A DNA stretch of 64,000 nucleotides, taken from Methanomassiliicoccales archaeon. Lineage in GTDB: Archaea > Thermoplasmatota > Thermoplasmata > Methanomassiliicoccales > UBA472. Where the stretch lies: contig DATJOX010000057.1 of NCBI GenBank assembly GCA_035506675.1, positions 17,748 through 81,747 on the forward strand. The letters run 5' to 3'. The notes under the pieces are model-generated. The model was not told the origin of the DNA, did no database searches, and saw only the letters and a program-made list of their open reading frames with translations. Shown one piece after another: positions 1-64,000 of this stretch (position 1 is the first letter of the stretch; the number at the start of each line of letters is the position of its first letter). The translations under genes and the position numbers were made by a program.

Positions 1-2
1 AC

Positions 3-164
3 GATCGCAAGATCTACCGGTACGTGGATGTCGCATCTGCGGTCATGCCGATGATGGCTGGGGCGGACTTCGTGATGTTCGGGCCAATCGAGTATGCGCG
101 CAGAGTGATGCACGCGGCGGCTTTCGCGGATGAGCTGCTCGCGCAAGCGGTCGCCGACATCTGA
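3..164 (+). CDS. mtrH: 3' end of MtrH-like (MtrH/MtgA family) methyltransferase, truncated by window edge
   Basis: Not in ORF track. Frame from nt 3 reads DRKIYRYVDVASAVMPMMAGADFVMFGPIEYARRVMHAAAFADELLAQAVADI*, resembling the MtrH C-terminal D..S.....AG(A/G)DFVL(F/Y)GPIE.A.....AA.AD segment. Confidence 0.7.
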   Translation, partial: DRKIYRYVDVASAVMPMMAGADFVMFGPIEYARRVMHAAAFADELLAQAVADI

Positions 165-212
165 GATGTGGCATTAAAATGAGAGCTTCTGCTCGGAGAT
201 CCATTCTCGATC

Positions 213-1073
213 CTAGCTGAATTCCACTTCGCTCCCCACGGGCATGAGCTCGAACCCGACGAACCGGTCCGAGATCATCTTCATCGCTTCGAACCCTGAG
301 CAGTGCATCGGGGCGATGCGCTCGACGTTCAGGTTCTTCAGCTGGTCCATGGTCTTGCGGACCCGGTCCTGCGTGGCACCGGAGAGGTGGAAGCCCCCAA
401 GCACCATCTGCACCTTGGAGCCGGTGGATTTCTTCGCATGCGTGACAATGTTCACGATCCCCGGGTGGGCGCAGCCTGAAACGACGATCAGCCCGCGTTT
501 GCTCGTCAAGTAGAGCGCCTGCTCATCGTTGACCTGGTCCTCGAACGTCTTGCCCTCTTCCTCCCGTAGGAAGTTGTTGGTGTGCTCGAAGTCGGTGACG
601 CGAGGGATCTCGCCGGAGATCTTGACCCCGGGAAGGATCTCGGTCAGCGAGGAAACGAAGCTCAGTTTAGCCTTCGGCAGCGACTCCGTGAGAGACTGTG
701 GCGGCGAGATATCGGTCTTGGTGTCCCCGCCGGTGGAGTAGCGCCTTCCGACGAATGTCTTCGGGTGCGCGTAGACAGGCACGCCCGCCTCGATGAGCGC
801 CCCCAGCCCCCCCACGTGATCATAGTGGCCGTGGGTGATGAAGACCGCGTTGAGGTCTTTCGGCTCGACGCCGCAGAGCTTGAGGTTGTTCAGGAACACG
901 GTCTCCGAGGCTCCGGTGTCGACCAGTACCTTGTGACCGGCATCCGTCTCCACAAGGATCGAAAAACCCTGTTCCGAGATGAAGTGCCTGTCGGGCCTCT
1001 CCAGGTGACGAACGAGCCTCGACGGCGCACACACCAGCCCGGACATGTTGTCAACGACGGTGATCAGCTTCAC
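213..1073 (-). CDS. MBL-fold metallo-hydrolase (MJ0448-like family)
   Basis: THGHYDH (HxHxDH), GCAH, GGFH and HCSG motifs; GTG start overlaps ramA TGA (GTGA). Confidence 0.85.
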   Translation of the reverse strand: MKLITVVDNMSGLVCAPSRLVRHLERPDRHFISEQGFSILVETDAGHKVLVDTGASETVFLNNLKLCGVEPKDLNAVFITHGHYDHVGGLGALIEAGVPVYAHPKTFVGRRYSTGGDTKTDISPPQSLTESLPKAKLSFVSSLTEILPGVKISGEIPRVTDFEHTNNFLREEEGKTFEDQVNDEQALYLTSKRGLIVVSGCAHPGIVNIVTHAKKSTGSKVQMVLGGFHLSGATQDRVRKTMDQLKNLNVERIAPMHCSGFEAMKMISDRFVGFELMPVGSEVEFS

Positions 1074-2719
1074 GCCGTTCCCTCTCTGCGCACGATCTTG
1101 AGGTCGCTAAATCGGAGGACGCCCTCCGGGCAGACGGACTCGCAGTTCTTGCAGGCAGTGCCGAGGCAGTACTCCGTGGCGATCCGCAGACGGAACTGCC
1201 CTTCGCCGACCTTCTCGACGCGCAAAGCTCGCTCTGGGCATTCACGCATGCACTTCTTGCAGCCGATGCAGCCCTCGAACTCCTTCATGAGGTAGACGCC
1301 TACGTGCTCGAGCGTCTTCAGTCCGTTGTCACCGATGACAGGTATGTCGCTGGACACTATGCGCAGCGTCTCCTTCGGGCGCTTGATATCGGGAAGCGGG
1401 CGGTACCCTTTGTCCTTGAGCATGCGGTTGAACATCTCGAATGGCATTCCCTCGAGCCAGTAGGCGATCTCGTTCACGTAGATGTCCTCGAACACCTTGC
1501 TGGTAGCGAACATTATGTGCTTTGCCGACATCGAGTCCGCGATCGCCTGCATCTTGTCCATGGCGTCGTCGATCACGAGCAGGTCGTACGCCATCATCAG
1601 CGAGGTGTTGCCGCATTGGTAGGTCCGCTCCAAAACCCTCGGCACCAATCCGACGGTCTGCGCCTTGATCGGGTCCACGTAGGTTCCTGAAGCCCCAGCG
1701 AGATACATCGACTTGACCTGGTCGTCATCGATGCCCACTTCCTCGATGAGCGTGCGGTGCCCCGCCCGGATCGCGCCCATCGCCTTTCCGGCCTCGAGCA
1801 CGTCGTGCTCGGTGATGAACACGCCATCCTGCAGGTGGATCTTCTTGTCTGGAGTTGTCACATAGGGCAACTTGATGATGCCGGTGTCCAGCCCGACCGC
1901 GACCGCTGCCACGACGCCGGTGCCGGTAATGCCTCTCGCCTTCATCGTGCTCGTGGTCTCGATCTTGCCAGTCGAGGGGTTGACGAGACAGCCGGCCTGG
2001 GTCCTAAGCCTCTCATCAAGGACGAAGTTCTGCCATCCGCCATTGTCCTGGGGCTGCAGATCGGAGATCGCGTGCGGGGCCGCGAGCATCCCGTACTCGA
2101 TGCTTTGCCCCTCCATGGCCGGGCCCGCCGCTGCTGATCCAGTGTAGAGCTCACCGTCGACGTACAGACCCATCTCTGCGTTGGTGCCGTAGTCGGTCAC
2201 CATGCACGTCTCCTTGCGTTCGAGCATGTGCGATTTGATTATCATCGCCAGCGCGTCCGCGCCGATCTCGTGGCGTATGGATGGAGGAATGCGCACCTCG
2301 CATTCGGGGTGGACGGACTTGAGCTCGAGGTCCGCTGCCACTCGCGTGTGCGCCCTTCGCTCCGGGACCTTGACGTTATACTTCTTGAGTATCGATTGGC
2401 CGGCGTAAGCGAGGTCGCGGATCTCAATGTTCTCGAACATCGACAATTGCGCCGGATTGCCACAAATCGCCATCCGCCTGATCTCTTTGGGATCGGTGCC
2501 GTGAAGCTCGATGAGCTTGTCGACCGTCTCTGCGATGATGCGATGGCCGACCGCCGACCCGTTTTCAAGCCAGAAATGGAGGTGGTCCATGATGTTTGCA
2601 CCAGGCAGGGGGTGCCTCATCGTGATCGCTGTCGAGATGATCTTCCCGTTCTTTTCGAGGTCGACGAGGTGGGTACGATATCCGCTAGTGCCTAGGTCCA
2701 GAGCGATCCCATAAACCAT
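1070..2719 (-). CDS. ramA: Corrinoid protein reductive activase RamA
   Basis: N-terminal ASKHA motif ALDLGTSG, DYGTNAE, AGPAMEGQ; C-terminal 2x[4Fe-4S] CIGCKKCMRECP and CLGTACKNCESVCP; 549 aa. Confidence 0.93.
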   Translation of the reverse strand: MVYGIALDLGTSGYRTHLVDLEKNGKIISTAITMRHPLPGANIMDHLHFWLENGSAVGHRIIAETVDKLIELHGTDPKEIRRMAICGNPAQLSMFENIEIRDLAYAGQSILKKYNVKVPERRAHTRVAADLELKSVHPECEVRIPPSIRHEIGADALAMIIKSHMLERKETCMVTDYGTNAEMGLYVDGELYTGSAAAGPAMEGQSIEYGMLAAPHAISDLQPQDNGGWQNFVLDERLRTQAGCLVNPSTGKIETTSTMKARGITGTGVVAAVAVGLDTGIIKLPYVTTPDKKIHLQDGVFITEHDVLEAGKAMGAIRAGHRTLIEEVGIDDDQVKSMYLAGASGTYVDPIKAQTVGLVPRVLERTYQCGNTSLMMAYDLLVIDDAMDKMQAIADSMSAKHIMFATSKVFEDIYVNEIAYWLEGMPFEMFNRMLKDKGYRPLPDIKRPKETLRIVSSDIPVIGDNGLKTLEHVGVYLMKEFEGCIGCKKCMRECPERALRVEKVGEGQFRLRIATEYCLGTACKNCESVCPEGVLRFSDLKIVRREGTA

Positions 2720-2895
2720 GTGCAGTCACTTGCCATTGGTATCTACTATGGGTATTTAAAAATAGACGCGGAGAACAACGAGGAATGCACGACAAACCGG
2801 ATTGCTGGAAGGGAGCGCCCGGCTCGCGTCTTCGGTTCTCACGATGAGAGTTCGATGGCACATCTTTTTGGCCCCGGAAGGAGCTTCGCCGGGCA

Positions 2896-3927
2896 ATGAA
2901 CTCGAAGGAGAGGTTTCTCGCGGCGCTGCGACTGCAGGGGGCAGATAGGGTGCCGCTCCTCTATCAGCACCTCGGAGCATCGAGCCACTTGCAGAAGGCC
3001 CTCGGACTGCAGGTGATGACGGGGTTCGATGACCCAGAGGTGTTCGCAAGACTCTCTCTTGAAGCCCATCGCCAATTTGGCTTCGACAACGTCATGGCTG
3101 GCTGGGGGGACTTGATGACCGAGGCGCATGCGCACGGAGCGACCTGGAAGTTCACCGACCCCCGCTTCTATCCAAGGCCAGTTGCTTATGTGCCGATGAG
3201 CAAGGCGACTGAGATACAGCCGGTCGATCCCAATAAAGACCGGCATTGGTCGGTCCCCCTGAAGGCGGCGAAGATCATGCTCGAACGCCTCCACGGAGAG
3301 GTTGAGGTAGTGGGAGCCTGCGTCTCCCCATCCTTGATCGCATGCGAGACCGTGGGAATGGAGACGCTGATGATGGCGTATTTCCAGCAGGAGGACGCGG
3401 TGCACAGCACGCTGCGCGCAATAGTCGAGTCCTGCAGGGCATACGGGGAGAGGGCCAGTGAAACCGGGCTCGGGACAGTCTTCGTCGACGATAGCGGGGC
3501 GGGCATGGAGTTGGTCTCGCTGGACATGTATCAGAAGTTCGATGGCGGCTACCTGTCAACTGTCATGTCACACTGGAAGCGCTTAGGAATCTCCACCATC
3601 ATTCACAACGACTCTGCTCAGCCTTTCTACGAAGCTCAGGCTGGTCTTGGCCCGGCGGCACTTCATGTGCACTTGAAGGCCGTCGACGTTCCGAAGTTCT
3701 TCTCCGACCTCAAGAGACGGCTTTGCGTAATCGCTGGAATCGATCACACTGACCTGCTGTTCAAGAAACCGCCGAACGATGTCGAGGCGGAGGTCACGCG
3801 CGTTCTTGGATTGTGGGGACGCGATCCTGGCCTTATCCTTGCTCCCGGTTGCGAGCTGCCCTACAAGACGCCGCTGGAGAACATAACGAGGATGCGGGAG
3901 GCAGTTGTCAAGCATGGCAGCATCTGA
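2896..3927 (+). CDS. URO-D/MtaA-CmuA family methyltransferase, divergent Zn site
   Basis: MNSKERFLAAL..ADRVP start, APGCEL end typical of the family; HND where MtaA has HIC. Confidence 0.8.
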   Translation: MNSKERFLAALRLQGADRVPLLYQHLGASSHLQKALGLQVMTGFDDPEVFARLSLEAHRQFGFDNVMAGWGDLMTEAHAHGATWKFTDPRFYPRPVAYVPMSKATEIQPVDPNKDRHWSVPLKAAKIMLERLHGEVEVVGACVSPSLIACETVGMETLMMAYFQQEDAVHSTLRAIVESCRAYGERASETGLGTVFVDDSGAGMELVSLDMYQKFDGGYLSTVMSHWKRLGISTIIHNDSAQPFYEAQAGLGPAALHVHLKAVDVPKFFSDLKRRLCVIAGIDHTDLLFKKPPNDVEAEVTRVLGLWGRDPGLILAPGCELPYKTPLENITRMREAVVKHGSI

Positions 3928-4020
3928 AAGGACGACTCAGTGCTTATCTGGAAGCACATTTCGCAGGCCAATGTTTAAGCTTCCTCCACCTACATCGTCC
4001 CAAACGGCCAGGTGTGAGCT

Positions 4021-7000
4021 CTGACGATTTCAGTCCTGTTCGCTGATGACCTCCAGGGCTCCTTGGCGAATTTCGGGGCCAGTCTCGAAAAGTCCGGCGA
4101 ATTCTCTCTGGTGCGCGCGACCTCGAGTGCTGATGCGGGAGCGCTGATTTCTGCCGGCGGACACGACGCAATCATCTCATTCCATCGTCCTCCAGAGCTC
4201 GATGGGCTTGAGCTTCTGAGACGGGCGCGTGCACAACGTGGGAAGATTCCGTTCGTCCTCGTTGTTGGCGACATCAGCCACGACGTGATCAGTGAGGCTT
4301 GGGGTGCGGGTGCTGACTTCGTTCTCAGAAAAGACGTCGACCTCGCGCCGCTCGCGAACGCGCTCTCCAAGAGGATACTCGTGGCGGTCGATCGGAACCG
4401 ACGTGACGAGCAGCTCCTCCTTGCGCAGTTCTCCGTCGAAAACGCTGCGGTCTCAACCTACTGGATCTCGAGCGATGGGAGACTGTTGCGCGCGAACCGC
4501 GAAGCCTGCCGCAAGACTGGCTTTGCAGAACAAGAGATCATGAGAATGCACGTCTGGGACCTTGACCCGATGTTCCCCGAGAACCGTTGGAATGACCACT
4601 GGGACGAACTCTCGCGCAAGGGCCAGATGGTCTTCGAAACCATCCACCGCCGCAAGAACGGTGAAGAGTATCCGGTGGAGATCACCGCCAACTACCTCCA
4701 GGTCGGCGACAAGGCGTACAACTTCGCTTTCGAAGTCGATATCACCGAGCGGAAGGCGTTCGAGCAGCAGCTGACCGAGGCCATCAACTCATACCGGACG
4801 CTATCGGAGAACCTGCCGGGGATCGTATATCGCTGCCACCTCCAGCAGGATGAGCACATGGTCTTCTACAACAAGATGCTCAGCGCCTTGACCGGATACG
4901 AGCCGGAGGAGCTGCAGAAAGACGGCGTCTGCTCGATCGTGCCCCTCATCGTCCCAGAAGACCAGGATCGAGTCCTCGATGAAGTCAGGACGGCAATGGA
5001 GAAGGATGAGACCTTCGAGGTCGAATATCGCCTGAGGAGAAAGGACGGTCAGATTGGCACATTCCTCGAGAAGGGGCGGCCCAGCCGGGACGCTCTCGGA
5101 AAGCCGCTATACATCGACGGCGTGATCTTCGACATCACCGAAAGAGTGGCGGGCGAAAAGGCCGTCGAAGAGAGCGAGAGCCGTTTCCGCCAGCTAGCTG
5201 ACATGCTTCCCGCGGTCGTATTCGAAACGGACACGAGGGGAAGGGTCACTTATGTCAATGCCGCTGGAATGAAGCTTACCGGGTTCACCCTTGGAGAGCA
5301 CGGCACAGATTTCGACGTGATCGATCTCATAGACCCTCAGGAAAGAGAGAGGGGAGTCGCGAGCATGGCCCGACTTCTCAGAGAGGGCGGACAAGGCAGC
5401 GGCCTCTACCACGTGCCGAAGGCGGACGGGGCCGTTCTGGAACTAAGTATCCACGCGTCTCCGATATACAAAGGTGACAAAGCGGTGGGATTGAGAGGAG
5501 TGGCGGTCGACGTCACCCAGCTGCGACGGACCGAGGCCCTCAAGACCGCGGTGTACCGCATCTCCGACTCGGCCGCGGCCTCCGCGAACCTCGAAGAGCT
5601 CTACGCTTCGATCCACTCGATCCTCACCGAGCTCATGCCTGCTGGCAATTTCTTCATCGCATTGAAGGACGAGCACACGAACGAGATCAGCTTCCCATAC
5701 TTCGTAGACGAGAAGGACCCGACCCCTGCGCCAAGGAGAATGGGTCGAGGGGTGACGGAGTACGTGATGGAAAAAGGGGTACCGCTCATCGCCACCGACA
5801 AGGACCTCGAGGAGCTCCGCGAGCGCGGCGAACTGGACATAATCGGGGCCCTGCCGTTGAGCTACATCGGCGTTCCACTGCGGACGGCTACTCAAGCAAT
5901 CGGCGTGATGGCGATCCAGTCCTATGACCCGAAACTCCGTTACAAGGAGGAGGATCTGGGCATCCTGCAGTTCGTGTCGAATCAGGTCGCCTTGGCGATC
6001 GAGCGCAAGCGCAAGCTCGAGGAGGCGCGCGAGTACCTCTCGCTGCTGAAGACCACCTTCGAGTCGACCGATGACGGGGTTCTGATCGTGGACCTCAATG
6101 GTTCGACGCTCGCCTCAAACGAACGCTTCGGGAAGATCTGGAAACTGCCGCCGACAATCCTCGAGACGCGCAACGACGAGATGCTTCTGAACACCGCGAT
6201 CAAACAGCTCGACGATCCCAAACCATTCCTCGAAAGGGTGAGCTGGCTGTATGCTCATCCCGAGGAGGTCGGATTCGACGTGCTGCGCTTCGCCGACGGC
6301 AGGATCATCGAGCGCTACTCCCAGCCGTATATGGCAGGGGGCGAGGTCCAAGGCCGGATCTGGAACTTCCGGGATGCGACCGAGCGCATCCGCGCCACCG
6401 AAGCGCTGAAGAAGTCAGAGGAAGAGCTGAAGGCGATCATCGACAGCGCCAAGGACGTCATCTTCGTGAAGGACTGCGACGGCGTCTACCTGACCGTCAA
6501 CGCGGGAATGGCGAAGCTGTTCGGGGTCACCAAGGAGCAGATGGTGGGCAAGTGCGACCGGGACTTCTTCCCCGAGCATATGGCGAAGGACATCGAGGCC
6601 CAGGACCGGCTCGTTTTGCAAGGTGTGGAGCGGGACGAGGAGGTGCTCCGGACCGTCAACGGAGTCGACTACGTCTTTTCGCTCGTCAAGGCGCCGCTGA
6701 GGATCGACGGCGAGGTCGTCGGCGTCTGCGGCATCGGTCGCGATGTGACCGAGAGGAAGCGCGTCGAGAAGGCGCTCCAGGATGCGAACCAGTCTCTCAA
6801 CATGCTGAACTCGATCACGCGCCACGATGTCCTCAACCAGCTGATGGTCATCCGCGGGTACTCGGATCTGCTCCGAGGAGCGGAGCAGGACGAGAAGCAC
6901 CTTCAGTACATCAACAAGATCGAGAAGGCGGCGCGCGCCATTCGGTCGCAGATCCAATTCACTAAGGATTTCCAGAAACTAGGTTCCTCCGAGCCGCGAT

Positions 7001-7437
7001 GGCAGGACGTGCAGGAGCTAGTAGACCAGGCAGTCTCCACGCTCGAGATCGGGGACATGGACATCAGCGTCGACCTGATGGGCCTGGAGGTGTTCGCCGA
7101 CCCCATGCTCGAGAAGGTGTTCTACAACCTCGTTGACAACACCCTGCGCCACGGTGGCAAGGTGCACTCGATCAAGGTCACCTGCGAGAAGGAAGGGAGC
7201 GGACTGCGCCTCAGGTATGAGGACGATGGAGTGGGCATCAAGCCTGAGGACAAACAGCGCATCTTCGACCGCGGATTCGGGCACAACACTGGATTCGGGT
7301 TGTTCATGCTGACCGCGATCCTTCGGGTCACTGGCATCAGCGCGGAGGAGAATGGAGAGTTCGGCAACGGGGCGAGGTTCGACCTGCACCTGCCCTCAGG
7401 ATCGTTCCGCTTCCGCGAGTGGGACGACAAGGCCTAG
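4021..7437 (+). CDS. Multi-sensor histidine kinase (pseudo-REC, multiple PAS, GAF, HisKA, HATPase)
   Basis: ITRHDVLNQL H-box, NLVDNTLRHG N-box, EDDGVG, GHNTGFGL. Frame is open back to CTG 4021 (TISVLFADD); the track starts at TTG 4063. Confidence 0.9.
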   Translation: MTISVLFADDLQGSLANFGASLEKSGEFSLVRATSSADAGALISAGGHDAIISFHRPPELDGLELLRRARAQRGKIPFVLVVGDISHDVISEAWGAGADFVLRKDVDLAPLANALSKRILVAVDRNRRDEQLLLAQFSVENAAVSTYWISSDGRLLRANREACRKTGFAEQEIMRMHVWDLDPMFPENRWNDHWDELSRKGQMVFETIHRRKNGEEYPVEITANYLQVGDKAYNFAFEVDITERKAFEQQLTEAINSYRTLSENLPGIVYRCHLQQDEHMVFYNKMLSALTGYEPEELQKDGVCSIVPLIVPEDQDRVLDEVRTAMEKDETFEVEYRLRRKDGQIGTFLEKGRPSRDALGKPLYIDGVIFDITERVAGEKAVEESESRFRQLADMLPAVVFETDTRGRVTYVNAAGMKLTGFTLGEHGTDFDVIDLIDPQERERGVASMARLLREGGQGSGLYHVPKADGAVLELSIHASPIYKGDKAVGLRGVAVDVTQLRRTEALKTAVYRISDSAAASANLEELYASIHSILTELMPAGNFFIALKDEHTNEISFPYFVDEKDPTPAPRRMGRGVTEYVMEKGVPLIATDKDLEELRERGELDIIGALPLSYIGVPLRTATQAIGVMAIQSYDPKLRYKEEDLGILQFVSNQVALAIERKRKLEEAREYLSLLKTTFESTDDGVLIVDLNGSTLASNERFGKIWKLPPTILETRNDEMLLNTAIKQLDDPKPFLERVSWLYAHPEEVGFDVLRFADGRIIERYSQPYMAGGEVQGRIWNFRDATERIRATEALKKSEEELKAIIDSAKDVIFVKDCDGVYLTVNAGMAKLFGVTKEQMVGKCDRDFFPEHMAKDIEAQDRLVLQGVERDEEVLRTVNGVDYVFSLVKAPLRIDGEVVGVCGIGRDVTERKRVEKALQDANQSLNMLNSITRHDVLNQLMVIRGYSDLLRGAEQDEKHLQYINKIEKAARAIRSQIQFTKDFQKLGSSEPRWQDVQELVDQAVSTLEIGDMDISVDLMGLEVFADPMLEKVFYNLVDNTLRHGGKVHSIKVTCEKEGSGLRLRYEDDGVGIKPEDKQRIFDRGFGHNTGFGLFMLTAILRVTGISAEENGEFGNGARFDLHLPSGSFRFREWDDKA

Positions 7438-7450
7438 CGGGCGCTGACCG

Positions 7451-7489
7451 AATGAAGAAATGAAAAGTGAAATGAGGAGAGGTCTCCTC
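7451..7489 (-). terminator. Hairpin plus T-rich tract downstream of mtaA
   Basis: GAGGAG-AGGT-CTCCTC (7474-7489) followed on the minus strand by ATTTCACTTTTCATTTCTTCATT. Confidence 0.55.
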
Positions 7490-7496
7490 GGTTTGA

Positions 7497-8507
7497 TTAA
7501 CCCTTTATCGCCTTGACGAGCGCGTGCAGGTTGGCGGCTGGAACGCGCGCCGCGAGCCCGCATCCCGGCGCGACCAGGTCGAAGCCGGCGTTCTTCACGC
7601 GGATCGCTTCCTTGGTCACGTCCTCGGGGGTTCCCTGAAGGAGCGGCCTGACGACGCCGATGTTGCCCACAAGGGCAGCACGGTGGTTCACGATCTTGAC
7701 TGCCGCCTCAGGCTGGACCTTCTCCTCGATGCTCAGAGCGGTGACGCCCGTGTTGATCATGTGATCGAGCAGGATGGTGGTGTCACCGCAAATGTGAAGG
7801 ACCGTCTTCGCGTGCTTCACTCCGGAGAAGCACTCCTTGATGTACGGCTTTGCGTACTCGTCGAACATCTCGCCCGACAGCATGTCGGTCGAGGCGCTTG
7901 GGTCGCTCATGACGATGACGTCCGCGCCCGCCGCGTCGAGGGCCTCGATGTAGGCCTTCTCTAGCTTGGTCGCGAGCTTGATGGCCTTCACGACCGCCTC
8001 CGGGTTGGTGATGATCCAGAGCAGCAGGTTCTCGGTGCCGACCATGTGGCCGGCGATGGTGAACGGGCCGGTGGTTCCGGCGACGATGGGCAAGTCATTG
8101 CCATACTTCTCCTTGGCGATCCTAGTGGCCTCGACGACCACAGGGATCCTTCCCAGCTTCATGGCGTTGGCGGGCAGGTCATCGGGGATGTTGCTCTCGT
8201 CGAACGCGTGGGCCTTGACCATCGGGGTGCGGTCCATCTTTCCGAGGTCGACACGGCAGCCCATGACCTCTGCCTCGACGGTCAAGCAGAACGGCAACCG
8301 GACGCACTCGAGCCCGAACAGCTTCGCGGGGGCGGCTCCGAGCTCGGCCATCTTCTTGGCATCGGTGTGAGCGTCAGGCCAGTAGACCTTGACGGACTCC
8401 ATTGCATCAACGGTCACGATCTGCGTGAAGCAGACGACAGGGGGCCTGTCCAACTTCTTTCGGTCGAGTGCTGCGAGCACCCGGTCCTTCGCGGTGTGGT
8501 GTGGCAT
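7497..8507 (-). CDS. mtaA: Methylcobamide:CoM methyltransferase, MtaA/MtbA family
   Basis: Canonical Zn ligands LHICG and APGCG; GPFT motif; ATG 8507 preceded by AAGGAGG and a TTTAAG box. Confidence 0.88.
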   Translation of the reverse strand: MPHHTAKDRVLAALDRKKLDRPPVVCFTQIVTVDAMESVKVYWPDAHTDAKKMAELGAAPAKLFGLECVRLPFCLTVEAEVMGCRVDLGKMDRTPMVKAHAFDESNIPDDLPANAMKLGRIPVVVEATRIAKEKYGNDLPIVAGTTGPFTIAGHMVGTENLLLWIITNPEAVVKAIKLATKLEKAYIEALDAAGADVIVMSDPSASTDMLSGEMFDEYAKPYIKECFSGVKHAKTVLHICGDTTILLDHMINTGVTALSIEEKVQPEAAVKIVNHRAALVGNIGVVRPLLQGTPEDVTKEAIRVKNAGFDLVAPGCGLAARVPAANLHALVKAIKG

Positions 8508-8570
8508 TACACAATCCTCCTTAACAGTCTTAAACCCGTTCGGTGGCTGGCACAACGAGATAGAGTGTAA

Positions 8571-10553
8571 TTAAGCTTTCGTCCCCCCGCCGACCGCCCC
8601 TGGCTTGCCGCTTGCGCGCGCATGCACCTCGACCCAGTTGACGTACTCCTGAACCTCCTTGGCGCCGAGGCGAAACCGGACCTCTTTGATGTCGACTTTG
8701 ACCGCGATTTCGACGCCGCCCGCATCCTCCGCCCTCTTGCGCGCGATCTCTTCCGCGACGTTCTTCGCGTGGGCGATCGCCTCTTCTTCGTGCTCGAAGT
8801 CGACGGGCTCGCGACCGGGGGCATAGACATGCAGCCTTTCGTCGCGGCTGTGGATCTCCACCATGACGCTTTCTGCCACGATCGAGCAGACAGCACCGAC
8901 GGCGTTTCCCACCTCATGGTTCTCCGGAACGACAACATTCGTTCCGAGCATCTTCTCCACCATTGGGACGTATACGTGCGCGGGTGCGCCAATGGCCACG
9001 ATCGGACGGTCAAGTGTCGCCGCCAGGTGGAATCCCTGGTCGGGATGGGCCCCAGTGATCGCGTCGAGCACATAGGTCCCGAGCCTGCCGCGGAGCATTT
9101 CGCCGGAGCCGTCCAAGAATGCCTTCTTCGAGACCTCCTCGGCTATTCTTTCCCCCATGCGCTTGAGGATCAGCTCCACCGCTTGTTCGGTCGTGCAGTC
9201 GAGCTCCTTCGCGAGAAGCTCAACCCCCGCTCTGGAAGCCTCCACGGAACCGCGCCGATATGCTCCTGTTACGTGGAGCACGTCGGTCGGCGTCAGGCCA
9301 GTGGAAATAAGATGGGTCTTCTCGGTGAGCCGTTTGATGTAGTGAGAAGCAAGGTAGACGTTCGGAAGCAGTTGATGCACCTCGCTCGCGGCGAGCGGCC
9401 CTTTGTCCCGGATGGTCTCAAACACCAGACGCTCTCCCTCGGGCAGCCCAGAGGGATCCCTCGGGATCGCGACCAGGAACTCGGTTCTCTCATGGTCGAC
9501 GATCTTCTTGAGCAGCGACGGGTTCTGGATGCACGCTTCCTCGAGCGGCAGCACCCTGTCCGGTCCGATGGTCAGCGCTCCGCTCTCCGCGCTCAGTCTC
9601 GAGTCGCCGCCCAGTCCTGCCGTCCAGATGTCGATCGCGCGCACTCTCGTCCGCCATTCGCCCACGGTCGCCCCTTCCGCCTTCAGCCTTGGGAATCCGG
9701 CGTCCAGGAAGGCGATGTCAGTGCTTGTCCCCCCGACATCGACGACGATGCAATTGTCGACGCCTGAAAGAGCCTGGCCCCCCATGAGGCTGGCCGCTGG
9801 CCCCGAGAGAATCGTCTCCACTGGATGCTCGCGTGCCTTCGCGAGACCCATAAACGTGCCATTTCCGCGGAATACCATGATGTTCGCGGTCACGTTGCGC
9901 GAGCGCATCGAGCGCTCCACGCCATCAATGAATTCACTCAGTATCGGAAGCAGGCGAGCGTTGAGGACGGCCGTGACCGTCCGCTCTCTGATCCCGAGCT
10001 CCGACGTAAGCTCCCTACCTGCGACGACCGGAAGGCCGGTCAGCTCCCTCACCCGTTCTCGGACGGCGTCTTCATGCACGGGGTTCACTATGCTGAAGAA
10101 TCCCGAGACCACGATCGACTCTACGCCGTCCATCACCGTAGCGATCGCAGCGTCGACCTGCCCGGGGTCCAATGGGGCGAGCGTTCTGCCTCGCGCATCG
10201 TGACCTCCGTCAATGAACGCCGACCTCGCGGCCCCAAGATGCCAGTCTCCATCCGGATGCCAACCGATGCCAATCAGCCCAACCCTTCCTCCCTTCCCCT
10301 GGAGGAGCGAGTTCGTGGCCAGAGTCGTACTGATGCCGACGAGCTCGATCTGCCCGACATCCACGCCCGAAGCGAGGACCTCGTCGACCGCCTTCAGAAG
10401 CCCCTCGGAGAGGTCGTGATAGGTCGTCTGCGCCTTGGCCTTCGCGAGCACTCTTCGCGTCGCCATGTCCACGATTGCGGCGTCCGTGTACGTTCCGCCT
10501 GTGTCGATGCCCAGGCCGAGCGATTTCCGTGACTTGACCGGCTCTTGCTGCAC
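8571..10553 (-). CDS. Hydantoinase/oxoprolinase A-family protein (ASKHA fold)
   Basis: GIDTGGTYTDAA, STTLATN, ILSGPAAS, DVGGTSTDI, GLGGDS motifs; 660 aa. Confidence 0.9.
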   Translation of the reverse strand: MQQEPVKSRKSLGLGIDTGGTYTDAAIVDMATRRVLAKAKAQTTYHDLSEGLLKAVDEVLASGVDVGQIELVGISTTLATNSLLQGKGGRVGLIGIGWHPDGDWHLGAARSAFIDGGHDARGRTLAPLDPGQVDAAIATVMDGVESIVVSGFFSIVNPVHEDAVRERVRELTGLPVVAGRELTSELGIRERTVTAVLNARLLPILSEFIDGVERSMRSRNVTANIMVFRGNGTFMGLAKAREHPVETILSGPAASLMGGQALSGVDNCIVVDVGGTSTDIAFLDAGFPRLKAEGATVGEWRTRVRAIDIWTAGLGGDSRLSAESGALTIGPDRVLPLEEACIQNPSLLKKIVDHERTEFLVAIPRDPSGLPEGERLVFETIRDKGPLAASEVHQLLPNVYLASHYIKRLTEKTHLISTGLTPTDVLHVTGAYRRGSVEASRAGVELLAKELDCTTEQAVELILKRMGERIAEEVSKKAFLDGSGEMLRGRLGTYVLDAITGAHPDQGFHLAATLDRPIVAIGAPAHVYVPMVEKMLGTNVVVPENHEVGNAVGAVCSIVAESVMVEIHSRDERLHVYAPGREPVDFEHEEEAIAHAKNVAEEIARKRAEDAGGVEIAVKVDIKEVRFRLGAKEVQEYVNWVEVHARASGKPGAVGGGTKA

Positions 10554-10564
10554 TCTGGTCCCCC

Positions 10565-11308
10565 CTAAGGCTTCAGCGTCTGATATACGTCGCTCAGTCC
10601 CTTGAGGACCCGGAACCCCTTCTCCGTGATCATGTAGTCGCCTCGGTCGTGACGCTGAATTATAAGCCCCGTGTCCACCAGCTTCTGGATGTGGAATAGG
10701 AGATTGCCTCCGCGTAGGCCAGTTATTTCCGCGAGCGATGAAAAGGTGCGAGCATCCTGACTGAGGGCCTTGATGATCTGCATGCGCTGCCGGTTCGACA
10801 TCGGCTCGAGAACCTGCTTGACAAGTAGCTCCTCAGGAATCTCTGAAATATGCTCTCTCGTGTCAGAAGAGGTCGAATAGATTCGCATCGAGCGCATCAG
10901 GCGCACCTGCTTCCCGAACAGGCGCGCGACCTCGTCGAAGCACTTCTCGCACTTGTCGTATGGCGCGGTCTCGCGAAGCCTATCCAGCTCGCCCTGGTTC
11001 GTGATGATCGTCTCCTCCCGAACCGTGTCCTGCTCGAGGAGCGAGGCGTTCTTCTGCAGGAAGGCGGTGAATGTCGCGCGGCACGGCTCCTTCATGTCGC
11101 ACCGCTTCACCATGTTGCGCGATAGCCCGTCGCCCACGTCCTCCATGTTCTGCGAGACCATTACCTCGAGCAGGTCGCTCCGGGCCCTTCCGGACGTGGA
11201 GTCGATCGGACGCCGCCGGACCTGCATCTGACGCAACGAACTCTCGATTTCGTCGAGTCTGCGCAGGACGAGAGTCATGCTCTTTGCGTTCTGGTCCTCA
11301 TCGCTCAT
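10565..11308 (-). CDS. Winged-helix (ArsR-like) regulator with Cys-containing N-terminal domain
   Basis: C-terminal MSNRQRMQIIKAL..GGNLLFHIQKLVDTGLI..YMITEKG; CDMKEPC and CEKC upstream; start taken at ATG 11308. Confidence 0.8.
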   Translation of the reverse strand: MSDEDQNAKSMTLVLRRLDEIESSLRQMQVRRRPIDSTSGRARSDLLEVMVSQNMEDVGDGLSRNMVKRCDMKEPCRATFTAFLQKNASLLEQDTVREETIITNQGELDRLRETAPYDKCEKCFDEVARLFGKQVRLMRSMRIYSTSSDTREHISEIPEELLVKQVLEPMSNRQRMQIIKALSQDARTFSSLAEITGLRGGNLLFHIQKLVDTGLIIQRHDRGDYMITEKGFRVLKGLSDVYQTLKP

Positions 11309-11335
11309 TGAGGTTGGAAGGCGATCTGGCTTGAT

Positions 11336-11355
11336 AAGGTTTCCCGAGAAACCTT
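11336..11355. promoter_or_regulatory. Perfect inverted repeat AAGGTTTC-N4-GAAACCTT
   Basis: Read directly; lies between the divergent regulator and MTH865 starts. Confidence 0.55.
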
Positions 11356-11377
11356 CACGGTCTGACAAGTGCACCGG

Positions 11378-11394
11378 AATGCACTAAGTGCATT
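11378..11394. promoter_or_regulatory. Perfect inverted repeat AATGCAC-N3-GTGCATT
   Basis: Read directly; same intergenic region. Confidence 0.55.
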
Positions 11395-11449
11395 TCGCTG
11401 CCGGGCATCGATATCTACCCGTGGCAATGTTCACTGGATAAGGTGTACT

Positions 11450-11692
11450 ATGTCACTCGCGAAAGAAGTGATACGCAAGCAAATCGAGCGGGCATTGGCG
11501 GACGCGAAGTTCCCGATCAAGACGCCTGGTGACCTGATCAAGGCATTCCCGAACGGTGCGGACACCACCTGCAAGTACGGGGACATGAAGATGACCGCGG
11601 GAGAGGCGGGCAAGCTCCTCAAGCCAACGGACTTCCCGTTCCAAAGCGCGAAGGCAGTCGCCGATGTGATAGTCACACGCGCCGGTCTCTGA
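11450..11692 (+). CDS. MTH865-family protein
   Basis: 80 aa from ATG 11450: AKFPIKTPGDLIKAFPNGADTTC..TAGEAGKLLKPTDFPF matches my recollection of the family signature. Confidence 0.85.
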   Translation: MSLAKEVIRKQIERALADAKFPIKTPGDLIKAFPNGADTTCKYGDMKMTAGEAGKLLKPTDFPFQSAKAVADVIVTRAGL

Positions 11693-11695
11693 CCT

Positions 11696-11770
11696 CCAAC
11701 CTTTTCCCTTTCGTTTTCAGATTCAAGCGCCTTCGCTGGCAGGGAACCAAAATAAAAGAAGTGAAACGGA
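11696..11770. terminator. Back-to-back T-rich terminators between convergent genes
   Basis: Plus strand CTTTTCCCTTTCGTTTTC after 11692; minus strand TTTCACTTCTTTTATTTT after the corrinoid gene. Confidence 0.5.
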
Positions 11771-11802
11771 AGGGGTTTGTCGAACGAATGGTCTCGGATC
11801 GT

Positions 11803-12441
11803 TTAGCCCTTTACGAGCGCAGTGGCGATCTTGACCGCCTCGATGGCGTCGTATCCCCAGGCGTCCGCGCCGATCTGGGCCGCGAACTCCTTCGAGGTCG
11901 CACCGCCACCGATCATCGTCTTGACGCCAGGCTTCATGTTGGCTTCCTTGAGCATGCGCTCGATCTCCTTCATGCCCGCCAGTGTCGGGGTCATGAGGGT
12001 GGAGGTCGCAACGATGTTCACGGACTCCGCCTTCGCCTTCTCGACGATGTTCTTCAGTGGCACATCGCGCCCGAGGTCGAAAATGGTCATGCCGGCGCCG
12101 GTGAGCATCGCCTTGACGATGTTCTTGCCGATGTCGTGCACGTCACCCTCGACGACGCAGATGACGACCTTGCCCGCCGCTCCGGCCTGTCCGACCTTGA
12201 GCTTCGGGAGCGCGACGTCCAACGCCGCGTACATCGTCTGCGCGGAGAGCAACACCTGTGGCAGGAAGTACTCCTTCTTCTCGTACTTCTGACCGACCAC
12301 TTCCATACCCTTGGAGAGTCCGTTGAAGATGATCTCCTGGGCTGTCACTCCGTTGGCCATTGCCTGCTCCGCGAGCGGCTTGGCCTCCTTTATCTTACCC
12401 TTCACAACAACTTCAGCGAGCTGTGCGAGATAGTCTGCCAA
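11803..12441 (-). CDS. Methyltransferase corrinoid (B12-binding) protein
   Basis: EGDVHDIGKNIV (DxHxxG), DLGRDVP, STLMTPT, GGGA; TTG 12441 with AGGAGG upstream; 212 aa. Confidence 0.93.
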   Translation of the reverse strand: MADYLAQLAEVVVKGKIKEAKPLAEQAMANGVTAQEIIFNGLSKGMEVVGQKYEKKEYFLPQVLLSAQTMYAALDVALPKLKVGQAGAAGKVVICVVEGDVHDIGKNIVKAMLTGAGMTIFDLGRDVPLKNIVEKAKAESVNIVATSTLMTPTLAGMKEIERMLKEANMKPGVKTMIGGGATSKEFAAQIGADAWGYDAIEAVKIATALVKG

Positions 12442-12488
12442 ACTCAACTCCCTCCTTATGGGAATTGCCTGCGGATTACAGTCGTCAA

Positions 12489-12523
12489 TATTAAAAGCTT
12501 GGATGGATGGATGTAACATCCAA
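12489..12523 (-). promoter_or_regulatory. TATA box with upstream palindromic operator for the corrinoid gene
   Basis: Minus-strand TTTTAATA at 12496-12489; TGGATGT-A-ACATCCA at 12508-12522. Confidence 0.6.
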
Positions 12524-12796
12524 ATACACTGGACGTACAGTTCAATAACCTAACAATTGATGACTGAACGTCCGGGGCGGAAGCATCGGATGAGGGCTTA
12601 ACAGACTCAAGACCCAAACTTGCGATTTGCGCACTTTCGGGTGAGGACCCTGCTCGCCAACCGTTCTTCCTTGATTCAACGCATCGATAGGCGCACCAAG
12701 TCGGGTGTTCGTCGAAGAGCGATCCGCTGAGGAAAGGATTTCGCCCTCCGTCGCCAAACGCCGCCTCCCCGCATCATGGCCACCGAGGGCTCGTGT

Positions 12797-12892
12797 TCAG
12801 TAATCATCCTCCTCGAACTGCGAGGCCCCACAGACCGGGCACTTGCCCTGGTTCTTCTTCAACACGCAACCGCAAACGATGCACTCCGGCAA
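12797..12892 (-). CDS. 31-aa CxxC/CPxCG zinc-finger microprotein
   Basis: MPECIVCGCVLKKNQGKCPVCGASQFEEDDY from TTG 12892; the rest of the track ORF looks non-coding. Confidence 0.6.
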   Translation of the reverse strand: MPECIVCGCVLKKNQGKCPVCGASQFEEDDY

Positions 12893-12947
12893 GTGAACCG
12901 CCTGGTAATAAAAAGGAATGCGTGAATAAAATGGTTTGCAGCCCGTT

Positions 12948-13676
12948 CTATCTTCTTCGCGTACGAGGGAGGCGCGAGAGCAAGCCAAGCGGGAGCAGCC
13001 CGATCTCGCTGCAGGCGTATGCGACGGCGCCGGAGAGATCGCCACGCTGAAGCACCGGAGACATCGTGCCCTCGGAGCTGATGCCAGTGAAATCCGTGCC
13101 CCTTGCGAGGGGGCTGAATGCGGGCATCACCACGATCCTTTCTTGGGGAACGTGCACGAAGCAGGGCATCTTGACGCAGGCCCCGATGTCGTCGTACAGC
13201 CTCACAGAAGGGTGCTCGTGCCCGATCACAAGCGGGCGGTCGTCGCAATCCTCGTGACCGTGCACGAAATGGACGCCACCAACCTCGCACTTGTCCTTCA
13301 TCGTGACGCCGAGCTTCGAGGCGATGGTCGCCAGGTAGTTGTCGTGGTTGCCCCTAACAACTATCACATCTCCTTGGTCCTGAAGCAGCGAGAGGAGGGC
13401 GCGCACCTCGGACCATTCTTGAGCGAGGTTGCGGGAGAATTCATGTTTGAGGTCACCAAGGATGATGAAGCGTTTCGGGGAATGGCGTTCGATGATGCGT
13501 GTGAGCGTCTCCTTCATGCGCTCGGTCTGCATTCGAGGAAGATGAAGGCCACTGTCCTCCAGTACCGACTCGTACCCGAGGTGGAGATCGGCGATCACCG
13601 CGGTCGACTCGGTTGGGAGCAGGGCGCAGAGATCGTTGCTGATCAGCAGCCCCGGGATTATCTCAAGATCCTTCAT
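12948..13676 (-). CDS. Calcineurin-like metallophosphoesterase (MJ0037/SbcD-related type)
   Basis: DLHLG, GDLKH, GNHD, HGH, GHEHP motifs. Confidence 0.9.
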   Translation of the reverse strand: MKDLEIIPGLLISNDLCALLPTESTAVIADLHLGYESVLEDSGLHLPRMQTERMKETLTRIIERHSPKRFIILGDLKHEFSRNLAQEWSEVRALLSLLQDQGDVIVVRGNHDNYLATIASKLGVTMKDKCEVGGVHFVHGHEDCDDRPLVIGHEHPSVRLYDDIGACVKMPCFVHVPQERIVVMPAFSPLARGTDFTGISSEGTMSPVLQRGDLSGAVAYACSEIGLLPLGLLSRLPRTRRR

Positions 13677-13780
13677 TCGCCCTCGACCTGATTTCCCAGG
13701 GGCGCTATTTCAACCTTGCTGGGCGGCGTTGGGTTCGGAATTTCGGACACTTTCACCGTGCCATCCGAAAACGCTTAGAG

Positions 13781-14569
13781 TTGGAAACCATACGAGTGGA
13801 CGTGATCCGGCGCACATTCATGATCCTTCCTTCCATAGGCGGAGCGACTGAGCGCCGACTTTGGCGAGAGGGCATCCTAGACTGGGACTGCTTCCTCGGA
13901 TGCCGACAAATCACTGGGATCTCCGAGACGAGGAAACACAGGCTGGACGGGCATCTCGGCATCGCCTCGGAGTTCCTGGAGCGTGGCGAGACGTCGTACT
14001 TCTACAAGCTCCTTCCATCCCGTGAGCACTGGAGGCTCCTCGAGGCGGCCGGCGATGACGTCGCCTTCCTAGACATCGAGACCAACGGTCTCGGGCAGGA
14101 TGCGATCACCACCGTCGTAGGCGTGCACAAGGGAGGCGAAGACACTGCGCTCGTCCGTGGAAGAGACCTTTCTGCCGCAAGCATCTCACGAGCCCTCCAT
14201 GGCGCCAAGCTGATCGTCACTTACAATGGGTCCACGTTCGACCTACCGATGCTGGAACGCGAGTTTCCGTTCGCGGTGCCGAGGGTCCCTCACTTCGACC
14301 TCCGCCACGGCTGCTCGAGATTGGGATACGCCGGCGGACTGAAGAGCGTCGAACGGCAGCTCGGGATCGCGCGCGACAAGGACCTTGAGTACATGACCGG
14401 TGAGCAGGCGGTCTGGCTCTGGCACGCATGGGAGCGGAAGGGGAGCGAGAACGCGCTCCGAACCCTGCTCCGGTACAATATGGAGGATGTGAAGAACCTC
14501 AAGCCGATCTCCCGCATCGTTTACGACGGTCTGATCGCGCGCTCGCTCTCGCAGGGGACGGTAGTTTGA
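13781..14569 (+). CDS. RNase H-like (YprB/RNase_H_2) exonuclease
   Basis: FLDIETNG, TYNGSTFDLP, YNMEDV acidic motifs; N-terminal SIG..TERRLW..GI..W element. Confidence 0.85.
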   Translation: METIRVDVIRRTFMILPSIGGATERRLWREGILDWDCFLGCRQITGISETRKHRLDGHLGIASEFLERGETSYFYKLLPSREHWRLLEAAGDDVAFLDIETNGLGQDAITTVVGVHKGGEDTALVRGRDLSAASISRALHGAKLIVTYNGSTFDLPMLEREFPFAVPRVPHFDLRHGCSRLGYAGGLKSVERQLGIARDKDLEYMTGEQAVWLWHAWERKGSENALRTLLRYNMEDVKNLKPISRIVYDGLIARSLSQGTVV

Positions 14570-16017
14570 ACCCTCACGAGCCGCAGGACGTCGAAGGCTT
14601 CCTCGACGCCGCCCGAGAGGCGGCGGAGGGTATCCTGACCGCAAGCAGCGCGACGGTGATCGCGCACATAGACGCCGACGGCGTCTCCGCCGCATCGATA
14701 GCGAGCAGTGCTCTAGCCCGAGCTGGCATCGAGCACCGAGTGCGTTTCGTCAAGAAGCTCGACGAGGAAGAGGCGGCGCGTGCGAACAAGGATGACAGCG
14801 AAGCCATCTGGCTGGTCGACCTAGGTTCGTCGTTGTTTTCCAAGCTCGAACATCAGGTCGTGTGCGTCACCGACCATCACATCCCTCAGGCGCACGCCGA
14901 CACCGCACTACCCAAAGGGGACCTGCTCAGCTTCACCTCGATGGGCTTCCATGTGAACCCGCACCTTTTCCACATCGATGGAGCGATAGAGCTCAGCGGC
15001 GCTGGTACCACGTACGCGGTCGCCAAGAACATGGACCCGAGGAATCAAGCATTGGCGCCGCTCGCAATCGTGGGCGCGGTGGGCGATCTGCAGGATTCGG
15101 CGACCTGCAGGCTGCGCGGCCTCAACCGCAAGATCCTCGCGGACGGCGAGCATATCGGCTCGCTGAAGATGCAGCGCGACCTGCGCCTCTTCGGAAGGGA
15201 GAGCCGACCGGTATGGCGCATGCTGCAGTACTCCACCGACCCGATGCTCCCCGGGCTCACGAACAACGAGGAGGGATGCATCTCCTTCCTGCGATCACTC
15301 GGCATCGAATTGAAGCAAGGCGACGACTGGCGTTTCTGGGTCGATCTTACTTTCGAGGAAAGAAAGACGATCGCCACCGCCCTCTGCGAGCTTCTGCTGG
15401 ACGGAGGAAACGGACACGCGGGGGTGCGTCGGCTGATCGGCGAGGTCTACACGCTCGAGAAGGAAGCGAAGCGCACGGAGCTGCATGATGCGAAGGAGTA
15501 CTCCACGCTGCTGAACGCCTGCGGTCGGTACAATCGCGCGTCGACCGGGCTGAGCATCTGCTGCGGGGACCGGGGGGAGGCGTACTCGAACGGCAAGATC
15601 CTCCTGCAGAACCACCGCGGCAACCTTGCCGAGGCGATCTCCCTCGTCAGGGAGCTGGGGGTGCAGCGCCGTGGGCACCTGCAGTGGTTCCATGGTCGTG
15701 ATGAGATCCTCGACAGCATCGTCGGCATCGTGGCCGGGATGGTGCTCGGTTCCGGGGAGGTGCCGATGGACGTGCCGATGGTCGCGTTCGCCTTCGCGGA
15801 GGACGAGAAAGTGAAGGTGTCCACGCGCGGCACGAGGCAGCTGGTTGAGTCTGGATTGGACCTCGCCCGGGCGGTGAAGCTTGCGTCCGAGAAGGTAGGC
15901 GGCATCGGCGGCGGGCACAACATCGCCGCGGGCGCGACCATCGCGATGGGCAAGGAGGAAGAGTTCCTGGACGCGATCGATGCGGTGATCGCGTCGCAGC
16001 TGCGCCCTAGCGAATGA
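14566..16017 (+). CDS. recJ: RecJ-like DHH/DHHA1 exonuclease
   Basis: HIDADG, TDHH, GDLQD, GGGHNIAAG; TTG 14566 overlaps the upstream TGA. Confidence 0.88.
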   Translation: MNPHEPQDVEGFLDAAREAAEGILTASSATVIAHIDADGVSAASIASSALARAGIEHRVRFVKKLDEEEAARANKDDSEAIWLVDLGSSLFSKLEHQVVCVTDHHIPQAHADTALPKGDLLSFTSMGFHVNPHLFHIDGAIELSGAGTTYAVAKNMDPRNQALAPLAIVGAVGDLQDSATCRLRGLNRKILADGEHIGSLKMQRDLRLFGRESRPVWRMLQYSTDPMLPGLTNNEEGCISFLRSLGIELKQGDDWRFWVDLTFEERKTIATALCELLLDGGNGHAGVRRLIGEVYTLEKEAKRTELHDAKEYSTLLNACGRYNRASTGLSICCGDRGEAYSNGKILLQNHRGNLAEAISLVRELGVQRRGHLQWFHGRDEILDSIVGIVAGMVLGSGEVPMDVPMVAFAFAEDEKVKVSTRGTRQLVESGLDLARAVKLASEKVGGIGGGHNIAAGATIAMGKEEEFLDAIDAVIASQLRPSE

Positions 16018-16918
16018 CCATCAACAGCACTGCCTTCTCCGTGTGCATGCGGTTCTCCGCCTGATCGAACACTACGCTCTGCTTGCCGTCCATCACTTCG
16101 TCGGTGATCTCCAGTCCGCGATGCGCAGGCAGGCAGTGCATCACTATCGCGTCCTTCTTCGCTTTCTTCAGAAGCGCCGCGTTGATCTGATAGGGCTTGA
16201 AGGCCTTCTCGCGTTCCTTCATCTCCTTCTCCTCCCCCATCGAGACCCAAACGTCGGTGTAGAGAACGTCGGCGCCCTTGGCTGCCGCGACCGGGTCGGT
16301 CGTTACCTCGATCTCCGTGCGGTTCTGTTTCGCTATCTTCCTACCCTCCTTGAGAAGCGCGGCGTTTGGATCATAGCCATTAGGACAGGCGGCCACGAAG
16401 TCCATGCCCACGATCGCGCATCCGAGCATGAGCGAATTGCAGACGTTGTTACCGTCGCCCACGTACGCCAGCTTCTTGCCCGCGAACTTGCCTTTCTTCT
16501 CCTTGACCGTCATCAGGTCTGCAAGAGTCTGGCAGGGATGCTCCAGATCATCGAGCGCGTTGATGACGGGGACGGTGGCGTTCTCGGCCAGTTCGATCAT
16601 GACCTGGTGGCTGAAGGCGCGGTACACGATCGCGTCCACGTAGCGGCTGAGCACCTTCGCGGTGTCAGGGACCGTCTCCCCCCGCCCCATTTGCAGATCC
16701 TTCGGGCTGAGGTAGAGCGAGTGCCCTCCCAGTTGCGTCATCCCCGCTTCGAATGAGACACGAGTGCGCGTCGAGGACTTCTCGAAGATCATCGCCAGGT
16801 TCTTGTTCTTAAGAGGCTCCCTGCCCTTGAGCGCGCCACCCTTGAGGCGCATGGCGGAGTCCAGAAGGTCCTCGAGGTCTTCCTTCACGTCGAGGATCGA
16901 GATCAGATTGAGCTTCAT
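16007..16918 (-). CDS. argF: Ornithine carbamoyltransferase
   Basis: SSTRTRVSF, HPCQ, TDVWVSMG, HCLP; start ATG 16918; 303 aa. Confidence 0.95.
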   Translation of the reverse strand: MKLNLISILDVKEDLEDLLDSAMRLKGGALKGREPLKNKNLAMIFEKSSTRTRVSFEAGMTQLGGHSLYLSPKDLQMGRGETVPDTAKVLSRYVDAIVYRAFSHQVMIELAENATVPVINALDDLEHPCQTLADLMTVKEKKGKFAGKKLAYVGDGNNVCNSLMLGCAIVGMDFVAACPNGYDPNAALLKEGRKIAKQNRTEIEVTTDPVAAAKGADVLYTDVWVSMGEEKEMKEREKAFKPYQINAALLKKAKKDAIVMHCLPAHRGLEITDEVMDGKQSVVFDQAENRMHTEKAVLLMVIR

Positions 16919-17053
16919 GAGCGACGCTTGAATCTCTAGCATCATAAGTCTATGCTGTGCGCTAGGAGACAGGCGTGGAACGGAACTGAATGGGGAAGGA
17001 CAAACGCACACTCGCAGAGACTTATGAGACACGAGCGCGTTTGACCGGACGCC

Positions 17054-18034
17054 ATGACCCGCAAGCCCCTAATCGTGATCGGCGCCGGCATCGCTGGCCT
17101 CTCCACCGGCTGCTACGCCCGCATGAACGGCTACGACGTGCAGGTATTCGAGAAGCACGACAAGCCAGGCGGGATGTGCACTTCCTGGGTGAGGAAAGGG
17201 TACACCTTTGACTATTGCATCCACAACCTGATCGGATCGAGCGGGACGGCGAAGGCGCACCGATATTGGGCGGAGCTTGGCGCGCTCAGCGGCATCGAGG
17301 TGCTGACGTTCAGGGAGATGGTCCAGCTCGAGGATCAGAAGGGGAACAGGGTGGACATCGTCTCGGACGTGGACGCGCTGGAGCGGAGATTGATCGAGCG
17401 GGTGCCGGCGGACGCGGACCTGGTGCGCGAGTACGTTAGTGCGCTGAGAAAGCTGCGGAAGGTGGAAGTCATGGCGCTGATGCTCGATTTGAGACCGCTG
17501 GACCAACTCAGCCTGCTGCCCAAGCTCGGGCTCTTCAAGAAGCTCGGTTCAATCACGGCGGCGCAGTTCTCGGACAAGTTCCAGGACGAGTTCCTGCGGC
17601 GGTCGTTCCGGTACGTACAGTACGGCATCCCCGAAATCCCGATGATCGCGCACGTTGGCATGTTCGCGGCCGTTATTTCCGGTGATGGAGGCTGGCCTCG
17701 GGGAGGTTCGCTGACGCTCTCGAGGAACATCGAGAAGCGCTTCCCCGGGCTGAGGGGCCAGGTCGAGGCTTGGGACGTGATCACACCGGTCACGACCGAA
17801 CGCTACCTCGGCGCCTACCGCGGATTGCAGGCCTGGCCATCGAAAGTCGAGATGTCGACGCTGATGAAGGAGGGACTATCCACGACGCTACCTGGCCTTG
17901 AAGGCTTCTACATGGTCGGTCAGTACGCGCAAGGCACGATCGGACTGACCACCGTGGCGGCCGCCGGACGCAAGCTAGTGAAGCGCCTCTGCAAGGAGGA
18001 CGGCAAGAAGTTCCAGACGAGCGACGCGCCCTGA
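17054..18034 (+). pseudogene. Phytoene-desaturase-family FAD oxidoreductase, apparently with an internal in-frame deletion
   Basis: IGAGIAGL and FEKHDKPGGMCTSW start, C-terminal FYMVGQ, but GGSLTLSRNIEKR joins directly to FPGLRGQVEAWDVITP; only 326 aa. Confidence 0.6.
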
Positions 18035-18057
18035 GCCACGCGTCCCCGCGAACAAGG

Positions 18058-18064
18058 TTTTATT
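18058..18064 (+). promoter_or_regulatory. TATA box for tRNA-His
   Basis: AACAAGG-TTTATTA about 30 nt upstream of the tRNA. Confidence 0.55.
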
Positions 18065-18094
18065 ACCCGCGAAGCGTTCAGAGCATCCCCTCAT

Positions 18095-18169
18095 GGCCGG
18101 GATGGGGTAGCCTGGTTATCCTGTGGGACTGTGGATCCCTAGACCCGAGTTCAAATCTCGGTCCCGGCC
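18095..18169 (+). tRNA. tRNA-His(GTG), G-1 genomically encoded, no CCA
   Basis: Acceptor GCCGGGA/TCCCGGC, anticodon loop CT-GTG-GA (GTG 18131-18133), T arm CCGAG-TTCAAAT-CTCGG, discriminator C. Confidence 0.96.
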
Positions 18170-19362
18170 CCTTCTCCCGACCACACGATCTCGAAATCGC
18201 GTTCGAACATCGAACGGTAGCGCTCTTCGATGGTCTCCGGATCGAGGGGAATGAGAAGTGTCGCGCCAGTCATGATGACCTCATCTCGCAGCGATTGCAC
18301 GAACCTAACCACCTTGTCTGGCTGGTTGTTTGAGAAGAGATACTCGAGTCCGTCGATCATCACCGCCGCCGTCGGGCTCTTCTTCAGGAACTCGCGCACG
18401 GTGTGAGAGAGTATCGAAAGGTTCGTCGGATCGAGGCGGTTCTCGCCGACCTGGCCTGAGAGCGTGAGGACCGTGATACCGGCTTCGCGCATCCCTTCCT
18501 CATCCATCCCTGGGATCATGCGCGTGACCAGCAGCGCCGGGTTCGCCGGCGAGGCGAGGCTGCGGAAGATCTCGTGCGCCCCCTCGGTCTTCTTGTCCTC
18601 AACCAGGACCAAGCGGCCTTTCACCTCACCGACGCTCCGGTTGTCGGTGTGTAGCGGGGATTCGCGCTGGGGCTTCACGTCCACGTTGAAGTATCGATAT
18701 CGAAGGATCGCGTAGGCGAAGATCGCGACCAGGAAGATGAGCCCGGGGGAATAGGTGTTCGGCACATCGAATCCCTCAACGAGGAGAATCGAGACCACCA
18801 GGACATAGACATAGGGCGAGGCGACGCCGAGTGAGAGCAGGGTCGCTTGTCGTCTCACCGCCTTGTCCTTGCTTCCTAGGCAGGTGTCGGTCATCATGTA
18901 GATCGCGGCCAGCCCGATTCCGACCATCACACACATCCAGACGACGAAGCCCTCGGTGATCGGAAAGCCCCAGCCATAGTCGTATAAGGTGACGTCTCTC
19001 GGCGCGTAGGCACCGAGGAACGCGGCCAGGAGCGAGATCAGAGCGAACTCCTTGTGGCGGGTCGTGAACCAACCAGCGAAGCGTTCGTAGGGAAGGAACG
19101 AAGACAGATAGAGCATCCCACAGAACGCAAGCACCAACATGAACAAGCTGATGCGCCCAATGAGCAGCGCTGATGCAGCATCGTCTTGAATGCGAAAGAG
19201 CAAGTCCATTGGGCCGTAGGCAGCGAAAAGCATCATCACGATAAGGAACGCCTTCGCTGGAGGGACGTAGGGGTTCCTGCGATACACGTACACCCCGGCC
19301 AGCAGCCCGATCAGGCCCACGGCTATAGGAATCAAATGAACGGTTTGCATCCCAACCGACAT
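18151..19362 (-). CDS. 7TM (HisKA_7TM-like) plus DUF835 protein
   Basis: About 7 hydrophobic helices then LLVTR, LDPTNL, VMIDGLEYL, LIPLDP typical of DUF835. Confidence 0.8.
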   Translation of the reverse strand: MSVGMQTVHLIPIAVGLIGLLAGVYVYRRNPYVPPAKAFLIVMMLFAAYGPMDLLFRIQDDAASALLIGRISLFMLVLAFCGMLYLSSFLPYERFAGWFTTRHKEFALISLLAAFLGAYAPRDVTLYDYGWGFPITEGFVVWMCVMVGIGLAAIYMMTDTCLGSKDKAVRRQATLLSLGVASPYVYVLVVSILLVEGFDVPNTYSPGLIFLVAIFAYAILRYRYFNVDVKPQRESPLHTDNRSVGEVKGRLVLVEDKKTEGAHEIFRSLASPANPALLVTRMIPGMDEEGMREAGITVLTLSGQVGENRLDPTNLSILSHTVREFLKKSPTAAVMIDGLEYLFSNNQPDKVVRFVQSLRDEVIMTGATLLIPLDPETIEERYRSMFERDFEIVWSGEGAGTEI

Positions 19363-19484
19363 TTCGCTCCGATGTAAGCCTCTGGGGATTTAAATTGAAT
19401 CGGCGCGATTACCAAAAGCGATTCGAGCACCCACAGGTGCACAAATCATTATAGGGAGGGCCGGATGTCCGTTTCCCGATTAGA

Positions 19485-20939
19485 ATGAGCTGGAACGGCC
19501 CACTTAACCAGATCGACGATTACCGCTGGGAGATCCCGAGCACCTACAAGAAGTGCATGCGCACGAGCGCGGTCATCTTCGCGGACAAGAACATGATCAA
19601 GCACATCCGCGAGGACAACGCGCCGGAGCAGGCGGCGAACGTCGCGTGCCTTCCGGGTATCGTCGGGAAATCGCTGGCGATGCCGGACATTCATTGGGGC
19701 TATGGGTTCCCGATCGGAGGGGTCGCAGCGATGGATTTCGAGACCGGCGTGATCTCGCCTGGCGGTGTTGGATTCGACATAAATTGTGGGGTCAGAATAA
19801 TAACCACGAACCTCACGGCCAAGGACGTGAAACCCGGCATTAAGGATCTCATTAACATCCTCTACAAGAATGTGCCCGCTGGGGTTGGATCGGAGGGAGT
19901 GACGAACGTAGCAGCGTCCCAAATCGACGACATCCTCAGTCGAGGGGCCGAGTGGGCCGTGGAGAACGGCTATGGGTGGAAGGAGGACCTGGACGTTACC
20001 GAAGCAGGGGGAAGCCTGAAGACAGCCGACCCGTCAAAGGTCAGTCGAAAGGCCAAGGAACGCGGAATTCCGCAGGTTGGATCACTCGGGTCTGGAAACC
20101 ACTTCCTCGAGGTTGACGAGGTGGCGGAGGTTTTCGATCAGGAGGCGGCGAACGCATTCGGCATCGGACAGAAGGGCCAGATCACCGTCACGATTCATTG
20201 TGGTTCGAGAGGATGCGGACATCAGATAGCGACCGATTACATCCAGCAGATCGAGCGACACGTCCGCGACAACAACATCGAACTCCCTGACCGACAGCTT
20301 GCCTGCGCCCCCATTTCTTCACAGGCAGGGAAGGATTACTTCACAGCAATGTGCGCCGGGGCGAACTTCGCCTGGGCGAACAGGCAGATGATCCAGCACT
20401 GGGTGCGGCAAAGCTTCGAGACGCACTTCAAGCGCTCGGCCGAGGATCTGGGGATGCATCAGGTGTACGACGTCGCGCACAACATCGCGAAGGTCGAGGA
20501 GTACGAGGTCGACGGCAAGATGCGCAAGGTCATGGTGCATCGCAAGGGTGCGACGCGCTCGTTCCCGAAGGGGCATCCTGAGGTGCCTTTGAGGTACCGA
20601 GCGATCGGGCAGCCCGTCATCATTCCGGGCGACATGGGGGCTGGCTCGTACGTGCTCGTTGGCACGGAGCGGGTGATGAAGGAGGCTTTCGGCTCCACCT
20701 GCCACGGCGCCGGCAGAATGATGTCACGCTCGGCCGCCACGCGCAACTACAGCGTCGACGACGTCAGGAAGCAGCTCGCGGACCGGGGTGTGTTCCTGAA
20801 GGCGGTCACGAAGGACGGCATCATCGAGGAGGCGCCTGGCGCTTACAAGGACATCGATGAGGTGATATCAGTCGTCGCCGGTGCGGGGCTCTCCAAGCCT
20901 GTCGTGAAACTGCGCCCGATCGGCGTGATGAAGGGCTGA
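19485..20939 (+). CDS. rtcB: RNA-splicing ligase RtcB
   Basis: MPDIHWGYGFPIG, GFDINCG, GSGNHF, HNIA, HRKGA, STCHGAGR. Confidence 0.97.
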   Translation: MSWNGPLNQIDDYRWEIPSTYKKCMRTSAVIFADKNMIKHIREDNAPEQAANVACLPGIVGKSLAMPDIHWGYGFPIGGVAAMDFETGVISPGGVGFDINCGVRIITTNLTAKDVKPGIKDLINILYKNVPAGVGSEGVTNVAASQIDDILSRGAEWAVENGYGWKEDLDVTEAGGSLKTADPSKVSRKAKERGIPQVGSLGSGNHFLEVDEVAEVFDQEAANAFGIGQKGQITVTIHCGSRGCGHQIATDYIQQIERHVRDNNIELPDRQLACAPISSQAGKDYFTAMCAGANFAWANRQMIQHWVRQSFETHFKRSAEDLGMHQVYDVAHNIAKVEEYEVDGKMRKVMVHRKGATRSFPKGHPEVPLRYRAIGQPVIIPGDMGAGSYVLVGTERVMKEAFGSTCHGAGRMMSRSAATRNYSVDDVRKQLADRGVFLKAVTKDGIIEEAPGAYKDIDEVISVVAGAGLSKPVVKLRPIGVMKG

Positions 20940-20941
20940 GG

Positions 20942-22261
20942 TCAGACCGACAACGCTCGTTCGGCCGCCTTGGCTACCTCGTTCCGAGAACCGTTTGGAC
21001 ACGAGACCATGATCGCCCAGTCGAAGACGCTCCTCGCCTGCAGCGCCTTCGCGAGCGGGGAGTAGCGCGAGAGCGGCCGCACCTTGTCGTCCTCGAGGAT
21101 GCGCACCTCCGTCTTCCCGATCCGAGGTTCCGAGATCAGAAGCTCCCGCTCGGGCATGTCCACGATCACCTCGGATGGGTGGACGCCAGCCCTCGCCGCG
21201 ATGTCCGCCTCGATGCGTTTGCGAGCATCGTAGTCCGAGAACTGCAGCAGCGCTTCCATGCTGGTGTCGTCTAGCTCGGCCATCGAGATCGAGAATGCTT
21301 TCTTGTAGAGGTCACGATACTTCAGGCGGAGCATCATGCGCGCCGGGTATCCCCCTTGCGCCACCAGCTTCTCCGAGAGCGAGCAATCGTTCTCGGCATG
21401 GATGCTCCCGAGCAACGATTCGTCGGCCATCTCGACCGCCTTGCAGAGCATCATCTCCGCGATGCGCACGGTCTTGTGGAAGTAGACAGAGGAATACATC
21501 AGAGCGCGGGCGACGATGAGTCCTTCGACCGCTGCAACCCCACCCTTCTCAATGACCAGATCGCCGTGGAACAGGCTCATCGTATGCATCAGGCGGTCGA
21601 TGTCGATCGTGCCATGCGCCACGCCGGTGTAGTGTGAGTCGCGAAGTAGGTAGTCCATTTGGTCTGCGTCGACGGGCCCGTGAATCATTTGATGCAGGTA
21701 CTCGTGACGGCCACGGCCGAAATGCGCCTGAGAGTTCTCAACCGGAAGCAGGCTTTGATCCGGATTGTCCAGGCTGGTTGATAATGCGACCAGTTCGGCG
21801 ACCTCTGAAGGATCGAGGCCGTGCCGGTCGAGGACGGAACGGATGCTCTCCGTTTCTCCGAGCACCTTCCGTTCGAAGGAGGTCAGGCAGCGCTTCTCGC
21901 CCAGAATGATCTGCCTGCTCAGGCTGACATGATCGAGACCGAGCGCGTGCGCCATGACTTCCTCGAGGGTGTGCGAATAGGGAGGATGCCCAACGTCGTG
22001 CAGCAGCGCCGCGGCGCGCACGGTCTCTGTTTCGTCGGACTTGATCCCCAGGGCTGAGCACATCTGCGAGACGATGTAATAGGTGCCGAGCGAGTGCTCC
22101 AGGCGGGTGTGATGCGCACCTGGGAAGACGAGATGCGCCAGGCCTAGCTGATGGATGCCATTGAGTCGCTGCATCTCCGGGCGCGAGAGGAGGTCAACGA
22201 AGACCCCTTCGAGGCGCACGCTCCCGTGCACGCTGTCGTGTATCACCTTGAAGTCTGGCAC
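20942..22261 (-). CDS. HD-domain phosphohydrolase (dNTPase-like)
   Basis: IHDSVHG, HTRLEHSLG, LLHDVGH, DADQMDYL.RDS. Confidence 0.9.
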   Translation of the reverse strand: MPDFKVIHDSVHGSVRLEGVFVDLLSRPEMQRLNGIHQLGLAHLVFPGAHHTRLEHSLGTYYIVSQMCSALGIKSDETETVRAAALLHDVGHPPYSHTLEEVMAHALGLDHVSLSRQIILGEKRCLTSFERKVLGETESIRSVLDRHGLDPSEVAELVALSTSLDNPDQSLLPVENSQAHFGRGRHEYLHQMIHGPVDADQMDYLLRDSHYTGVAHGTIDIDRLMHTMSLFHGDLVIEKGGVAAVEGLIVARALMYSSVYFHKTVRIAEMMLCKAVEMADESLLGSIHAENDCSLSEKLVAQGGYPARMMLRLKYRDLYKKAFSISMAELDDTSMEALLQFSDYDARKRIEADIAARAGVHPSEVIVDMPERELLISEPRIGKTEVRILEDDKVRPLSRYSPLAKALQARSVFDWAIMVSCPNGSRNEVAKAAERALSV

Positions 22262-22343
22262 TGCCTATGAAATCGCCCAGGCGATATTTATCCCTGATTG
22301 CTGAAATAAGAATGAGACAAGAGCGGCTGCGGCCGCTCTTGGT

Positions 22344-22724
22344 CTAAGCGAAGCCGCCCTTGATCTTGTGGCGGTCGATCTTGATGCCGTTCGGCGCGAT
22401 GACCAGCAAGTTGTGTCCGATGGCCGCGACATCCCCGTTCGTGTCCCTCGCCACCGCCTTGAGCTCATTCGTGATGCGCTTCAGCGTCACCTGGTCGTTC
22501 GCGACCGACGAGTAATCGATGATCACGATGTTGCCGCTGTACGCTGGCTGAACCACCGGCTGGAGGTCCTCGTAACGGTAGATCTCGGCGATCTTGATCA
22601 TTCCCTTTCCGCCCAACGGGTTCTCTTCCTCGAAGTTAAGGGCCCCGAGGTCGATGTACTGGTCCGTCTCGACCGTCTGGACTTCATCCTTGCTCCGTGC
22701 AAAAGGCTTCTTCAGCAGTGGCAT
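22344..22724 (-). CDS. sepF: Cell division protein SepF
   Basis: YIDL, IKIAEIYRYEDL, GNIVIIDY, GDVAAIG, APNGIKIDR; start ATG 22724. Confidence 0.88.
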   Translation of the reverse strand: MPLLKKPFARSKDEVQTVETDQYIDLGALNFEEENPLGGKGMIKIAEIYRYEDLQPVVQPAYSGNIVIIDYSSVANDQVTLKRITNELKAVARDTNGDVAAIGHNLLVIAPNGIKIDRHKIKGGFA

Positions 22725-22897
22725 GACATGCATCCCTCGGGATTGTAATGAGGTCCTCGATATTTAAATCTGAATGCGTCGTTGGCTCGGAACTTTCCGA
22801 CTAGACGAGCTCTAACCAGAAAAACCCCGGAAGGCTATTTAAGCGCAAGAACGGTAGCACTCGCAGTCCATGGAGGAGACGAGCGCCAACGACAACG

Positions 22898-24850
22898 GTG
22901 CTGTGCATAGGGACTGACGGCCACTTTCTGGAGCAGGCGAAGTCCTACCTCGAGTCGAGGGATGGCGTTAGCGTCGTCACAGCGACCTCAGCACGAGAAG
23001 CGCAGGCGCTGCTGAACGGAGGCCGATGCGAAGCGGTCATTTGCGCTCATTCTCCGCCCCATAGCGACGCCCTCCAGGTCTTCACCGATCTGCGTGCGAC
23101 TGGGATCGTGCTCCCCTTCATCATCGTCGCGGACGTTGAGGATGACTCTTTCATCGAGGCGGTGATCCGGTCTGGAGCTGACTTCTGCCTTCGCAAATCG
23201 TCGCGACCGGAGCACGTCCTTCCCGAGCTCCAATACCGCCTGGGACAGGCGATCGCGAGGGAAGAGAGGGGGAGGCAGCTTGAGCACCGCTCTACCATGG
23301 AGCTTATGATCACCGACGTCTGCAAGCGCGTCCACGCCGCGGACGCGGAACACATCGACCTGGAGATCCAGGACGCTTTGCATCGCATCGGGGCGTTCGC
23401 GAAGGTGCGCCGGAGCTTCTTCGGGCTTATTGACGACAGTGGGGACGGCATCAAGAAAATGCTCGCCTGGCCCACGGACCTGTATCCGGAGCCGACCAAG
23501 GAGCTTCCGTTGGTGTCCCTCAACCATCTCTCTTGGATGAAGGAAACGTTGATGCGGGGCGAGCCGCGGCTGGTGTCGGGACCGGAAGAGCTGCCGTCGG
23601 ACGCCGTCGTGGAGAGGAGCGTTTGGCAGAATCTCGGCATCACGCAGATGGTGGCGGTGCCGCTCTTCCTGAAGGGCAAGTTCAGGGGATTCTTTGGTTT
23701 CAGCACGACCGTCGCGTCCGACCCACTGACCGCTGAGGATATGCAGCTTCTGACCCTGCTTTCGCAAGCCGTCGCAACCAGACTTGAGCGTCAGATGCAA
23801 ACGGAGGACCTGCGGGCCGAGAAAGACAAGTTCCAGGCGATCGCGGACTACACCTACAACTGGGAATCGTGGATGGACACGGACTTCAAGCTGCTCTGGG
23901 TCAACCCCGAGGTGGAGAGGATCACAGGATACAACGTCGAGGAGTGCATGACGATGGGCGACTACCCGTTCCCAATCATCCTGGAGGAGGACCGGCTCAT
24001 GGTCCGAGGATGGTTTGAGCATCCTCCTGGTCCGGAAGGAGTCGCATCCCTCGAGTTCCGCTTGCGACACAAGGACGGCAGCGTCCGGGACGCAGCAGTC
24101 TCCTGGCGCCTGGCGGTGAGCTCGGACGGCGAGCAACTTGGTTTTCGCGCTTCCGTGGAGGACATCACGGAACGGAAGAAGATGGAAGAGGAGCTGCAAC
24201 GGGCCTATTCCCAGTTGGTGACTCTGAATCACGCGACCAGGCACGAGATGACCGCAAACCTCCGCGTGCTGCGCAAGGGGATTGAGCTTTGCGCCTCCTC
24301 ATCGGGTGGACACACGTCGCGACTGCTGGAGCGCATGGGGACGAGCGTAGAGAAGATGGAACGCCTCGTGCGCACGCTGGAGGACTTCCAGAACGTCGGC
24401 ACGAAGGACCCACTTTGGCAGAACGTGGAGGAGGTCGCGTGCTCGGCGTTCGAATCGTTGCCCAACGAAATGGAGGCGAGAGTGAACGTCGGAGCTCTAG
24501 AGATCCTCGCCGATCCGCTGCTCGAGCGCGCTTTTGCCCATCTCGCCGAGAACTCCGTAATCCACGGCGGCAAGGCGACACGCATCAGAGTCGACAAGAG
24601 AGCGTCAGATGAAGGCATACTCCTCACATATCGCGACGACGGCGTCGGCATTCCGTTCAACGACAAGCCCGGCCTCTTTCTCAAGGACTACCGGCATCAC
24701 ACAGCTCGCGGCCTCGTCCTCACCCAAGAGATACTGGGTGTGACAGGAATCTCGATCCGCGAGAACGGCGCTCCGGGAGAAGGCGTGCGTTTCGAGATGC
24801 TCGTGCCCTCCGGGCGATACCGCATCGCGGACGGCCTCCGAACTCGCTAG
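22898..24850 (+). CDS. Histidine kinase (pseudo-REC, GAF, PAS, HisKA, HATPase)
   Basis: GADFCLRK REC end, ATRHE H-box, HLAENSVIHG, DDGVG; start uncertain. Confidence 0.85.
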   Translation: MLCIGTDGHFLEQAKSYLESRDGVSVVTATSAREAQALLNGGRCEAVICAHSPPHSDALQVFTDLRATGIVLPFIIVADVEDDSFIEAVIRSGADFCLRKSSRPEHVLPELQYRLGQAIAREERGRQLEHRSTMELMITDVCKRVHAADAEHIDLEIQDALHRIGAFAKVRRSFFGLIDDSGDGIKKMLAWPTDLYPEPTKELPLVSLNHLSWMKETLMRGEPRLVSGPEELPSDAVVERSVWQNLGITQMVAVPLFLKGKFRGFFGFSTTVASDPLTAEDMQLLTLLSQAVATRLERQMQTEDLRAEKDKFQAIADYTYNWESWMDTDFKLLWVNPEVERITGYNVEECMTMGDYPFPIILEEDRLMVRGWFEHPPGPEGVASLEFRLRHKDGSVRDAAVSWRLAVSSDGEQLGFRASVEDITERKKMEEELQRAYSQLVTLNHATRHEMTANLRVLRKGIELCASSSGGHTSRLLERMGTSVEKMERLVRTLEDFQNVGTKDPLWQNVEEVACSAFESLPNEMEARVNVGALEILADPLLERAFAHLAENSVIHGGKATRIRVDKRASDEGILLTYRDDGVGIPFNDKPGLFLKDYRHHTARGLVLTQEILGVTGISIRENGAPGEGVRFEMLVPSGRYRIADGLRTR

Positions 24851-24880
24851 ATTGTGCGTGAGCACACCGCGCGCTGGAAT

Positions 24881-27800
24881 TCAACTTGCAGGGGGTATGG
24901 CGACCACGACCGTGCACTCCGCTCTCTCCGCCACCCCGCGCTCCTTCTTGAACATATAGCCGCTCCGCGCCTCATCCCACTCGCCCTCGAGGATGATGAG
25001 GTCCACGTTCCTCTGCTTCGCGAAGAGCGCCACGTCCCTGCCGGACTCGCGCACTAGCACCACCATCGGCCGGTAGCGCCTGATCACCGCCCAGGTGGGC
25101 AGGGTATGGAAGACGCTCAGCTCGCGCTCCGTGTCCACGAGTGACTCGGGACGGTACACCGAGTAAAGGGGCACGATCGAGGGCATCTCCACGACCTTCG
25201 CGGCAACGATATCCACGCCCGGGAACGGCGCGCCTTCTGTCAGGGCCTGGGCGAGCTCGACCGGCTCTCCCTTGAGCCGCGTCAAAGCAGGGATGAGCAC
25301 ACGCGGCGCGCCTGTGAGCGGTATCGATGGGGCCTCCCAGTTACTGACAATGATGACCTTGCGCTCCCGGAATTCGTTAACCCAGGCGATCCTCGAGAGC
25401 GCGCGCCGCCTGCCCTCGAAGACTTCGCGAGCGGCGGGCACGAAGATGCGCGAGGCGCCAGAATCCTTCACCACTTCCCTGAGACTGACGGAGGTCGCGC
25501 GCCAGCCGCGTTCTCTACCAGCCACGCGGATATCCTGGATCTCGAACGGCACTTTCAGATGCCCAGCATGCTGCACGATCAGTCGCTCAAGATCGTCCAG
25601 GTTGTGCTGATCGGAGTCGTTGTCGATGACGCGCACGAACAACAGCCGTGAACCGGCGGACCTCGCCGAGTCGACCGCCACATGGACCAGGTTCACCTCG
25701 TTGCCAACGCCCCGCAGCACGACGACCGCGGGCGGTCCCTTCTCTTCGTACGGAGGGAGCTCCCTGTCGTAGCCGATCTCCACCGGGACCCCCGCGATCG
25801 GAGCGGCTGGGACAGGTGTGACCGGAACCGGAGGAAGCAAGTAGGCCCTCAGTATCAGCTTCCGGACCTCCTCCAGCCCGAAGAGGACCGGGGCGATCAG
25901 ATAGAGCACCAGGATGTCCTGTAGCGGGACTCCCGTCGCCCCGAAAGCCGAGCCGATGGGCGGGAAGTAGACCAGGATCAGCAGCAACCCGAAGGATGCC
26001 GCGACGGCAACGAGCAGCCACTTGTTCTTGGACAGGCTGACCGACAGCGAGGACTTCACGTTCGTGCGCATCGCGAAGACCACACCCAGTTGGCCGGCCA
26101 TGACCGCGGCCATGAAGATGGTGGTGCCCTGCTGGTAAGCCATCTGGGATGACACGGAGCCGAGCCCGAGGTGCCACCCGGCGCCTTGCCAGAGGTTGAA
26201 GCACCAATAGAGGGCGACCAACCCGGCGATGACCCCGAGGTAAGTCGAGCGGGCGAGCGCGCCCGAGCTGAAAAGGCGGACGGCCTTGCTCCGCGGGGCG
26301 CGTTCCATGATCCCCGGCTCCGGCGGCTCCACCGTAAGGGCCAGTGATGGTGGGATATCCATCATCAGGTCGATGGCGAGCACCTCGATGACCGTGAGCG
26401 GCAGCGGAACGCCGATCGTGACGAAAGCGATGAACGCGATGAGCTCGGCCCAGTTATGCGTGAAGACATAAGCGATGAACTTCCTCAGGTTGTCGAAGAC
26501 CGCCCTTCCCTGTTCGATGCCGTGCACGATCGAAGCGAAGTTGTCATCCAGGAGCACCATGTCCGAAGACTCGCGCGCGACGTCGGTGCCGGAAAGCCCC
26601 ATGGCGATGCCGATGTCCGCTTCCAACAGAGCCGGGGCGTCGTTCACTCCGTCCCCAGTCACCGCCACCGTCTCGCCCCTGTCGCGCAGCGCCTTCACGA
26701 TGCGCAGTTTCTGGTCTGGGGCGATGCGCGCGAACACCAGCTCCTTCTTCTCGAGCACCCGCCCGAGCTCCTCATCGCTCATCGCGGCGAGGCGGGACCC
26801 GCTCACCACCTCTCCCTTCGAAGTGATCAAGCCGATGCTCCTGGCGATCGCTTCAGCGGTGAGCTCGTGGTCTCCGGTGAGCATCAGTACTCGTATGCCG
26901 GCCGCCCTCGCCTCCCTTACAGCCTTCGCGCTCTCCGCCCGAGGCGGGTCCAGGATCGCGACCAGTCCGATGAAGGTCAGCTCCTTCTCAAGGGATTCAG
27001 CTTCGTAGGACGTAGGATCTGCCGGCAGAGCGCGCTCGGCGAGTGCAAGGACGCGATAGGCCTCGCGCGCATATTGATCCATGCGGTTCTTGACAACCCT
27101 TCTGATATCGTCTGTTAGCGGCACGACCGCACCGTTCCAGTATGCATAGGTGCTTCGTTCCAGCACGTCCGCTCCCGCGCCTTTCGTGTACGAAACGATG
27201 CGACCTTCTGGCTCCCGATGGACGCTCGTCATCATCTTGCGCTTGGATTCGAACGGCGCCAGGCCGATTCTCGGACTGCGAGAGAGCTGCTCCTTGTACT
27301 GCATGCCCGCCTTGGCGGCGAAGACAAGCAGCGCGGCCTCGGTGGAGTCTCCAATCGCGGTCCAGCGTGACTTTCTCGGATCTAGTGGTGGAACGACCGT
27401 GGCGGTATTGTCCAGGCAGGCAACGCGCATGAGCTGTAGCAGGTCTTCCGCGTCTCCTGCCTGCACCCGCCGGCCTTCGATCGTCACCGCGCCCTCTGGC
27501 TCGTACCCCTCGCCGCTGACCTCATAGTCCTTTCCCCCGATCCAGGCCCGACGCACGGTCATCTGGCCTTCGGTGATCGTTCCAGTCTTGTCGGAGCAGA
27601 TGACGGTACAGCTGCCGAGCGTCTCGACGGACGAGAGCCGCTTTACGACCATGTTCCGCTTTGACATCGTGAGCGAGCTAATGGCGAGAGCGAGAGTGAG
27701 GGTGACTTGGAAGCCTTCGGGTACGAGGGAGATCATCACCCCGATCATGAAAAGAAGGCTGGGGGCGAGCTCCAGTCCAAGGCCGAAATAGGCAATCAGA

Positions 27801-28684
27801 AGGAAGATGAGACCGACCGCGATCGCGACGATGAAGTTCATTCTCGCGGCACGGTTGATCTCAAGCTGCAAAGGGCTAGCTGGTTCCGCAGTAATCTGGG
27901 TGAGCTTGACTATGCGGCCGAATTCGGTCCGCTCCCCAGTGGCGAAGACGACCGCGGTCCCGGACCCTGATGCCACCGTCGTCCCAGCGAAGATTACGTT
28001 CGCGCAGTAGGCGAGCTCCTTGTGCGATGCGACCGTTGCGACCCCAGGCGCCCGGTGAACTGGCTCCGACTCTCCGGTCAGGGCGGAGTTGTCCACGGCC
28101 AGCTCGAAGCATTCGACGACGCGCGCGTCCGCAGGCACCTTGTCACCCGCCTCGAGCATGAGGATATCGCCTGGCACCACCTCCGCCACCTGCACTTGAA
28201 CGACCTCATTTGCTCGCTTGACCCTGGTGTTGGCAGGCACCAGCTCCTTTATCGCGCGCACCGCGCGCTCGGCACGGTACTCCTGGAAGAGGCTGAACAC
28301 GACGCTTATCAGAACAACGACCAAAATCGCGACGCCCATTCCGATCGACGTCGGATCGTTCGTGCTGAAGCCAGTAATGAAGGAGAGAGCGGCGGCTACG
28401 ACCAGAAGTACCGTGAATAGGTTCTTGATCTGCGCAATGAGGCTCTGGGAGAGGCGTCTCTTCCTTTCCGGAAGAACGTTGCGGCCGTATTTCGCTGCCC
28501 TCGCCTTCGCTTCATCCGGCGTCAGACCGGCCGAGCTCGTTTCGAGGCGCCCGTACAGCTCCTCAACGCTACATCCGAGGCACTTCATAGCCTCGGTGGC
28601 TTCCTCCTCGTTTCCCTCCGCCACGCTCTCGCCCCTTGGCGTCTGCGGCCCAGTGGTCGTGAACCCTTGGGGGATGGAGAGCAT
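24881..28684 (-). CDS. P-type cation ATPase (type II, P2C-like) with C-terminal USP-like extension
   Basis: LTGES, VPEG, DKTGT, GDGVND; M6 LAIDLMMD; about 285 extra C-terminal aa; start may lie slightly downstream. Confidence 0.92.
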   Translation of the reverse strand: MLSIPQGFTTTGPQTPRGESVAEGNEEEATEAMKCLGCSVEELYGRLETSSAGLTPDEAKARAAKYGRNVLPERKRRLSQSLIAQIKNLFTVLLVVAAALSFITGFSTNDPTSIGMGVAILVVVLISVVFSLFQEYRAERAVRAIKELVPANTRVKRANEVVQVQVAEVVPGDILMLEAGDKVPADARVVECFELAVDNSALTGESEPVHRAPGVATVASHKELAYCANVIFAGTTVASGSGTAVVFATGERTEFGRIVKLTQITAEPASPLQLEINRAARMNFIVAIAVGLIFLLIAYFGLGLELAPSLLFMIGVMISLVPEGFQVTLTLALAISSLTMSKRNMVVKRLSSVETLGSCTVICSDKTGTITEGQMTVRRAWIGGKDYEVSGEGYEPEGAVTIEGRRVQAGDAEDLLQLMRVACLDNTATVVPPLDPRKSRWTAIGDSTEAALLVFAAKAGMQYKEQLSRSPRIGLAPFESKRKMMTSVHREPEGRIVSYTKGAGADVLERSTYAYWNGAVVPLTDDIRRVVKNRMDQYAREAYRVLALAERALPADPTSYEAESLEKELTFIGLVAILDPPRAESAKAVREARAAGIRVLMLTGDHELTAEAIARSIGLITSKGEVVSGSRLAAMSDEELGRVLEKKELVFARIAPDQKLRIVKALRDRGETVAVTGDGVNDAPALLEADIGIAMGLSGTDVARESSDMVLLDDNFASIVHGIEQGRAVFDNLRKFIAYVFTHNWAELIAFIAFVTIGVPLPLTVIEVLAIDLMMDIPPSLALTVEPPEPGIMERAPRSKAVRLFSSGALARSTYLGVIAGLVALYWCFNLWQGAGWHLGLGSVSSQMAYQQGTTIFMAAVMAGQLGVVFAMRTNVKSSLSVSLSKNKWLLVAVAASFGLLLILVYFPPIGSAFGATGVPLQDILVLYLIAPVLFGLEEVRKLILRAYLLPPVPVTPVPAAPIAGVPVEIGYDRELPPYEEKGPPAVVVLRGVGNEVNLVHVAVDSARSAGSRLLFVRVIDNDSDQHNLDDLERLIVQHAGHLKVPFEIQDIRVAGRERGWRATSVSLREVVKDSGASRIFVPAAREVFEGRRRALSRIAWVNEFRERKVIIVSNWEAPSIPLTGAPRVLIPALTRLKGEPVELAQALTEGAPFPGVDIVAAKVVEMPSIVPLYSVYRPESLVDTERELSVFHTLPTWAVIRRYRPMVVLVRESGRDVALFAKQRNVDLIILEGEWDEARSGYMFKKERGVAERAECTVVVAIPPAS

Positions 28685-28767
28685 CGACGCTGCTATTAAT
28701 GCGCTTCTGAGCTACCTTCTCTGAAGACTATCGTTAAGAATCGAGTCGCCAGAGCTGTCGAGCCTCG

Positions 28768-29262
28768 TCAACGCTCGTCGTACTTCCAGAGCTTGTCCGC
28801 GACGTAGAACAACGAGCGAATCGCCTTGCCCGGCCTCTTCGCTTTCATTTCTGCTCCGCTGACAAGCGCCTCGCCTACCGCCAGCGGCTTTAGGTTCTTC
28901 TCGTCCCTCACCCAGACGAAATCGCCTGGCTTGATTTCCGGGTCTGCATCAACGATTCCTGGCCCCATCACATCCGCGCCGTTGATCACGAACTTGATCG
29001 CGCCCATGTCCACCGTGGCGAACGCCTTCGATACCTGGTATCTCAGCAGTCCGCGCACCGTGAGGAAGGCCTTCCCCTGGGAAACGAAAGCGAGCACCTG
29101 GTTACCGACGAACACGACGTCGAAGTCAGGGCCCTCCGCCATGTCCACGGTGTCCCCGATCCCGAATACGGGAGCACCCACCTTCGCTGATATCTCGTTG
29201 GCCAGGGCATTGATCTCCTTCTCCCTCAGGCGGCGCCGCTTCCGGATGCGCAATTCCGACAT
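28768..29262 (-). CDS. PUA-domain RNA-binding protein (MCT-1/Tma20-like)
   Basis: VDMGAIKFVINGADVMGPGI, LAVG, GKAI motifs. Confidence 0.9.
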   Translation of the reverse strand: MSELRIRKRRRLREKEINALANEISAKVGAPVFGIGDTVDMAEGPDFDVVFVGNQVLAFVSQGKAFLTVRGLLRYQVSKAFATVDMGAIKFVINGADVMGPGIVDADPEIKPGDFVWVRDEKNLKPLAVGEALVSGAEMKAKRPGKAIRSLFYVADKLWKYDER

Positions 29263-29281
29263 TCTCTGGAAACCTCAGAGG

Positions 29282-29662
29282 TTACTTCTTCCGCTTGCCA
29301 AAAAGCTTGCCTAGGCCGCGCTTCTCCTCGCCATCTTGCTTCGGCTCCGCAGGCTTCGGCGCCTCGACCGGCTTCTGCTCCTTCGCCTTCTCCTCCGGAA
29401 CCTCCATCTTCGGCGCTTCCGCCTTGGGCGCAGGTTTCGGGGACTCAAGTCCCGATTTCTTCGGTGCTTCCTTCAGGGGTTCCGGCATAGACCTTGGCGT
29501 CTCTTTCGGCTTTTCGGGGTTGGAGAGGCGCTTTGCAATCGACTCAAGCTCCTCGAGCGTGGACATCGCCAGGTCGGAGCCGCACCCGGGGCATTCCTCC
29601 TGCTTCGCGGGCACGATGCGCCCACAAACCGGGCACTCAACAGAATCGGCTGGTATGGACAT
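29282..29662 (-). CDS. Zinc-ribbon protein with K/E/P-rich low-complexity tail
   Basis: CPVCG..CPGCG followed by a PKE/APK-rich region; start ATG 29662 preferred. Confidence 0.7.
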   Translation of the reverse strand: MSIPADSVECPVCGRIVPAKQEECPGCGSDLAMSTLEELESIAKRLSNPEKPKETPRSMPEPLKEAPKKSGLESPKPAPKAEAPKMEVPEEKAKEQKPVEAPKPAEPKQDGEEKRGLGKLFGKRKK

Positions 29663-29809
29663 GCGCTGACGCCAGTCCAAACGAGCCCTCCCGATTTAAC
29701 CATTTTGGGAGCAGTATCAGTGTCGGAATTACTCAAATCTGGAATCTGGTCGCGCTCTTTATCAGGCACTTGTCACAAATCACCCGCATCGCACCGTCGG
29801 GGTGGGTTT

Positions 29810-31858
29810 GTGAGCGCCAAGATAAAGGAGGAGAAGCCTGAGAGATACGGTTGGAGCGGGGCGATCCTGGCGGCGCTCACACCGCTCCTCGTGATGATCA
29901 TCATCCCCGTCTTCATCATGTTCGCCGGCATCGAGTTCGGCAAGGCCGGGCCGCAGCTGGCATCCGAACTCGAGAGCCTAATCGTGATGCTCGTGGTGAT
30001 CGGCCTGCCGGCGGTCGTGGTCACGTTCGCAGCGCACTACTTTCGCAAGGGCTCGGTACCGAGGGTCGTCCTCGGCGTCGCAGAGGCGGTCACGGTCTTC
30101 CTCTACATCGCTCTTCTATTCTACTACCTCAATCTGCAAACCGTCTTCGGACTCCTGAGCTTCAACCCAGATCTGGACACTCTCTTTCTGGCCTTAATGT
30201 ACGCGGTTGTCCTGCTTGGCTGGGGATTCGTGGGCGATTTCTTCTCGAAGCGCCGAGCGTATCGCGCGACGATCGGCAGGCCTCTTGAGGCGAAGCCGAT
30301 GCCAATCGGGATCGCTCTAGACTTCTCGCCGCGGGCGGGTGACGCGAGGAAGGGACAACGCACAGCGGTTATCGAAGCCGCGGTGCTGGTAATCGTTCCC
30401 ATTCTGCTGCTCGTCCTCGTTCCAGCGATCGCCTCTTCGCAAGTCACCCCTCTGCCTGCCAACTTCGCTTCGCTCTTCACGATCTTCAACTCAATGGCGA
30501 GCGTCGTCCTCGTCATCGGCCTCATAGCCGTCCCGCTTGCCTGGCTCATGGGATTCTACCGTCCGGGGACGTCTACGCGTGCGCTGTTTTCGAGCGCGTT
30601 CGCAATCGCGCTCCTGGCTTACATCTGGTTCGTGCTCATGGGACACGGACTGAGCGACTGGCTCGCACAGCAGGGAATCTTCTTCGACTACAGCTTCATT
30701 GTCACGCTGCTGCTCGTCGTTCCGTTGTTCCGCGTCCTTGTCGCCGTCGGCGAGCTCATGGAGCAGCGCAAACCCTGGAAGCGCTCGTGGGGCATCGACG
30801 CTCCTGACCGTCCGATAAACACAGCCTCTGCGTTCCTCGATTTCAACCCGCGCACGGGCAGCATCGCCGAGGCCGCTCGGGCCGGAAGAAGGGCCTGGCT
30901 CGCGTGGCTGGTGCTCCCGTTCTTCCTCTTCAATCTGAGCTCGCAGACGATCGCGACCATTGCTAGTGTGGCAAACCGAGGCCCGCTCTCCATCGTGCTC
31001 GACAACATATCCTGGTCGCTGTTCACCATCGCCCTGGTCATCGTCGCGCTCAGCATGGTCTGGGGCTTCTATCCGAAGGGATCGTTCGGTCGCCTGATCT
31101 TCGGGGCCGCGAAAGCGATCTTCATCGTGCTGTTCGTGGTCGCGATCTTTCATGGCGGTTCGCTCGGCAACGAGATCTACGGCACCGGGTTCAAGGTGGA
31201 CCTCGACCCCGTTGTGGGATTGTTCGTCATCCTGGCGGCCATGTTCTTCATCGTTCCGTTCGCAGAGCTGGCCGACAATCGCCGCGCCTGGAAGAAGCGC
31301 TTCGGGCGCTCACTGAAGAAGCTGAGCGCGCCGAAGCAAGGAGCGATGACAGATTTCCGGCTCCGATACGCGCGCTTCGTTGAGGGGGCGAGGGAGTCTA
31401 GGCGGGGGTACATGAGCTATGTCGTGATCCCCCAGCTCTTCATCGTGATCATGAGGGGCGCGTTCCTGAGCGTGAACAACGTCATCCTGAACCAGGCGGC
31501 CGCGAACCTCACCGATCTGAGCACGCCGGTGCTGCTCGTGGGCGTCACAGTGGTGGTCGTGCAGTTCTTCCGCGGGATGTGGGGACCGGGAGCGTTCTCG
31601 CGCTTGGCGTTCGGGTGGATCGCAGCCTTGCTGTCCGTCGTGTGGGTCTACGTATTCCTGTCTGGACTGCTGAACACTAGCGTCACGCTGCAGCTCCCGG
31701 GCACTCCGATCAACATCGATCTCTCGCCATACCTGAACATCGTGCTGATAATATTCATCGTCCTGTCGCTGCTGACGGGCGTGAGGTACACGTTCGAGTT
31801 CCTCTTCAACCGGGCGAGATGGGCGGAGAACCGGGAGAGCCTCGTGGTCTACGAATGA
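29810..31858 (+). CDS. Polytopic membrane protein built of four ~171-aa repeats
   Basis: GTG 29810 (MSAKIKEEK); repeating (G/H)(F/Y/M)x(R/P/G)xG(S/T/A)xxR motif at 30035, 30551, 31064 and 31574. The track N-terminal extension is antisense of the neighbouring gene. Confidence 0.8.
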   Translation: MSAKIKEEKPERYGWSGAILAALTPLLVMIIIPVFIMFAGIEFGKAGPQLASELESLIVMLVVIGLPAVVVTFAAHYFRKGSVPRVVLGVAEAVTVFLYIALLFYYLNLQTVFGLLSFNPDLDTLFLALMYAVVLLGWGFVGDFFSKRRAYRATIGRPLEAKPMPIGIALDFSPRAGDARKGQRTAVIEAAVLVIVPILLLVLVPAIASSQVTPLPANFASLFTIFNSMASVVLVIGLIAVPLAWLMGFYRPGTSTRALFSSAFAIALLAYIWFVLMGHGLSDWLAQQGIFFDYSFIVTLLLVVPLFRVLVAVGELMEQRKPWKRSWGIDAPDRPINTASAFLDFNPRTGSIAEAARAGRRAWLAWLVLPFFLFNLSSQTIATIASVANRGPLSIVLDNISWSLFTIALVIVALSMVWGFYPKGSFGRLIFGAAKAIFIVLFVVAIFHGGSLGNEIYGTGFKVDLDPVVGLFVILAAMFFIVPFAELADNRRAWKKRFGRSLKKLSAPKQGAMTDFRLRYARFVEGARESRRGYMSYVVIPQLFIVIMRGAFLSVNNVILNQAAANLTDLSTPVLLVGVTVVVVQFFRGMWGPGAFSRLAFGWIAALLSVVWVYVFLSGLLNTSVTLQLPGTPINIDLSPYLNIVLIIFIVLSLLTGVRYTFEFLFNRARWAENRESLVVYE

Positions 31859-32527
31859 TCAGCTGAGCTCGATGCCCTTTGGTCCGATGCGGAACGTCAT
31901 CGCGTCGATGGGCGCGGCGGTGAAGCGCATCTTCACGAACTCGAGGTAGCGCTCCTTGCGGTCGACATACTGGATGTCGCGTCTGCTGAGGCGCACGATG
32001 GTGTCGAAAGCTTGCTCGGCGACATCCCCGAAGCGGTGCACCATGCCCTCGTCGCAGGTCGCGACCATCGTAACGCCGCCGGCGAGCGCACTGCCCAGAA
32101 GATAGTCGATCTGCTGTCGGAAGTGCGAGATGCTCATCTCTAGCGCGAGCGCCCCCAGGTTGTCGATGACGAGGGCATCGACGTTCCCGAGCGCCTCGAC
32201 AATACCGGTGAAGCCGACCTCGCGCCCGTCCATGAACGGCGAGGCGCCTCTCGCGTCGCTGACCGTCATGAAGTGCACGCGCTTCTCCGCTTCGTAGCTG
32301 TCGAAGGGCCATCCGAATGCGGATGCCGCTTCGAGGAGATCCTCGCGGCGTTCCCGCACCGCTATGAACAAGACCCGCCTGCCCTCTGCGGCACAGGCTT
32401 GCGCGAACTGCAACGAGAGGATGGTCTTCCCCGACCCGGAGCGCCCGCTGATGAGGACGCTCCTTCCCCTCGGATATCCTCCGACCGCTGCGTCGATGCC
32501 GGCCACCCCGGTGCTCACCCGCTCCAT
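31859..32527 (-). CDS. KaiC/RAD55-family ATPase
   Basis: MERVSTGVAGID, GRSGSGKT Walker A, LVIDN, LEFVKMR. Confidence 0.88.
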   Translation of the reverse strand: MERVSTGVAGIDAAVGGYPRGRSVLISGRSGSGKTILSLQFAQACAAEGRRVLFIAVRERREDLLEAASAFGWPFDSYEAEKRVHFMTVSDARGASPFMDGREVGFTGIVEALGNVDALVIDNLGALALEMSISHFRQQIDYLLGSALAGGVTMVATCDEGMVHRFGDVAEQAFDTIVRLSRRDIQYVDRKERYLEFVKMRFTAAPIDAMTFRIGPKGIELS

Positions 32528-32694
32528 TCCTCGCCTCTCAGCTTGTATGGCCTGATGGAATAGATAACATTGCGCTCCGCGCTCCAAGATAGCACGGCTC
32601 CAGTTGCTCGAGGGTTCGGATTCAAGCACCCTCACGGAATCAATAAATAAGGTCTCGGTACTAGGCCGAAGCACAGTTCAAGGGGTGCAAAGAG

Positions 32695-33420
32695 ATGGGA
32701 ATTAGTATCGCAATCTGCGAGGTCGACTCGGACGCCTCGCTCTGCAAGGTCAACAAGACGACTTACGTGAAGGTATACCTGCCGAACATCAAGGGGCACG
32801 AACAGTACGCGGAATTCGACATGATCATCGCTGGCCCAGAGGCAAAGAAGACGATGGGGGCGGAGTGGGACGCGTTCGTGAAGCGCAACCGCATTGACCC
32901 TGAGGCCGAGGCGATCTACGTAGAGAAGATCAAGAACGAGGCGGACCGAAAGAAACTGGAGCCATTCGCGACCCGAAACTACACTGGCTGGGTGTTTGTG
33001 GACAAAGCGCCCGCGGACGTGGCGCGCGAGATCATCTCGAAATCCTCGCCCGACGACCGCCTCACTGGCTGGGACATGGTGTCATTTGAGGAGATGGGCG
33101 AGACCTGCAAGAAGTGTGGGCTGTCCTGGGACAAGGGGCGCGGATGCATCGGGGACTTCGGACCGGAGGCGTCCAAGCTGCCGGAGATCGCAGCGAAGAA
33201 CGGGCTTTCGATCATCGCGAACGTGGTCGAGTCCTCGAAGACCAAGAAGACATTCTCGACCGAGGACGCGAACGAGCTGCTCCGCGAGGTCAAGGTACTG
33301 CGGGAAAAGCTTCCGGCGGAAGGCAAGGCGATGGTCCACCGCTACTCTGGCGTGCTCGACAGGCTCGAGGCGATGGCCAACATAGCATTGAAATACAGGA
33401 CGAAGTTCTATTTCGTCTAA
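32695..33420 (+). CDS. Hypothetical protein with Cys cluster
   Basis: Coding-like codon use; CKKCGLSWDKGRGC; TAATG-coupled to the PadR gene. Confidence 0.75.
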   Translation: MGISIAICEVDSDASLCKVNKTTYVKVYLPNIKGHEQYAEFDMIIAGPEAKKTMGAEWDAFVKRNRIDPEAEAIYVEKIKNEADRKKLEPFATRNYTGWVFVDKAPADVAREIISKSSPDDRLTGWDMVSFEEMGETCKKCGLSWDKGRGCIGDFGPEASKLPEIAAKNGLSIIANVVESSKTKKTFSTEDANELLREVKVLREKLPAEGKAMVHRYSGVLDRLEAMANIALKYRTKFYFV

Positions 33421-33767
33421 TGGCCTGGGCTCTCCCGCAGGAAGAAGTCAGCAGGGGCTTTCAGAAGTACGGGTTCAAAGCCGGCTTCCTGAAGCTCGTC
33501 GTCCTGAAGCTCATTGCCAGGGGACCGACTCACGGCTACGCCCTCATCAAGGAGATCGAGAAGGCCACGGATGCGGAATGGTCGCCATCCCCGGGATCCA
33601 TTTATCCGGCGCTCCAGGAGCTGGAGGTCGATGGGCTGATCGAAGTGCACAACGAGGGGCGCAGGAGAATGTACGCCATCACCTCCAAGGGGCAGGAGAC
33701 GCTGAAGCAATCATTGGAGCACGCCTCCGAGGCGATGCGTCACCTCACAAAGCTCCTCGCGATCTAG
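33420..33767 (+). CDS. PadR-family transcriptional regulator
   Basis: THGYALIKEI, SPGSIYPALQELE, RRMYAITSKG. Confidence 0.92.
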   Translation: MAWALPQEEVSRGFQKYGFKAGFLKLVVLKLIARGPTHGYALIKEIEKATDAEWSPSPGSIYPALQELEVDGLIEVHNEGRRRMYAITSKGQETLKQSLEHASEAMRHLTKLLAI

Positions 33768-33801
33768 CGCGCGCATCAATTCATTAAGTACCATTTCGAA
33801 C

Positions 33802-34284
33802 TTGGTGGCAATCATGACGCTCGAAGGGAAGGCTTTCGCGGAGCTACGCGTGTCCGACGTCCAGGACCTGTTCGTGACCGAACCGGCAAAGGTGCAGAAG
33901 AGCGCGAAGATAAGCGAGGTCATCGAAAGGATGCTGGCATGCCCGGCCTGCAGTACCGTGTACGTCATCGACGTCGAAGGGAACCTTGTTGGCGCGGTGA
34001 CGCAAACGAAGATCCTTGAGCTCATCGGCCTCCGCGTCGGCGTGCGTGAGAACAGTTCGGTGGGTTTCATGCACCTGCTGCGCGACACGCTGAAGGAGAA
34101 TGCAGAACAGATCGTCGCCAAGACGAAGACGGTCAAGCGCGACACGAAGTTGTCTGATGCGCTGAGGATCATGGTCGAGAACAGAATCACCGAACTGCCG
34201 ATCGTCGATGACGACCACAAGCTGATTGGAGAGCTGAATGGTCTCGAGCTCTTCGCGAAAGGCAGAGACCTTTTCCAAAAGTGA
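33802..34284 (+). CDS. CBS-pair protein
   Basis: VYVIDVEGNLVGAVT and ELPIVDDDHKLIGEL. Confidence 0.88.
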   Translation: MVAIMTLEGKAFAELRVSDVQDLFVTEPAKVQKSAKISEVIERMLACPACSTVYVIDVEGNLVGAVTQTKILELIGLRVGVRENSSVGFMHLLRDTLKENAEQIVAKTKTVKRDTKLSDALRIMVENRITELPIVDDDHKLIGELNGLELFAKGRDLFQK

Positions 34285-35028
34285 CTACTTGGAGCAGACA
34301 GGGCATTTCTCGTCGCGTTCGACCGGCACGACCTCGAACGAATTGCATTCCAGGTCGACAACCAGGAGCCTCGAAGCGAGAGGCTCGCCGAATCCCGTTA
34401 TCAATTTGATCGCCTCAGACGCCTGAAGCGAGCCTATGAAACCTGCCGCGGCGCCAACCACCGGCGTCTCCCGTGCAAGCGTCGCGGTCTTCGCGAAAAG
34501 GCAACGGAGGCAGGGCGTTCTCCCAGGTATGATCGTCGTCAGCTGGCCGTGCATTCCTTCGACCGCTCCGTGCACGAAGGGCTTGCGGGCAGCGACACAG
34601 CATCCGTTCAACTCCATGCGCGTGTCGAAGTTGTCGGTGCAGTCGAGGATGACATCCGCATCGCCCATCAGCCTGGTCAGGTTGTCCGCGCTCACTCTCT
34701 CTTTCACCAGACGGACTCTGAGATCGGTGTTGAACTGCGTCAGCTTCTCCATCGCGCTCTCGACCTTCAACTGCGCCCCGTGCACGTCCTTCTCCCAGTG
34801 CAGGATTTGCCGGTTCAGATTGCTGAGCTCGACGACCTGATCATCGGCCAAGACCAGTTCTCCCACACCAGCAGCCGCAAGATACAATGCTGCCGGGGAG
34901 CCGAGACCGCCGACCCCAAGCACCCCGACCCTTGCGTCCTTCAGCCTTCGTTGGGCCTTCTCGCCGAACCCTTTCAGGTCAATCTGCCTGCGGAAGCGCG
35001 CTTTCTCGACCTCGGTCAGTCTCTCCAT
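34285..35028 (-). CDS. ThiF/MoeB/HesA E1-like adenylyltransferase (copy 1)
   Basis: RFRRQI, GVGGLG, SNLNRQ, DCTDN, CLRC, CPVC; start ATG 35028. Confidence 0.92.
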   Translation of the reverse strand: MERLTEVEKARFRRQIDLKGFGEKAQRRLKDARVGVLGVGGLGSPAALYLAAAGVGELVLADDQVVELSNLNRQILHWEKDVHGAQLKVESAMEKLTQFNTDLRVRLVKERVSADNLTRLMGDADVILDCTDNFDTRMELNGCCVAARKPFVHGAVEGMHGQLTTIIPGRTPCLRCLFAKTATLARETPVVGAAAGFIGSLQASEAIKLITGFGEPLASRLLVVDLECNSFEVVPVERDEKCPVCSK

Positions 35029-35212
35029 GCCGCTTGTCGAATGCTCCCAGATTTCAATAAATGTTTCCAGAGTCAGGATTTCGCGCACCGGATGGACAGC
35101 ACGATACGTATCGGACGTGACTGAGAACAGATTGCTGGCACTGCGAAATCGCTCAATAATGCAGAAAATGCTCATATAGTGCATTGCTGCTGCAAGCGCA
35201 CAAGGTGCCAAC

Positions 35213-36145
35213 ATGGCAGAAACTGTGATCACGGTCTCCGGCCTCACGAAGAGGTACGGAAGCCTCACCGCCGTCGACGCGATCTCGTTCGAAGTCTACG
35301 CAGGGGAAGTGTTCTCCTTGCTCGGGCCGAACGGAGCGGGCAAGACGACCACCGTCGAGATCCTCGAGTGCCTGCGTCCGAAGACCGCTGGCGACGTCAG
35401 GGTCCTCGGAATGGACATTGACAAGCAGGTGCGAGACATAAAGAAGCGCATCGGCGTACTCCCCCAGGACTTCAACGCCTTCGACCTCTTGACCGTCAAG
35501 GAGAACATCGACTACTTTGGGGACATGTTCGACAAGCGCTTGCCTGCCGACGACCTGATCAAGGCGATGGACCTGGAGGAGAAGCGAAACGAGTGGTTCA
35601 AGAACCTGTCCGGGGGACTCAAGCAGAGGACGGGCGTGGCGATCGCGATGGTCAACGACCCGGATATCGTTTTCCTGGACGAGCCCTCGACCGGTCTCGA
35701 CCCGCGCGCCCGTAGGGATGTCTGGGAGGTCATTCGGAACCTCAAGCAGAAGGGCAAGACCGTCATCCTCACCACCCACTACATGGAGGAGGCGGAGACG
35801 CTCTCCGACCGCCTCGGCATCATCGACCACGGCAAGTTCATCGCGTTCGGAACGCCGCGCGAGATCGTCGACAAGTATGGAACGGGTGCGAGGGTGATCG
35901 TTTCCAATTGCGACAACGTCTGCTGCGACACCCTGAAGGAGCAATGGCCACAGGGCGAGTACAAGGGCAAGGACGCAGTCATCCGTCTGGAGAACAAGAA
36001 CGCGCTCTCTGAGATCGTCTACACCCTCGACCGCTCCGGTGGCAATTACGAGCAGATACAGGTTACCAGGCCAACGCTCGAGGACGTATTCCTCAATCTA
36101 ACTGGACGCAAGATCGCGGAGGAGGCTGCTGCCAATGGCAAATAG
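35213..36145 (+). CDS. ABC-2-type exporter ATP-binding subunit
   Basis: GPNGAGKTT, LSGG, FLDEPSTGLD, TTHY. Confidence 0.95.
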   Translation: MAETVITVSGLTKRYGSLTAVDAISFEVYAGEVFSLLGPNGAGKTTTVEILECLRPKTAGDVRVLGMDIDKQVRDIKKRIGVLPQDFNAFDLLTVKENIDYFGDMFDKRLPADDLIKAMDLEEKRNEWFKNLSGGLKQRTGVAIAMVNDPDIVFLDEPSTGLDPRARRDVWEVIRNLKQKGKTVILTTHYMEEAETLSDRLGIIDHGKFIAFGTPREIVDKYGTGARVIVSNCDNVCCDTLKEQWPQGEYKGKDAVIRLENKNALSEIVYTLDRSGGNYEQIQVTRPTLEDVFLNLTGRKIAEEAAANGK

Positions 36146-37232
36146 GGTGTGGGTCGCGTTCAAGGCCGATGTCAAGGGCTTCTGGCGCAACAAGTCGAAC
36201 GTCTTCTGGACGATCGCATTCCCGCTGCTGCTGATCCTCCTGTTCGGTGCGATCTTCGCCGGCTCGGGGACAGTGAACGTGCCGATCGCGGTGCAGGACC
36301 AGAGCAACTCGATCGCCTCCCACGCGTTCCTCGACGCACTCAATCAGACGCATTCGGTATCATTGACCTTCATCGACCGGAACGCGAACATCGATCAGTA
36401 CATCCACGACAACTCGCCGAGCGTCGTGCTCATCATACCGGACAATTTCACGAGCGCGTTCGTTCCAGGGGCGCCCAATGGAACGGCGACCCTGCAGATC
36501 CGCTCCGATCCCACTGTCCAATCGTCGGGCATCGCCCTCGGACTTCTCAACGGGATCGCGCAGCAGTTCAACCTGCAGATCGCGCAGGGCGGTAACATCA
36601 TCGTCCTGACGCACACGGACATCGTGCAGAAACACTTCAAGTTCATCGACTTCTTCCTGCCAGGGGTCATCGCGCTCACGAGCATGACCACTACCATCTT
36701 CTGGATGGTCTCGGTGATGACTCGCTTCCGCACCAACGGCATCTTCAAGAAGCTGATGACCACGCCGATCACGAGGTACGAGTGGCTCGCGTCGCAGATA
36801 CTGTGGCAACTGGTCGTGGTGTTCATCTCCGTGGGCGTGATCGTGCTGGTCGGTGTAGCGGCCTTCGGCATGACGATCGTGTTCAGCCCGATAGCGATCG
36901 TGACGATCGTGCTCAGCAGCGCGCTCTTCTCGAGCATGGGCATGATCATCGCGCGCTTCATCCGCGACGAGGAGACGGCGAGCTCGGCGGCGAACGCGAT
37001 CACGTTCCCGATGATGTTCCTCTCGGGCATCTTCTTCGAGCTCTCGTCGATGCCGGACTGGCTGCAGGGCATCGCGCACGTTCTCCCGCTGACGTACGTC
37101 GGCGACGCGTTGCGCGACTCGATGGTCTACGGCAACGACGCGGCCGCGCTCGGAAACATGGCGGTCGTGGCCGTGCTCGCGGTCATCTTCTTCGTGGCCG
37201 GAGTGCTCGTCTCGAAGTGGAAGACCGAGTGA
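36135..37232 (+). CDS. ABC-2-type exporter permease
   Basis: Six TM segments, PMMFLSGIFF, LPLTY. Confidence 0.92.
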   Translation: MANRVWVAFKADVKGFWRNKSNVFWTIAFPLLLILLFGAIFAGSGTVNVPIAVQDQSNSIASHAFLDALNQTHSVSLTFIDRNANIDQYIHDNSPSVVLIIPDNFTSAFVPGAPNGTATLQIRSDPTVQSSGIALGLLNGIAQQFNLQIAQGGNIIVLTHTDIVQKHFKFIDFFLPGVIALTSMTTTIFWMVSVMTRFRTNGIFKKLMTTPITRYEWLASQILWQLVVVFISVGVIVLVGVAAFGMTIVFSPIAIVTIVLSSALFSSMGMIIARFIRDEETASSAANAITFPMMFLSGIFFELSSMPDWLQGIAHVLPLTYVGDALRDSMVYGNDAAALGNMAVVAVLAVIFFVAGVLVSKWKTE

Positions 37233-37311
37233 GCGTGCAAACCCCTTTCCGTCTTATTCTTTCTTGCGGAATATGTCAATGGACACTCAGCGTGCTAATC
37301 CTTAGCAATGC

Positions 37312-37442
37312 TTTATATGTCACTTCCCGATACATCTCGGTCCCGGCGTGGGCTTGGGGGAAGTTGCGCCTTCGTTCGGGACGCACACCTCTTGTCATCA
37401 CTTACGAAGCGCAAGCGTTATTCCGCCCCATTTGGATGCCGG
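37312..37442 (+). promoter_or_regulatory. TATA box and ~100-nt self-complementary 5' leader of the aminotransferase
   Basis: TTTATAT 37312-37318; pairings CCGGCGT/ATGCCGG, TGGGG/CCCCA, TTGCGC/GCGCAA, TTCGT/ACGAA. Confidence 0.5.
37326..37347 (+). repeat. Degenerate direct copy of the tRNA-His 3' end
   Basis: ATCTCGGTCCCGGC (37334-37347) is identical to 18155-18168; both copies are preceded by CCCGA. Confidence 0.6.
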
Positions 37443-37446
37443 CCCG

Positions 37447-38604
37447 ATGAAGCTCACCGTCTCCGACCGCTCCCAGATGATAGTGCAGTCCGAGATCCGC
37501 AACATGACCCTGGAGTGCAACAAGATAGATGGCATCAATCTCGCGCAGGGAGTGTGCGACCTCGACGTGCCGTTGGAGGTCATCGGGGGCGCGCACCAAG
37601 CGGCGCTTCATGGCTATAACCAGTACACCCGGTACGACGGCCTTCCTGCCCTTCGAAAAGCACTGACCAAGAAGCTGCGCGACTTCAACCACATCGAGGT
37701 GGAGGAGGAGGGAAACATCATCGTGTCCGCTGGCGCGACCGGCGCATTCTATTGCGCCTGCCTCGCGCTCCTGAACCCCGGCGACGAATGCATCGTCTTC
37801 GAGCCGTTCTACGGATATCACGTCAACTCGCTCCTCGCGGTCGATGCGGTCCCCGTCTACGCGCAGCTTCGTCCACCGGACTGGAAGTTCGACATGAAGG
37901 AGCTCGAGTCGCTGGTTACGGGTCGCACCAAGGCGATGGTGGTGAACACCCCCTCGAACCCTTCCGGCAAGGTGTTTTCGCGGGAGGAGCTGCAGAAGCT
38001 CGCGGACTTCGCAAAGAAGCACGACATCTTCGTCTTTACCGACGAGATCTACGAGTACTTCGTGTACGACGGGCGAGAGCACGTCAGCATGGCGACTCTG
38101 GACGGAATGTTCAACCGCACCGTCACCATCGGCGGCTACTCGAAGACCTTCTCGATCACCGGCTGGCGCGTCGGTTATGCGGCCACCGCGAAGATCTGGG
38201 CGCAGATGATCGGGTACGTGAACGATCTCGTGTACGTGTGCGCTCCTGCTCCGCTGCAGATCGGCGTGGCGAACGGGATCGAGAAGCTTCCTGCGTCCTA
38301 CTACGAAGGCATCTGTGCCGATTATCAGAAGAAGCGTGGGCAGATATGCGAAGCCCTTGCGGCCGCTGGCCTCGCTCCATACGTTCCAGAAGGGTCGTAC
38401 TATGTGCTCGCGGACGTGTCGGCGGAGCCTGGAACGGACAGCAAGGACCGTGCGTTGCACATCCTCAAGAAAACGGGAGTCGCGAGTGTGCCCGGGAGCG
38501 CCTTCTATCACGACAAAAGCGGGGAGTCACTGACGCGCTTCTGTTTCGCGAAGAGAGACCAGGTGCTTGAGGACGCGTGCAAACGATTACGGCAGTACGA
38601 GTGA
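37447..38604 (+). CDS. PLP-dependent aminotransferase class I/II (aspartate aminotransferase-like)
   Basis: INLAQG, NTPSNPSG, DEIY, GYSKTFSITGWRVGY; start ATG 37447. Confidence 0.93.
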   Translation: MKLTVSDRSQMIVQSEIRNMTLECNKIDGINLAQGVCDLDVPLEVIGGAHQAALHGYNQYTRYDGLPALRKALTKKLRDFNHIEVEEEGNIIVSAGATGAFYCACLALLNPGDECIVFEPFYGYHVNSLLAVDAVPVYAQLRPPDWKFDMKELESLVTGRTKAMVVNTPSNPSGKVFSREELQKLADFAKKHDIFVFTDEIYEYFVYDGREHVSMATLDGMFNRTVTIGGYSKTFSITGWRVGYAATAKIWAQMIGYVNDLVYVCAPAPLQIGVANGIEKLPASYYEGICADYQKKRGQICEALAAAGLAPYVPEGSYYVLADVSAEPGTDSKDRALHILKKTGVASVPGSAFYHDKSGESLTRFCFAKRDQVLEDACKRLRQYE

Positions 38605-38653
38605 ATCGCTTTCAACGGCACCGCTGGGGGGCTAGCAAACGGCAGAACAGGTG

Positions 38654-39739
38654 ATGAAAAGACTCTCGTTCCTGAACCGTTACCTGACGCTCTGGATATT
38701 CATCGCGATCGCGCTGGGCGTCCTCCTCGGAGCTCTGGTTCCTGGGGTGGCCGACTTTCTCACGGCTGTCAGCGTGGGAACGACCTCCATCCCGATCGCC
38801 GTCGGCCTGATGTTGATGATGTGGCCGCCGTTGGCAAGGGTCCGCTACGAGGAGCTCAAGGATATCCCCAAGCAGCCCGAAGCGAAGCGCATGTTCGGCA
38901 CCTCGCTCGTGCTCAATTACCTGGTCGGGCCGCTACTGATGTTCGCCCTCGCCTAGATCTTCCTTCCGGACAATATCTTCTTCCGCATCGGGCTGATCCT
39001 CACCGGCCTCGCGCGCTGCATCGCAATGGTCATCCTGTGGAACACACTTGCCGGGGGCGACCCTGAGTATGCCGCAATACTCGTCGCGCTCAATTCCGTC
39101 TTCCAGATCTTGCTCTACTCGTTCTACGCATACTTCCTGATTGCAATCGCGTCCAACTGGATCGTGCCAGGGTCGGGGACGGAGATCAACATCAGCGTGG
39201 TCGACGTTGCGCAGAGCGTGCTCATCTACCTCGGCATCCCGTTTGTGCTGGGAATCTTGACCAGGTACACCCTGCTCCCGAGGATCGGAGAGAAACGTTA
39301 CACCGAAGGCCTGATGCCAAGACTGGGCAAAATCTCGCTGCTCGCTCTGCTGTTCACCATCGTAGTAATGTTCGCTTTCAAGGGACAGTACATCCTAGAC
39401 CAGCCGCTTGACGTGGCGCGCATCGCCGTTCCTCTTGTGTTCTACTTCCTGATCATGTTCTTCCTATCGTACTGGCTCTCGATCAAACTGAAGTTCGACC
39501 ACGCGCATGCGACGGCGCAGAGCTTCACGGCGGCGAGCAACAACTTCGAGCTGGCAATAGCCGTGTCGATTGGCGTTTTCGGGATCAGCTCGCTCGTCGC
39601 CTTCGCAGCCGTGATCGGTCCGCTCATCGAAGTGCCGGTGCTGATTTCACTGGTGAATGTCGCGTTCTGGATCAAGAAGAGGCGTTTCGACGCGAATGGA
39701 ATGGTGAAGGAGGACGCGTCGCTGCGAACTCTTGAATGA
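38654..39739 (+). pseudogene. acr3: Acr3 arsenite efflux transporter interrupted by in-frame TAG at 38954-38956
   Basis: LMMWPPLARV, GLARCIAMV, ASNNFELAIAV, GPLIEVP; the two track ORFs are one frame with a single TAG between them. Confidence 0.85.
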
Positions 39740-39779
39740 GATGCTTTCTACGGGGGGGAACAGGTCGCACCGCCCCAAC

Positions 39780-40187
39780 TCACTTCTCGGGCACTTCGCT
39801 CAGCTGGCATAGATACTGCGCGAGTTTGCCCGCATCCCTGCGCCAGGCGCGCATGCATCGGAGCACCTCGTAGTTCCGTTCCGGTCCGACCCCCGGCGAG
39901 GAGGCCATTCTGGACTCCGCCTCGATGAAATCACTGACGGCGTCGATCACGTCGTCGATCTCCGCGATGGTGTCCACGTCCACGTTCTCGATGGCATCCT
40001 CGAGGAGCTCGATCTTGCCGATGACGGCCTCGATGCTCATGCCCACTCCGGTCCGGAACCGTGAGGCGATGGGCATGAAAGGCGACTTCGGGTCGTCGCG
40101 GGCGAGCCTGACGTCCTCCAGGCACTTGCGAATGTCCCGGGAAAGCGAGATCGCCTCCCGGACGTCTGATCCGGAAAGGCCGAGCAC
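39780..40187 (-). CDS. Hypothetical helical protein
   Basis: TTTATA box about 27 nt upstream of the GTG; coding-like codon use. Confidence 0.6.
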   Translation of the reverse strand: MLGLSGSDVREAISLSRDIRKCLEDVRLARDDPKSPFMPIASRFRTGVGMSIEAVIGKIELLEDAIENVDVDTIAEIDDVIDAVSDFIEAESRMASSPGVGPERNYEVLRCMRAWRRDAGKLAQYLCQLSEVPEK

Positions 40188-40228
40188 GAATGAAATCTGT
40201 CAGTTAACGGGTATAAACCTTCGCCAAG

Positions 40229-41941
40229 TTATTTTGCGCCGAGGGCGCCGGGCGCGACGCGCCAATGGTTCTCTGGGACTATGATCTCGAACCTCGCCCC
40301 CTCCCCCGCGATGCCGTTCTCGATGATCGTCATGCCCGTGAGCCCGAGTATCTGGCGCACCAAATGCAGGCGCATTTCGTCCATTTCCCCGATCTCGAAG
40401 ACCGTCTGTTTCTCGTTGTCGCCGAGGCCCTTCCCGTCGTCCTCGTAGATGAGACGGTACTGGCCGTGAGAGGACCCCCCGCTGAACCTGATCTCCTTCA
40501 CGTCGATGCCCTGCCGCGCTGAGTAGTTGAGGAGTATCTGGAATGCGCGCTCCAGCATTCGGTCCGCATACACCTCGACGTCCTCGAGTTTCACGTTGAC
40601 CTGCCGGAGCGATGCGTTGCTGAGGGACTTGGACATCGCGAACACCTGCTTGACGCGCAGCCATTCAGGCGCGTTCAGCCCGAGCTTCTCGTAGTCCCGC
40701 GCGAACTCCATGTGATGCTCGATGTTGCTCGCGCACTTCGAGATCGAGTCGGCGTGCTTGGAGACCTTCTCACCGCCCTTCAAGCGAACGAGCTCCGCGA
40801 AGCCTCGGATCGCGGTCAGCTGTCCTTGCACGTCCCCCCTGGTCACATGCGAAACCAGCCCGAGCTTGAAATTCGCCCGCTCCAGCGCCTGCCGGTTCCT
40901 TTCCTCTTCAGTCATGTCGCGGATGATCAACAGACGACCCTGGATCACATCGAAGTTGTTGCGAAGGGGGTTGACTCGGAGTTCATAGTAGCGTTGCTCG
41001 GTGCCTTTGTGGCGGGTGAAAGAGCGCTGTCCAGATGCGCTCAGGTCCTCTTCCCTTAGCCCTAAGACTTCGAAGATACCCTTGCCCGCCACCATGCTCC
41101 TGTCCTTCGTTCCAATCATATCCAAAGCCGACTGGTTTGCATGCAGCACTCGGTCCTTGTCATCTAGGATTATCAGGGTATCGTCCATCCCCTCGAAGGC
41201 GACGTCCATCGCCACAGGGAAGACGGAGAAGAGGTCATACCGGACCATGGCCACGAAGCAGAGGATGCCCGTTCCGACGAAGGACAGTATCCAGAGGAAC
41301 GTGAATTCGACGTCGAGGAACGAGGATTCTCTGATCGCGAAGGCAACCAGCGGAAGAGTGATGCCGACAAGCACCGTCCCGACCTGCTTCCTTGTGAACC
41401 GATTGGAGTTGAAGTAAGCGGAGACGAGCGTGACCCACCCGACGAACAGAAGCGCGGCGGTGTAGATCACCCAGACCCAGTATCCGGGTCCGGGCACGAC
41501 ATCCAGACCGCCGGTCCAGCCAGTGAATCCGGCCGGGTCCATCTGCACGCTGCTGTAGTAAAGGTGGGCGATTGGGTCGGTCATCACCAGGACGAGAACT
41601 GCGAGCGGGACCGCCCAGAGGAGCACGAAATGCCTCGGTTTGAGGTACCGGTTGAGGTTCGTGTACCGCAGCACGAAGACGAGGTAGAGAGGGACCATGG
41701 AGACGTTCGCGATGTACTCGACGTTGTTCCAGAAGAGCATGGAATCGAGGTCGGCAGAGGTCAGCTCCATTAGGTAAGAGATGGCCAGAAGAGCGGTCAT
41801 CGCCATGATGACCGAGAATGACAGTCGGACGACGGCCCGGCTCTTCGTCCAGGCGTGCATCGCCAGCAGGATGCAGGAGAGAGCGGAAGCTACAAGCAAG
41901 AACGATACGACGAACTCTCCTGCCATCTTGAATTCCAGCAC
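40229..41941 (-). CDS. 7TM-PAS sensor with degenerate kinase core
   Basis: HisKA_7TM-like N-terminus, PAS, EDDGKG; H-box reads VTRGDVQGQL. Confidence 0.85.
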   Translation of the reverse strand: MLEFKMAGEFVVSFLLVASALSCILLAMHAWTKSRAVVRLSFSVIMAMTALLAISYLMELTSADLDSMLFWNNVEYIANVSMVPLYLVFVLRYTNLNRYLKPRHFVLLWAVPLAVLVLVMTDPIAHLYYSSVQMDPAGFTGWTGGLDVVPGPGYWVWVIYTAALLFVGWVTLVSAYFNSNRFTRKQVGTVLVGITLPLVAFAIRESSFLDVEFTFLWILSFVGTGILCFVAMVRYDLFSVFPVAMDVAFEGMDDTLIILDDKDRVLHANQSALDMIGTKDRSMVAGKGIFEVLGLREEDLSASGQRSFTRHKGTEQRYYELRVNPLRNNFDVIQGRLLIIRDMTEEERNRQALERANFKLGLVSHVTRGDVQGQLTAIRGFAELVRLKGGEKVSKHADSISKCASNIEHHMEFARDYEKLGLNAPEWLRVKQVFAMSKSLSNASLRQVNVKLEDVEVYADRMLERAFQILLNYSARQGIDVKEIRFSGGSSHGQYRLIYEDDGKGLGDNEKQTVFEIGEMDEMRLHLVRQILGLTGMTIIENGIAGEGARFEIIVPENHWRVAPGALGAK

Positions 41942-42009
41942 CGCTTGCCCTTAAATCTATTGCCGTCATCTTATCGAAATTGATTCAGCGGTCTGGACAG
42001 TGGCTCGGA

Positions 42010-43002
42010 TCAGATCCCTAAGCTGCTAATGACGCCCCCCGAGTTCGCGTCGATCATGAACGCGATCTTCGTGCCTTCGTGGTCGTAGCGCGCGAACCAG
42101 ATCGGAGCATGCAATAGCTCAGCCTCTCCGACCTCCACCTCGGTATGCAGCTGTTGGATCATGTGATACTGCTCGTGCGCCTTCGTCGACTGCAGCTGCG
42201 TTACGAGCGCCTTCGCCTGCGAGCGCGCGACCTCCTCGCCCACGTCCCCGTTCAGCACCTTCACGTCCTTAGGCACCTTCGCAATGTCGAAGAACGTGCG
42301 CTCTTCTAGGCGGAACTGGTATTCGCGGGGTTGCGTAGAAGCGAGCGCCTTCATCGCCACGATCGGGAAGTTGTAGTTGTCCGCGATCTCGAAGCTCTTT
42401 CTTGCGCCACCGCGACCGCCCATGGTCGTGCCGATCATCGTGCCCGCGACGAGCGGCCCCCCAAGGCCGAACCCCCTTCCGCGCCCTCCACCCATCGCCA
42501 CCCCCATAAGCCCGATGAGCGCCGCGGTGGTCGCCACCTGCCCGGCCTCGACCGCAACAGCGCTCGCCACGATCGAAGTCGTCGCGGACGCGGATACGAT
42601 CCAGTACGGCACCATGGACAGGTTCATTTCCTCAAGCTTGGACTCCTCCATGAGATGACGGTGCAGGATACCGACGTCCATCATTCCGCGCACCCTCGTG
42701 ATTACCTGTTCGCTTGTCGAGAGCGTTATCGGCAGCATCGTCTGCTTCGCGATGTTCTTCCAGCCGGCGTTTCCGAGCGTGATGCCCGTGCCGCAATACG
42801 CGCAGGTAATCACCATCTCCCCGAACTGCGGATTGATCGGAGCGCCGCAGGAGGGGCACTTGAGCGCCTTCGCCTCTGTCGGCGCAAGAACGTCCTCCGC
42901 CGCCTTCGCGTTCTTCTCCAGCGTCTCCTTCACGTTCGTTCCGCACTTCATGCAGTAGGTGGCATCATCGGGAAGCTGGGAGCCGCATTTCGGGCAGTAC
43001 AT
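42010..43002 (-). CDS. Multi zinc-ribbon protein with Gly-rich segment
   Basis: CPKCG..CMKCG, CPSCG..CAYCG; GVAMGGGRGRGFGLGG. Confidence 0.8.
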   Translation of the reverse strand: MYCPKCGSQLPDDATYCMKCGTNVKETLEKNAKAAEDVLAPTEAKALKCPSCGAPINPQFGEMVITCAYCGTGITLGNAGWKNIAKQTMLPITLSTSEQVITRVRGMMDVGILHRHLMEESKLEEMNLSMVPYWIVSASATTSIVASAVAVEAGQVATTAALIGLMGVAMGGGRGRGFGLGGPLVAGTMIGTTMGGRGGARKSFEIADNYNFPIVAMKALASTQPREYQFRLEERTFFDIAKVPKDVKVLNGDVGEEVARSQAKALVTQLQSTKAHEQYHMIQQLHTEVEVGEAELLHAPIWFARYDHEGTKIAFMIDANSGGVISSLGI

Positions 43003-43211
43003 GGGTACACTCTCTCATCCCCCAAACCGGACTGGACGCTATTTGAACGTTGTTTCGCGCCATTCTCGAGGACGAAAGCAGCAGAGTGCACGCGCAACAG
43101 TGTTCGATAAGCACCCGAAGCTGGTTGACGTCAGCGCCGCCATTTCGACGAATGTGCGTTGGTATCCGACTTGAATATTGAAACGCTTATATGTGAGCGA
43201 CTGGCAAATAG

Positions 43212-44516
43212 ATGACGAATAGGGTGGCTGAAAAGAGAGGAGTGCGTTCCGAGACAAAAGGCGCTTCGTCGAGGGCGCCATCCGCCAAGAAGAAGAGCGG
43301 CGTCAAGCCCAGCGCTGCCAAGAAGAAGAGTCCCTATCGCAAGCGCCGCAATCGCAACCTTGCCGCCGTTATCGTGATCGTCGTGGTAATCATCGCCACG
43401 ATCGCGCTCACTCGGGGTACCGGGAACACGCAGACGGGAACAAGCATCACTGTTACAGCTCCGACGCTAGCTAGTCTGCACGAAGCTCGTTCGGCGCTAG
43501 AAATAGACTGGACCTCGAGTGGGAACGTCGGCGACCTCGTCAGAATCGAGTATTCGCGCGGAGGCGGGTCGCTGAGCACGATCACTACGTCCACACCGAA
43601 CACCGGAGTCTTCTCGTGGAACATCCCGGACGGCACCGAGAGCAGCAGCTCCTACTACGTCAAGGTCACGAGCCTCAGCAACCCGTCCGTCTCGGACAGC
43701 AGCGATACCTTCGAGATCGCCCCGAACTCCGGCGCCTATGCCGGCACCATCACCGTCTCACAACCGGGCGCGGCCGCCTCATATGCTCGAGGGTCCGCCT
43801 GCGCGATCGTCTGGACATGTGCAGGTGATGTGGGCTCGAGCGTGAAAGTCGAATGGAGACACGGCGGTAGCTCGGTCCTGAACCTCATCTCGCCCTCACT
43901 AGCGAACGCTGGCCAAGCGATTTGGACGCTGCCCTCTTCTTTGGTTCTCGCGGACGACTACGTCGTGCGCGTCACAAGCACTGCGGACACATCGATCTAC
44001 GCGGAGAGCGCGCAGTTCCGAGTGGTCCTCGACACCGGCGCTAGCCTCCAGGTGGGGCAGTTTGCTGAGTACTCTCTGCACGTAACCATCGACAACCAGT
44101 CAGGAACCCACACCGGCTCCGGCACTAACCGAATCGAGGTGAAGGAGGTCACGCCCAACAACGTCACCTACAACATCTCCACCACCACCGACATCGCCCA
44201 GAACGAACTGGCAGGTCAGCACGACCAGCTCGCGAGCCAAACGGCGCTGTTCGGGGGCATCGACCTCGCCAACCCCGGCGCTGGCGTCACGATCACCTTC
44301 AACAAGATGGAGCTCGTCGAGACGATGTACGGAGCGAAGTCCTGCGCCAACTACACCTACTCGACCGACAAGGGCCAGGTCGGCTTGATGTGGGTGTATG
44401 GCAACGTGCTGATGGAGTTTGAGGTCACGGGGCTAGCGCCTCCGTCATCCGGGCAGGGAACGATGTTCATCACGTACACGCTCACTTCAACGAACCTCTC
44501 GCAGGTAACGGCGTGA
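43212..44516 (+). CDS. Membrane-anchored surface protein, two Ser/Thr-rich Ig-like repeats plus C-terminal beta domain
   Basis: Basic N-tail, one TM helix, ITV(T/S)xP..I.WT..G.VG..V.IE repeats (Kre9/GPI-anchored-like). Confidence 0.8.
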   Translation: MTNRVAEKRGVRSETKGASSRAPSAKKKSGVKPSAAKKKSPYRKRRNRNLAAVIVIVVVIIATIALTRGTGNTQTGTSITVTAPTLASLHEARSALEIDWTSSGNVGDLVRIEYSRGGGSLSTITTSTPNTGVFSWNIPDGTESSSSYYVKVTSLSNPSVSDSSDTFEIAPNSGAYAGTITVSQPGAAASYARGSACAIVWTCAGDVGSSVKVEWRHGGSSVLNLISPSLANAGQAIWTLPSSLVLADDYVVRVTSTADTSIYAESAQFRVVLDTGASLQVGQFAEYSLHVTIDNQSGTHTGSGTNRIEVKEVTPNNVTYNISTTTDIAQNELAGQHDQLASQTALFGGIDLANPGAGVTITFNKMELVETMYGAKSCANYTYSTDKGQVGLMWVYGNVLMEFEVTGLAPPSSGQGTMFITYTLTSTNLSQVTA

Positions 44517-44770
44517 AGCCGAGAGGGCGAGTTTTCTCGTTTTGGCGAGGGCGAATGAAGACCTTATATTCGACTACGGCAGATGGGGTTCAACTTCCGT
44601 GGGGTTGGAGGGCGGAGAAGGTCCACGGGGACGATTATCCATTCATTGCTCATCTAGGCTTCCTCAACCACGATCACTTACACTTTTCTCCTACCTCCCT
44701 GGCTCATCAGAGCCATTATATCGAAGTCCGGGTTATTATCACGCCAAACCTCTTATGATGGGGGGAAAGC

Positions 44771-46264
44771 ATGAGAAGATACTCTAGTCCAGACTTGAGA
44801 AGGGCGAAGACCGCCGCCATTGCGGCCTCGAAGACGCTGATCGTCGTCGCGGTCGTTGTGATCGTGGCCATCGCAGCCGTCGCCGCAGTCGTCCTGATTG
44901 GGAACAATGGCGGGAACGCGAATCCGAAGATCACGGTTACCGCTCCCTCGACGGGCGGTTCATACCAAGCAGGATCATCGATGACGATCACCTGGACGTC
45001 AGCAGGTGACGTGGGAGCGAATGTGAAGATCGAAGCGGGCTCGAACGGCGTGATATCCGACACCATTGTCGCCTCGACGCCCAACAGCGGCTCGTACCAG
45101 ACCACGATTCCCTCGAGCACCGAGGCGGGCACGACCTACTTCGTGCGCATCACTAGCCTGACGAACGCGACGATCCACGGCGACTCGGGAACCTTCACGA
45201 TCACAGCCGCGCCAGTATCGTACGTAGGCACGATCACTGTCACATCGCCGGCGGCCTCGAGCGTCCACGAACAGGGATCGAACCTCGCTATCGCCTGGAC
45301 GACGACCGGCAACACCGGCGACCATGTGAAGATCGAGCTCGTGCGGGGCACCTTGGTCACACAGGTCGCCGCTTCGACCCAAAACAACGGTTCGTTCTCG
45401 TACTCGATCCCGAACTCGGCGGTCGCGAACGACTCGTACCTTGTTAGGATAACCAGCCTGGCGAACTCGTCGATCATCGGTTCGAGCGGACATTTCTCGA
45501 TCACTGAAGTGGAAACGCCAACCGCCGCCTTCACGCCCAGCAATCCATCGGCGGGCAACTACACCTTCACGGTCGCAAGCATCAGCCCGTCAGATGTGGC
45601 AAAGACATCGGTTGCCATCACCGTCACGCCTAGCGTCGGCGCCGGGCATGTGAGCGCCTGGACGGGGGGTGGGAGCGACCTCGCTGCGGGCGTTTACTTC
45701 ACAGTCGGCTGGATGAAGCCTGGATATGTGTACAGCGTGCGCGTCAGCTATGTCCCGAACAATGGCACCATCTGGAGCACTATCGTCACAACGTCGGGCG
45801 GGGCGCCCCTCCAGATCGGGCAATACGTGAACTACAGCGTTAGCGTGACGCTCGTCAACCTGACGGGGACACACGTTGGGACCGGGTTCTCCCTCCTGAC
45901 CATCACCGCGCTCAACTCTACGAACGTGACGTACACGATCACTAGCCACTACAACTTCGATGGGGTCTGGGAGAATCAGACCTACGTGGATGTCTACGAC
46001 CGGAGCGGAGGGTTCGGGGGCTTCGATATGAACTCGCCGCCGTACGGGCTCACTTACACCGCCAACGGCACGGAATACGTGAGCACACCGTGGGGCCTCA
46101 AACCGTGCCTCAAGATCGACATCACAGGAGGGCACACCGAGGGGAGTTACTGGCTATACGGACATGTCCTAATCAAGATGCACATCGTGGTGAGCATCCT
46201 CGGCTACGGAACCAACATCACGTACACACTATCGGACACCAACATCCCTTCGATCACGAGCTAA
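44771..46264 (+). CDS. Paralogous surface protein, same architecture
   Basis: Hydrophobic N-terminal helix, two ITVT(A/S)P..WT..G repeats, LQIGQYVNY domain. Confidence 0.82.
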   Translation: MRRYSSPDLRRAKTAAIAASKTLIVVAVVVIVAIAAVAAVVLIGNNGGNANPKITVTAPSTGGSYQAGSSMTITWTSAGDVGANVKIEAGSNGVISDTIVASTPNSGSYQTTIPSSTEAGTTYFVRITSLTNATIHGDSGTFTITAAPVSYVGTITVTSPAASSVHEQGSNLAIAWTTTGNTGDHVKIELVRGTLVTQVAASTQNNGSFSYSIPNSAVANDSYLVRITSLANSSIIGSSGHFSITEVETPTAAFTPSNPSAGNYTFTVASISPSDVAKTSVAITVTPSVGAGHVSAWTGGGSDLAAGVYFTVGWMKPGYVYSVRVSYVPNNGTIWSTIVTTSGGAPLQIGQYVNYSVSVTLVNLTGTHVGTGFSLLTITALNSTNVTYTITSHYNFDGVWENQTYVDVYDRSGGFGGFDMNSPPYGLTYTANGTEYVSTPWGLKPCLKIDITGGHTEGSYWLYGHVLIKMHIVVSILGYGTNITYTLSDTNIPSITS

Positions 46265-46334
46265 GCAAACCCGCTTCCATCCTTCTTTCTTTTCCATGAG
46301 CGAGCGAAGCTAATGAATGCCGTCAGAGTCAGCT

Positions 46335-47069
46335 TCAGGGCTCTCTCCACTTCATTCTGAACGAGACGAGCAGGAGAAGGAGCACGGACGCGATCGCGAG
46401 AACGATGAAAGAGTACGCAGGCTCGATCGAATACCCGAGCCCCATCGCACCCTGGAACATGGAGGACGCTTCGGTGGTCGGGATCACAGCCGCCACCGGA
46501 ACGAGGTACGAGGGCAGGAAGGACATCGGGTAATACACCGGCGGCAGCACCGAGAGGATCGTTGTGATGAACCCATTGATCACGAACGCGTTCTGCGTGT
46601 TCGGGGCGTACGCCGAGAAGAAGAACCCGATGGCCGTGGTCGCGACCCAAAGCAGGAGCATTACGCCGAACGCGAGCACGAGCGAGGCGGCGGACGCGCC
46701 GTTCGCACCCATCAGAGCGAACAGAATGAGGAGCGCCGGAGCGCCGAAGATCAGCTCGGAGATCGCGACCCCGAACATGTACGTCAGCGGGGAGATCGGT
46801 GAGGCGACCGCGATGTCCTGGAACTTGTTCTGCAACTTGTAGGTCGCGAGGTCCGTGCCCACAAATAGCCCGAGCTCGGTCGTCGTCATCGTGAGCGCGC
46901 CCGCGATACCGAAAGTCAGCGCCTGTCCATTGCTCACGACGAAGAGCACGAAGAGCAGCGTGAACGGGGAGGTGAACAGGAACACCATGAAGAGCGGGTT
47001 CCTGAGCATCGGGATGAAGCCCAGGTAGTAGGCGATCGCCCAGAGCTTTCGCATCCTAAGGTTCGCCAT
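46335..47069 (-). CDS. ABC-2-type permease
   Basis: Six TM segments, LPPVYYP, IPTT. Confidence 0.88.
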   Translation of the reverse strand: MANLRMRKLWAIAYYLGFIPMLRNPLFMVFLFTSPFTLLFVLFVVSNGQALTFGIAGALTMTTTELGLFVGTDLATYKLQNKFQDIAVASPISPLTYMFGVAISELIFGAPALLILFALMGANGASAASLVLAFGVMLLLWVATTAIGFFFSAYAPNTQNAFVINGFITTILSVLPPVYYPMSFLPSYLVPVAAVIPTTEASSMFQGAMGLGYSIEPAYSFIVLAIASVLLLLLVSFRMKWREP

Positions 47070-47988
47070 TCACTTCCTCCTCCCCCTTCTCCGCCTCGCC
47101 GACGATGTCAACGAAAACGTCGTCCAGGGTCACCGGCCCGACGGAAAACGATGCCCCTCGCGCGACCGCGTCGTCACCGAGCCTCTTCGCTCCATCAGTT
47201 GAAGTGAGCACGCGGAAGTGGCTGGCGATGCGAATGGCATGCCCGTACTTCTGAAGCTCGTCCTCTTCGAACTTGTCGAAGACGTCCACCCTCGAGGTCT
47301 CGGAAGCGATGGACTCGCGGATGCTCTTGGGCGTTCCTCTGGCGACTATCTTACCCTTGTTGATTATCGCCAGATCGTCGGACAAAGCCTCCGCTTCGTC
47401 CATGTAGTGAGTGGTGAGAACGATGGTACGGCCTTCCTTCTTGAGGCGCGTGAGCTGTTCCCAGACGTGCCGTCGGCTCACCGGGTCCAGCCCGATACTC
47501 GGCTCGTCCAGGAAGAGGAGTTCGGCGTCGGTCGCGATCGTCATTGCCACTATGACTCGCTGCTTGAATCCCCCAGACAGCCACATTGAGTTCTGATCGG
47601 CGACCTCCGTGAGCTCGAGTGCCTCCATCGTGTCGTTCGTGCGCTTCGTGGCGTCGGCCTTACTCATGCCTCTCATGCGCAGCGAGAGCATGATGTGGTC
47701 CCGGGGGGTGAGCGGAAAGATCGTCTCCGCCTCCTGGGGGGTGAACGCGATGCGCTCTCGCACCTCCTTGGCCTGCTTCACGACGTCGAGACCGAGCACT
47801 TCGACGCTTCCAGATGTTGGAAGGAGCTGGGTGCCAGCGATGCGCAGGAACGTCGTCTTGCCGGCACCGTTGCGGCCGAGGAGCGTGAAGATCTGCCCCC
47901 GCTCGATCGTCAGGTCGAGATTGTCGACCGCGAGCTTGTCGGACCCCTTGTAGCGCTTCGTCAGCGCGGAGGCTTTGAGGACGTACAT
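47056..47988 (-). CDS. ABC-2-type ATP-binding subunit
   Basis: GRNGAGKTT, LSGG, FLDEPSIGLD, TTHY. Confidence 0.94.
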   Translation of the reverse strand: MYVLKASALTKRYKGSDKLAVDNLDLTIERGQIFTLLGRNGAGKTTFLRIAGTQLLPTSGSVEVLGLDVVKQAKEVRERIAFTPQEAETIFPLTPRDHIMLSLRMRGMSKADATKRTNDTMEALELTEVADQNSMWLSGGFKQRVIVAMTIATDAELLFLDEPSIGLDPVSRRHVWEQLTRLKKEGRTIVLTTHYMDEAEALSDDLAIINKGKIVARGTPKSIRESIASETSRVDVFDKFEEDELQKYGHAIRIASHFRVLTSTDGAKRLGDDAVARGASFSVGPVTLDDVFVDIVGEAEKGEEEVNGEP

Positions 47989-48222
47989 GCGCGAGAGAGG
48001 CTAGCCGTCCAGCATGGTAATAATGATTGCGAGCCTCCGTCATTGTCAGGAAAAGGGTTTTCGAACCTGCGGGTTCGGCGCAAAAGCATCCGAGATGCAG
48101 ACCGACGCGACAGCGCCTTTTTCGCCCAATCGCAGCAAATCGCACGACCAACGTCTATCATTTCGTCGCTGGGAACGGCGGAACAGCACGAATTGGTGCT
48201 TGAAGAGTCAGAAGGAAACAAA

Positions 48223-48834
48223 ATGAGGAAGGGACCCTCAGTCAGAGCCCTGGCCGCATCGATGCTGCTCACGTTCATACTGATCGCATCGATGATGGCT
48301 CTCGCAGCCCCCGCTGCCGCCGCGGCCATCAGCAAGCCGGGATTCAACCTCCCGGGAAACGTACTGGTCACCGACCAGTTCAACAACCGAGTGATCGAGA
48401 TCAACCACGCGGGCAGGATCGCCTGGCAGTACAGCGCCGGCATCAACCTCGCGGCCTTCGCGAGCCGGCTGCCTAACGGCAACACCCTGATCACGGATTC
48501 CGGTAACGCCAGGATATTCGAGGTGACCCCGCAGAGGAACGTCGCGTTCACGTACTTCACGAACACCAGCGAGAACAGCAACCCGAACCCGTTGCCGACC
48601 AACGCGGTGAGGCTTAGGGACGGCGGCACGATGATCGCCGACCAGTTCAATCACCGCGTGTTCAAGATCGACGCGAACAAGGACATCGTCTGGCAGTATG
48701 GCATGACGAACGTCGTCGGGAACACGCCTGGCCTGCTGAATGCGCCCTACACCGCGTTCGTGATCGGCGACTACACCGGACAGACCGTTCCGCCGGGCAC
48801 GGTGTTCGGAGTGCAGATGATACCTGCCGATTGA
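48223..48834 (+). CDS. Secreted short beta-propeller-repeat protein
   Basis: Signal peptide from ATG 48223; three G..L(V/I)(T/A)D..N.R(V/I).E(I/V)......W.Y blades. Confidence 0.8.
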   Translation: MRKGPSVRALAASMLLTFILIASMMALAAPAAAAAISKPGFNLPGNVLVTDQFNNRVIEINHAGRIAWQYSAGINLAAFASRLPNGNTLITDSGNARIFEVTPQRNVAFTYFTNTSENSNPNPLPTNAVRLRDGGTMIADQFNHRVFKIDANKDIVWQYGMTNVVGNTPGLLNAPYTAFVIGDYTGQTVPPGTVFGVQMIPAD

Positions 48835-49164
48835 AATTCTTTGAACGGAGCCGCGCGGAGATCAGCGCCGCGGCTCTCATTTCGTCTAATCCAGCCTTCT
48901 CTCCAACAGCAGAATGCTATCACCGCGACGACCGCGACCGAACGAACCTGTGCCAGCGCCACGTCGGTGGCCTCCACTTCACGTTCTCCAGCTCGACACG
49001 AATCGAAAAGAGACTGGCCTGCGTCTCTTCATTGGACCTCGTGACAATCATTAACAGCTTCGATGCGCATCACGGCCTGAACGTTCCCGCCTTGGCAATC
49101 AGAAGACGTCGTCATGGGGCGAGACGTGAGCTTGCGCAGTTCCATCATAGAAGGGGGAAGTCAT

Positions 49165-51921
49165 TTGACGTCGGCTTCATCATCGGGACCTTCGGTCGCC
49201 AAGCGATTCGCAATACTCTCGATCACGCTCCTTTTGTTCAGCTCGACAATCCTGGTTGCCGCGGTCGCAGGGAGTGCGGACGGATCGCCAATCGAAGGAC
49301 AGGTTTTCGGAGCGGCAATCAGCGCACCCCAGCCTGTTGGGGCAGCCAAGTCGATATTCTGGACTCAAATGGCCCCCGCCTTCATGGAGGACGCGATCAA
49401 TCAGGGATCGATTTACGGAGCAGTCGGCTGGGAACCGTTCTGCTCGCATGCGTCGATCGACGGCGCCGCCAAGGTCCTCGCAGAGTCGGGTGATGTCTGG
49501 CAGCACAGCCCTGGAGCGGTGATGGCCATGTCCATTTCATTTCCTTCTGTTCCGGGAAATCAGGAGCTCGCGGCCAGAGCCGTCAGGGCGACCATGGACG
49601 CAACGAAATGGATCGAGGATTCCATCGCGCAAGCATCGACGAATCATTCCAGCCTATTGACCATGGGAGCTCAGCTCACGAGCTTCAACACGACCGTAAT
49701 GGGCGCCGCCCTGCAGACCATGCAGTTCGAATACGGCATCGATGCCGGAATGATTGACGGCCTTCAGAACCTCACCGAAGGATTCCTAAACTTGGGCCAG
49801 ATCGCCGGGTATGGTGGGTACCCTGATGCGATGACCTTCGCTCAAGTGATCTCTAACACTTCTCTTCTTCAAATGGCCACGACCATGTCCTATAGTGACT
49901 CGATACTCGGAGTGGTGAGATTGGGTCATGTCAACGGCGACCTGCGTCAGCTTGCTTACACCGTGGCGATGAACACCTCACTCTGGGGAGGAAAGACGCT
50001 GTTTGAGGACTACGGCGTCCAAGTCGTAGGCCCCGCCCCATTCGCTAACAGTGGTGCCGTCCTCGACGCAGTTGCCGCAGGGAACATAGACATGGGATAC
50101 GTGACGAGCGGAACGGTGATCCTCAAGCGGATCAACTCCAACGCTCAGGTGGATGTCGTCTCGAACCTCGAAAGTGAGGGGTCCGCGATCCTTGTGAACC
50201 CATCCTATCAGTCTCCCATCGACCTGAACCTGAGGGTTTTCGCGACGCCTGGTCCGTCCACTATCGAACATCAATTGTTTCTGCGTTGGGCAACTGCCAA
50301 CGGCTTCGCCGTTTATTTGAGGGGGACGGTTTCCACCCCATCCGCACCGCAGACGCTGCAAGCGATTCCTGAAGTGGGCCAAATAGACTTAAAATGGACC
50401 CAACCGGCCTCGGATGGTGGGAGGGCGATTAGCAACTACACAGTATATCGTGGCACTGCTCCAAGCGTTCAGACTGTTCTAGCGTTGACCGGAACGGCAA
50501 CGTCCTATTCGGATGCTAGAGTGATTCCTGGTCAGAAGTACTACTACTCCGTCAGCGCCAACAACTCAATCGGCGAGGGTCCTATGTCGGACGAGGTCAG
50601 CGCGTGTTCGATTGTGGTGCCCTCAGCGCCGCTCGGACTCGTCGCCCACGCAGGAAACGGATCGTGTGCTCTCAACTGGAGCTCGCCGGTGATCACTGGA
50701 AGCGAAACGCTCACCTATCACGTGTTCAGGGACGACGGACCCATCTGGAACGGAACGGAGACATCTTGCATTGACATCGGACTGACGAACGGTGTCTTGT
50801 ACGAGTACAAAGTGTCCGCGAACAACTCGAACGGCTGGGGTCCGAACAGCACTGCGGTCACCGCCATGCCCCTCCTGCCAAGCGCGCCGAGCGTGCCCTT
50901 GCACCTTGCGGCAACGCCTGGCGTCGAGAACGTGACTCTTCACTGGGACGCGCCCACGTTCAGCAATGGCTCTGCGGTCTCGGGGTACCGGGTCCTATTC
51001 GGGACGTCGCCCACAACCATGACGGACCAGGTGCTTTCATCTCAGCGCGACCTTGTCCTCGAGGGACTAACGGGAAGATCTACGTATTACATCGTCGTCG
51101 CGGCACGCAACGATGCGGGTTGGGGCGCGAACACGAGCATCGTGACAGCGACACCGCTGATCCCTCCTCCCCCGAGCGTCTCGTTCGTCGTTACCAGACT
51201 CGGCTCTCTAATCCCCATCATCACCGCCAAGGAGAACCAGACCCTCGTGTTCAACGCGAACGCGACCTACTCGCAGTTCGAAGCATTTGACACGCTCAAC
51301 TTCACCTGGAACATGGGAAATGGGATCACGAGATACGGAAGTTACTTCAACGACTTCGCGTACACGGGCATCCGGACCTACACGATCAAGCTGACCGTGA
51401 AGGGCCCCGAGAGCAACGCAGCGAACAAAACCACATCGTTCGTCGTCACTTCTGAACCGAGGCCGGACCTGCGCATCCTCTCGATGACAGTATCGCCGTC
51501 GAACCTGAGCAAAGGGGAGCAGGGCACGTTCACGGTGACGCTTAGGAACGTCGGTGACGACATCGCTACATCACCTGCGGTCGAGTTCTACCGGCTCATG
51601 TCGGACGGCGCGAAAGTGAGATTGGGCAACTCCAGCAACCTGGTTATAGCGGGCGCTCAGGCAACGTCACTTGAGCCGGGGCAAGAGGGCACGATCACGT
51701 TCAACTGGGCTCCACAGACGATAGCGAACATGACGGTCACTGCCTACGCTCACGCTCCCCGAGAGATCAACACCGCCGACAACACGGACTCGATCGGCTT
51801 CGTGGTGGTTCAGATCCCGGCCCCGGCTTCCGACGGGACTCTTGTCACCATCGCTGCCGTCGCCGCTATTGCGGGCGTGCTCATAGCGGCATTCATGCTC
51901 TACGTGGCTCGGAAGCGATGA
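49165..51921 (+). CDS. Surface protein: permuted NMT1/SsuA-like binding domain, 3x FN3, PKD-like, CARDB-like, C-terminal TM anchor
   Basis: TTG 49165 after GAAGGGGG; signal peptide; WEPF and RLGH..DL.QL motifs; PSAP..L.W..P FN3 repeats; PDLRI..MTVSP; terminal TM followed by RKR. Confidence 0.85.
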   Translation: MTSASSSGPSVAKRFAILSITLLLFSSTILVAAVAGSADGSPIEGQVFGAAISAPQPVGAAKSIFWTQMAPAFMEDAINQGSIYGAVGWEPFCSHASIDGAAKVLAESGDVWQHSPGAVMAMSISFPSVPGNQELAARAVRATMDATKWIEDSIAQASTNHSSLLTMGAQLTSFNTTVMGAALQTMQFEYGIDAGMIDGLQNLTEGFLNLGQIAGYGGYPDAMTFAQVISNTSLLQMATTMSYSDSILGVVRLGHVNGDLRQLAYTVAMNTSLWGGKTLFEDYGVQVVGPAPFANSGAVLDAVAAGNIDMGYVTSGTVILKRINSNAQVDVVSNLESEGSAILVNPSYQSPIDLNLRVFATPGPSTIEHQLFLRWATANGFAVYLRGTVSTPSAPQTLQAIPEVGQIDLKWTQPASDGGRAISNYTVYRGTAPSVQTVLALTGTATSYSDARVIPGQKYYYSVSANNSIGEGPMSDEVSACSIVVPSAPLGLVAHAGNGSCALNWSSPVITGSETLTYHVFRDDGPIWNGTETSCIDIGLTNGVLYEYKVSANNSNGWGPNSTAVTAMPLLPSAPSVPLHLAATPGVENVTLHWDAPTFSNGSAVSGYRVLFGTSPTTMTDQVLSSQRDLVLEGLTGRSTYYIVVAARNDAGWGANTSIVTATPLIPPPPSVSFVVTRLGSLIPIITAKENQTLVFNANATYSQFEAFDTLNFTWNMGNGITRYGSYFNDFAYTGIRTYTIKLTVKGPESNAANKTTSFVVTSEPRPDLRILSMTVSPSNLSKGEQGTFTVTLRNVGDDIATSPAVEFYRLMSDGAKVRLGNSSNLVIAGAQATSLEPGQEGTITFNWAPQTIANMTVTAYAHAPREINTADNTDSIGFVVVQIPAPASDGTLVTIAAVAAIAGVLIAAFMLYVARKR

Positions 51922-52007
51922 TCGCGGGTCTTCGACAACTCAATATCGGGATCTGATGGAGACTGGCAGGACCGAACGGATAAATACCGCCAATCCTTCC
52001 CGAGCTC

Positions 52008-53141
52008 GTGGCGAAGAATCCTGGTACTGCTATCGCAATCGTAGCAATCGCTTGCCTCTTGCTGATCGGCAGCGTCAACCTGATGCAGCTCGTGAGCGCG
52101 GATGACGTGCCTGCGGGGAAAGCGCCCGCGCCCTCAGTCTCCGAGCAGCACGTGCACAATCAGGCGGAAACGTATGAAGGCCAAGCTCAAGGCAACTTCG
52201 ACAACGAGGCTTGGTGGATCACCATTTCCCAAGGCGACCTCAAGACGCTCATCACCGCCAGGAACTACTCCAACGGCAACCAGGTCACCGTCGACTACGG
52301 CATGAACTTCAACTTCCATCTCGGTGGCAAGTTCTACATCGCGATGTTCACCATCGACCAAGTGCTGATCAAGATCGGGGACGATTCGCTGCTCGTTCCG
52401 CTGAAGAACTGCGCTGGGTTCCAACTGAGCTACACGAGCGTCTCGTACGACGGCAACACACCCACGATCGATTGCAGCGTGGCGTTCAAGGACGTCCGAG
52501 TGCACCCTGAGTCCGCATCCTCGGCATTCGATCTGACTCTCTTCAACCACTACCGCGGCGATTGGAACAGCACGAGCATCAAGGTCGAAGCGTTGCTGGA
52601 CTTCACCGGCACGAACCTCGGTCCGTATCCTGCTGGCACACCGTTCACCGTCGAGATCCATTACATCATGCAGCTGACCGACCCGAAGCTCCAGCTCGGA
52701 CCGCCGGACTTCAACACCCTCCGGCCCTCGCGCTACACAAACGACACGATGGAGTACAACCTCACGGGCAATGACGGATCGCCGTACACGCTCTCCAAGC
52801 TTGACATGAACGACGCCTTCACGATCAACAACGAGACAGGGGCGTACGCCGCGACGGGATACTCGCGCATCGACTCCCCCAACTCGACGAACGGCATGCA
52901 ATACAACCACAATGCGCGCGTGGTAACTCACGGCTTCCCAGGACTCGTCTACGGGTCCACAACGCTTGTGAGGAGCGACCCGCAGATCGTCGTGTACCAC
53001 GACCTCGCTAGTGACGATGGATTCTTGACAATCCTCGTTGCGATAGCTGGTGTAGCCGCGGCAGGATGCCTAGGTGCGTTTGTGTTGGTGAGAAGAAAGA
53101 GAAGGACTGAGAGGGGCAACAAGGAGAAAGGCGCCAAGTGA
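52008..53141 (+). CDS. Exported beta-rich protein with C-terminal membrane anchor
   Basis: N-terminal signal peptide, C-terminal TM followed by RRKRR; TAAATA box 27 nt upstream. Confidence 0.78.
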   Translation: MAKNPGTAIAIVAIACLLLIGSVNLMQLVSADDVPAGKAPAPSVSEQHVHNQAETYEGQAQGNFDNEAWWITISQGDLKTLITARNYSNGNQVTVDYGMNFNFHLGGKFYIAMFTIDQVLIKIGDDSLLVPLKNCAGFQLSYTSVSYDGNTPTIDCSVAFKDVRVHPESASSAFDLTLFNHYRGDWNSTSIKVEALLDFTGTNLGPYPAGTPFTVEIHYIMQLTDPKLQLGPPDFNTLRPSRYTNDTMEYNLTGNDGSPYTLSKLDMNDAFTINNETGAYAATGYSRIDSPNSTNGMQYNHNARVVTHGFPGLVYGSTTLVRSDPQIVVYHDLASDDGFLTILVAIAGVAAAGCLGAFVLVRRKRRTERGNKEKGAK

Positions 53142-53291
53142 GCCCCCATTTCAACCATTCATCTTCACATGCATCAGGAAAGGAACGCCTAGCCTCCCTC
53201 TTCAACTTGACGCGCCCTCCTGTTGGCGGATACATGCACTGATTATTATCAACACAAAACCTTAATCCCGATGGCTGCTACAGTGATCTAG

Positions 53292-53816
53292 ATGGAGCAG
53301 GGAGAGAACCTCGAAATAAGAAATCCGCGCGGAATACTGCGCATACTAGTCCTGTTGGCTAGCTGGCTCGTTGCGCTCCAGACGATCTTCCTGATGGCCA
53401 AGATCTCACCGGCGAGTTTCGAGGGACTCGGAGACCTTTCCACGCAGACCGTATCTCTGATCCTTCTCCAGATAGTCCTGCTCTCCTGCATCATCGGTAT
53501 CATCGCGCTCGCCAGCCTTTCCAGCGAGAACTGGACAGTAAGACTGGTTCGCCGCGCCAGGATTGTACTGCTGTTATTTGGGGTGATCCTGGGGGTCGAG
53601 GGTGTGTCCACGATCTACCTCAGTAATTTCATAGTGTCAGGGTCGAACCAGATCCTGATGGGGAGCTTCGGCCTGGTGCTGTACACACTAGGTATTCTCT
53701 CGATGATCTCGTACATGCAGAACGAGAGGGGACTGACGTTCCGAAGGGAGGCTCAAGCACTTTCCGCAATCGTGTTCTTGTTGCTGATGCTGCCGATGGC
53801 CCTGGTTCTGGTCTGA
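53292..53816 (+). CDS. Hypothetical membrane protein (about 5 TM)
   Basis: Hydrophobic helices throughout. Confidence 0.65.
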   Translation: MEQGENLEIRNPRGILRILVLLASWLVALQTIFLMAKISPASFEGLGDLSTQTVSLILLQIVLLSCIIGIIALASLSSENWTVRLVRRARIVLLLFGVILGVEGVSTIYLSNFIVSGSNQILMGSFGLVLYTLGILSMISYMQNERGLTFRREAQALSAIVFLLLMLPMALVLV

Positions 53817-54008
53817 AGGCGGCCTGAGGCCACGGGAATTCGAACAAAACGAGGCTACGTCACAATCGCGAACTAATCGCATTCAACGCTAGCAAGACCT
53901 CCTGTGACTCGGAATCGGAGGCAAGAGCTTTCGCCTCGACGGACCATCGATCTTTTCAACTCGATCGCATTGACCCGTGCATCCATGATCGCATGAGGCT
54001 GCCATGCG

Positions 54009-54030
54009 CATCGTCATTGGGTTGACGATG
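54009..54030. terminator. Hairpin CATCGTCA-N6-TGACGATG between convergent genes
   Basis: Perfect 8-bp stem 11 nt beyond the 54041 stop. Confidence 0.4.
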
Positions 54031-54040
54031 TCCTAATGTT

Positions 54041-54529
54041 CTAGTCGCTCGCCCCAGGGTCTTCGATCCCCGGCATCATCACGATGCAGTCCTTCTCTTC
54101 GCCGAGCAGCCCGTCGAATTCCGCCTTGATCATCATCGCCTCGTGCTCGCTCGGCACATTCATCAGTATCCCGATCGCTGAGCCGTATTCCTGGCACATC
54201 CATAGCATCCGCACCAGGAGCTCGTCGGCGTCGAACTTGTCGCCGTAGTGCAATAGCTCGAAAGGATAGTCCTTCTCGATCACGAGCGCGGGTATGCAGG
54301 CCTTCGCGCAGCCGTACTTCTTCTCCTCCAGCAACGAGCGCACCTCGCTCACCAACTGTTTGCGCGTTGCGTGCTCGTCGCTCGGGACCCACTCGTGCAG
54401 TGCGAAGACTATCTCGAAGAACTTCTTCGGCTTGTGTTTCGCTCGCGAGCTAGGCGGTTTGTTCAGTTCGCTCGCGGGCGGCACCCTGTCGATCGCAGGG
54501 CACTCGTTCGTGGTACTTATGGCGAACAT
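54041..54529 (-). CDS. Hypothetical protein
   Basis: AGGTGA ribosome-binding site before the ATG; alpha/beta pattern. Confidence 0.65.
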   Translation of the reverse strand: MFAISTTNECPAIDRVPPASELNKPPSSRAKHKPKKFFEIVFALHEWVPSDEHATRKQLVSEVRSLLEEKKYGCAKACIPALVIEKDYPFELLHYGDKFDADELLVRMLWMCQEYGSAIGILMNVPSEHEAMMIKAEFDGLLGEEKDCIVMMPGIEDPGASD

Positions 54530-54660
54530 CGTTCGTTCACCTTTGAGGCGTTATCGCCTCGGATAAGCACTCGGGAGGGGAGCTTAAGAAGACTATTATC
54601 TTGAAATCGAAATTGATTCGATTTGAACTCGTGCATCTGGATAGACGGTCCACGTCCTGG

Positions 54661-57225
54661 TCATCGGAACTGCCCGGCGGGCACGAGCATCTCGAACCTT
54701 ACGCCCTTTCCGGGCGTGCCGACCTCCCTCATTGAGATGTTCGACTCAAGAAGGATGTCCCTGCAAAGGTGCATGCCGATTCCCGAGGTATGCGTCACCT
54801 CCTTCAGGAAGATGCTATCCTTCTGCTCTTGGGGGATTCCTGGACCTTCATCCTCGTAGATCAGGAGAAGCTCCCCGTTGTCCCTCTTTGCAGTCAGCCG
54901 TGCGGTGGTTGGGTGCCGCGCGTACTTCACGCTGTCCTCCAGGAGGTTATGGAAGACCAGTTTCAGCATCGGGTCGGCCAGGATCTCGAGCCCGCGCACG
55001 CTGTCGCCGATGTCGAACTTCTCCACATCCTTCAGGATCGGCAGGCTCTCGATGACGCTCTCGACGTTCTGCCACCTCGGCCCCTCCTCACCCGAACCCT
55101 GACCGCGCACGAGCTGCAGCCGCTGATCGATCGCCTCGGTCGCCCCTTCCATCTTCGCTATCCTCGCCGCCACCTTGCCCTGCGAGGTCTCCTTGCCAAG
55201 AAGGAACAGATTCCCCTTGAGGACCGCCAGCTGGTTGCCGACATCGTGCCTGGTGATGTTGTTCAGAAGCTCCAGCCGCGTCATTGCTCGCCTGAGCGAC
55301 AACTCGATGCGCTTGCGGTCGGTGACGTCCTGCACCACCCCGTGGATCTTCAAGACCTTGCCCGCACCATCCATTTCGGCGGTCGTAGTGATCGAGACAG
55401 TCCTCCTGGAATGATTGTCCAGGACCACGTCGTGCTCGATCTGTTTCGAGTAGGTCTTCATGCCTTCGGCCGAGGCCCTCCGCATCCTTTCGCCTTCCCT
55501 CTCGATCATCTTCGACAGCTCTGGCGGGAGGAATCTTTCCGAATATGTCGAGGCCCTCATGGAATATCCTCCCTCTTTCTGCGCTGTCGTGCCAAGGATG
55601 GCGTAGAACCGGTCGTTCAATAGGAAGGTGTTCGTCGTAGGGTCGAAGTCCCAGTGCGCCAGCTGTGCGATATCCATGGCTGCCTCGAGCTGCTGATGAG
55701 CCTCCCTTATCTCGTCCAGCATCAGCTGGTGCTCGGTCATGTCGTGTACGATGCCGGTGACTATCCCTTTGGTGCTATCGAATTCCGCCACGCCATGCAG
55801 GTCAACGATCTTGCCGTCGTTCTGTCGGCGGACCTTGATGCGGACGTCAAGTTTCTCCCCCCGATTGATCAATCCTTCGAGCGCCGAATCCAACATCGCT
55901 CGGGACTCGGGCAAAGGCATCCTCATGATCTCGGCAAGAGTCGCTTTCTGCATGTCCATTCCGAAGAGCTTCATCGCTCCGGACGAGCCCGTGACCGTCC
56001 CGTCCTTCAAATGGATCTCCCAGTGCCCCGCCCCCGCTGCCTCCTCCGCCCGACGGAGCCTTTTCTCGGCCTCCTTGAGAGCATCCTGAGCTCTCCTCCG
56101 CTCCGTAACGTCCCGCGCGATCGCGAGGATAGCTGGCTTTCCGCGATAGTCGATCAACCTCGCGTTAAGCTCGGTCGTGATCAGCTTGCCTTGCTTCGTT
56201 AGCTGCTCCGTCTCGAAGACCGCGTTGCCGTTCTTCAAGACCTCATCGCTGTGACGCATAACCAACAGGGACGATTCGGGTGAATCTATCTGTTCCGGGC
56301 CCATGGCCAGCATCTCCTCCCGCGAGTATCCGAGCATCTTGCAGATCGCGTCGTTCGCCTCGAGGAATCTGCCGCCTGGATAGAATATCAGGATCCCGTC
56401 GTTCGCGCTGTTGAAGATCTCGCGGAACTTCAGCTCGCTCTCGTTCAGCTCCGCTCTCGCTCTTTCCCTCTCGGTGACGTCGGTGTCGGCCCCACGGTAG
56501 CCGAGAAGCGTTCCGTTCGCGTTCACGATGGGAGCGCCACTCGATTCGAGGACAACCTCCCTACCATCCCGGTGCTGATTCTCGTTCAGAAAGCGGCGGA
56601 AAAGGCGCCCTTGCGCGAAGAGTTCCTTCGTAGCCTCGGTGAGCTTCTGCCGTTTGGATGGCACGAAGAAATCGTAGTAGTGGTAGTGCCCGACCACCTC
56701 CTCCGGCGAGTACCCCAGCATGTTCTGGACGGCGGGGCTCGAGTAGATGTACAGACCGTCGGTGTCGACCTCCCAGATCCATTCCTCGCTGCTGTTCGCC
56801 ACCTGTCTGAAGCGCTCCTCGCTCTCCCGAAGAGATGCTTCCGCCTTCCTGCGGTCAGTGATGTCGGAGATAGCATAGATGGTGCCGTGGAACACCCCTT
56901 CTTGGATCATGGGACTAGCGATCACATGAGCCCAGAACTCCGTGCTGTCCAGCCTCCTGAGGCGATAATCCTGGTTACCTGACATTCCGCGTGCGCGGCT
57001 GGCGAGGTTGTTCTTGGCGCGCTGGGCATCCTCGTCCGCGATCAATCCGAGGACCGAACGCCCATTCAACTCCCCATCACCGGCTCCGATCATCTCAAGG
57101 GCGCGCTTGTTGGCGAAAACGATCTTGTGAGCGCGGTCAGTGGCGATGATTCCCTCGCCAATCCCGTTCAGGATCGCTGAATGGGGTAGATCGAGCTCGA
57201 CCAGCATCTCCCGGAGGCCAGTCAT
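54661..57225 (-). CDS. Multi-PAS histidine kinase
   Basis: About five PAS/PAC units, ITRHDVGNQL, EDEGPG, FEMLVP. Confidence 0.9.
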   Translation of the reverse strand: MTGLREMLVELDLPHSAILNGIGEGIIATDRAHKIVFANKRALEMIGAGDGELNGRSVLGLIADEDAQRAKNNLASRARGMSGNQDYRLRRLDSTEFWAHVIASPMIQEGVFHGTIYAISDITDRRKAEASLRESEERFRQVANSSEEWIWEVDTDGLYIYSSPAVQNMLGYSPEEVVGHYHYYDFFVPSKRQKLTEATKELFAQGRLFRRFLNENQHRDGREVVLESSGAPIVNANGTLLGYRGADTDVTERERARAELNESELKFREIFNSANDGILIFYPGGRFLEANDAICKMLGYSREEMLAMGPEQIDSPESSLLVMRHSDEVLKNGNAVFETEQLTKQGKLITTELNARLIDYRGKPAILAIARDVTERRRAQDALKEAEKRLRRAEEAAGAGHWEIHLKDGTVTGSSGAMKLFGMDMQKATLAEIMRMPLPESRAMLDSALEGLINRGEKLDVRIKVRRQNDGKIVDLHGVAEFDSTKGIVTGIVHDMTEHQLMLDEIREAHQQLEAAMDIAQLAHWDFDPTTNTFLLNDRFYAILGTTAQKEGGYSMRASTYSERFLPPELSKMIEREGERMRRASAEGMKTYSKQIEHDVVLDNHSRRTVSITTTAEMDGAGKVLKIHGVVQDVTDRKRIELSLRRAMTRLELLNNITRHDVGNQLAVLKGNLFLLGKETSQGKVAARIAKMEGATEAIDQRLQLVRGQGSGEEGPRWQNVESVIESLPILKDVEKFDIGDSVRGLEILADPMLKLVFHNLLEDSVKYARHPTTARLTAKRDNGELLLIYEDEGPGIPQEQKDSIFLKEVTHTSGIGMHLCRDILLESNISMREVGTPGKGVRFEMLVPAGQFR

Positions 57226-57345
57226 CGAGGCCGAAGCCCCGAACGGGATATTTAAGCGATTTGTATCCTGGTCGTGCTGTGATAATGTGGCCTCTGTATG
57301 TCACCGAATCGGCTGATCTGGACCTCTGCCGATGTCCAGCGGGCC

Positions 57346-57621
57346 TCAGCCGCCCGCCATCGGTGGGAATAGAATGATGTCATCGCCTTCTTTGACTCTC
57401 GTCGCCAGGCCACCGGTCTCTTTCACGCTCTTTCCGTTCACCATCATGCTCACATATGGACGAAGGTCGCCCTCGCTCATCGCCGCTCTCCCGAGCTCTG
57501 GATGCGCCTGCGCAAGCGCGGCGAGAACGTCCCCCGCGGTATCGCCCTTCGCCTCGATCTCCAGCACTTTCTCGCCAGCGATGTAGCGGAATTGACCGAA
57601 CAGCTTCACACTGACCTTCGT
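57346..57621 (-). CDS. MoaD/ThiS/SAMP ubiquitin-like sulfur carrier
   Basis: KVSVKLFGQFR..VNG..FPPMAGG* with C-terminal di-Gly; start either ACG 57621 or GTG 57609. Confidence 0.92.
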   Translation of the reverse strand, partial: TKVSVKLFGQFRYIAGEKVLEIEAKGDTAGDVLAALAQAHPELGRAAMSEGDLRPYVSMMVNGKSVKETGGLATRVKEGDDIILFPPMAGG

Positions 57622-58412
57622 AGGGATCCCCCCTCGCCATGCGGTTCGAGAGAACAGCAGGCACTGCAGCGCGAATCGCGCCTGATCTCCAGCTCGTGGA
57701 ACTCCATGTATTCGCCATCGTATACCAGGAGTCGGTTCTCGAGCGTCCTCCCCACACCCGTGACGACCTTCACCGCCTCCGTGACTTGTAGGGCGCCGAG
57801 AACGCCGGCAGTTGCCCCCAGGATCGGGAAGACCTCCTTCGGCGGGACGTGTGGGAACACGCACTCCAGGCATGGAGTCCTCCCTGGAACGAAAGTTGAC
57901 ATGCGCCCCTCCATACCCCAGACCGAGGCATGGATGAAGGGGATGCGGTGTTTCAATGACGCACGGTTCAGCAGAAACCTCGTGGGGAAGTTGTCCACCG
58001 CGTCGACGATCAGGTCGTGCCCCGCGGTCAGATCTAGAACGTTGCCTTCATCGATCGTGCCCTTGAAAACGTTCACCTCGATGTGCTCGTTGATCTTCAT
58101 CAACTTGTCCCGCCCGCTCTCGACCTTCGGCCTGCCCACATCCTTGTCCCAGTGAAGGATTTGCCTGTTCAGGTTGCTGAGATCCACGACGTCCAGATCC
58201 GCGAGCGTTATGTGCCCGAAACCTGCGACCGCGAGGTAGATCGCGACTGGGCTTCCCAGTCCTCCGGCGCCGGCGACGAAGATCCTCGCGTTCTTGAGCT
58301 TCCGCTGCCCCTCCTCGCCGATGCCCTTGATCAAGATCTGGCGAGCGTATCGCTTGCGGTCGTACTCGTCCAAATCCGCGGTGATGGGTCGACTAGGCGA
58401 TGCCGTCGTCAT
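57606..58412 (-). CDS. ThiF/MoeB E1-like adenylyltransferase (copy 2)
   Basis: RYARQI, GAGGLG, SNLNRQ, DAVDN, CLEC, CSAC; overlaps both neighbours. Confidence 0.93.
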   Translation of the reverse strand: MTTASPSRPITADLDEYDRKRYARQILIKGIGEEGQRKLKNARIFVAGAGGLGSPVAIYLAVAGFGHITLADLDVVDLSNLNRQILHWDKDVGRPKVESGRDKLMKINEHIEVNVFKGTIDEGNVLDLTAGHDLIVDAVDNFPTRFLLNRASLKHRIPFIHASVWGMEGRMSTFVPGRTPCLECVFPHVPPKEVFPILGATAGVLGALQVTEAVKVVTGVGRTLENRLLVYDGEYMEFHELEIRRDSRCSACCSLEPHGEGGSLRRSV

Positions 58413-59340
58413 AGTGAGGCCTCCCAGGATGTGCCTTCCGGATGAACCGGTGCTCGAATATCTCTTTCTCTGGCAGAAGGCGCGAGATATAGCTCATGTC
58501 CTTGAGCACCTTCACGAACACCATGGTCGACTGGACGTACTGGGACGGCAGCGCCGCGCAGTACTTCGGCGACACCTTGTATGTCTCGAGCACGTACTCC
58601 GGATCGACGGTCTGCACGAGGCGGGAAACGATCCTAGCCGCCGCATGTGGGTCCTCCCGAACGAAGGCGCAGGCGCGCTCGTGCTGTTGAAGGAACTTGA
58701 TGACGGTATCATCGTCCCGCATCAGCGACGCGCTCACCAGAATCCCGTAGCTCGGGTTGTATGGCCACAGCTTGCTCGGAGGCACGACGATCTTGGTGTT
58801 CGCAAACCTTCTCGAAGCGACTGCCAGAGGAGGTGTGCCAATGGCCGCCGGAAGCTCTCGGTCGGTGATCGCCTCGAGCACGAAATCCGCCCACTGGTAG
58901 TTCTTGACCTCGATGTCATAGCCAGATTCTCGCACTATGTCCCGCGCGATCACATCGTGGATCGAACCCTTTGGGGGGGTGCCGATTGCCTTTCCGTCGA
59001 ATTGCTTTAGCACCTCGTCGATGCTCCCTAGCTCCTCAAGCCCGAGATATTCGGCCTGCGCGATCATCACCGTGCCTTCGACATGCCCTCCTGCCACGCA
59101 CTTGATCGGCACTCCGCGGGCGATGCCGACCACGGCCGGCGGCAAGCCGAGGTATCCCAGATCAATCATGCCGCCCTCGAATGCTTTGACAATGTCGGGG
59201 CCTGAGGCGAACAGCCTCCATTGGACGTCGAGGCCTTCCTTCTGCAGCCAGTCGACACCCTCCAGGATGAAAGAGGTATGGTAGAAGGTCGAGAGATGGC
59301 CGATGCGTAGGGGCGCGTCGCGCATGCTGATTGGAGGCAC
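58393..59340 (-). CDS. NMT1/THI5/SsuA-fold binding protein lacking a signal peptide
   Basis: LRIGHLSTFYH, FASGPDIVKAF..G.IDLGYLGLPP, TPPKGSIHD, WPYNP; in-frame TGA immediately upstream of the GTG. Confidence 0.85.
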   Translation of the reverse strand: MPPISMRDAPLRIGHLSTFYHTSFILEGVDWLQKEGLDVQWRLFASGPDIVKAFEGGMIDLGYLGLPPAVVGIARGVPIKCVAGGHVEGTVMIAQAEYLGLEELGSIDEVLKQFDGKAIGTPPKGSIHDVIARDIVRESGYDIEVKNYQWADFVLEAITDRELPAAIGTPPLAVASRRFANTKIVVPPSKLWPYNPSYGILVSASLMRDDDTVIKFLQQHERACAFVREDPHAAARIVSRLVQTVDPEYVLETYKVSPKYCAALPSQYVQSTMVFVKVLKDMSYISRLLPEKEIFEHRFIRKAHPGRPHYDDGIA

Positions 59341-59367
59341 TCAGGACGTTCTTCATTGTTTTGTTGC

Positions 59368-59429
59368 GTGGCCCGGAACCCTACATTGATATCTCCGCAT
59401 CTCGCCGAAACTAGGTGGCCCAACCCTAC
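59368..59429. repeat. Direct repeat GTGGCCC(GG)AACCCTAC x2
   Basis: Copies at 59368-59384 and 59415-59429 in the comE intergenic gap. Confidence 0.6.
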
Positions 59430-59477
59430 TGCGCTCGTTGCCGTGGATTTGGTGGGAACCAGCCTTGGGCCATGAAT

Positions 59478-60020
59478 CTAGATCGCTTTTGCGAACCTGC
59501 TGATGATATCCCTCGGCCCCATGGGCACCAGCGGAACATCCGCGTTGCCCGCCTCGACCTCTGCAACGATTGCGCCGGAAGGCATTTCCTTGACAAGCTT
59601 GTGAAGATGAGAGACGGAGGAAGTCCTTCGCACCGGCGCTATACCGGCAGCCTTCGCGAGCTCGCTCAACTTGATCCCGCATGACGATGCGCTCGGCTGG
59701 CAACCCGTCGAGCCATAGACCCCGTTGTCCATGATAACCAGAAGATAGTTGCCCCGGGCCTTGGCGGAGATCGTCGTCAGGCTGCCTAGGTTCATCAGAA
59801 TCGACCCGTCGCCGTCGATCGCTATCACCCTTCTGTCCTCGCGCGCGATCGCCAGGCCAAGACCGATTGAAGATGCCAAGCCCATCGATCCGAGCATATA
59901 GAAATTACGATCGCGATCGGCAACGCGGAACAGCTCCCTCGACGGAAACCCAAGGTTGCACACGATGAGTCCATCACCAGCCGCTTCGGCCACCGCTCGG
60001 ATCGCATCGATGCGTCTCAT
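59478..60020 (-). CDS. comE: Sulfopyruvate decarboxylase beta subunit
   Basis: NFYMLGSMG, DGDGSILMNLG (TPP motif), DNGVYGSTG; ATG 60020 overlaps the comD TGA. Confidence 0.9.
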   Translation of the reverse strand: MRRIDAIRAVAEAAGDGLIVCNLGFPSRELFRVADRDRNFYMLGSMGLASSIGLGLAIAREDRRVIAIDGDGSILMNLGSLTTISAKARGNYLLVIMDNGVYGSTGCQPSASSCGIKLSELAKAAGIAPVRRTSSVSHLHKLVKEMPSGAIVAEVEAGNADVPLVPMGPRDIISRFAKAI

Positions 60021-60517
60021 TGCGACCTCCAGAAGGCATTGTCCAGGAGTATCGCGACCGGCTTCCTCTCCCCTATTGATCGGCTCCAGCCTCCGACGAT
60101 CGCCTGTTCCGCTTCGCCCGGCCCCGGCTTGATCGCCGGAATCCCCATCGATCTCAGCAGCGGCTCCGTCAGCAGGCCCATCGGCACCTGGGCTGAGACC
60201 TCTTCGCCCTCGACCCCCCTGTGACTGACGATTATCAACAACGGGATTCCATAGAGCAGATCGAGCGAGGCGAGGGCGTTGATCGAATTGCCTAGGCCGG
60301 AGTTCTGCATGAGCAGTGCTGGCTTCATCCCGCCCAGGTACGCGCCGGCGCATATCCCGACACCCTCCTCTTCCCTCGAGACCGCGAGATGCCGGATCGA
60401 CGTGTCGGCCTCGATGAGAGCTATCAGATCAGTCAGGTTGACGCAGGGCACGCTGGTGACTATGCCTATGCCGATCTTCTTCATCCCGGAGAAGACCTCG
60501 TTCGCTTGAGCATTCAC
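60017..60517 (-). CDS. comD: Sulfopyruvate decarboxylase alpha subunit
   Basis: VPC, REEEGVGICAGAYLGG, LMQNSGLGN, HRG. Confidence 0.9.
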   Translation of the reverse strand: MNAQANEVFSGMKKIGIGIVTSVPCVNLTDLIALIEADTSIRHLAVSREEEGVGICAGAYLGGMKPALLMQNSGLGNSINALASLDLLYGIPLLIIVSHRGVEGEEVSAQVPMGLLTEPLLRSMGIPAIKPGPGEAEQAIVGGWSRSIGERKPVAILLDNAFWRSQ

Positions 60518-60557
60518 TTGCAGTCACCCGAGCCATGGAGTATCATGCTCTCATGCC

Positions 60558-61814
60558 TCAAGCGGCACACCTCCTCAACTCCCTTTGCACATCGGAGGCG
60601 AGCGCCTTGACATCTGCTCCTGCTTTCTTAACCTTGAGATCGAAATGCAGTTGCGTCACACCTCGCTCCGCCCTGAGCAACCTCTCTCCCCCACCAGTAA
60701 TGTTCAGCAGCACGACGTCTTCCGGGCCGACGCTTCCAGATTCGGCCGACTTCACCAAAGCGGCGACCGCGATCGCCGCCGCCGGCATAACGTCTACGCC
60801 CTCCGCTCTCTCGAAGAGCCTACGAGCGCGTTCTGCCTCGTCATTCGTGATTCCCTGGACAGACCCATGAGTGGATTTGAGGGCATCAATCACCCCTCCC
60901 TTCTGCGTGATCGGCGGCCTGCGGTTGAACAGCACCTCATCGTACATCCCCTTCGGGCATGCGGGATCGATCACGGCGTCCTTCAGAGCGGCGAGTATCG
61001 GCGCACAAGGCAGGTTCTGCGCAAGGTCCAGTACCGGCATCGCGCTCCCGAACCGCCCGTCCCGAATCAACCTCATCGACGCCTCCCAAGCGGCGATCGC
61101 TCCGGTCGCGCTCCCCACCGCCTGAACGTAGCGGTCCGGGATCCGGCCGATGGTGAGCGCTGCCTCCAGCATCACCGTCCCCATCCCGTCCCTTCGCGCG
61201 ATGTTCCTTGCCCCTCCCTCCGGGACGAAACCCTCTAGGCATGCGAGCTGTTCAGCGAGGACGATCGCGTCCGTGTAGTCGCCATCGACCGCAATCGTGC
61301 AAATTGTCTCGTGTCGTGATCCTTCGCCAGGCAACCATATCTTGTTCATCGCTGTAGCCGGCACCACCAGCGCCAGAGGTCGTCGGGTGACTGAGCAGGC
61401 GTGCGCGAATGCTCGACCGGTGTTCCCGGCGGAGGCGACGACGAGGATGTCCTCTTTCCCTTTTTCGATGAGACGCTCGACCGTCGGCGCCGCCTCCAGC
61501 TCTTTGAAGCTGCAGGTATGGAAAAGGGCGTTCTTGTCAGGCCAATAGCCATTGAACGATACGAACAGGTGCTTGATGCCGACCTCGGAGGCGAAGCCCT
61601 CGCTACGATAGGTCACGCTTCTTCCGTTCAACGCGGGAATGATGTCATTGGTCGGCAACCAGTCGAGGAACTTCCACATGCCAGGAAGATCCCTCGGAGT
61701 CAATCGGATCGCCGAATACTCGGCCCTGAGGAAGTGTGGATCGCTCGGACATGTGATCGCATGCTGGTCGCATTCGGAGCTGCAGCCCAGACAGCGCACG
61801 ACGTACTTCTTCAT
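60558..61814 (-). CDS. Cysteate synthase (threonine synthase-like, PLP)
   Basis: NGYWP, TCSFKELEA (PLP Lys), ASAGNTGRAFA, EGGARN, VLLNITGGG; adjacent to comDE. Confidence 0.9.
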   Translation of the reverse strand: MKKYVVRCLGCSSECDQHAITCPSDPHFLRAEYSAIRLTPRDLPGMWKFLDWLPTNDIIPALNGRSVTYRSEGFASEVGIKHLFVSFNGYWPDKNALFHTCSFKELEAAPTVERLIEKGKEDILVVASAGNTGRAFAHACSVTRRPLALVVPATAMNKIWLPGEGSRHETICTIAVDGDYTDAIVLAEQLACLEGFVPEGGARNIARRDGMGTVMLEAALTIGRIPDRYVQAVGSATGAIAAWEASMRLIRDGRFGSAMPVLDLAQNLPCAPILAALKDAVIDPACPKGMYDEVLFNRRPPITQKGGVIDALKSTHGSVQGITNDEAERARRLFERAEGVDVMPAAAIAVAALVKSAESGSVGPEDVVLLNITGGGERLLRAERGVTQLHFDLKVKKAGADVKALASDVQRELRRCAA

Positions 61815-61868
61815 TGGAGGATAGCGTTGCGAAGCCGCCGTAGAAATACCTTGTCGACCGCTGCGACG

Positions 61869-62507
61869 CTAGCGATACTCGGAAAGTCCGATGCGCTCCT
61901 CCACGCTCCAAACATAGTAGCCATGGCGTTCCTTCCTCGCTGCATTGACGGTGAGCTCGTCCTTCTTCCCCAGCGGCTCCCAGAACGAAAGCCCTTCGAG
62001 CATTTCCCACATCTGGTACGAACGCTCCGTCTCCTCATAGCCCAGCTTCCTTAGAAGCGACCGGGACTCGCTCTTCGGGGACTCGATGCAAATCGTTTCG
62101 TCCTTTGTGTGGGAAATGAAATCCTCGAACATGATCGTCGCGATGCCGTGGTGCCTCATCTCCGGGCGGACGTAGACCTGATGAAAGGTCGTTGGGTACC
62201 AGACGACCCCGAGCGCGGAGAAGTGCCGATGCGGGTGCCCGTCCTCATAGATATAATATCCAGCCGGCTCAAGCAGCTCGGTCGAATCGACCCAGACGAT
62301 CTTGGCCTTCTGCTTGGATGGTTCAAGAAGCGGGAATCCAGGGTCCGCCCCCTTGGCCTCCTCCTGCAAAGCCCTGAGGATGTACCGGTCGCGGTAGTCG
62401 CGCACTCCAGTGATCTTGACGAATGGCGCTTCCACGCACGATTTCGCCCTCTCCATCGGCACTGCGAACGATAGCCTAGGCTCGTTAGCGAAAGCTTGCA
62501 GACTCAT
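61869..62507 (-). CDS. GNAT-fold acetyltransferase-like protein
   Basis: VYVRPEMRHHGIAT resembles acetyl-CoA motif A; LLRKLGY. Confidence 0.7.
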   Translation of the reverse strand: MSLQAFANEPRLSFAVPMERAKSCVEAPFVKITGVRDYRDRYILRALQEEAKGADPGFPLLEPSKQKAKIVWVDSTELLEPAGYYIYEDGHPHRHFSALGVVWYPTTFHQVYVRPEMRHHGIATIMFEDFISHTKDETICIESPKSESRSLLRKLGYEETERSYQMWEMLEGLSFWEPLGKKDELTVNAARKERHGYYVWSVEERIGLSEYR

Positions 62508-62517
62508 CCCCTCCGAC

Positions 62518-62554
62518 TGTCTGACAGATATCAGACATCTTAGCTATAATAGCT
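62518..62554 (-). promoter_or_regulatory. Promoter with palindromic operator upstream of the GNAT gene
   Basis: TGTCTGA-N6-TCAGACA (62518-62537) and AGCTAT-A-ATAGCT containing the TATA box (62542-62554); GGAGGGG before the ATG. Confidence 0.55.
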
Positions 62555-62716
62555 TTCGGAGAGGGCTCCGAAAGTGAGATATTGCGATGTCCAGATAAAT
62601 TCATCATCGCCGCAATAGTCGTCAGACACTTCGGCATATCCCGGTGCTCGATTCAAAATCTCCCGCACAAGGCGAACGTCTTAAGACCAACACGCTCCGC
62701 TGATTTCTCGATCAAC

Positions 62717-63580
62717 ATGAAGCTCATCGATGTCGGTGGCGTCAGCTTGAACTACTCGGAGAGCGGGAACGGGGAACCGGTCGTCTTCTCGCATGGCATT
62801 CCGACGGACTACCGTGCGTGGAACGCGCAGGTCCCTGAGTTTTCAAAGGAATACCGCGTGGTCGCGTACAGCCGCAGATGTTCCTGGCCGAACTCGTCGA
62901 AGGACTTCAAGTCAAGCACGCTTGAGAACAACGCGAGCGATCTCGCGGGATTGATCCAAACGCTCGACGTTGGTCCAGTTCACCTGGTCGGGCACTCGTA
63001 TGGAGGAGGAGCTGCCATTCGCGTTGCGCGCCTTCATCCGGAACTCGTGAGAAGCCTCGTGCTGATCGAGCCTTACATCCCAACCGTCGTCATCAAGGAC
63101 CAGTCAAGCATGTTGCAGCGACTCTCCCTCCTGCTCCGCAGCCCATCCGTCGCCCTCGACGCGAATCGATTCAACAAACAACACTTGGCACCTGGTGTTG
63201 AAGCGTTGAAGACGGGCGACAAGGAGAAGGCGGCAAGGCTCTTCGCTACCGGTGTCCAAAACAACCCCGTGGCCTGGGAGATGCTTCCCCCTGATGCGCA
63301 GAAGATGATGATCGAGAACGGTGACAACGTGCTCGAATTGACCTCGCCCACCTCCCCGTTCTCGAAGGAGGATGCCCGCTCCGTGAAGCCACCGACGCTA
63401 TTAGTGAGGGGAGAGAACGGAACGAAGTCGCTGGCGGCGATCGTCCAGACCCTGCACGAAAAGATCTCGAACAACCGCATGGAGGTAGCGCCCCTGTCGG
63501 CGCACTTCCCGCACCTCGAGAACCCCACCTTCTTCAACGAGATGCTGATGAAGTTCCTGGTGGAGAATAGAAAGAAATGA
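62717..63580 (+). CDS. Alpha/beta-fold hydrolase
   Basis: HGIPTD, GHSYGG nucleophile elbow, AHFPHLE; start ATG 62717. Confidence 0.92.
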   Translation: MKLIDVGGVSLNYSESGNGEPVVFSHGIPTDYRAWNAQVPEFSKEYRVVAYSRRCSWPNSSKDFKSSTLENNASDLAGLIQTLDVGPVHLVGHSYGGGAAIRVARLHPELVRSLVLIEPYIPTVVIKDQSSMLQRLSLLLRSPSVALDANRFNKQHLAPGVEALKTGDKEKAARLFATGVQNNPVAWEMLPPDAQKMMIENGDNVLELTSPTSPFSKEDARSVKPPTLLVRGENGTKSLAAIVQTLHEKISNNRMEVAPLSAHFPHLENPTFFNEMLMKFLVENRKK

Positions 63581-64000
63581 GCGAGAAGAAGCCGGATCGC
63601 ACCATCACGCCGCAGCTCGGCGCACCCATCCCTCAGAAGCAAGGGCCGAACAAAGCGCTGGTCGTGGGCGTGGTCTTGATCGCGCTAGTGCTGGTTGTCG
63701 CGCTTCTCGCGGTCATCTTCTATGGACTGAACACAAACGGGAATGGAGGCGGAGGGGGGAACGGTACACACGTCGCCGAGCTGAACATCACCGTCGGCAG
63801 CGACATGGAATGGACGATGCACAACGGCTCCTCGGTCAACGGAGGCGTGCTGGCCATGTACCGCTGGACCGTCCTCGCGATACATGGCACAACGATAACG
63901 ATCAACGAAACGACGACGCTGGCAGGAGTGCCTGCCTCGACGACGAGCAAGAACGTCACGAAGAACGACTTCCTCATCGGCCCGACCCCCATAGGCACCC
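63577..64000 (+). CDS. Membrane-anchored surface protein, truncated by window edge
   Basis: Not in track. MSEKKPDRT..ALVVGVVLIALVLVVALLAVIFYG..LNITVGSDMEWTM..; ATG overlaps the hydrolase TGA. Confidence 0.75.
   Translation, partial: MSEKKPDRTITPQLGAPIPQKQGPNKALVVGVVLIALVLVVALLAVIFYGLNTNGNGGGGGNGTHVAELNITVGSDMEWTMHNGSSVNGGVLAMYRWTVLAIHGTTITINETTTLAGVPASTTSKNVTKNDFLIGPTPIGT

What the first reader, a model, noticed from the sequence alone, without database searches (positions are those of the whole stretch)
7497..11308. Lone hydantoinase-A gene between a regulator and mtaA
Regulator, hydantoinase-A and mtaA are co-oriented with 11- and 63-nt gaps, and no hydantoinase-B partner is in the window. 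The protein shares the ASKHA ATPase superfamily with RamA. Inference: ATP-dependent activation or ring-opening of an N-methylated cyclic substrate, or a second corrinoid-servicing ATPase.
Basis: partly seen in the sequence, partly recalled or inferred. Interest (0 to 1): 0.65.

Follow-up and report, generated by a model that had tools for sequence, protein, structure and literature searches.

The report
Partner-less hydantoinase-like ATPase in B12 methyl-transfer cluster
The "lone hydantoinase-A" gene is real, but it is not a hydantoinase: it belongs to a branch of ATP-binding proteins with no catalytic partner that sits between a vitamin-B12 carrier protein and its methyltransferase throughout this order of methane-producing archaea, so it is most likely an undescribed ATP-driven helper of B12-dependent methyl transfer.

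Summary
On the minus strand, an ArsR-type regulator (10565-11308), a 660-aa HyuA-like ASKHA protein (8571-10553) and MtaA (7497-8507) are co-oriented with 11- and 63-nt gaps.

There is no Hydantoinase_B gene in the 99%-complete genome. Across the order it occurs in 2 of 151 genomes, whereas the HyuA-like family occurs in 142 of 151.

In other Methanomassiliicoccales the order corrinoid protein - HyuA-like - MtaA - RamA is contiguous and co-oriented. It was found in 48 of 85 genomes examined, in 15 of 23 genera besides the window's own and in 6 of 7 families.

A second, deeper paralogue lineage sits beside a different corrinoid protein and URO-D methyltransferase pair (16 of 20 loci). Fourteen metagenomic relatives that did not group with Methanomassiliicoccales (their taxonomy was not determined) lie beside MttB, corrinoid protein, pterin methyltransferase or RACo genes.

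Within the phylum the family is almost confined to this order (24 of 25 genomes against 1 of about 175).

The fold is full-length HyuA, the ATP motifs are invariant, and there are no conserved cysteines for an Fe-S cluster.

Best reading: an ATP-dependent accessory factor of corrinoid methyltransferase modules. The mechanism is unknown. Ring-opening of a cyclic N-methyl substrate is not supported.

The parts
8571..10553 (-). HyuA-like ASKHA ATPase, 660 aa, with no HyuB partner. This is the subject of the finding.
   Evidence: Pfam gives Hydant_A_N (116 bits), Hydantoinase_A over profile positions 1-145 of 291 only (126 bits) and MutL (39 bits). The AF2 model has pLDDT 87.6 and pTM 0.84. Foldseek finds full-length matches to HyuA-type subunits 9h03_A, 5m45_B, 5svc_B, 5l9w_B/b and 6yra_A at TM 0.57-0.64 and 16-19% identity. 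Invariant in 30 homologues are D17-x-G19-G20-T21, D272-x-G274-G275-x-S277-T278-D279, G522-A-P524, N550-A-x-G553-A and K40; no Cys is invariant.
7497..8507 (-). MtaA-type methylcobamide:CoM methyltransferase (MT2), 336 aa from ATG 8507.
   Evidence: URO-D scores 260 bits. NCBIfam PRK06252 scores 363.6 against a cut-off of 244, MtaA 360 against 400, MtbA 274 against 600. This is the best MtaA score among the three MtaA/MtbA-like genes of the genome (284 and 271 for the others). GGAGG lies before ATG 8507.
7474..7489 (-). Terminator-like hairpin followed by a T-rich tail, just after the mtaA stop codon.
   Evidence: It is the only such site on the minus strand between 7300 and 12800. The scan is a simple consensus match and is not above the shuffle expectation.
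10565..11308 (-). Regulator: an N-terminal all-helical domain of about 150 aa with four invariant Cys, plus a C-terminal ArsR/SmtB-type winged helix.
   Evidence: HTH_20, HTH_5 and DUF7347 match residues 187-260. C92, C98, C142 and C145 (numbering from GTG 11374) are invariant in 20 of 20 relatives. In the AF2 model (pLDDT 80.9) only the C-terminal ~95 aa match PDB entries: BigR, NolR and CadC at TMt 0.7-0.77.
11309..11448 (.). Divergent intergenic region between the regulator and the MTH865 gene. It holds the palindrome ATGCAC-TTA-GTGCAT at 11379-11393.
   Evidence: Read directly from the sequence.
11449..11692 (+). Small MTH865-family gene, opposite strand, inserted between the corrinoid protein gene and the regulator. 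It is absent from this position in the other lineages examined.
   Evidence: PF07747 scores 104 bits. ATG 11449 was read. The gene is not present between CORR and REG in the relatives.
11803..12441 (-). Stand-alone corrinoid (B12-binding) protein, 212 aa from TTG 12441, of the MtgC/MtbC type. It has no adjacent MT1.
   Evidence: B12-binding and B12-binding_2. TIGR02370 scores 194.9 against a cut-off of 215.3; MtgC scores 167 and MtbC 164, above MtaC at 138. The His-on motif G-D-V-H-D-I-G is present, and AAGGAGGG precedes TTG 12441. Orthologues of 57-87% identity lie beside the HyuA-like gene in 50 loci.
12509..12521 (.). Perfect palindrome GGATGTTACATCC about 70 nt upstream of the corrinoid protein start; a possible operator.
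   Evidence: Read. It was not tested further.
1070..2719 (-). RamA, the ATP-dependent reductive activase of corrinoid proteins. In most relatives it lies directly downstream of MtaA.
   Evidence: TIGR04270 scores 724.6 against a cut-off of 500; RACo_C_ter, Raco_middle and 2x4Fe-4S are present. Synteny is shown.
213..1073 (-). MBL-fold protein whose start overlaps the ramA stop by 4 nt. The ramA-MBL pair is conserved in families f1 and f5.
   Evidence: Lactamase_B; synteny.
2896..3927 (+). Second, divergent URO-D/MtaA-family gene, conserved in the cluster in several genera.
   Evidence: URO-D scores 149.5 bits; PRK06252 scores 123 against 244. Relatives are shown.
4063..7437 (+). Receiver-PAS(n)-GAF-HisKA-HATPase hybrid sensor kinase, convergent with mtaA. 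It is present at this place only in the genera closest to this one.
12948..13676 (-). Metallophosphoesterase that borders the cluster in nearly all lineages. A functional link is unproven.
   Evidence: PF00149; synteny.

Best explanation
The 660-aa protein is a member of a HyuB-independent branch of the hydantoinase-A (ASKHA) fold. It binds and most likely hydrolyses ATP, and it works as an accessory component of corrinoid-dependent methyl-transfer modules.

In this window the module consists of a stand-alone corrinoid protein (11803-12441), MtaA (7497-8507) and RamA (1070-2719).

What is shown:
- the fold;
- the intact nucleotide and phosphoryl-transfer motifs;
- the absence of a B subunit;
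- the absence of conserved cysteines that could bind Fe-S;
- gene linkage to corrinoid proteins, conserved across the order and recurring in other lineages.

What is inferred: the protein acts on the corrinoid protein or on its complex with the URO-D-type methyltransferase, not on a small cyclic amide. It would use ATP binding, hydrolysis or phosphoryl transfer to keep the carrier catalytically competent. That could mean assisting RamA-dependent Co(II) to Co(I) reactivation, or cofactor loading or exchange. GlmL, EutA and DdrA are thought to play this kind of role for adenosylcobalamin enzymes.

The ArsR-type protein with four invariant Cys is the local transcription factor of the cluster in this family of genera.
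For: 1. No B subunit. PF02538 is absent from the own genome and from 149 of 151 genomes of the order. The HyuA-like family is present in 142 of 151.

2. Type-1 synteny. Corrinoid protein, HyuA-like and MtaA lie within 3.5 kb of one another in 50 of 147 HyuA-like genes. These come from 48 of 85 genomes, 15 of 23 genera (plus the own genus) and 6 of 7 families. In families f5, f7, f2 and f3 the genes CORR, HYUA, MtaA and RamA are contiguous and co-oriented. On the family tree this context marks the basal members of each lineage and is strongly clustered (0 of 500 shuffles as low).

3. Type-2 module. The divergent paralogue lineage (34-40% identity, own copy at C41:161970-163979) lies directly beside a different corrinoid protein and URO-D pair in 16 of 20 loci.

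4. Relatives outside the order's clades. Of 80 metagenomic relatives, 17 have methyl-transfer genes within 3.5 kb. Fourteen of these did not group with Methanomassiliicoccales; their taxonomy was not determined. They sit with MttB-superfamily MT1 (PF06253), a pterin-binding MT2 (PF00809), a corrinoid protein or RACo.

5. Published parallel. A 'HydA' gene lies in the glycine-betaine-induced CoP/MTI/MTII cluster of strain DCMF, and its protein is more abundant on glycine betaine (PMC9768040).

6. Phyletic pattern. The family is in 24 of 25 sampled Methanomassiliicoccales but in 1 of about 175 other Thermoplasmatota.

7. Catalytic competence. The ASKHA phosphate-1, phosphate-2 and adenosine motifs and K40 are invariant. 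The model is confident and matches full-length HyuA subunits.

8. The three genes look like one transcription unit: gaps of 11 and 63 nt, and a hairpin only after mtaA.
Against: There is no direct functional evidence of any kind.

In the order, about half of the paralogues lie in contexts with no corrinoid gene, for example beside VWA and MoxR-type AAA genes, a HEAT-repeat gene or housekeeping genes. Sixty-three of the 80 metagenomic relatives have no methyl-transfer gene within 3.5 kb, although 32 of those 63 contigs are too short to judge. The family as a whole may therefore have a broader role.

The own genome's methanol system (MtaCB with a second RamA on contig C58) and its C17 module have no HyuA-like gene. 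RamA alone suffices in vitro for methylamine systems (from my knowledge of Ferguson et al. 2009; the paper could not be read).

Gene order across one archaeal order can be partly inherited rather than selected.

Confidence: 0.55

Rival explanations
1. Substrate-activating kinase. The HyuA-like protein phosphorylates, or otherwise activates with ATP, an unknown methyl donor. The MT1-less pair of corrinoid protein and URO-D enzyme can then take the methyl group. This is a broader form of the reader's first idea, without ring hydrolysis.
For: The phosphoryl-transfer motifs and K40 are invariant. Both Methanomassiliicoccales modules (type 1 and type 2) lack any recognisable MT1. In genera g2 and g4 a 460-aa repeat membrane protein and a permease sit in the cluster, which hints at an imported substrate.
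Against: The metagenomic relatives outside the order's clades sit in operons that already have MttB-family MT1 enzymes, and published MttB-family systems need no ATP-activated substrate. The same protein family accompanies at least three different methyltransferase types, which argues against substrate specificity. No B-type partner or other acceptor enzyme is conserved next to it.
Confidence: 0.17
2. Function unrelated to methyl transfer. The family would be, for example, a general ATP-dependent chaperone or kinase, or an enzyme of cofactor metabolism. Its position next to corrinoid genes would be inherited synteny, or co-regulation without physical interplay.
For: Many paralogues and most metagenomic relatives lie in other contexts. 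The whole block from OTCase-DHH-RNaseH-like-metallophosphoesterase to RamA-MBL is syntenic in the order, and it includes genes with no obvious link to methyl transfer.
Against: Linkage recurs independently in a second paralogue lineage with a different corrinoid and URO-D pair. It also recurs in several separate clades of metagenomic relatives with yet other methyltransferases. The family is nearly absent from non-methanogenic Thermoplasmatota. The homologue in strain DCMF is co-induced with the methyltransferases (PMC9768040).
Confidence: 0.2
3. Ordinary hydantoinase, 5-oxoprolinase or carboxylase alpha subunit whose B subunit is encoded elsewhere.
For: Pfam and source annotations call it N-methylhydantoinase A/oxoprolinase. 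The overall fold matches these enzymes.
Against: There is no PF02538 match in a 99%-complete genome, although the search finds it in 6 control genomes. It is absent from 149 of 151 genomes of the order. Identity to solved HyuA subunits is only 16-19%. The second half of the Pfam Hydantoinase_A profile is not matched in any of the 11 members tested: the window protein and 10 others. NCBIfam equivalog scores are 108 against 1000 or worse.
Confidence: 0.02

Closest known systems
HyuA-type (alpha) subunits of ATP-dependent N-methylhydantoinase, 5-oxoprolinase, caprolactamase CapA, acetone carboxylase beta and acetophenone carboxylase alpha/gamma (PDB 9h03, 6yra, 5m45/5svc, 5l9w)
   Same: Same overall multi-domain fold over the whole 660 aa (TM 0.57-0.64). 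Same ASKHA phosphate-1, phosphate-2 and adenosine motifs. Similar length.
   Different: No B subunit in the genome or the order. Only 16-19% identity. The second half of the Pfam Hydantoinase_A profile is not recognised. The genes lie in corrinoid methyltransferase clusters, not lactam or ketone catabolic operons.
RamA / RACo / RACE reductive activators of corrinoid enzymes
   Same: ASKHA-superfamily ATPases encoded in corrinoid methyltransferase clusters. RamA is in the same cluster here.
   Different: No Raco_middle or RACo_C_ter domains, no ferredoxin domain and no conserved Cys, so the protein cannot itself deliver electrons. Foldseek TM to 3zyy/4c1n is only about 0.2. It co-occurs with RamA and does not replace it.
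GlmL/MutL, the accessory protein of coenzyme-B12-dependent glutamate mutase (Pfam PF13941, NCBIfam NF040745)
   Same: A B-less member of the hydantoinase-A branch, encoded next to a small B12-binding-domain protein. There are weak profile matches to it (39 bits in Pfam).
   Different: The match covers only the N-terminal ~60 residues (31.9 bits against a cut-off of 475). GlmL is about 460 aa and serves an adenosylcobalamin mutase, not a methyl-corrinoid carrier. GlmL's own function is also unproven (from my own knowledge).
Methyltransferase activation protein (MAP) of Methanosarcina barkeri (Daas et al. 1996, as summarised in PMC5007285)
   Same: An ATP-using protein, autophosphorylated by ATP, that activates a corrinoid methyltransferase. 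From recollection it carries no chromophore; the absence of conserved Cys in the present family would fit that.
   Different: As far as I know (from recollection), MAP's gene has not been assigned, so no sequence comparison is possible. MAP was described for the methanol MT1 of another order. In this genome the methanol MtaCB locus has no HyuA-like neighbour.
'HydA' gene in the glycine-betaine methyltransferase cluster of 'Ca. Formimonas warabiya' DCMF, with syntenic clusters in Sporomusa ovata and 'Ca. Frackibacter' (PMC9768040)
   Same: A lone N-methylhydantoinase-A-like gene between corrinoid protein, MT1 and MT2 genes, co-induced with them. The same kind of context was found here in metagenomic relatives.
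   Different: That system is bacterial, has an MttB-family MT1 and a pterin-type MT2, and its paper assigns no role to the gene. Sequence kinship to the window protein was not tested directly.

Membership tests
ATP-dependent hydantoinase/oxoprolinase/caprolactamase/carboxylase, A (HyuA) subunit | Hydant_A_N plus a full Hydantoinase_A domain, and the overall HyuA fold | tested here: inconclusive
   Hydant_A_N is matched in full. Hydantoinase_A is matched only over profile positions 1-145 of 291, in this protein and in 10 relatives. The AF2 model nevertheless aligns over its full length with HyuA subunits at TM 0.57-0.64.
ATP-dependent hydantoinase/oxoprolinase/caprolactamase/carboxylase, A (HyuA) subunit | ASKHA ATP-binding motifs (phosphate 1 DxGGTxTD, phosphate 2 DxGGT, adenosine motif) | tested here: met
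   D17TGGTYTD, D272VGGTSTD, G520IGAPAH and G549NAVGA are invariant or nearly so in 30 and in 22 homologues. The motif definitions come from PMC8453981.
ATP-dependent hydantoinase/oxoprolinase/caprolactamase/carboxylase, A (HyuA) subunit | A cognate metal-binding B subunit (Hydantoinase_B, PF02538), encoded adjacent or elsewhere | tested here: not met
   There are 0 matches in the own genome, with positive controls ringing. Two of 151 genomes of the order have a match. No conserved ~550-aa neighbour family appears in 135 plus 80 loci.
ATP-dependent hydantoinase/oxoprolinase/caprolactamase/carboxylase, A (HyuA) subunit | Curated equivalog scores (CapA, ApcA/C) | tested here: not met
   CapA scores 107.9 against 1000, ApcC 98.6 against 1500 and ApcA 51.9 against 1250.
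RamA/RACo reductive activase of corrinoid enzymes | Raco_middle and RACo_C_ter ASKHA domains plus Fe-S cluster(s) | tested here: not met
   No such Pfam or NCBIfam hits. No invariant Cys. The true RamA is a separate gene at 1070-2719.
GlmL/MutL accessory protein | Full-length match to NF040745 / TIGR01319 | tested here: not met
   31.9 bits against 475 and 16.5 against 204, over the N-terminal ~60 residues only.
GlmL/MutL accessory protein | B-less hydantoinase-A-branch gene next to a B12-binding-domain protein gene | tested here: met
   The corrinoid protein lies 1.25 kb upstream here and directly adjacent in families f2, f3, f5 and f7.
Methyltransferase activation protein (MAP) | ATP-dependent autophosphorylation and activation of a corrinoid methyltransferase; gene unassigned as far as I know | not testable with these tools
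   Only a literature description is available (PMC5007285). Biochemistry is needed.
HyuB-less HyuA-like ATPases linked to corrinoid methyltransferase systems (uncharacterised grouping) | Half-matched Hydantoinase_A signature, no B subunit, recurrent adjacency to corrinoid protein genes | tested here: met
MtaA/MtbA methylcobamide:CoM methyltransferase (neighbour gene 7497-8507) | Subfamily and equivalog scores | tested here: inconclusive
   The subfamilies PRK06252 (363.6 against 244) and TIGR01463 (335 against 235) are met. The MtaA equivalog scores 360 against 400 and MtbA 274 against 600, so both are below cut-off.
Methyltransferase cognate corrinoid protein (neighbour gene 11803-12441) | B12-binding_2 and B12-binding domains with the DxHxxG His-on motif | tested here: met
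   Pfam scores are 73.6 and 82.7 bits. GDVHDIG is present. TIGR02370 scores 194.9, just below 215.3.

The most novel reading that the evidence does not exclude
The HyuB-less HyuA-like ATPase is the 'methyltransferase activation protein' (MAP), whose gene has, to my knowledge, never been assigned, or a functional equivalent of it. It would be a third, general accessory component of corrinoid-dependent methyltransferase systems in archaea and bacteria, alongside RamA/RACE. It would be phosphorylated by ATP or transfer phosphate, and so gate reductive reactivation or cofactor loading of the corrinoid carrier.
Probability: 0.12. Interest if true: 0.85.

Novelty: new variant of a known kind. Interest (0 to 1): 0.62.

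Why it matters
Methanomassiliicoccales are the main methyl-reducing methanogens of animal guts and are targets for methane mitigation. Their methyl-transfer machinery is described in the literature as MT1, corrinoid protein, MT2 and RamA.

A conserved fifth gene, encoding an ATP-binding protein inside the corrinoid protein-MtaA-RamA cluster, has not been discussed in the genome papers I could read (PMC3814188, PMC4153887, PMC5688252). No paper held in the searched library combines 'hydantoinase' with this order.

If the protein services the B12 carrier, that would matter in three ways:
- It would add a new component to in vitro reconstitutions of these systems, including the bacterial quaternary-amine systems.
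- It could explain the old MAP biochemistry.
- It would correct a widespread misannotation ('N-methylhydantoinase A/oxoprolinase').

Tried and rejected
I replaced it with the genome search plus region fetches.

2. The 'in-frame TAG/TGA' stops reported for several paralogues looked like possible pyrrolysine read-through. For the one case checked (L025), it is the gene's own stop codon, swallowed by an alignment that runs 2-4 residues past the end: the ORF ends at 7941 and the match at 7947. The others were taken to be the same and dropped, but not checked one by one.

3. I asked whether all own-genome paralogues sit by methyltransferases. They do not. The C27 copy lies by rlmE, purM and deoxyhypusine synthase-like genes, and the C54/C29 copy by hypE and an Fe-S protein; these neighbours were identified by eye from the sequences.

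4. HyuA-like as a RamA substitute: rejected. RamA is present in the same cluster, and the protein has no Fe-S cysteines.

5. HyuA-like as the missing MT1: no support. It is an ASKHA ATPase fold, and its metagenomic relatives co-occur with MT1 enzymes.

6. M. acetivorans MA4395/MA4396 'hydantoinases' lie next to mtaCB2, and a frameshift in MA4396 arose in a methanol/TMA evolution experiment. I could not obtain the sequences. That genome has a HyuB, so they may be a canonical A/B pair. I kept this as a lead only.

8. The RamA paper (PMC2629093) is not held, so statements on MAP and RamA rest on a review (PMC5007285) and on my recollection.

9. The sigma-70 promoter scan is not applicable to archaea and gave nothing.

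Full report
**What is in the window.** Three minus-strand ORFs occupy 7497-11374.

- The upstream one (10565-11308) has an ArsR/SmtB-type winged helix at its C-terminus (HTH_20, HTH_5). The start is ATG 11308, because M23 of the long ORF is the conserved start in relatives. The N-terminal part is an all-helical region of about 150 residues. Its four cysteines (C92, C98, C142, C145) are invariant in 20 of 20 relatives. In an AF2 model (pLDDT 80.9) only the C-terminal ~95 residues find structural relatives: BigR, NolR and CadC.
- The middle ORF (8571-10553, 660 aa) matches Hydant_A_N, the first half only of Hydantoinase_A (profile positions 1-145 of 291) and, weakly, MutL/GlmL.
- The downstream ORF is an MtaA-type methylcobamide:CoM methyltransferase (NCBIfam subfamily 363.6 bits against 244; MtaA equivalog 360 against 400). 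It starts at ATG 8507 behind a GGAGG.

The only terminator-like hairpin on this strand follows mtaA.

A stand-alone corrinoid protein gene lies 0.5 kb upstream of the regulator on the same strand (11803-12441). It has the B12-binding_2 and B12-binding domains and the His-on motif GDVHDIG. Its probable start is TTG 12441, behind AAGGAGGG. It scores closest to the MtgC/MtbC type and lower against MtaC. A small divergent MTH865-family gene (11449-11692) lies between it and the regulator.

To the left of mtaA lie a PAS/GAF hybrid histidine kinase, a second divergent URO-D gene, RamA (TIGR04270, 724.6 bits) and an MBL-fold gene overlapping ramA.

Homologue names place the window in a Methanomassiliicoccales genome of 1.97 Mb, 99% complete. 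The window is contig C57:17748-81747. Read by eye from the ORF sequences and not tested, an mcr operon and MtxA/MtxH-like genes lie just to the left of the window on the same contig.

**Is there a B subunit?** No. Hydantoinase_B (PF02538) has no match in the genome, while the same search rings in six control genomes. Across 151 genomes of the order it is found in 2, whereas the HyuA-like protein is found in 142, with 1 to 8 copies each.

**The protein itself.** An alignment of 30 homologues shows these motifs invariant: D17-x-GGT, D272-x-GG-x-STD, G522-A-P, N550-A-x-G-A and K40. No cysteine is invariant. The same holds over a more divergent set of 22.

The AF2 model is confident (pLDDT 87.6, pTM 0.84). 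Over its full length it resembles the HyuA-type subunits of N-methylhydantoinase, caprolactamase, acetone carboxylase and acetophenone carboxylase (TM 0.57-0.64, 16-19% identity). Other ASKHA proteins, including RACo, match only at the level of the shared core (TM about 0.2).

By profile, only the N-terminal half aligns with CapA. Ten further members of the family show the same half-matched Pfam signature. Curated equivalog scores are an order of magnitude below their cut-offs.

The protein is therefore a full-length but very divergent HyuA-fold ATP-binding protein. It cannot work as a classical A/B lactamase or carboxylase, and it cannot carry an Fe-S cluster.

**Gene neighbourhood across the order.** Orthologues at 56-60% identity keep the order B12-binding protein, HTH protein, HyuA-like, URO-D.

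I then fetched 135 places with ±6 kb flanks and searched them with the window's proteins.

- Fifty of 147 HyuA-like genes lie within 3.5 kb of both a corrinoid protein (57-87% identical to the window's) and an MtaA (54-81%).
- These 50 genes come from 48 of 85 genomes, 15 of 23 genera besides the own, and 6 of 7 families.
- The usual order is metallophosphoesterase, [radical SAM], CORR, [REG], [460-aa repeat membrane protein], HYUA, MtaA, [URO-D2], RamA, MBL or DUF169.
- In families f2, f3, f5 and f7 the genes CORR, HYUA, MtaA and RamA are contiguous and co-oriented, with no regulator between them.

The regulator and the MTH865 gene of this window are thus lineage-specific insertions into an older CORR-HYUA-MtaA unit.

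On a tree of the 147 proteins, the corrinoid-linked copies sit at the base of each lineage and the other contexts look derived. The label is strongly clustered (FastTree only, so deep branches are not secure).

**A second, independent association.** The genome has four HyuA-like genes. One of them is split over contigs C54 and C29, which overlap by 141 nt.

The most divergent copy (C41:161970-163979, 38% identity) lies 4-5 kb from another corrinoid protein and a distant URO-D gene. This lineage is the only or main copy in many host-associated Methanomethylophilaceae-type genomes. In 16 of 20 fetched loci it lies directly next to that corrinoid protein and URO-D pair.

Two old paralogue lineages are thus each tied to their own corrinoid protein and URO-D module. 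Neither module has a recognisable MT1.

By contrast, the genome's methanol system has no HyuA-like neighbour. That system is MtaB (724.8 bits against 720), MtaC and a second RamA on C58. The module of two URO-D genes, a corrinoid protein and RACo on C17 has none either.

**Beyond the order.** A metagenome scan with a diverse alignment returned 80 relatives at 30-52% identity. Seventeen have methyl-transfer genes within 3.5 kb.

Fourteen of these do not group with Methanomassiliicoccales; their taxonomy was not determined. They form several separate clades. Their neighbours are MttB-superfamily methyltransferases (PF06253), pterin-binding MT2 (PF00809), corrinoid proteins and RACo.

This matches the published glycine-betaine-induced cluster of strain DCMF, with syntenic clusters in Sporomusa ovata and 'Ca. 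Frackibacter'. That cluster holds a 'HydA' between corrinoid protein, MT1 and MT2 genes, and the protein is more abundant on glycine betaine. The paper offers no role for it (PMC9768040).

The remaining 63 loci show other neighbours (malate synthase, ABC transporter, Ser/Thr kinase and so on) or are too short to judge (32 of them). The wider family is therefore not exclusively corrinoid-linked.

Within Thermoplasmatota the family is found in 24 of 25 sampled Methanomassiliicoccales, but in only 1 of about 175 genomes outside the order at E ≤ 1e-30.

**Interpretation.** These points are shown:
- HyuA fold with an intact ATP site;
- no B partner;
- no cysteines for an Fe-S cluster;
- repeated and ancient linkage to corrinoid proteins and their methyltransferases;
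- co-occurrence with RamA, not replacement of it.

From this I infer an ATP-dependent accessory role directed at the corrinoid carrier or its complex, with confidence about 0.55. Established precedents make this plausible. ASKHA-fold ATPases service B12 enzymes in several systems: RamA/RACo for Co(II) reduction, and DdrA, EutA and probably GlmL for adenosylcobalamin enzymes. GlmL is itself a B-less offshoot of the hydantoinase-A branch, encoded beside a B12-binding subunit. That last point comes from the Pfam PF13941 description as I recall it.

The concrete step cannot be decided from sequence. It could be assistance to reductive activation, cofactor loading or exchange, or a phospho-dependent switch.

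A bolder reading is that this is the methyltransferase activation protein (MAP) purified from M. barkeri in 1996. MAP is autophosphorylated by ATP and activates the corrinoid methanol methyltransferase (PMC5007285). As far as I know its gene was never assigned. I give this about 0.12.

**Rivals.**
- A substrate-activating kinase for an unknown methyl donor (0.17). It would explain the MT1-less modules, but it fits poorly with relatives that sit beside MttB-type MT1 enzymes.
- A function unrelated to methyl transfer, with inherited synteny (0.20). It is weakened by the independent recurrences and by the phyletic pattern.
- An ordinary hydantoinase or oxoprolinase (0.02). This is effectively excluded.

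**Earlier notes of this scan.** After forming this reading I looked up earlier notes. Several agents reached the same general conclusion on other genomes, including the MAP idea. These are not independent evidence.

**Limits.**
- No multimer prediction was possible.
- The trees are FastTree only.
- Neighbour detection used BLAST with this genome's proteins, so divergent corrinoid proteins may have been missed.
- The 3.5-kb window is arbitrary.
- Genomes of the order share ancestry, so counts of genomes overstate the number of independent events. The number of independent associations I would defend is about five or six: type 1, type 2, and three or four metagenomic clades outside the order.

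Noticed in passing
window 12509-12521: Perfect 13-nt palindrome GGATGTTACATCC about 70 nt upstream of the corrinoid protein's probable TTG start (12441), followed by CATCCATCC. It may be an operator.
   Followed up: no
window 11379-11393: Palindrome ATGCAC-TTA-GTGCAT in the 140-nt divergent region between the regulator (start 11308) and the MTH865 gene (start 11449).
   Followed up: no
own genome contig C41:161970-169669 (outside the window): A second HyuA-like paralogue (38% identity) lies in a region that also holds a 369-aa gene with a faint HAD match, a CobW-type GTPase, a distant URO-D gene (362 aa) and a second orphan corrinoid protein. In many Methanomethylophilaceae-type genomes the corrinoid protein, URO-D and HyuA-like genes are directly adjacent (L234-L249).
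   Followed up: partly
own genome contig C17:468-6736 (outside the window): A module of a RACo-like activase (665 aa), a 462-aa gene that was not identified, two URO-D family genes and a corrinoid protein between them. It resembles bacterial O-demethylase-type systems and has no HyuA-like gene.
   Followed up: no
own genome contigs C54 (end) and C29 (start): The two contig ends overlap by 141 nt and together encode one HyuA-like paralogue. This is an assembly break inside the gene, so the genome has four copies, not five.
   Followed up: yes
L022, L025-L030, L037, L044-L065 (genera g2, g4): A ~460-aa membrane protein built of internal repeats, with no Pfam match, sits between the Cys-rich regulator and the HyuA-like gene. 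A predicted multi-pass membrane protein (about 350 aa, called a permease by eye only) follows in g2. They are candidates for a substrate transporter and are absent from this window.
   Followed up: partly
L023, L025-L035, L039, L041, L044-L070: A radical-SAM gene (~370 aa, PF04055) lies directly upstream of the corrinoid protein gene in most lineages. It is missing in this window, where only 506 nt separate the corrinoid protein start from the metallophosphoesterase gene.
   Followed up: no
L126-L134, L137, L138, L142 (family f7): Type-1 HyuA-like ORFs of this family carry a conserved ~80-residue N-terminal extension (MKQSEFDQWVQDWIKREKEAGRKCF...) that is absent elsewhere.
   Followed up: no
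L079, L089-L094, L109, L121, L122, L125, L135, L149: Another paralogue clade is flanked by genes that look, by eye, like a MoxR-type AAA ATPase (~485 aa) and a VWA-domain protein (~475 aa); neither was searched against a family library. If right, this is a chaperone-like context with no corrinoid gene.
   Followed up: partly
table (G077:C10, G105:C1, G053:C19, G109:C10, G039:C1): The apparent single in-frame TAG or TGA in full-length matches is, in the one case checked (L025), the natural stop codon read through at the end of the alignment. It is not recoding.
   Followed up: partly
own genome contig C57:8259-17911 (left of the window): Read by eye from the ORF translations and not tested: genes that look like mcrA and mcrB (C57:8259-12462), a DUF169-like gene and an MtxA/MtxH-like pair lie within 10 kb of the RamA end of the cluster. 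This would make the region a hub of methanogenesis genes.
   Followed up: no

Follow-up and report, generated by a model that had tools for sequence, protein, structure and literature searches.

A Thermoplasmatota family of tetraspan membrane proteins with one to four repeats per chain

What kind of membrane protein is made of four similar blocks of transmembrane helices and resembles no recognised family? The question is raised by a gene, here called gene X, located in a stretch of 64,000 nucleotides (the window, to which all positions refer) from an archaeon of the order Methanomassiliicoccales described as a peat methanogen. Gene X (P0001; 29810–31858, forward strand) encodes a 682-aa membrane protein with 16 transmembrane (TM) helices, starts with GTG and ends with a stop codon at 31856–31858. 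A putative Shine-Dalgarno-like element, GGGGTGGG (29799–29806, forward strand), can be read in the letters 3 nt before the start codon, and the 95%-identical protein P0002 starts at the identical residue. Only one copy of the gene is present in the genome.

Four homologous repeats in one chain

The gene X protein consists of four homologous repeats of about 171 aa with 4 TM helices each. This arrangement, proposed in the initial annotation together with a total of about 16 TM helices, is borne out by per-repeat profiles and by an AlphaFold2 model with 16 long TM helices, four per repeat. All repeats lie on the forward strand and carry a characteristic motif in the cytoplasmic loop between TM2 and TM3. 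Repeat 1 (aa 1–172; 29810–30325) has the loop motif HYFRKGSVPR (30035–30064) and has lost the N-terminal [DE]F motif in the genus of the source genome. Repeat 2 (aa 173–343; 30326–30838) starts with LDFSPR, carries GFYRPGTSTR (30551–30580) in the loop and ends in GELMEQRKPW. Repeat 3 (aa 344–513; 30839–31348), which is nearest to the family consensus, runs from LDFNPR through GFYPKGSFGR (31064–31093) to AELADNRRAW, while repeat 4 (aa 514–682; 31349–31855) runs from TDFRLR through GMWGPGAFSR (31574–31603) to FEFLFNRARW and belongs to a distinct "last-repeat" clade in a tree of individual units. The loop motifs HYFRKG, GFYRPG, GFYPKG and GMWGPG begin at nt 30035, 30551, 31064 and 31574, which reproduces the reported spacing of 516, 513 and 510 nt. 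Similarly, the DF.PR/DF.LR linkers and the (D/E)...R..(W/Y) endings noted earlier are real and rank among the most conserved positions of the family.

Pairwise identity between the repeats is only 17–25%, and hydropathy autocorrelation of the protein reaches 0.88 at a lag of 172 aa. Profile-profile comparison with hhalign, using per-repeat profiles built from 12 orthologues, returned probabilities of 97–99.5% and E-values of 1.8e-11 to 5e-23, far beyond chance, and so answers the call for a repeat-detection check in favour of homology. All four repeats also match a single-repeat profile (E 2e-33 to 5e-38). At the DNA level, a search for a repeat at about 513 nt gave only short codon-bias matches and no repeat, and the duplications are therefore ancient; dN/dS against the nearest genomes is saturated, with dS of about 1 or more, and gives no information on selection. 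The AlphaFold2 model of the full protein has a pTM of 0.72, and that of repeat 3 alone a pLDDT of 89 and a pTM of 0.83.

Both termini are on the inner side (N-in/C-in): of the Lys and Arg residues in loops, 20 are inside and 3 outside. The four NxS/T sequons all lie on the outer side. Each repeat is modelled as four long TM helices and one short outer-loop helix, which may be at the surface or re-entrant. The outer loops, which are free of cysteine, measure 3–18 aa. Almost the whole protein is intramembrane; being nearly devoid of soluble mass, it must act inside the membrane. Conservation was scored on a 49-sequence alignment (A3) and over 287 units, and the conserved residues are concentrated at the cytoplasmic face of the membrane. 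In the TM2-TM3 loop motif, every one of the 49 sequences has the G and at least 90% have the R (95% and 92% of the 287 units, respectively). Further conserved are a Pro in TM1, G-x-P in TM2, a D before TM4 and an N-terminal amphipathic helix. Among TM acids, E142 alone is conserved in the unit; it sits at the inner end of TM4, with the cytoplasmic R147 following five residues later. No mid-membrane polar residue is conserved across the family, and no re-entrant loop or selectivity motif was seen in the conservation. The signature of the unit reads: a [DE]F start, the TM1 Pro, a G-[FY]-Y-P-K-G-S-x-x-R turn and an E-x4-R-x2-W end. The repeats of gene X fit it, except that repeat 1 lacks the [DE]F start. 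Many family members additionally carry variable low-complexity cytoplasmic tails.

Repeat number, conserved locus and the partner B275

Single-repeat homologues, for which a search had been suggested, do exist; WP_020449229.1 of Ca. M. intestinalis has one repeat, and the protein of M. luminyensis has two. Family members contain 1, 2, 3 or 4 repeats, and none of 167 sequences contains more than four. Among 1.84 billion proteins we found 122 clusters of the family, restricted to Thermoplasmatota and nearly universal in Methanomassiliicoccales, usually with one gene per genome. Genes with one, two, three and four repeats share one conserved locus, HD-SepF-PUA-(ZnR)-B275-X-(KaiC)-A241-ABC, and the repeats therefore grew in place. 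According to the unit tree, the repeats are positional orthologues and were added step by step, and an independent 1-to-2 fusion is found in another family of the order. In five of the eight 3-repeat genes with readable context, at five distinct loci, a single-repeat gene lies directly upstream ("1+3"), an arrangement that favours a four-unit assembly, though not absolutely, and that weakens the use of 3-repeat forms as an argument against it. Lone 3-repeat genes occur three times (L059, L063 and L064, the last at the ancestral locus with B275) and conflict with a strict total of four, barring a fourth unit encoded elsewhere. Growth in single steps, as opposed to whole-gene doubling, was likewise counted against a four-unit explanation.

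In relatives, the 4-TM gene is translationally coupled to a gene for B275, a membrane-anchored, sequon-rich extracellular protein (72 sequons observed versus 32 expected). Inside the order, B275 lies directly upstream on the same strand and overlaps X by 4–25 nt in 15 of 16 loci, with a 4-nt gap instead of an overlap in the remaining one (L025); outside the order it is directly upstream in 12 of 12 loci. Duplication, too, affects the B275-X cassette as a whole. B275 without X occurs in a single sampled genome (G071), and X is kept without B275 in groups g1, g6, g13 and f7. The two-gene operon is the ancestral state. B275 probably adopts a beta-sandwich fold; comparison with Pfam, NCBIfam and PDB assigned it to no family and gave only weak hints of CARDB, DUF2393 and DUF7490. 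No B275 homologue was found in the source genome or its genus, and the position that B275 occupies upstream of X in relatives is taken by a gene for a divergent zinc-ribbon and low-complexity protein of 132 aa (29282–29680, reverse strand). The source genome has therefore lost B275 and carries only the X half. On the downstream side, the family-less A241 (32695–33420, forward strand), a 241-aa Cys-containing cytoplasmic protein matching no family in Pfam, NCBIfam or PDB, is a neighbour of X conserved across the order in terms of locus context alone. An operon with other neighbours in the window (P-type ATPase, PUA, KaiC-like, PadR, CBS and ThiF genes) was rejected, since their conservation is limited to the order, they lie on other strands and they are absent in the g6 clade.

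The reading that we favour, at somewhat short of even chances, is that X is a single-chain fusion of four subunits in a defined four-unit assembly, with B275 ancestrally as its outer accessory. Gene X is in this reading a fusion of four diverged copies of a Thermoplasmatota-specific tetraspan (N-in/C-in) subunit, which relatives encode as a single copy, as a pair, as adjacent "1+3" genes or as a chain of four, its repeats having accumulated stepwise and in place at the one conserved locus. Most likely, we infer, the units pack side by side into a defined intramembrane assembly of four, which single-repeat chains would form as a homotetramer, 2-repeat chains as a dimer and the gene X protein as a monomer. 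Ancestrally, the subunit would have been co-translated with the glycosylated, membrane-anchored and probably beta-sandwich B275 outside the cell. X would then represent the indispensable membrane core and B275 a dispensable outer accessory, lost by the source genus.

Known families and competing readings

The initial annotation recognised no family, and this holds in Pfam, NCBIfam and PDB profile searches. The full protein gave no match in Pfam or NCBIfam, and Pfam searches with five homologues and all 49 members of the single-repeat alignment returned sub-threshold noise (MerC, COX1, DUF2101, Tmemb_14). Among small 4-TM families, the best scores came from MerC, in 4 of 49 members (E of at least 0.008; 17 bits against a cutoff of 27.6), and from Tmemb_14, in 2 of 49, both at the noise level for hydrophobic proteins. 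MerC, TMEM14 and other small 4-TM Pfam families were rejected as falling below the curated gathering threshold. Neither the 4-repeat nor the single-repeat alignment found a credible match in PDB profile searches, the best being ChRmine (E 0.09), designed coiled coils and RyR (E 0.1). Foldseek searches of PDB with the full model and one repeat reached a TMq of 0.17–0.36 at best, all with E above 1, and Foldseek against BFVD found no match. The protein was also said to be unannotated; in agreement, the public record of the homologue from Ca. Methanomassiliicoccus intestinalis reads "hypothetical protein", and literature searches by topic and by accession returned nothing on the family. The X family has no name, known fold or known function, and any function assigned to it is purely inferential since no homologue has been studied.

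The proposed four-fold internal symmetry had been compared with pseudo-tetrameric channels or transporters. As in Nav/Cav (4x6TM), two-pore channels (2x6TM) and TMEM175, the repeats of X sum to four units, and as in pseudo-tetrameric cation channels there are relatives with fewer repeats per chain and an optional single-pass extracellular auxiliary subunit. On the other hand, X has four helices per repeat instead of six and is devoid of voltage-sensor arginines and of a pore loop. No Arg-repeat (S4-like) helix is present in its repeats, Pfam Ion_trans gave no significant match (E 7.3 on one homologue), and the full model retrieved no channel above a TMq of 0.2 from PDB with Foldseek (best TMEM175, TMq 0.12, E 3.4). 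Membership among voltage-gated-like cation channels (Ion_trans) was rejected on helix count, S4 and profile or fold match. More generally, the four repeats of an ion channel or transporter might surround a central pore, in which D120 before TM4 and E142 at its inner end could ring the two mouths with acidic residues, gating hinges could lie at the G-x-P and Pro kinks, and B275 could be an auxiliary subunit like the Ig-like beta subunits that accompany Nav channels; X could even be a tension-gated release valve for wall-less cells. Such a pore would suit the favoured total of four units and the retained 1+3 splits, the defined global fold of the full model, the kinks, acids and amphipathic helix conserved in each unit, the nearly complete burial in the membrane and the single-copy, nearly universal presence in the order. 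It is opposed by the lack of any conserved mid-membrane polar residue, re-entrant loop or selectivity motif, by the absence of resemblance to any channel or transporter in sequence or fold, and by the lone 3-repeat genes. A count of four does seem important, since no member exceeds four repeats and most 3-repeat genes are 1+3, but neither fold similarity nor a conserved mid-membrane polar residue supports the proposed likeness. With conserved residues at the cytoplasmic face instead, a pseudo-tetramer is plausible and a channel unproven, and for these reasons we regard a channel or transporter as a minority possibility and unlikely.

The eukaryotic tetraspan organisers (tetraspanins and MARVEL/synaptogyrin proteins) share with the X unit four TM helices, N-in/C-in topology and short loops. 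The variable cytoplasmic tails of many X family members fit the likeness, and the pairing of the organisers with single-pass Ig-like partners resembles that of X with B275. However, the X family does not have the large cysteine-rich second loop of tetraspanins, a MARVEL match occurred in 1 of 49 members (E 0.028) and synaptogyrin reached a Foldseek TMq of 0.36 (E 2.2); membership was rejected and the likeness is one of analogy, not homology. By this analogy, autonomous 4-TM bundles might form an open-ended row or lattice of no fixed number that holds B275 and stiffens or organises the membrane of cells with no prominent wall. The very hydrophobic helices, conserved residues resembling a cytoplasmic clasp, the confident modelling of a single unit alone, the existence of all four repeat numbers with stepwise growth, the variable low-complexity tails and synaptogyrin as a weak best fold neighbour are consistent with such a scaffold. 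Yet repeat number does not exceed four, the fourth unit is kept next door after gene fission, X is retained where B275 has been lost, and the TM2-TM3 loop motif is conserved beyond what a passive scaffold would lead one to expect. We consider an open-ended scaffold rather improbable, and a defined assembly of four remains the reading we prefer.

Two further systems built from repeated membrane units were compared with X. Archaeal A-type ATPase proteolipid (c/K) subunits occur in single, double and triple hairpin forms and in chains of up to 13 hairpins; like X, they are small, oligomerising helical membrane subunits present as one or several fused copies across archaea, which makes a natural series of covalent pseudo-oligomers, and the weak best fold matches to a single X repeat include V-ATPase c subunits (TMq 0.36, rmsd 8.5 Å, E 4.3). 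In contrast to them, X has no sequence or Pfam ATP-synt_C match and a TM-score below 0.5, its unit has four helices and not a hairpin, its acid is at the cytoplasmic end of TM4 and not mid-membrane like the c/K carboxylate, and its gene lies outside any ATPase operon. A c/K subunit was ruled out by the acid position, the missing Pfam match and the poor Foldseek match. Piezo consists of tandem 4-TM units, each with an interfacial amphipathic helix, in an open curved blade of nine. X similarly has tandem N-in/C-in units of four helices, with a short amphipathic helix ahead of each one at the cytoplasmic interface, but forms a set of four and has no sequence similarity to Piezo, of which no chain is found among the Foldseek matches listed.

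Finally, X might handle lipids at the membrane interface in a flippase-like or enzyme-like manner, serving the glycosylation of surface proteins such as B275. The Gly-rich K/S/R turn between TM2 and TM3 would bind a phosphate head group in the inner leaflet, such as that of a glycan linked to polyprenyl phosphate. This reading draws on the nearly invariant G...R, which sits in an anion-binding-like loop where the membrane meets the cytoplasm, on the sequon-rich partner and on the size of the unit, which resembles small lipid-linked-sugar translocators (GtrA, ArnE/F). Against this, X matches neither GtrA nor SMR-type families (a group that would include ArnE/F) nor any glycosyltransferase family, and the one Foldseek match to GtrB is at noise level. 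In addition, glycosylation genes are not conserved in the neighbourhood of X, and X persists where B275 is lost. Lipid handling therefore seems very improbable.

A core membrane component of a methanogen order

In the preferred four-unit assembly, the working part of each unit would be the conserved cluster on the cytoplasmic side, made up of the N-terminal amphipathic helix with its [DE]F motif, the G-[FY]-Y-P-K-G-S-x-x-R turn between TM2 and TM3 and the E-x4-R-x2-W end of TM4. As to activity, we lean toward either a gated conduit or a core that organises the membrane within a cell-envelope complex, and make no choice between the two.

The X family is a core, nearly universal and single-copy membrane component of a whole methanogen order, with species living in the gut and the rumen and with M. 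luminyensis and Ca. M. intestinalis in culture. Its conserved pairing with the extracellular glycoprotein B275 points to an unstudied cell-envelope module in archaea with no conventional wall. The family also offers an unusually complete natural series leading from an oligomeric membrane protein to a single chain: with 1–4 repeats at one locus, independent fusions and 1+3 fissions, stoichiometry, interface conservation and subunit specialisation become directly comparable. It is a bolder and distinctly unlikely suggestion that X represents a new-fold class of archaeal pores, for example a tension- or partner-gated release valve in wall-poor Thermoplasmatota, with every stage of assembly preserved along with gain and loss of an Ig-like extracellular auxiliary protein. 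If X is indeed a pore, then homotetramer, tandem dimer, 1+3 pair and single-chain pseudo-tetramer would all be preserved in living genomes.

Architecture and topology of the four-repeat protein

The plus-strand frame is open from 29336 to 31858 and contains the gene for the 682-aa membrane protein P0001 (29810-31858, +). Its start is most likely the GTG at 29810. A Shine-Dalgarno-like GGGGTGGG is located directly upstream, the start of a 95% identical metagenomic protein (P0002) falls at the same residue, and the upstream part of the open frame runs antisense into a zinc-ribbon gene. At the other end, the stop abuts that of a convergent KaiC-like ATPase gene (31859-32674, -) without any spacer (31856-31861), and any terminator must therefore be located inside a coding region.

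The initial annotation had described four tandem repeats of about 171 aa, and we could confirm them: the HYFRKG, GFYRPG, GFYPKG and GMWGPG motifs are found on the plus strand at 30035, 30551, 31064 and 31574, exactly at the spacings it gave (516, 513 and 510 nt). The corresponding units span residues 1-172, 173-343, 344-513 and 514-682, and the hydropathy profile correlates with itself at 0.88 when shifted by 172 residues. Pairwise identity among the units is just 17-25%, and a DNA repeat search found no trace of the duplications left at the nucleotide level. Nevertheless, per-unit profiles built from 12 orthologues recognize each other in hhalign (probability 97-99.5%, E-values 1.8e-11 to 5e-23), hence the repeat is real and ancient. 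AlphaFold2, run on a 12-sequence alignment, predicts 16 long helices, four per unit (mean pLDDT 75, pTM 0.72). Because loop lysines and arginines are strongly biased (20 on one side versus 3 on the other) and the less charged side holds all four NxS/T sequons, the topology of every unit is N-in/C-in. dN/dS was saturated.

The initial annotation recognized no family, and our searches bore this out. The whole protein has no match in Pfam, and its sole match in NCBIfam is noise-level TIGR00956 (E-value 0.69, 7.4 bits). Similarly, Pfam returned only sub-threshold noise for five homologues and all 49 members of the single-repeat alignment, and profile searches against all PDB sequences gave nothing credible. 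When PDB and BFVD were searched in Foldseek with the complete model, no match had E < 0.4 or TMq > 0.25; the model of one repeat is confident (pLDDT 89.4, pTM 0.83), and its top TMq was 0.36 (synaptogyrin, V-ATPase c subunits) with E > 2. Ca. Methanomassiliicoccus intestinalis Issoire-Mx1 encodes a homologue (AGN26704.1 / WP_020449229.1) annotated as "hypothetical protein", and a literature search found no papers citing these accessions.

Family distribution and the conserved locus

Among 1.84 billion representative proteins searched exhaustively with HMMER, only 122 clusters belong to the family. The four-repeat profile matches 124 of the 201 sampled Methanomassiliicoccales genomes, in 33/37 genera, and the more sensitive single-repeat profile picks up most of the remainder. 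This profile also detects single-repeat genes in scattered other Thermoplasmatota lineages (59/301 genomes in all). Most genomes carry one family gene, and P0001 is the sole copy in its genome. Several single-repeat homologues (P0099, P0127, P0130 and P0132) are fused to a zinc ribbon as well as to long P/Q- or K/E-rich tails; in the window, a zinc-ribbon and low-complexity gene is separate and divergent, upstream of the P0001 gene (29282-29680, -).

Across the order, the locus runs from HD, SepF and PUA (in some cases with a zinc-ribbon gene after them) through B275 and the family gene, both on the other strand, to A241 and an ABC transporter, which a KaiC-like gene may precede. B275 (~275 aa) has a hydrophobic anchor at its N terminus, and the rest of the protein is beta-rich. 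It is encoded directly upstream of the family gene on the same strand at 16 loci within the order; at 15 of these the two genes overlap by 4-25 nt, and the other (L025) has a 4-nt gap. It occupies the same position in 12/12 loci retrieved outside the order, from other Thermoplasmatota classes and families, none of which share any other conserved neighbor, bringing the total to 28 loci (for example L022:3171-3998 and L064:3160-3999, also L014, L025 and L047). B275, a hitherto undescribed membrane-anchored extracellular protein, shows translational coupling to the 4-TM gene throughout the phylum. It contains 72 NxS/T sequons, against 32 predicted by shuffling, and it has no relatives in Pfam, NCBIfam or PDB beyond weak hints of CARDB, DUF2393 and DUF7490. 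Some lineages have a third B275 domain, giving forms of ~390 aa.

The cassette of both genes has also been duplicated as a unit. Several paralogous cassettes with differing repeat numbers are present in G069 (7 matches), G053, G099, G111, G048 and G078; genomes of genus g18, such as G078, carry a one-repeat gene at the ancestral locus and a four-repeat gene elsewhere. One of the cassettes may have moved from one family to another. The family gene is kept without B275 in genera g6 and g13 (Ca. M. intestinalis), in family f7 and in the genus of the window, which has lost B275 and whose genome here lacks it, while the reverse was found in a single sampled genome (G071). The core component is therefore the 4-TM protein, and B275 is a dispensable addition to it.

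A241 (32695-33420, +; 241 aa) matches nothing in Pfam or NCBIfam and carries a strongly conserved C-x2-C...SWDKGRGCIG-x-FGP motif. At 17 loci of the order it follows the 4-TM gene, and two loci retrieved subsequently (L056, L064) also have it beside that gene. Three genes upstream of P0001 lies the gene for a P-type ATPase that is extended by a long C-terminal segment (24881-28684, -); we set aside a functional link, as only the closest relatives (L004) share this arrangement.

Growth of repeat number and three-repeat genes

The initial annotation had proposed a search for single-repeat homologues, and such genes exist. Among 167 family sequences segmented with a single-repeat HMM, 90 contain one repeat, 26 two, 14 three and 34 four; none exceeds four. 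Since the repeat number at the conserved locus varies from one to four among lineages, the repeats multiplied in place. In a tree of 287 units, last repeats (r2 of two, r3 of three, r4 of four) form one clade (support 0.89) and first repeats of four-repeat proteins another; repeats 2 and 3 are sister clades, closest to the first repeat of two-repeat proteins. Growth was therefore stepwise, with positional orthology, and did not proceed by doubling of a two-repeat gene. A separate one-to-two fusion occurred in the Methanomethylophilaceae-like family f7 (P0082, P0100, G058).

Three-repeat genes were first read as an argument against a four-unit assembly, a reading changed by their genomic contexts. 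At four distinct metagenomic loci (P0028, P0032, P0029, P0035), a single-repeat gene of 163-216 aa is found directly upstream (a 1+3 arrangement), with a 4-nt overlap or a 64-74-nt gap. Stand-alone units of this kind are L060:3432-3926, L062:575-1066, L065:1904-2398, L066:1630-2280 and L027:2780-3376. They cluster with first repeats of four-repeat proteins and are therefore retained fission products. The L027 case, from G069, overlaps the start of its three-repeat gene by 26 nt in another frame and could instead be a frameshifted four-repeat gene or an assembly error. P0015, P0024 and P0023 have no single-repeat neighbor within 4-5 kb; P0023 occupies the ancestral locus, between an upstream B275 and a downstream A241. 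The apparent three-repeat protein P0021 is truncated by a contig end. P0028 and P0032 (L060, L062) carry an extra conserved C-terminal soluble domain of ~80 aa (…MASYMAITKKPASKIIERAMEHFG…VDIETSQFDSKVREFLARL). Overall, the cap at four and the three-repeat contexts favor a functional total of four units but do not prove it.

Conserved residues and possible function

Over the 287 units, conservation is highest at an initial [DE]F, two glycines in an N-terminal amphipathic segment, a proline in TM1, a G-x-P motif in TM2, the turn G-[FY]-Y-P-K-G-S-x-x-R (G 95%, R 92%), F-G at the start of TM3 and an aromatic residue within it, an outer-loop aspartate preceding TM4 and E-x4-R-x2-W closing TM4. With four exceptions, these positions are on the cytoplasmic face of the membrane. 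No mid-membrane polar residue is conserved, and the helices are very hydrophobic. Inter-repeat linkers are constant, ~20-21 residues from W/Y to the next DF. P0001 has almost no soluble mass and therefore acts in the membrane.

These features fit a putative hydrophobic-pore channel with a cytoplasmic gate, and equally fit a putative membrane-organizing core or a putative interfacial lipid-binding module. The initial annotation had likened the fourfold symmetry to pseudo-tetrameric channels or transporters; that four units matter gains indirect support from the cap and the 1+3 arrangements, yet the protein resembles no known channel or transporter, which counts against the channel reading. Our tentative interpretation, held at a little below even confidence, is that P0001 joins, in one chain, copies of a new tetraspan subunit of Thermoplasmatota, which would work as a four-unit intramembrane assembly and would ancestrally have been paired with the extracellular glycoprotein B275. 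For its putative role, we lean toward a conduit or envelope organization.

Follow-up and report, generated by a model that had tools for sequence, protein, structure and literature searches.

Solute-binding proteins (SBPs) of ABC importers can be held at the membrane covalently: those of Sulfolobus carry a C-terminal transmembrane (TM) segment, and in GlnPQ and OpuA the binding domains, which may stand in tandem with differing specificities, are fused to the permease. Such tethers are short or flexible, and the domains are encoded with the permease or fused to it. The NitT/TauT SBPs, which include E. coli TauA (6SSY) and SsuA (2X26), NrtA/CmpA and the C-terminal domain of NrtC, have a two-lobed type II architecture and follow an operon logic of SBP, permease and ATPase. 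Methanogen adhesin-like repeat proteins are built from FN3, PKD, CARDB and other Ig-like domains, usually with a head of the beta-helix, propeller or LRR type. That the type II fold tolerates natural permutation with its pocket kept is known from the glycine betaine-binding proteins, as circular permutation relates B. subtilis OpuAC (2B4L), E. coli ProX (1R9L) and A. fulgidus ProX (1SW1) to one another and to ModA/CysB (Lo and Lyu, 2008; CPSARST, PMC2395249). These proteins belong to another Pfam family and are distant from each other, with less than 24% identity (PMC2395249). Our literature search for circular permutation in NrtA, SsuA, TauA, NMT1 or archaeal binding proteins found nothing relevant, the CIRPIN paper makes no mention of such binding proteins, and literature searches returned no description of a transporter-type solute-binding head on an adhesin-like surface protein.

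The protein described here, encoded in a 64-kb stretch of DNA from a member of the Methanomassiliicoccales (the window), touches on each of these systems. It belongs to the same sequence family as the NitT/TauT SBPs and is predicted to share their two-lobed architecture, and its standalone relatives share their operon logic, but it has swapped halves, a 500-aa stalk, a C-terminal TM segment and no adjacent transporter, and it does not keep the HPCC motif and the His, Asn and Gln that are conserved in its subfamily. Its membrane tether is covalent, as in Sulfolobus, GlnPQ and OpuA, but consists of five folded domains and has no permease next to it. With the adhesin-like proteins it has in common the signal segment, the tandem of Ig-like domains, the glycosylation sequons and the TM helix with a basic tail, whereas its head is a solute-binding domain of the transporter type. 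In contrast to the glycine betaine case, the differently ordered members of its family are 40–50% identical over each matching half, occupy the same syntenic operon, use two breakpoints and appear to have switched order repeatedly.

The gene and its domain layout

The gene is a 935-aa open reading frame plus stop codon at positions 49114–51921 of the forward strand, to which all features below also belong; we refer to its N-terminal binding domain as the head. The real start lies at or near 49114, as homologues align from residue 12 of the protein and from residue 3 or 4 of the head. The public gene call (P0003, 845 aa) begins at Met91 (MEDAIN...) and thereby loses the signal segment. From the N- to the C-terminus, the protein consists of a signal or anchor helix, an NMT1_2 solute-binding domain (58.4 bits for the whole protein against a Pfam cut-off of 24.7, in two stretches), three FN3 domains, a PKD-like domain, a CARDB domain and a TM helix. 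A hydropathy scan found only two hydrophobic segments, residues 31–55 and 906–934. The former (49204–49278), which is followed by AGS/ADG, represents either a signal peptide or a signal anchor. The latter holds the C-terminal TM helix (residues ~906–931; 51829–51918 with its short basic tail ARKR), after which there is no cytoplasmic domain.

The FN3 domains (50329–51168; Pfam fn3, E = 1.9e-23 in three stretches) cover residues ~406–506, 507–596 and 597–685, with boundaries that were read from the repeats by eye. The PKD-like Ig domain (residues 686–780; 51169–51453) reaches 18.5 bits, which is under the Pfam cut-off of 23.5, and belongs to a cassette that recurs in further surface proteins of the genome; the CARDB domain (residues 781–892; 51454–51789) is matched over residues 783–890 with E = 7.8e-10. 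The earlier note had described just such an FN3-PKD-CARDB stalk with a C-terminal TM segment, and the Pfam and hydropathy results agree with it, the PKD match being below the cut-off. With 17 N-glycosylation sequons and proline-rich linkers between the domains of the stalk, together with the signal segment, the tandem Ig-like domains and the C-terminal TM helix, the protein has the features of an adhesin-like surface protein and is predicted to be secreted and C-terminally membrane-anchored. The PKD-CARDB-TM cassette is 44–54% identical to parts of other large surface ORFs of the same genome, of 1003 and 1437+ aa (contigs C41 and C49), whose N-terminal parts appear, by our reading, to be unrelated.

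The earlier note had seen no transporter genes nearby. Among the open reading frames of the window, none next to the gene encodes part of an ABC importer; an ABC-2-type pair at 46335–47988 looks, by our reading of its sequence, like an exporter. A sequencing-run search found no RNA runs with the target sequence and three wetland-metagenome DNA runs that contain it.

Circular permutation of the head and its distribution

By sequence, the head amounts to a full-length ABC solute-binding domain of the NitT/TauT (NMT1_2) family, predicted to adopt the type II fold, in permuted order; the permutation is confirmed. When scanned alone, residues 58–260 matched positions 154–242 of the NMT1_2 profile (36.4 bits; matched residues 81–171) and residues 261–412 matched positions 27–101 (30.1 bits; matched residues 294–366), so that both halves separately exceed the Pfam gathering cut-off of 24.7 and stand in swapped profile order, as the earlier note had predicted. 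The canonical relative P0161 gave a single collinear match to positions 28–244; the head gave none. Two NCBIfam models returned the same arrangement, SsuA_fam aligning its positions 135–221 with residues 84–172 and SaoX its positions 26–122 with residues 296–396. In a phmmer search with P0161, head residues 19–198 corresponded to canonical residues 180–363 (93 bits) and head residues 205–348 to canonical residues 34–179 (99 bits); jointly the two pieces span canonical residues 34–363 without gap or overlap, and some six residues join the old termini.

The late part of the domain comes first (residues 76–255; 49339–49878; canonical 180–363, NMT1_2 154–242). By our secondary-structure assignment it would comprise the last beta-alpha-beta unit of lobe 2 (with the WEP motif), the crossover strand, in which HPCC has degenerated, and the helical C-terminal region. 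Column conservation and mapping on TauA place H-S-P-G-A (residues 131–135; 49504–49518) at the x-H-P-C-C site of the family. A junction, TTMSYS (residues 256–261; 49879–49896), recognized from the gap between the phmmer stretches and from the alignment, links the C-terminus of the ancestral domain to its N-terminus. The early part (residues 262–405; 49897–50328; canonical 34–179, NMT1_2 27–101) is assigned in the same way to beta1 (VRLGH), the N-terminal part of lobe 1, the first crossover and most of lobe 2, ending at the strand FAVYLRG, which would put the new termini in a hairpin of lobe 2. The earlier note had set a late half at 49345–49911 before an early half at 49912–50328 and had quoted motifs for them; the motifs are present in the sequence and the order is as it said, with slightly different boundaries.

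Canonical members of the subfamily match TauA (E = 4e-25) and SsuA (3e-16), and the head itself gave only marginal phmmer matches to PDB sequences (E ~0.5), again in swapped order. As the protein reaches 48.6 bits with TIGR01728 (SsuA_fam; cut-off 163.5) and the NCBIfam scan gave no match to TIGR01729 (taurine-binding), the names SsuA and TauA are unsuitable for it. The Pfam scan gave no match to the OpuAC family.

AlphaFold2 produced one confident, compact model of the head (pLDDT 87.3, pTM 0.85), whose helices and strands correspond to the elements of a type II binding protein, with their order rotated; the halves are thus predicted to fold together and not as separate incomplete domains. 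Foldseek comparison of this model with the PDB returned binding proteins, B. subtilis OpuAC first, with a best E of 4e-4 and TM values of 0.35–0.46. The weakness of these matches comes from the order dependence of the aligner, and TM values from such an alignment do not quantify closure of the fold. The canonical P0161, modelled with a shallow alignment, had a pLDDT of 50.7.

The swapped order is general in this lineage. Among the 150 listed cluster representatives, 44 are collinear with the head over its full length, so at least that many share its order; most of the permuted ones are standalone proteins of ~360 aa. At least 28 of the 41 related genomes contain a single collinear match to residues ~70–410. 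The idea of a permutation confined to the stalked protein was therefore rejected. Its close paralogue in the same genome, on contig C49, is a 365-aa protein that is 44% identical to the head, has the same order and breakpoint and an N-terminal hydrophobic segment, and lacks both the stalk and the C-terminal TM segment. The product of 58393–59340, which the earlier note had taken for a canonical paralogue, does align with the head in swapped order by BLASTP, but the E values of 0.05 and 0.42 are not significant and it is a distant cytoplasmic relative.

On contig C49 the SBP gene is followed by those for an ABC permease and an ATPase, as it is at the P0156 and P0161 loci. On C49 these genes form part of a syntenic block that runs ELP3, HTH, SBP, permease, ATPase, a 173-aa gene, TrxR and Trx. 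The SBP of this block is permuted on C49 and at loci L004–L007 and L010 (L009 shows partial synteny) and canonical at L014. In genome G022 it is a 710-aa tandem of the order late-early-late-early, flanked by at least TrxR, permease and ELP3 genes; its two copies are 52% identical, and it resembles the tandem binding domains of the GlnPQ/OpuA type. A second type of breakpoint also exists and has its own tandem, the 757-aa P0122. Canonical, permuted and tandem forms share 40–50% identity over each matching half, and a tree that forces the permuted order into a single clade is rejected (AU test, p = 5e-7). A NitT/TauT-type importer with the Cys-Cys/His motif occurs in nearly all sampled genomes of the Methanomassiliicoccales. 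The permutation was inherited from widespread, operon-encoded ABC binding proteins and is not an invention of the stalked protein. The order seems to have switched several times within the family, and tandem duplication followed by trimming at both ends is the likely route, since tandem forms persist at the same operon position. With canonical, two permuted and tandem forms at one operon position, the family offers an unusually clean series from nature for the duplication/deletion model of circular permutation. The permuted forms also reveal natural permissive cut sites in a scaffold that is widely used for biosensors.

The stalked clade and its replaced residues

Besides the protein studied here, the stalked proteins are the cluster representatives P0004 and P0005. 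In the tree the three form a clade (support 100/98), which lies within a nine-row clade of permuted proteins (100/99) together with the C49 paralogue; the head is thus nested among standalone permuted binding proteins with an N-terminal anchor, and for several of these the gene lies immediately upstream of those for a permease and an ATPase. The end branch of the head measures 0.65, compared with ~0.25 for the paralogue. Across the whole domain the three stalked heads share 44–45% identity, and both lobes, the WEP motif and the hinge residues are kept in them. The stalked form is sporadic (2 of 40 relatives), and assemblies independent of one another contain its architecture (P0004, on two ENA contigs; P0005; G008; G020). 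No importer genes adjoin P0004, the other stalked copy whose flanking genes were read, and the window has no neighbours in common with the contigs of stalked homologues, which are short.

The columns of C134, C135, H278, N353 and Q385 are conserved at 0.90–0.93 in 71 relatives and replaced in all three stalked proteins; that of H132 (0.97) is replaced in two of the three. In the protein studied here the changes are H132S, C134G, C135A, H278R, N353E and Q385E, the last of which is common to the three heads. They affect the HPCC motif, the His of GDLHQ, the Asn of N-x-EGS and the Gln of SIQH, all of which the C49 paralogue keeps. Two further changes are G313S and G331T. In TauA, Asp205 (to taurine) and Trp176 contact the ligand (PMC6906117); the column of the second Cys of HPCC aligns with the former and the Trp of WEP with the latter, and the columns of G313 and G331 align with main-chain contacts to the sulfonate (PMC6906117). 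From this we infer that the family-conserved residues line the inter-lobe cleft. The equivalents W106, S357 and T383 of ligand contacts are kept, as are the hinge residues, and this would suit a functional binding protein with a different ligand. The Cys-Cys pair is also missing from P0010 and from copy 1 of the G022 tandem, which lies within a transporter operon; loss of the motif is therefore no proof by itself of a lost transport role.

Probable display of the head and its possible roles

What is distinctive in this protein is the graft onto a generic surface stalk together with the replacement of family-conserved residues. We favour, by a modest degree, the explanation that a transporter binding domain was inherited in permuted form and then co-opted as a binding head displayed on a surface stalk. 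In a common ancestor of this protein, P0004 and P0005, the new C-terminus of the permuted domain would have been fused to a generic stalk of FN3 and Ig-like domains with a TM helix, and the family-conserved residues would have been replaced afterwards. Such a fusion would hold the head ~15–20 nm from the membrane, as estimated from the usual size of Ig-like domains for a stalk assumed to be rigid. The head would then most likely act as a displayed, lectin-like module that recognizes a small polar or anionic group, whether free or borne by a polymer or the surface of a partner, and would probably no longer dock on a permease as a shuttle. The earlier note had proposed a scavenger or adhesin for a sulfonate- or anion-type ligand; TauA, the nearest relative with a solved structure, supports a small polar or anionic class of ligand and nothing narrower.

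Archaeal binding proteins that are anchored by a C-terminal TM segment after a linker exist, so the anchor alone leaves room for a role in transport. The protein might be a working 'orphan' second receptor that binds a different ligand and feeds the permease and ATPase of contig C49, with the stalk as an unusually long tether. This has a real though smaller chance of being correct: the head is complete and confidently modelled, its hinge and several ligand-contact equivalents are kept, the matching permease and ATPase are present in the genome, a Cys-Cys-less domain does occur in a transporter operon (G022), and C-terminal anchoring of archaeal binding proteins is known. However, for the head to reach a permease in the same membrane, the stalk with its five Ig-like domains and proline-rich linkers would need to bend back by ~180 degrees, and the same stalk cassette bears unrelated heads in this genome. 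The lack of importer genes beside this gene and P0004, the long end branch and the sporadic occurrence of the stalked form also speak against it.

If the head is instead a decayed, non-binding domain that an adhesin-like protein retains as an antigenic surface or, structurally, as a cap or spacer, the five to six replaced family-conserved residues would be expected, as would G313S and G331T at the columns of the TauA sulfonate contacts. We consider this improbable, as the likeness of the three stalked heads, with lobes, WEP, hinge and the shared Q385E kept, indicates that the fold and the cleft region are still under constraint. That there is no true permutation, and that partial remains of two neighbouring binding-protein genes or a chimeric assembly were taken for one, has a claim only a priori, the source being a metagenome-assembled genome. 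It is highly implausible, given the recurrence of the architecture in P0004, P0005, G008 and G020, the same order in many standalone proteins, the single compact model and the seamless tiling of the canonical sequence; the chimera was rejected outright, as the architecture recurs in independent assemblies.

Returning to the co-opted head, a broader reading can be put forward tentatively. Canonical, permuted, second permuted or tandem orders may have arisen in one syntenic operon through several flips, and a C-terminus placed in lobe 2 may then have allowed the graft onto a stalk, giving rise to an undescribed class of archaeal receptors or adhesins with a re-tuned pocket. A stalk-displayed derivative in methyl-reducing methanogens suggests that archaea can recruit solute-binding domains as modules for surface recognition. 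Order-dependent tools detect half a domain in permuted binding proteins, and the annotations of the proteins considered here go no further than 'ABC transporter substrate-binding protein' or 'fibronectin type 3 domain-containing protein'.

Architecture and segment order of the binding head

The target, a predicted surface protein of 935 aa encoded at 49114–51921 on the forward strand, belongs to a genome of 1.97 Mb in 61 contigs whose nearest relatives are Methanomassiliicoccales MAGs; the sequencing runs that contain its sequence are wetland metagenomes. HMM matching assigns it to the NMT1_2 superfamily, with a whole-protein Pfam score of 58.4 bits (cut-off 24.7) obtained in two stretches. 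The names SsuA and TauA were rejected for it, both curated cut-offs being missed. Pfam also recognized three fn3 stretches (E = 1.9e-23), CARDB at residues 783–890 (E = 7.8e-10) and, below threshold, PKD at residues 706–774. The only hydrophobic segments are residues 31–55 and 906–934, the latter followed by ARKR and the stop codon. These features bear out the FN3-PKD-CARDB stalk with a C-terminal TM segment described in the earlier note, the PKD part at a sub-threshold level. Of 22 N-x-S/T sequons, 17 lie in the stalk. The public gene call (P0003, 845 aa) begins at Met91 of the target and thereby omits the signal segment and the first domain strand (window 49114–49383), although homologues align from target residue ∼ 12.

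The earlier note had also claimed that the second (late) half of the binding domain precedes the first (early) half, and this swapped order is real. When the two halves of the head were scanned separately against NMT1_2, residues 58–260 matched profile positions 154–242 (36.4 bits) and residues 261–412 matched positions 27–101 (30.1 bits), both above the curated cut-off; the canonical relative P0161 gave a single collinear match to positions 28–244. The NCBIfam model matches of the target show the same swap. With P0161 as the query, its residues 180–363 aligned with head residues 19–198 (93 bits) and its residues 34–179 with head residues 205–348 (99 bits). Jointly, the two head segments span the canonical domain once, and a 6-residue junction (TTMSYS) joins the old C- and N-termini. 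The canonical order is that of the solved TauA, SsuA and NrtA-type proteins.

From a 12-sequence alignment, AlphaFold2 gave a single compact and confident model of the head (pLDDT 87.3, pTM 0.85), in which strands and helices follow one another as in type II binding proteins, but in rotated order. From the secondary structure of the model set against the canonical sequence, we place the permutation cut in the loop of a lobe 2 hairpin; in P0161 this loop lies between ...FNVTMSG and TVYWTT.... Foldseek, an order-dependent method, returned only weak matches (TM 0.35–0.46), each of which was either a binding protein or the ligand domain of a glutamate receptor. The best of these (E = 4e-4) was Bacillus subtilis OpuAC, itself one of the betaine-binding proteins for which natural circular permutation of the type II fold has been reported (PMC2395249).

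Permutation across the family and switching of order

An exhaustive HMMER search with the head among 1.84 billion cluster representatives yielded 181 relatives, and segment order was classified for the 150 of them that were listed. Full-length collinearity with the head was seen in 44 of the 150, mostly proteins of 340–380 aa with an N-terminal hydrophobic segment, and 65 matched it as two swapped pieces, which represents the canonical order and, in some cases, a third order; the remaining classified matches are fragments. Named permuted members come from Methanomassiliicoccales, Methanonatronarchaeum, Archaeoglobi (Ca. Mnemosynella) and one Thermoleophilia bacterium, and are annotated merely as ABC or NitT/TauT substrate-binding proteins. 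At least 28 of 41 related genomes contain a single collinear match to target residues ∼ 70–410. The permutation is thus a trait of the family, which answers the question raised earlier of how general it is in this lineage.

The genome of the target encodes a permuted paralogue of 365 aa on contig C49 (44% identity, E = 3e-84), directly followed by genes for an ABC permease and ATPase, an order also found at P0156. It carries the HPCC, GDLHQ and SIQH motifs of the subfamily and is part of a conserved block (C49, locus L003, 5172–12538) that comprises genes for an ELP3-like radical-SAM protein, an HTH regulator, the substrate-binding protein (SBP), permease, ATPase, a 173-aa protein, thioredoxin reductase and thioredoxin. 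Blocks of this type with a permuted SBP were found at five Methanomassiliicoccales MAG loci (L004–L007 and L010), with neighbours 50–83% identical, and, partly rearranged, in a Thermoplasmata MAG (L009). The block in metagenome contig L014 carries a canonical SBP, which the halves of the C49 paralogue match in reverse order. Such blocks occur across Methanomassiliicoccales, where the importer is near-universal.

In genome G022, the operon position equivalent to that of the C49 paralogue, between the permease and ELP3 genes, is occupied by a tandem binding protein of 710 aa (contig C13, locus L028, 4011–6143, reverse strand). Its late-early-late-early arrangement amounts to two permuted units, 52% identical, with a canonical unit embedded mid-protein; copy 1 is devoid of the Cys-Cys, His and Gln residues that copy 2 retains. 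The third order, canonical residues 114–365 followed by 34–116, is represented by P0030, P0039, P0051, P0057, P0060 (from a Methanomassiliicoccaceae MAG), P0079, P0083 and P0117, all of about 380–400 aa, and P0122 (757 aa, Thermoplasmata MAG) is its tandem-duplicated form. On a maximum-likelihood tree, for which all sequences had been rearranged into one segment order, the order label changes eight times in total, with at least four changes for the permuted type forced by well-supported branches. A single clade for the 40 permuted rows was rejected (lnL difference 175, AU p = 5e-7) with groups set from domain scans, although a quick tree, itself consistent with the rejection, had been viewed before the AU test.

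Duplication followed by trimming is a textbook route to circular permutation. Tandem duplication with subsequent loss of the outer half-domains would be the simplest mechanism of order switching, a route that may work in both directions, and the G022 tandem is likely a living intermediate of it. In the literature searched we found neither circular permutation in the NitT/TauT family, nor a syntenic permutation series with tandem intermediates, nor an archaeal surface protein headed by a NitT/TauT-type domain, which is not proof of absence. The finding is of moderate interest to protein evolution and archaeal surface biology.

The stalked clade and its probable ligand site

The target groups with two other stalked proteins, P0004 (886 aa) and P0005 (817 aa), in a clade with 100/98 support, nested inside a nine-row permuted clade (100/99) that includes the C49 paralogue. 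In each of the three, a signal segment and a permuted head are combined with FN3 repeats and a C-terminal TM segment; a stalked copy is present in only two of 40 relatives (G008 and G020), both of another genus. The rear stalk (PKD-like, CARDB, TM) is 44–54% identical to a cassette in two large surface ORFs of the same genome, one of 1003 aa (C41, 76965–79973) and one of at least 1437 aa (C49, 2–4312), whose N-terminal parts differ from that of the target and, on sequence reading, look unrelated to a binding domain. Because this cassette is common to other surface ORFs, the target is chimeric: its transporter binding domain and its generic stalk for surface display meet at the new C-terminus made by the permutation. 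A long FN3 array on contig C26 is 33–42% identical to the FN3 repeats of the target.

Among 71 relatives of all three orders, the columns of C134, C135, H278, N353 and Q385 (target numbering) are 0.90–0.93 conserved, yet changed in all three stalked proteins; that of H132 (0.97) is changed in two of the three. Ligand contacts of E. coli TauA (PMC6906117) were mapped by taking the published residue number as chain index + 21, an offset that gives the correct letters for G61, G79, E106, T132, W176 and D205 and does not fit N55, D84 and S109, also named in that paper. Trp176 falls on the Trp of the family motif WEP, Asp205 on the second Cys of HPCC, Glu106 on the Ser of EGS and Thr132 on the Ser/Thr preceding IQH, and the two main-chain Gly contacts on family Gly columns. 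The target retains W106, S357 and T383 and has A135, S313 and T331 at the remaining positions; in the Asp205 column, the residues of P0004 and P0005 are Glu and Asp. From the TauA alignment and the replaced columns, at least the HPCC position appears to belong to the ligand site, which in the stalked clade would have been either re-tuned or degraded. An adjacent Cys pair at a ligand-contact position is unusual in an extracellular binding protein.

Predicted role of the target and related loci

In keeping with the earlier note, no importer genes flank the target, nor do any flank P0004. By sequence reading, the target is accompanied by an ABC-2-type pair, read as an exporter, a small secreted beta-propeller-like protein with a signal segment on the upstream side (48199–48834, forward strand) and, on the downstream side, a secreted 377-aa protein with a signal segment, C-terminal TM and basic tail (52008–53141, forward strand). 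The label 'ABC transporter component' was rejected for the target, which lies outside an importer operon.

We lean towards reading the target as a displayed binding head that co-opted a transporter domain: a permuted head, complete and confident in its predicted model, descended from operon-encoded binding proteins, carried on a shared stalk with a TM anchor, altered at conserved residues and encoded away from importer genes. The main rival, in which the target serves the C49 importer as an accessory receptor on a long tether, seems rather doubtful given that importer genes are absent beside both the target and P0004; still, the operon-encoded copy 1 of G022 likewise lacks Cys-Cys, so motif loss alone is no proof of a lost transport role. 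That the head is a ligand-dead structural cap is improbable, and in practice an artefact can be dismissed. As a displayed head, the domain would be held about 15–20 nm out by five Ig-like domains and proline-rich linkers, an estimate from the usual size of Ig-like domains, and its ligand would be a small group, polar or anionic, that is either free or borne by a polymer or neighbouring cell. Cleavage of the N-terminal segment is probable, as it would have to occur in the other stalked surface proteins, and with only four cytoplasmic residues the target is presumably incapable of signalling.

Elsewhere in the window, the region 57346–61814 (reverse strand) carries genes named by sequence reading as cysteate synthase, ComD and ComE, followed by a Pfam-scanned cytoplasmic NMT1-like protein of canonical order (58393–59340), beside which sequence reading places an E1-like ThiF/MoeB protein and a ThiS/MoaD-like protein ending in GG. 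In Methanonatronarchaeum sp. AMET-Sl (L017; CP122958.1, 1001701–1014774), a permuted SBP, permease and ATPase adjoin genes for a URO-D family protein, a RACo-type corrinoid activase, nitrogenase-like Oxidored_nitro and Fer4_NifH proteins and a CbiA-type amidase, surroundings that may hint at the ligand or may be a mere neighbourhood effect. In P0092 (688 aa), a hydrophobic, Ala-rich linker connects an ABC ATPase domain with a binding domain of the subfamily that has the canonical order and reads HACC instead of HPCC, with the Cys-Cys pair retained.
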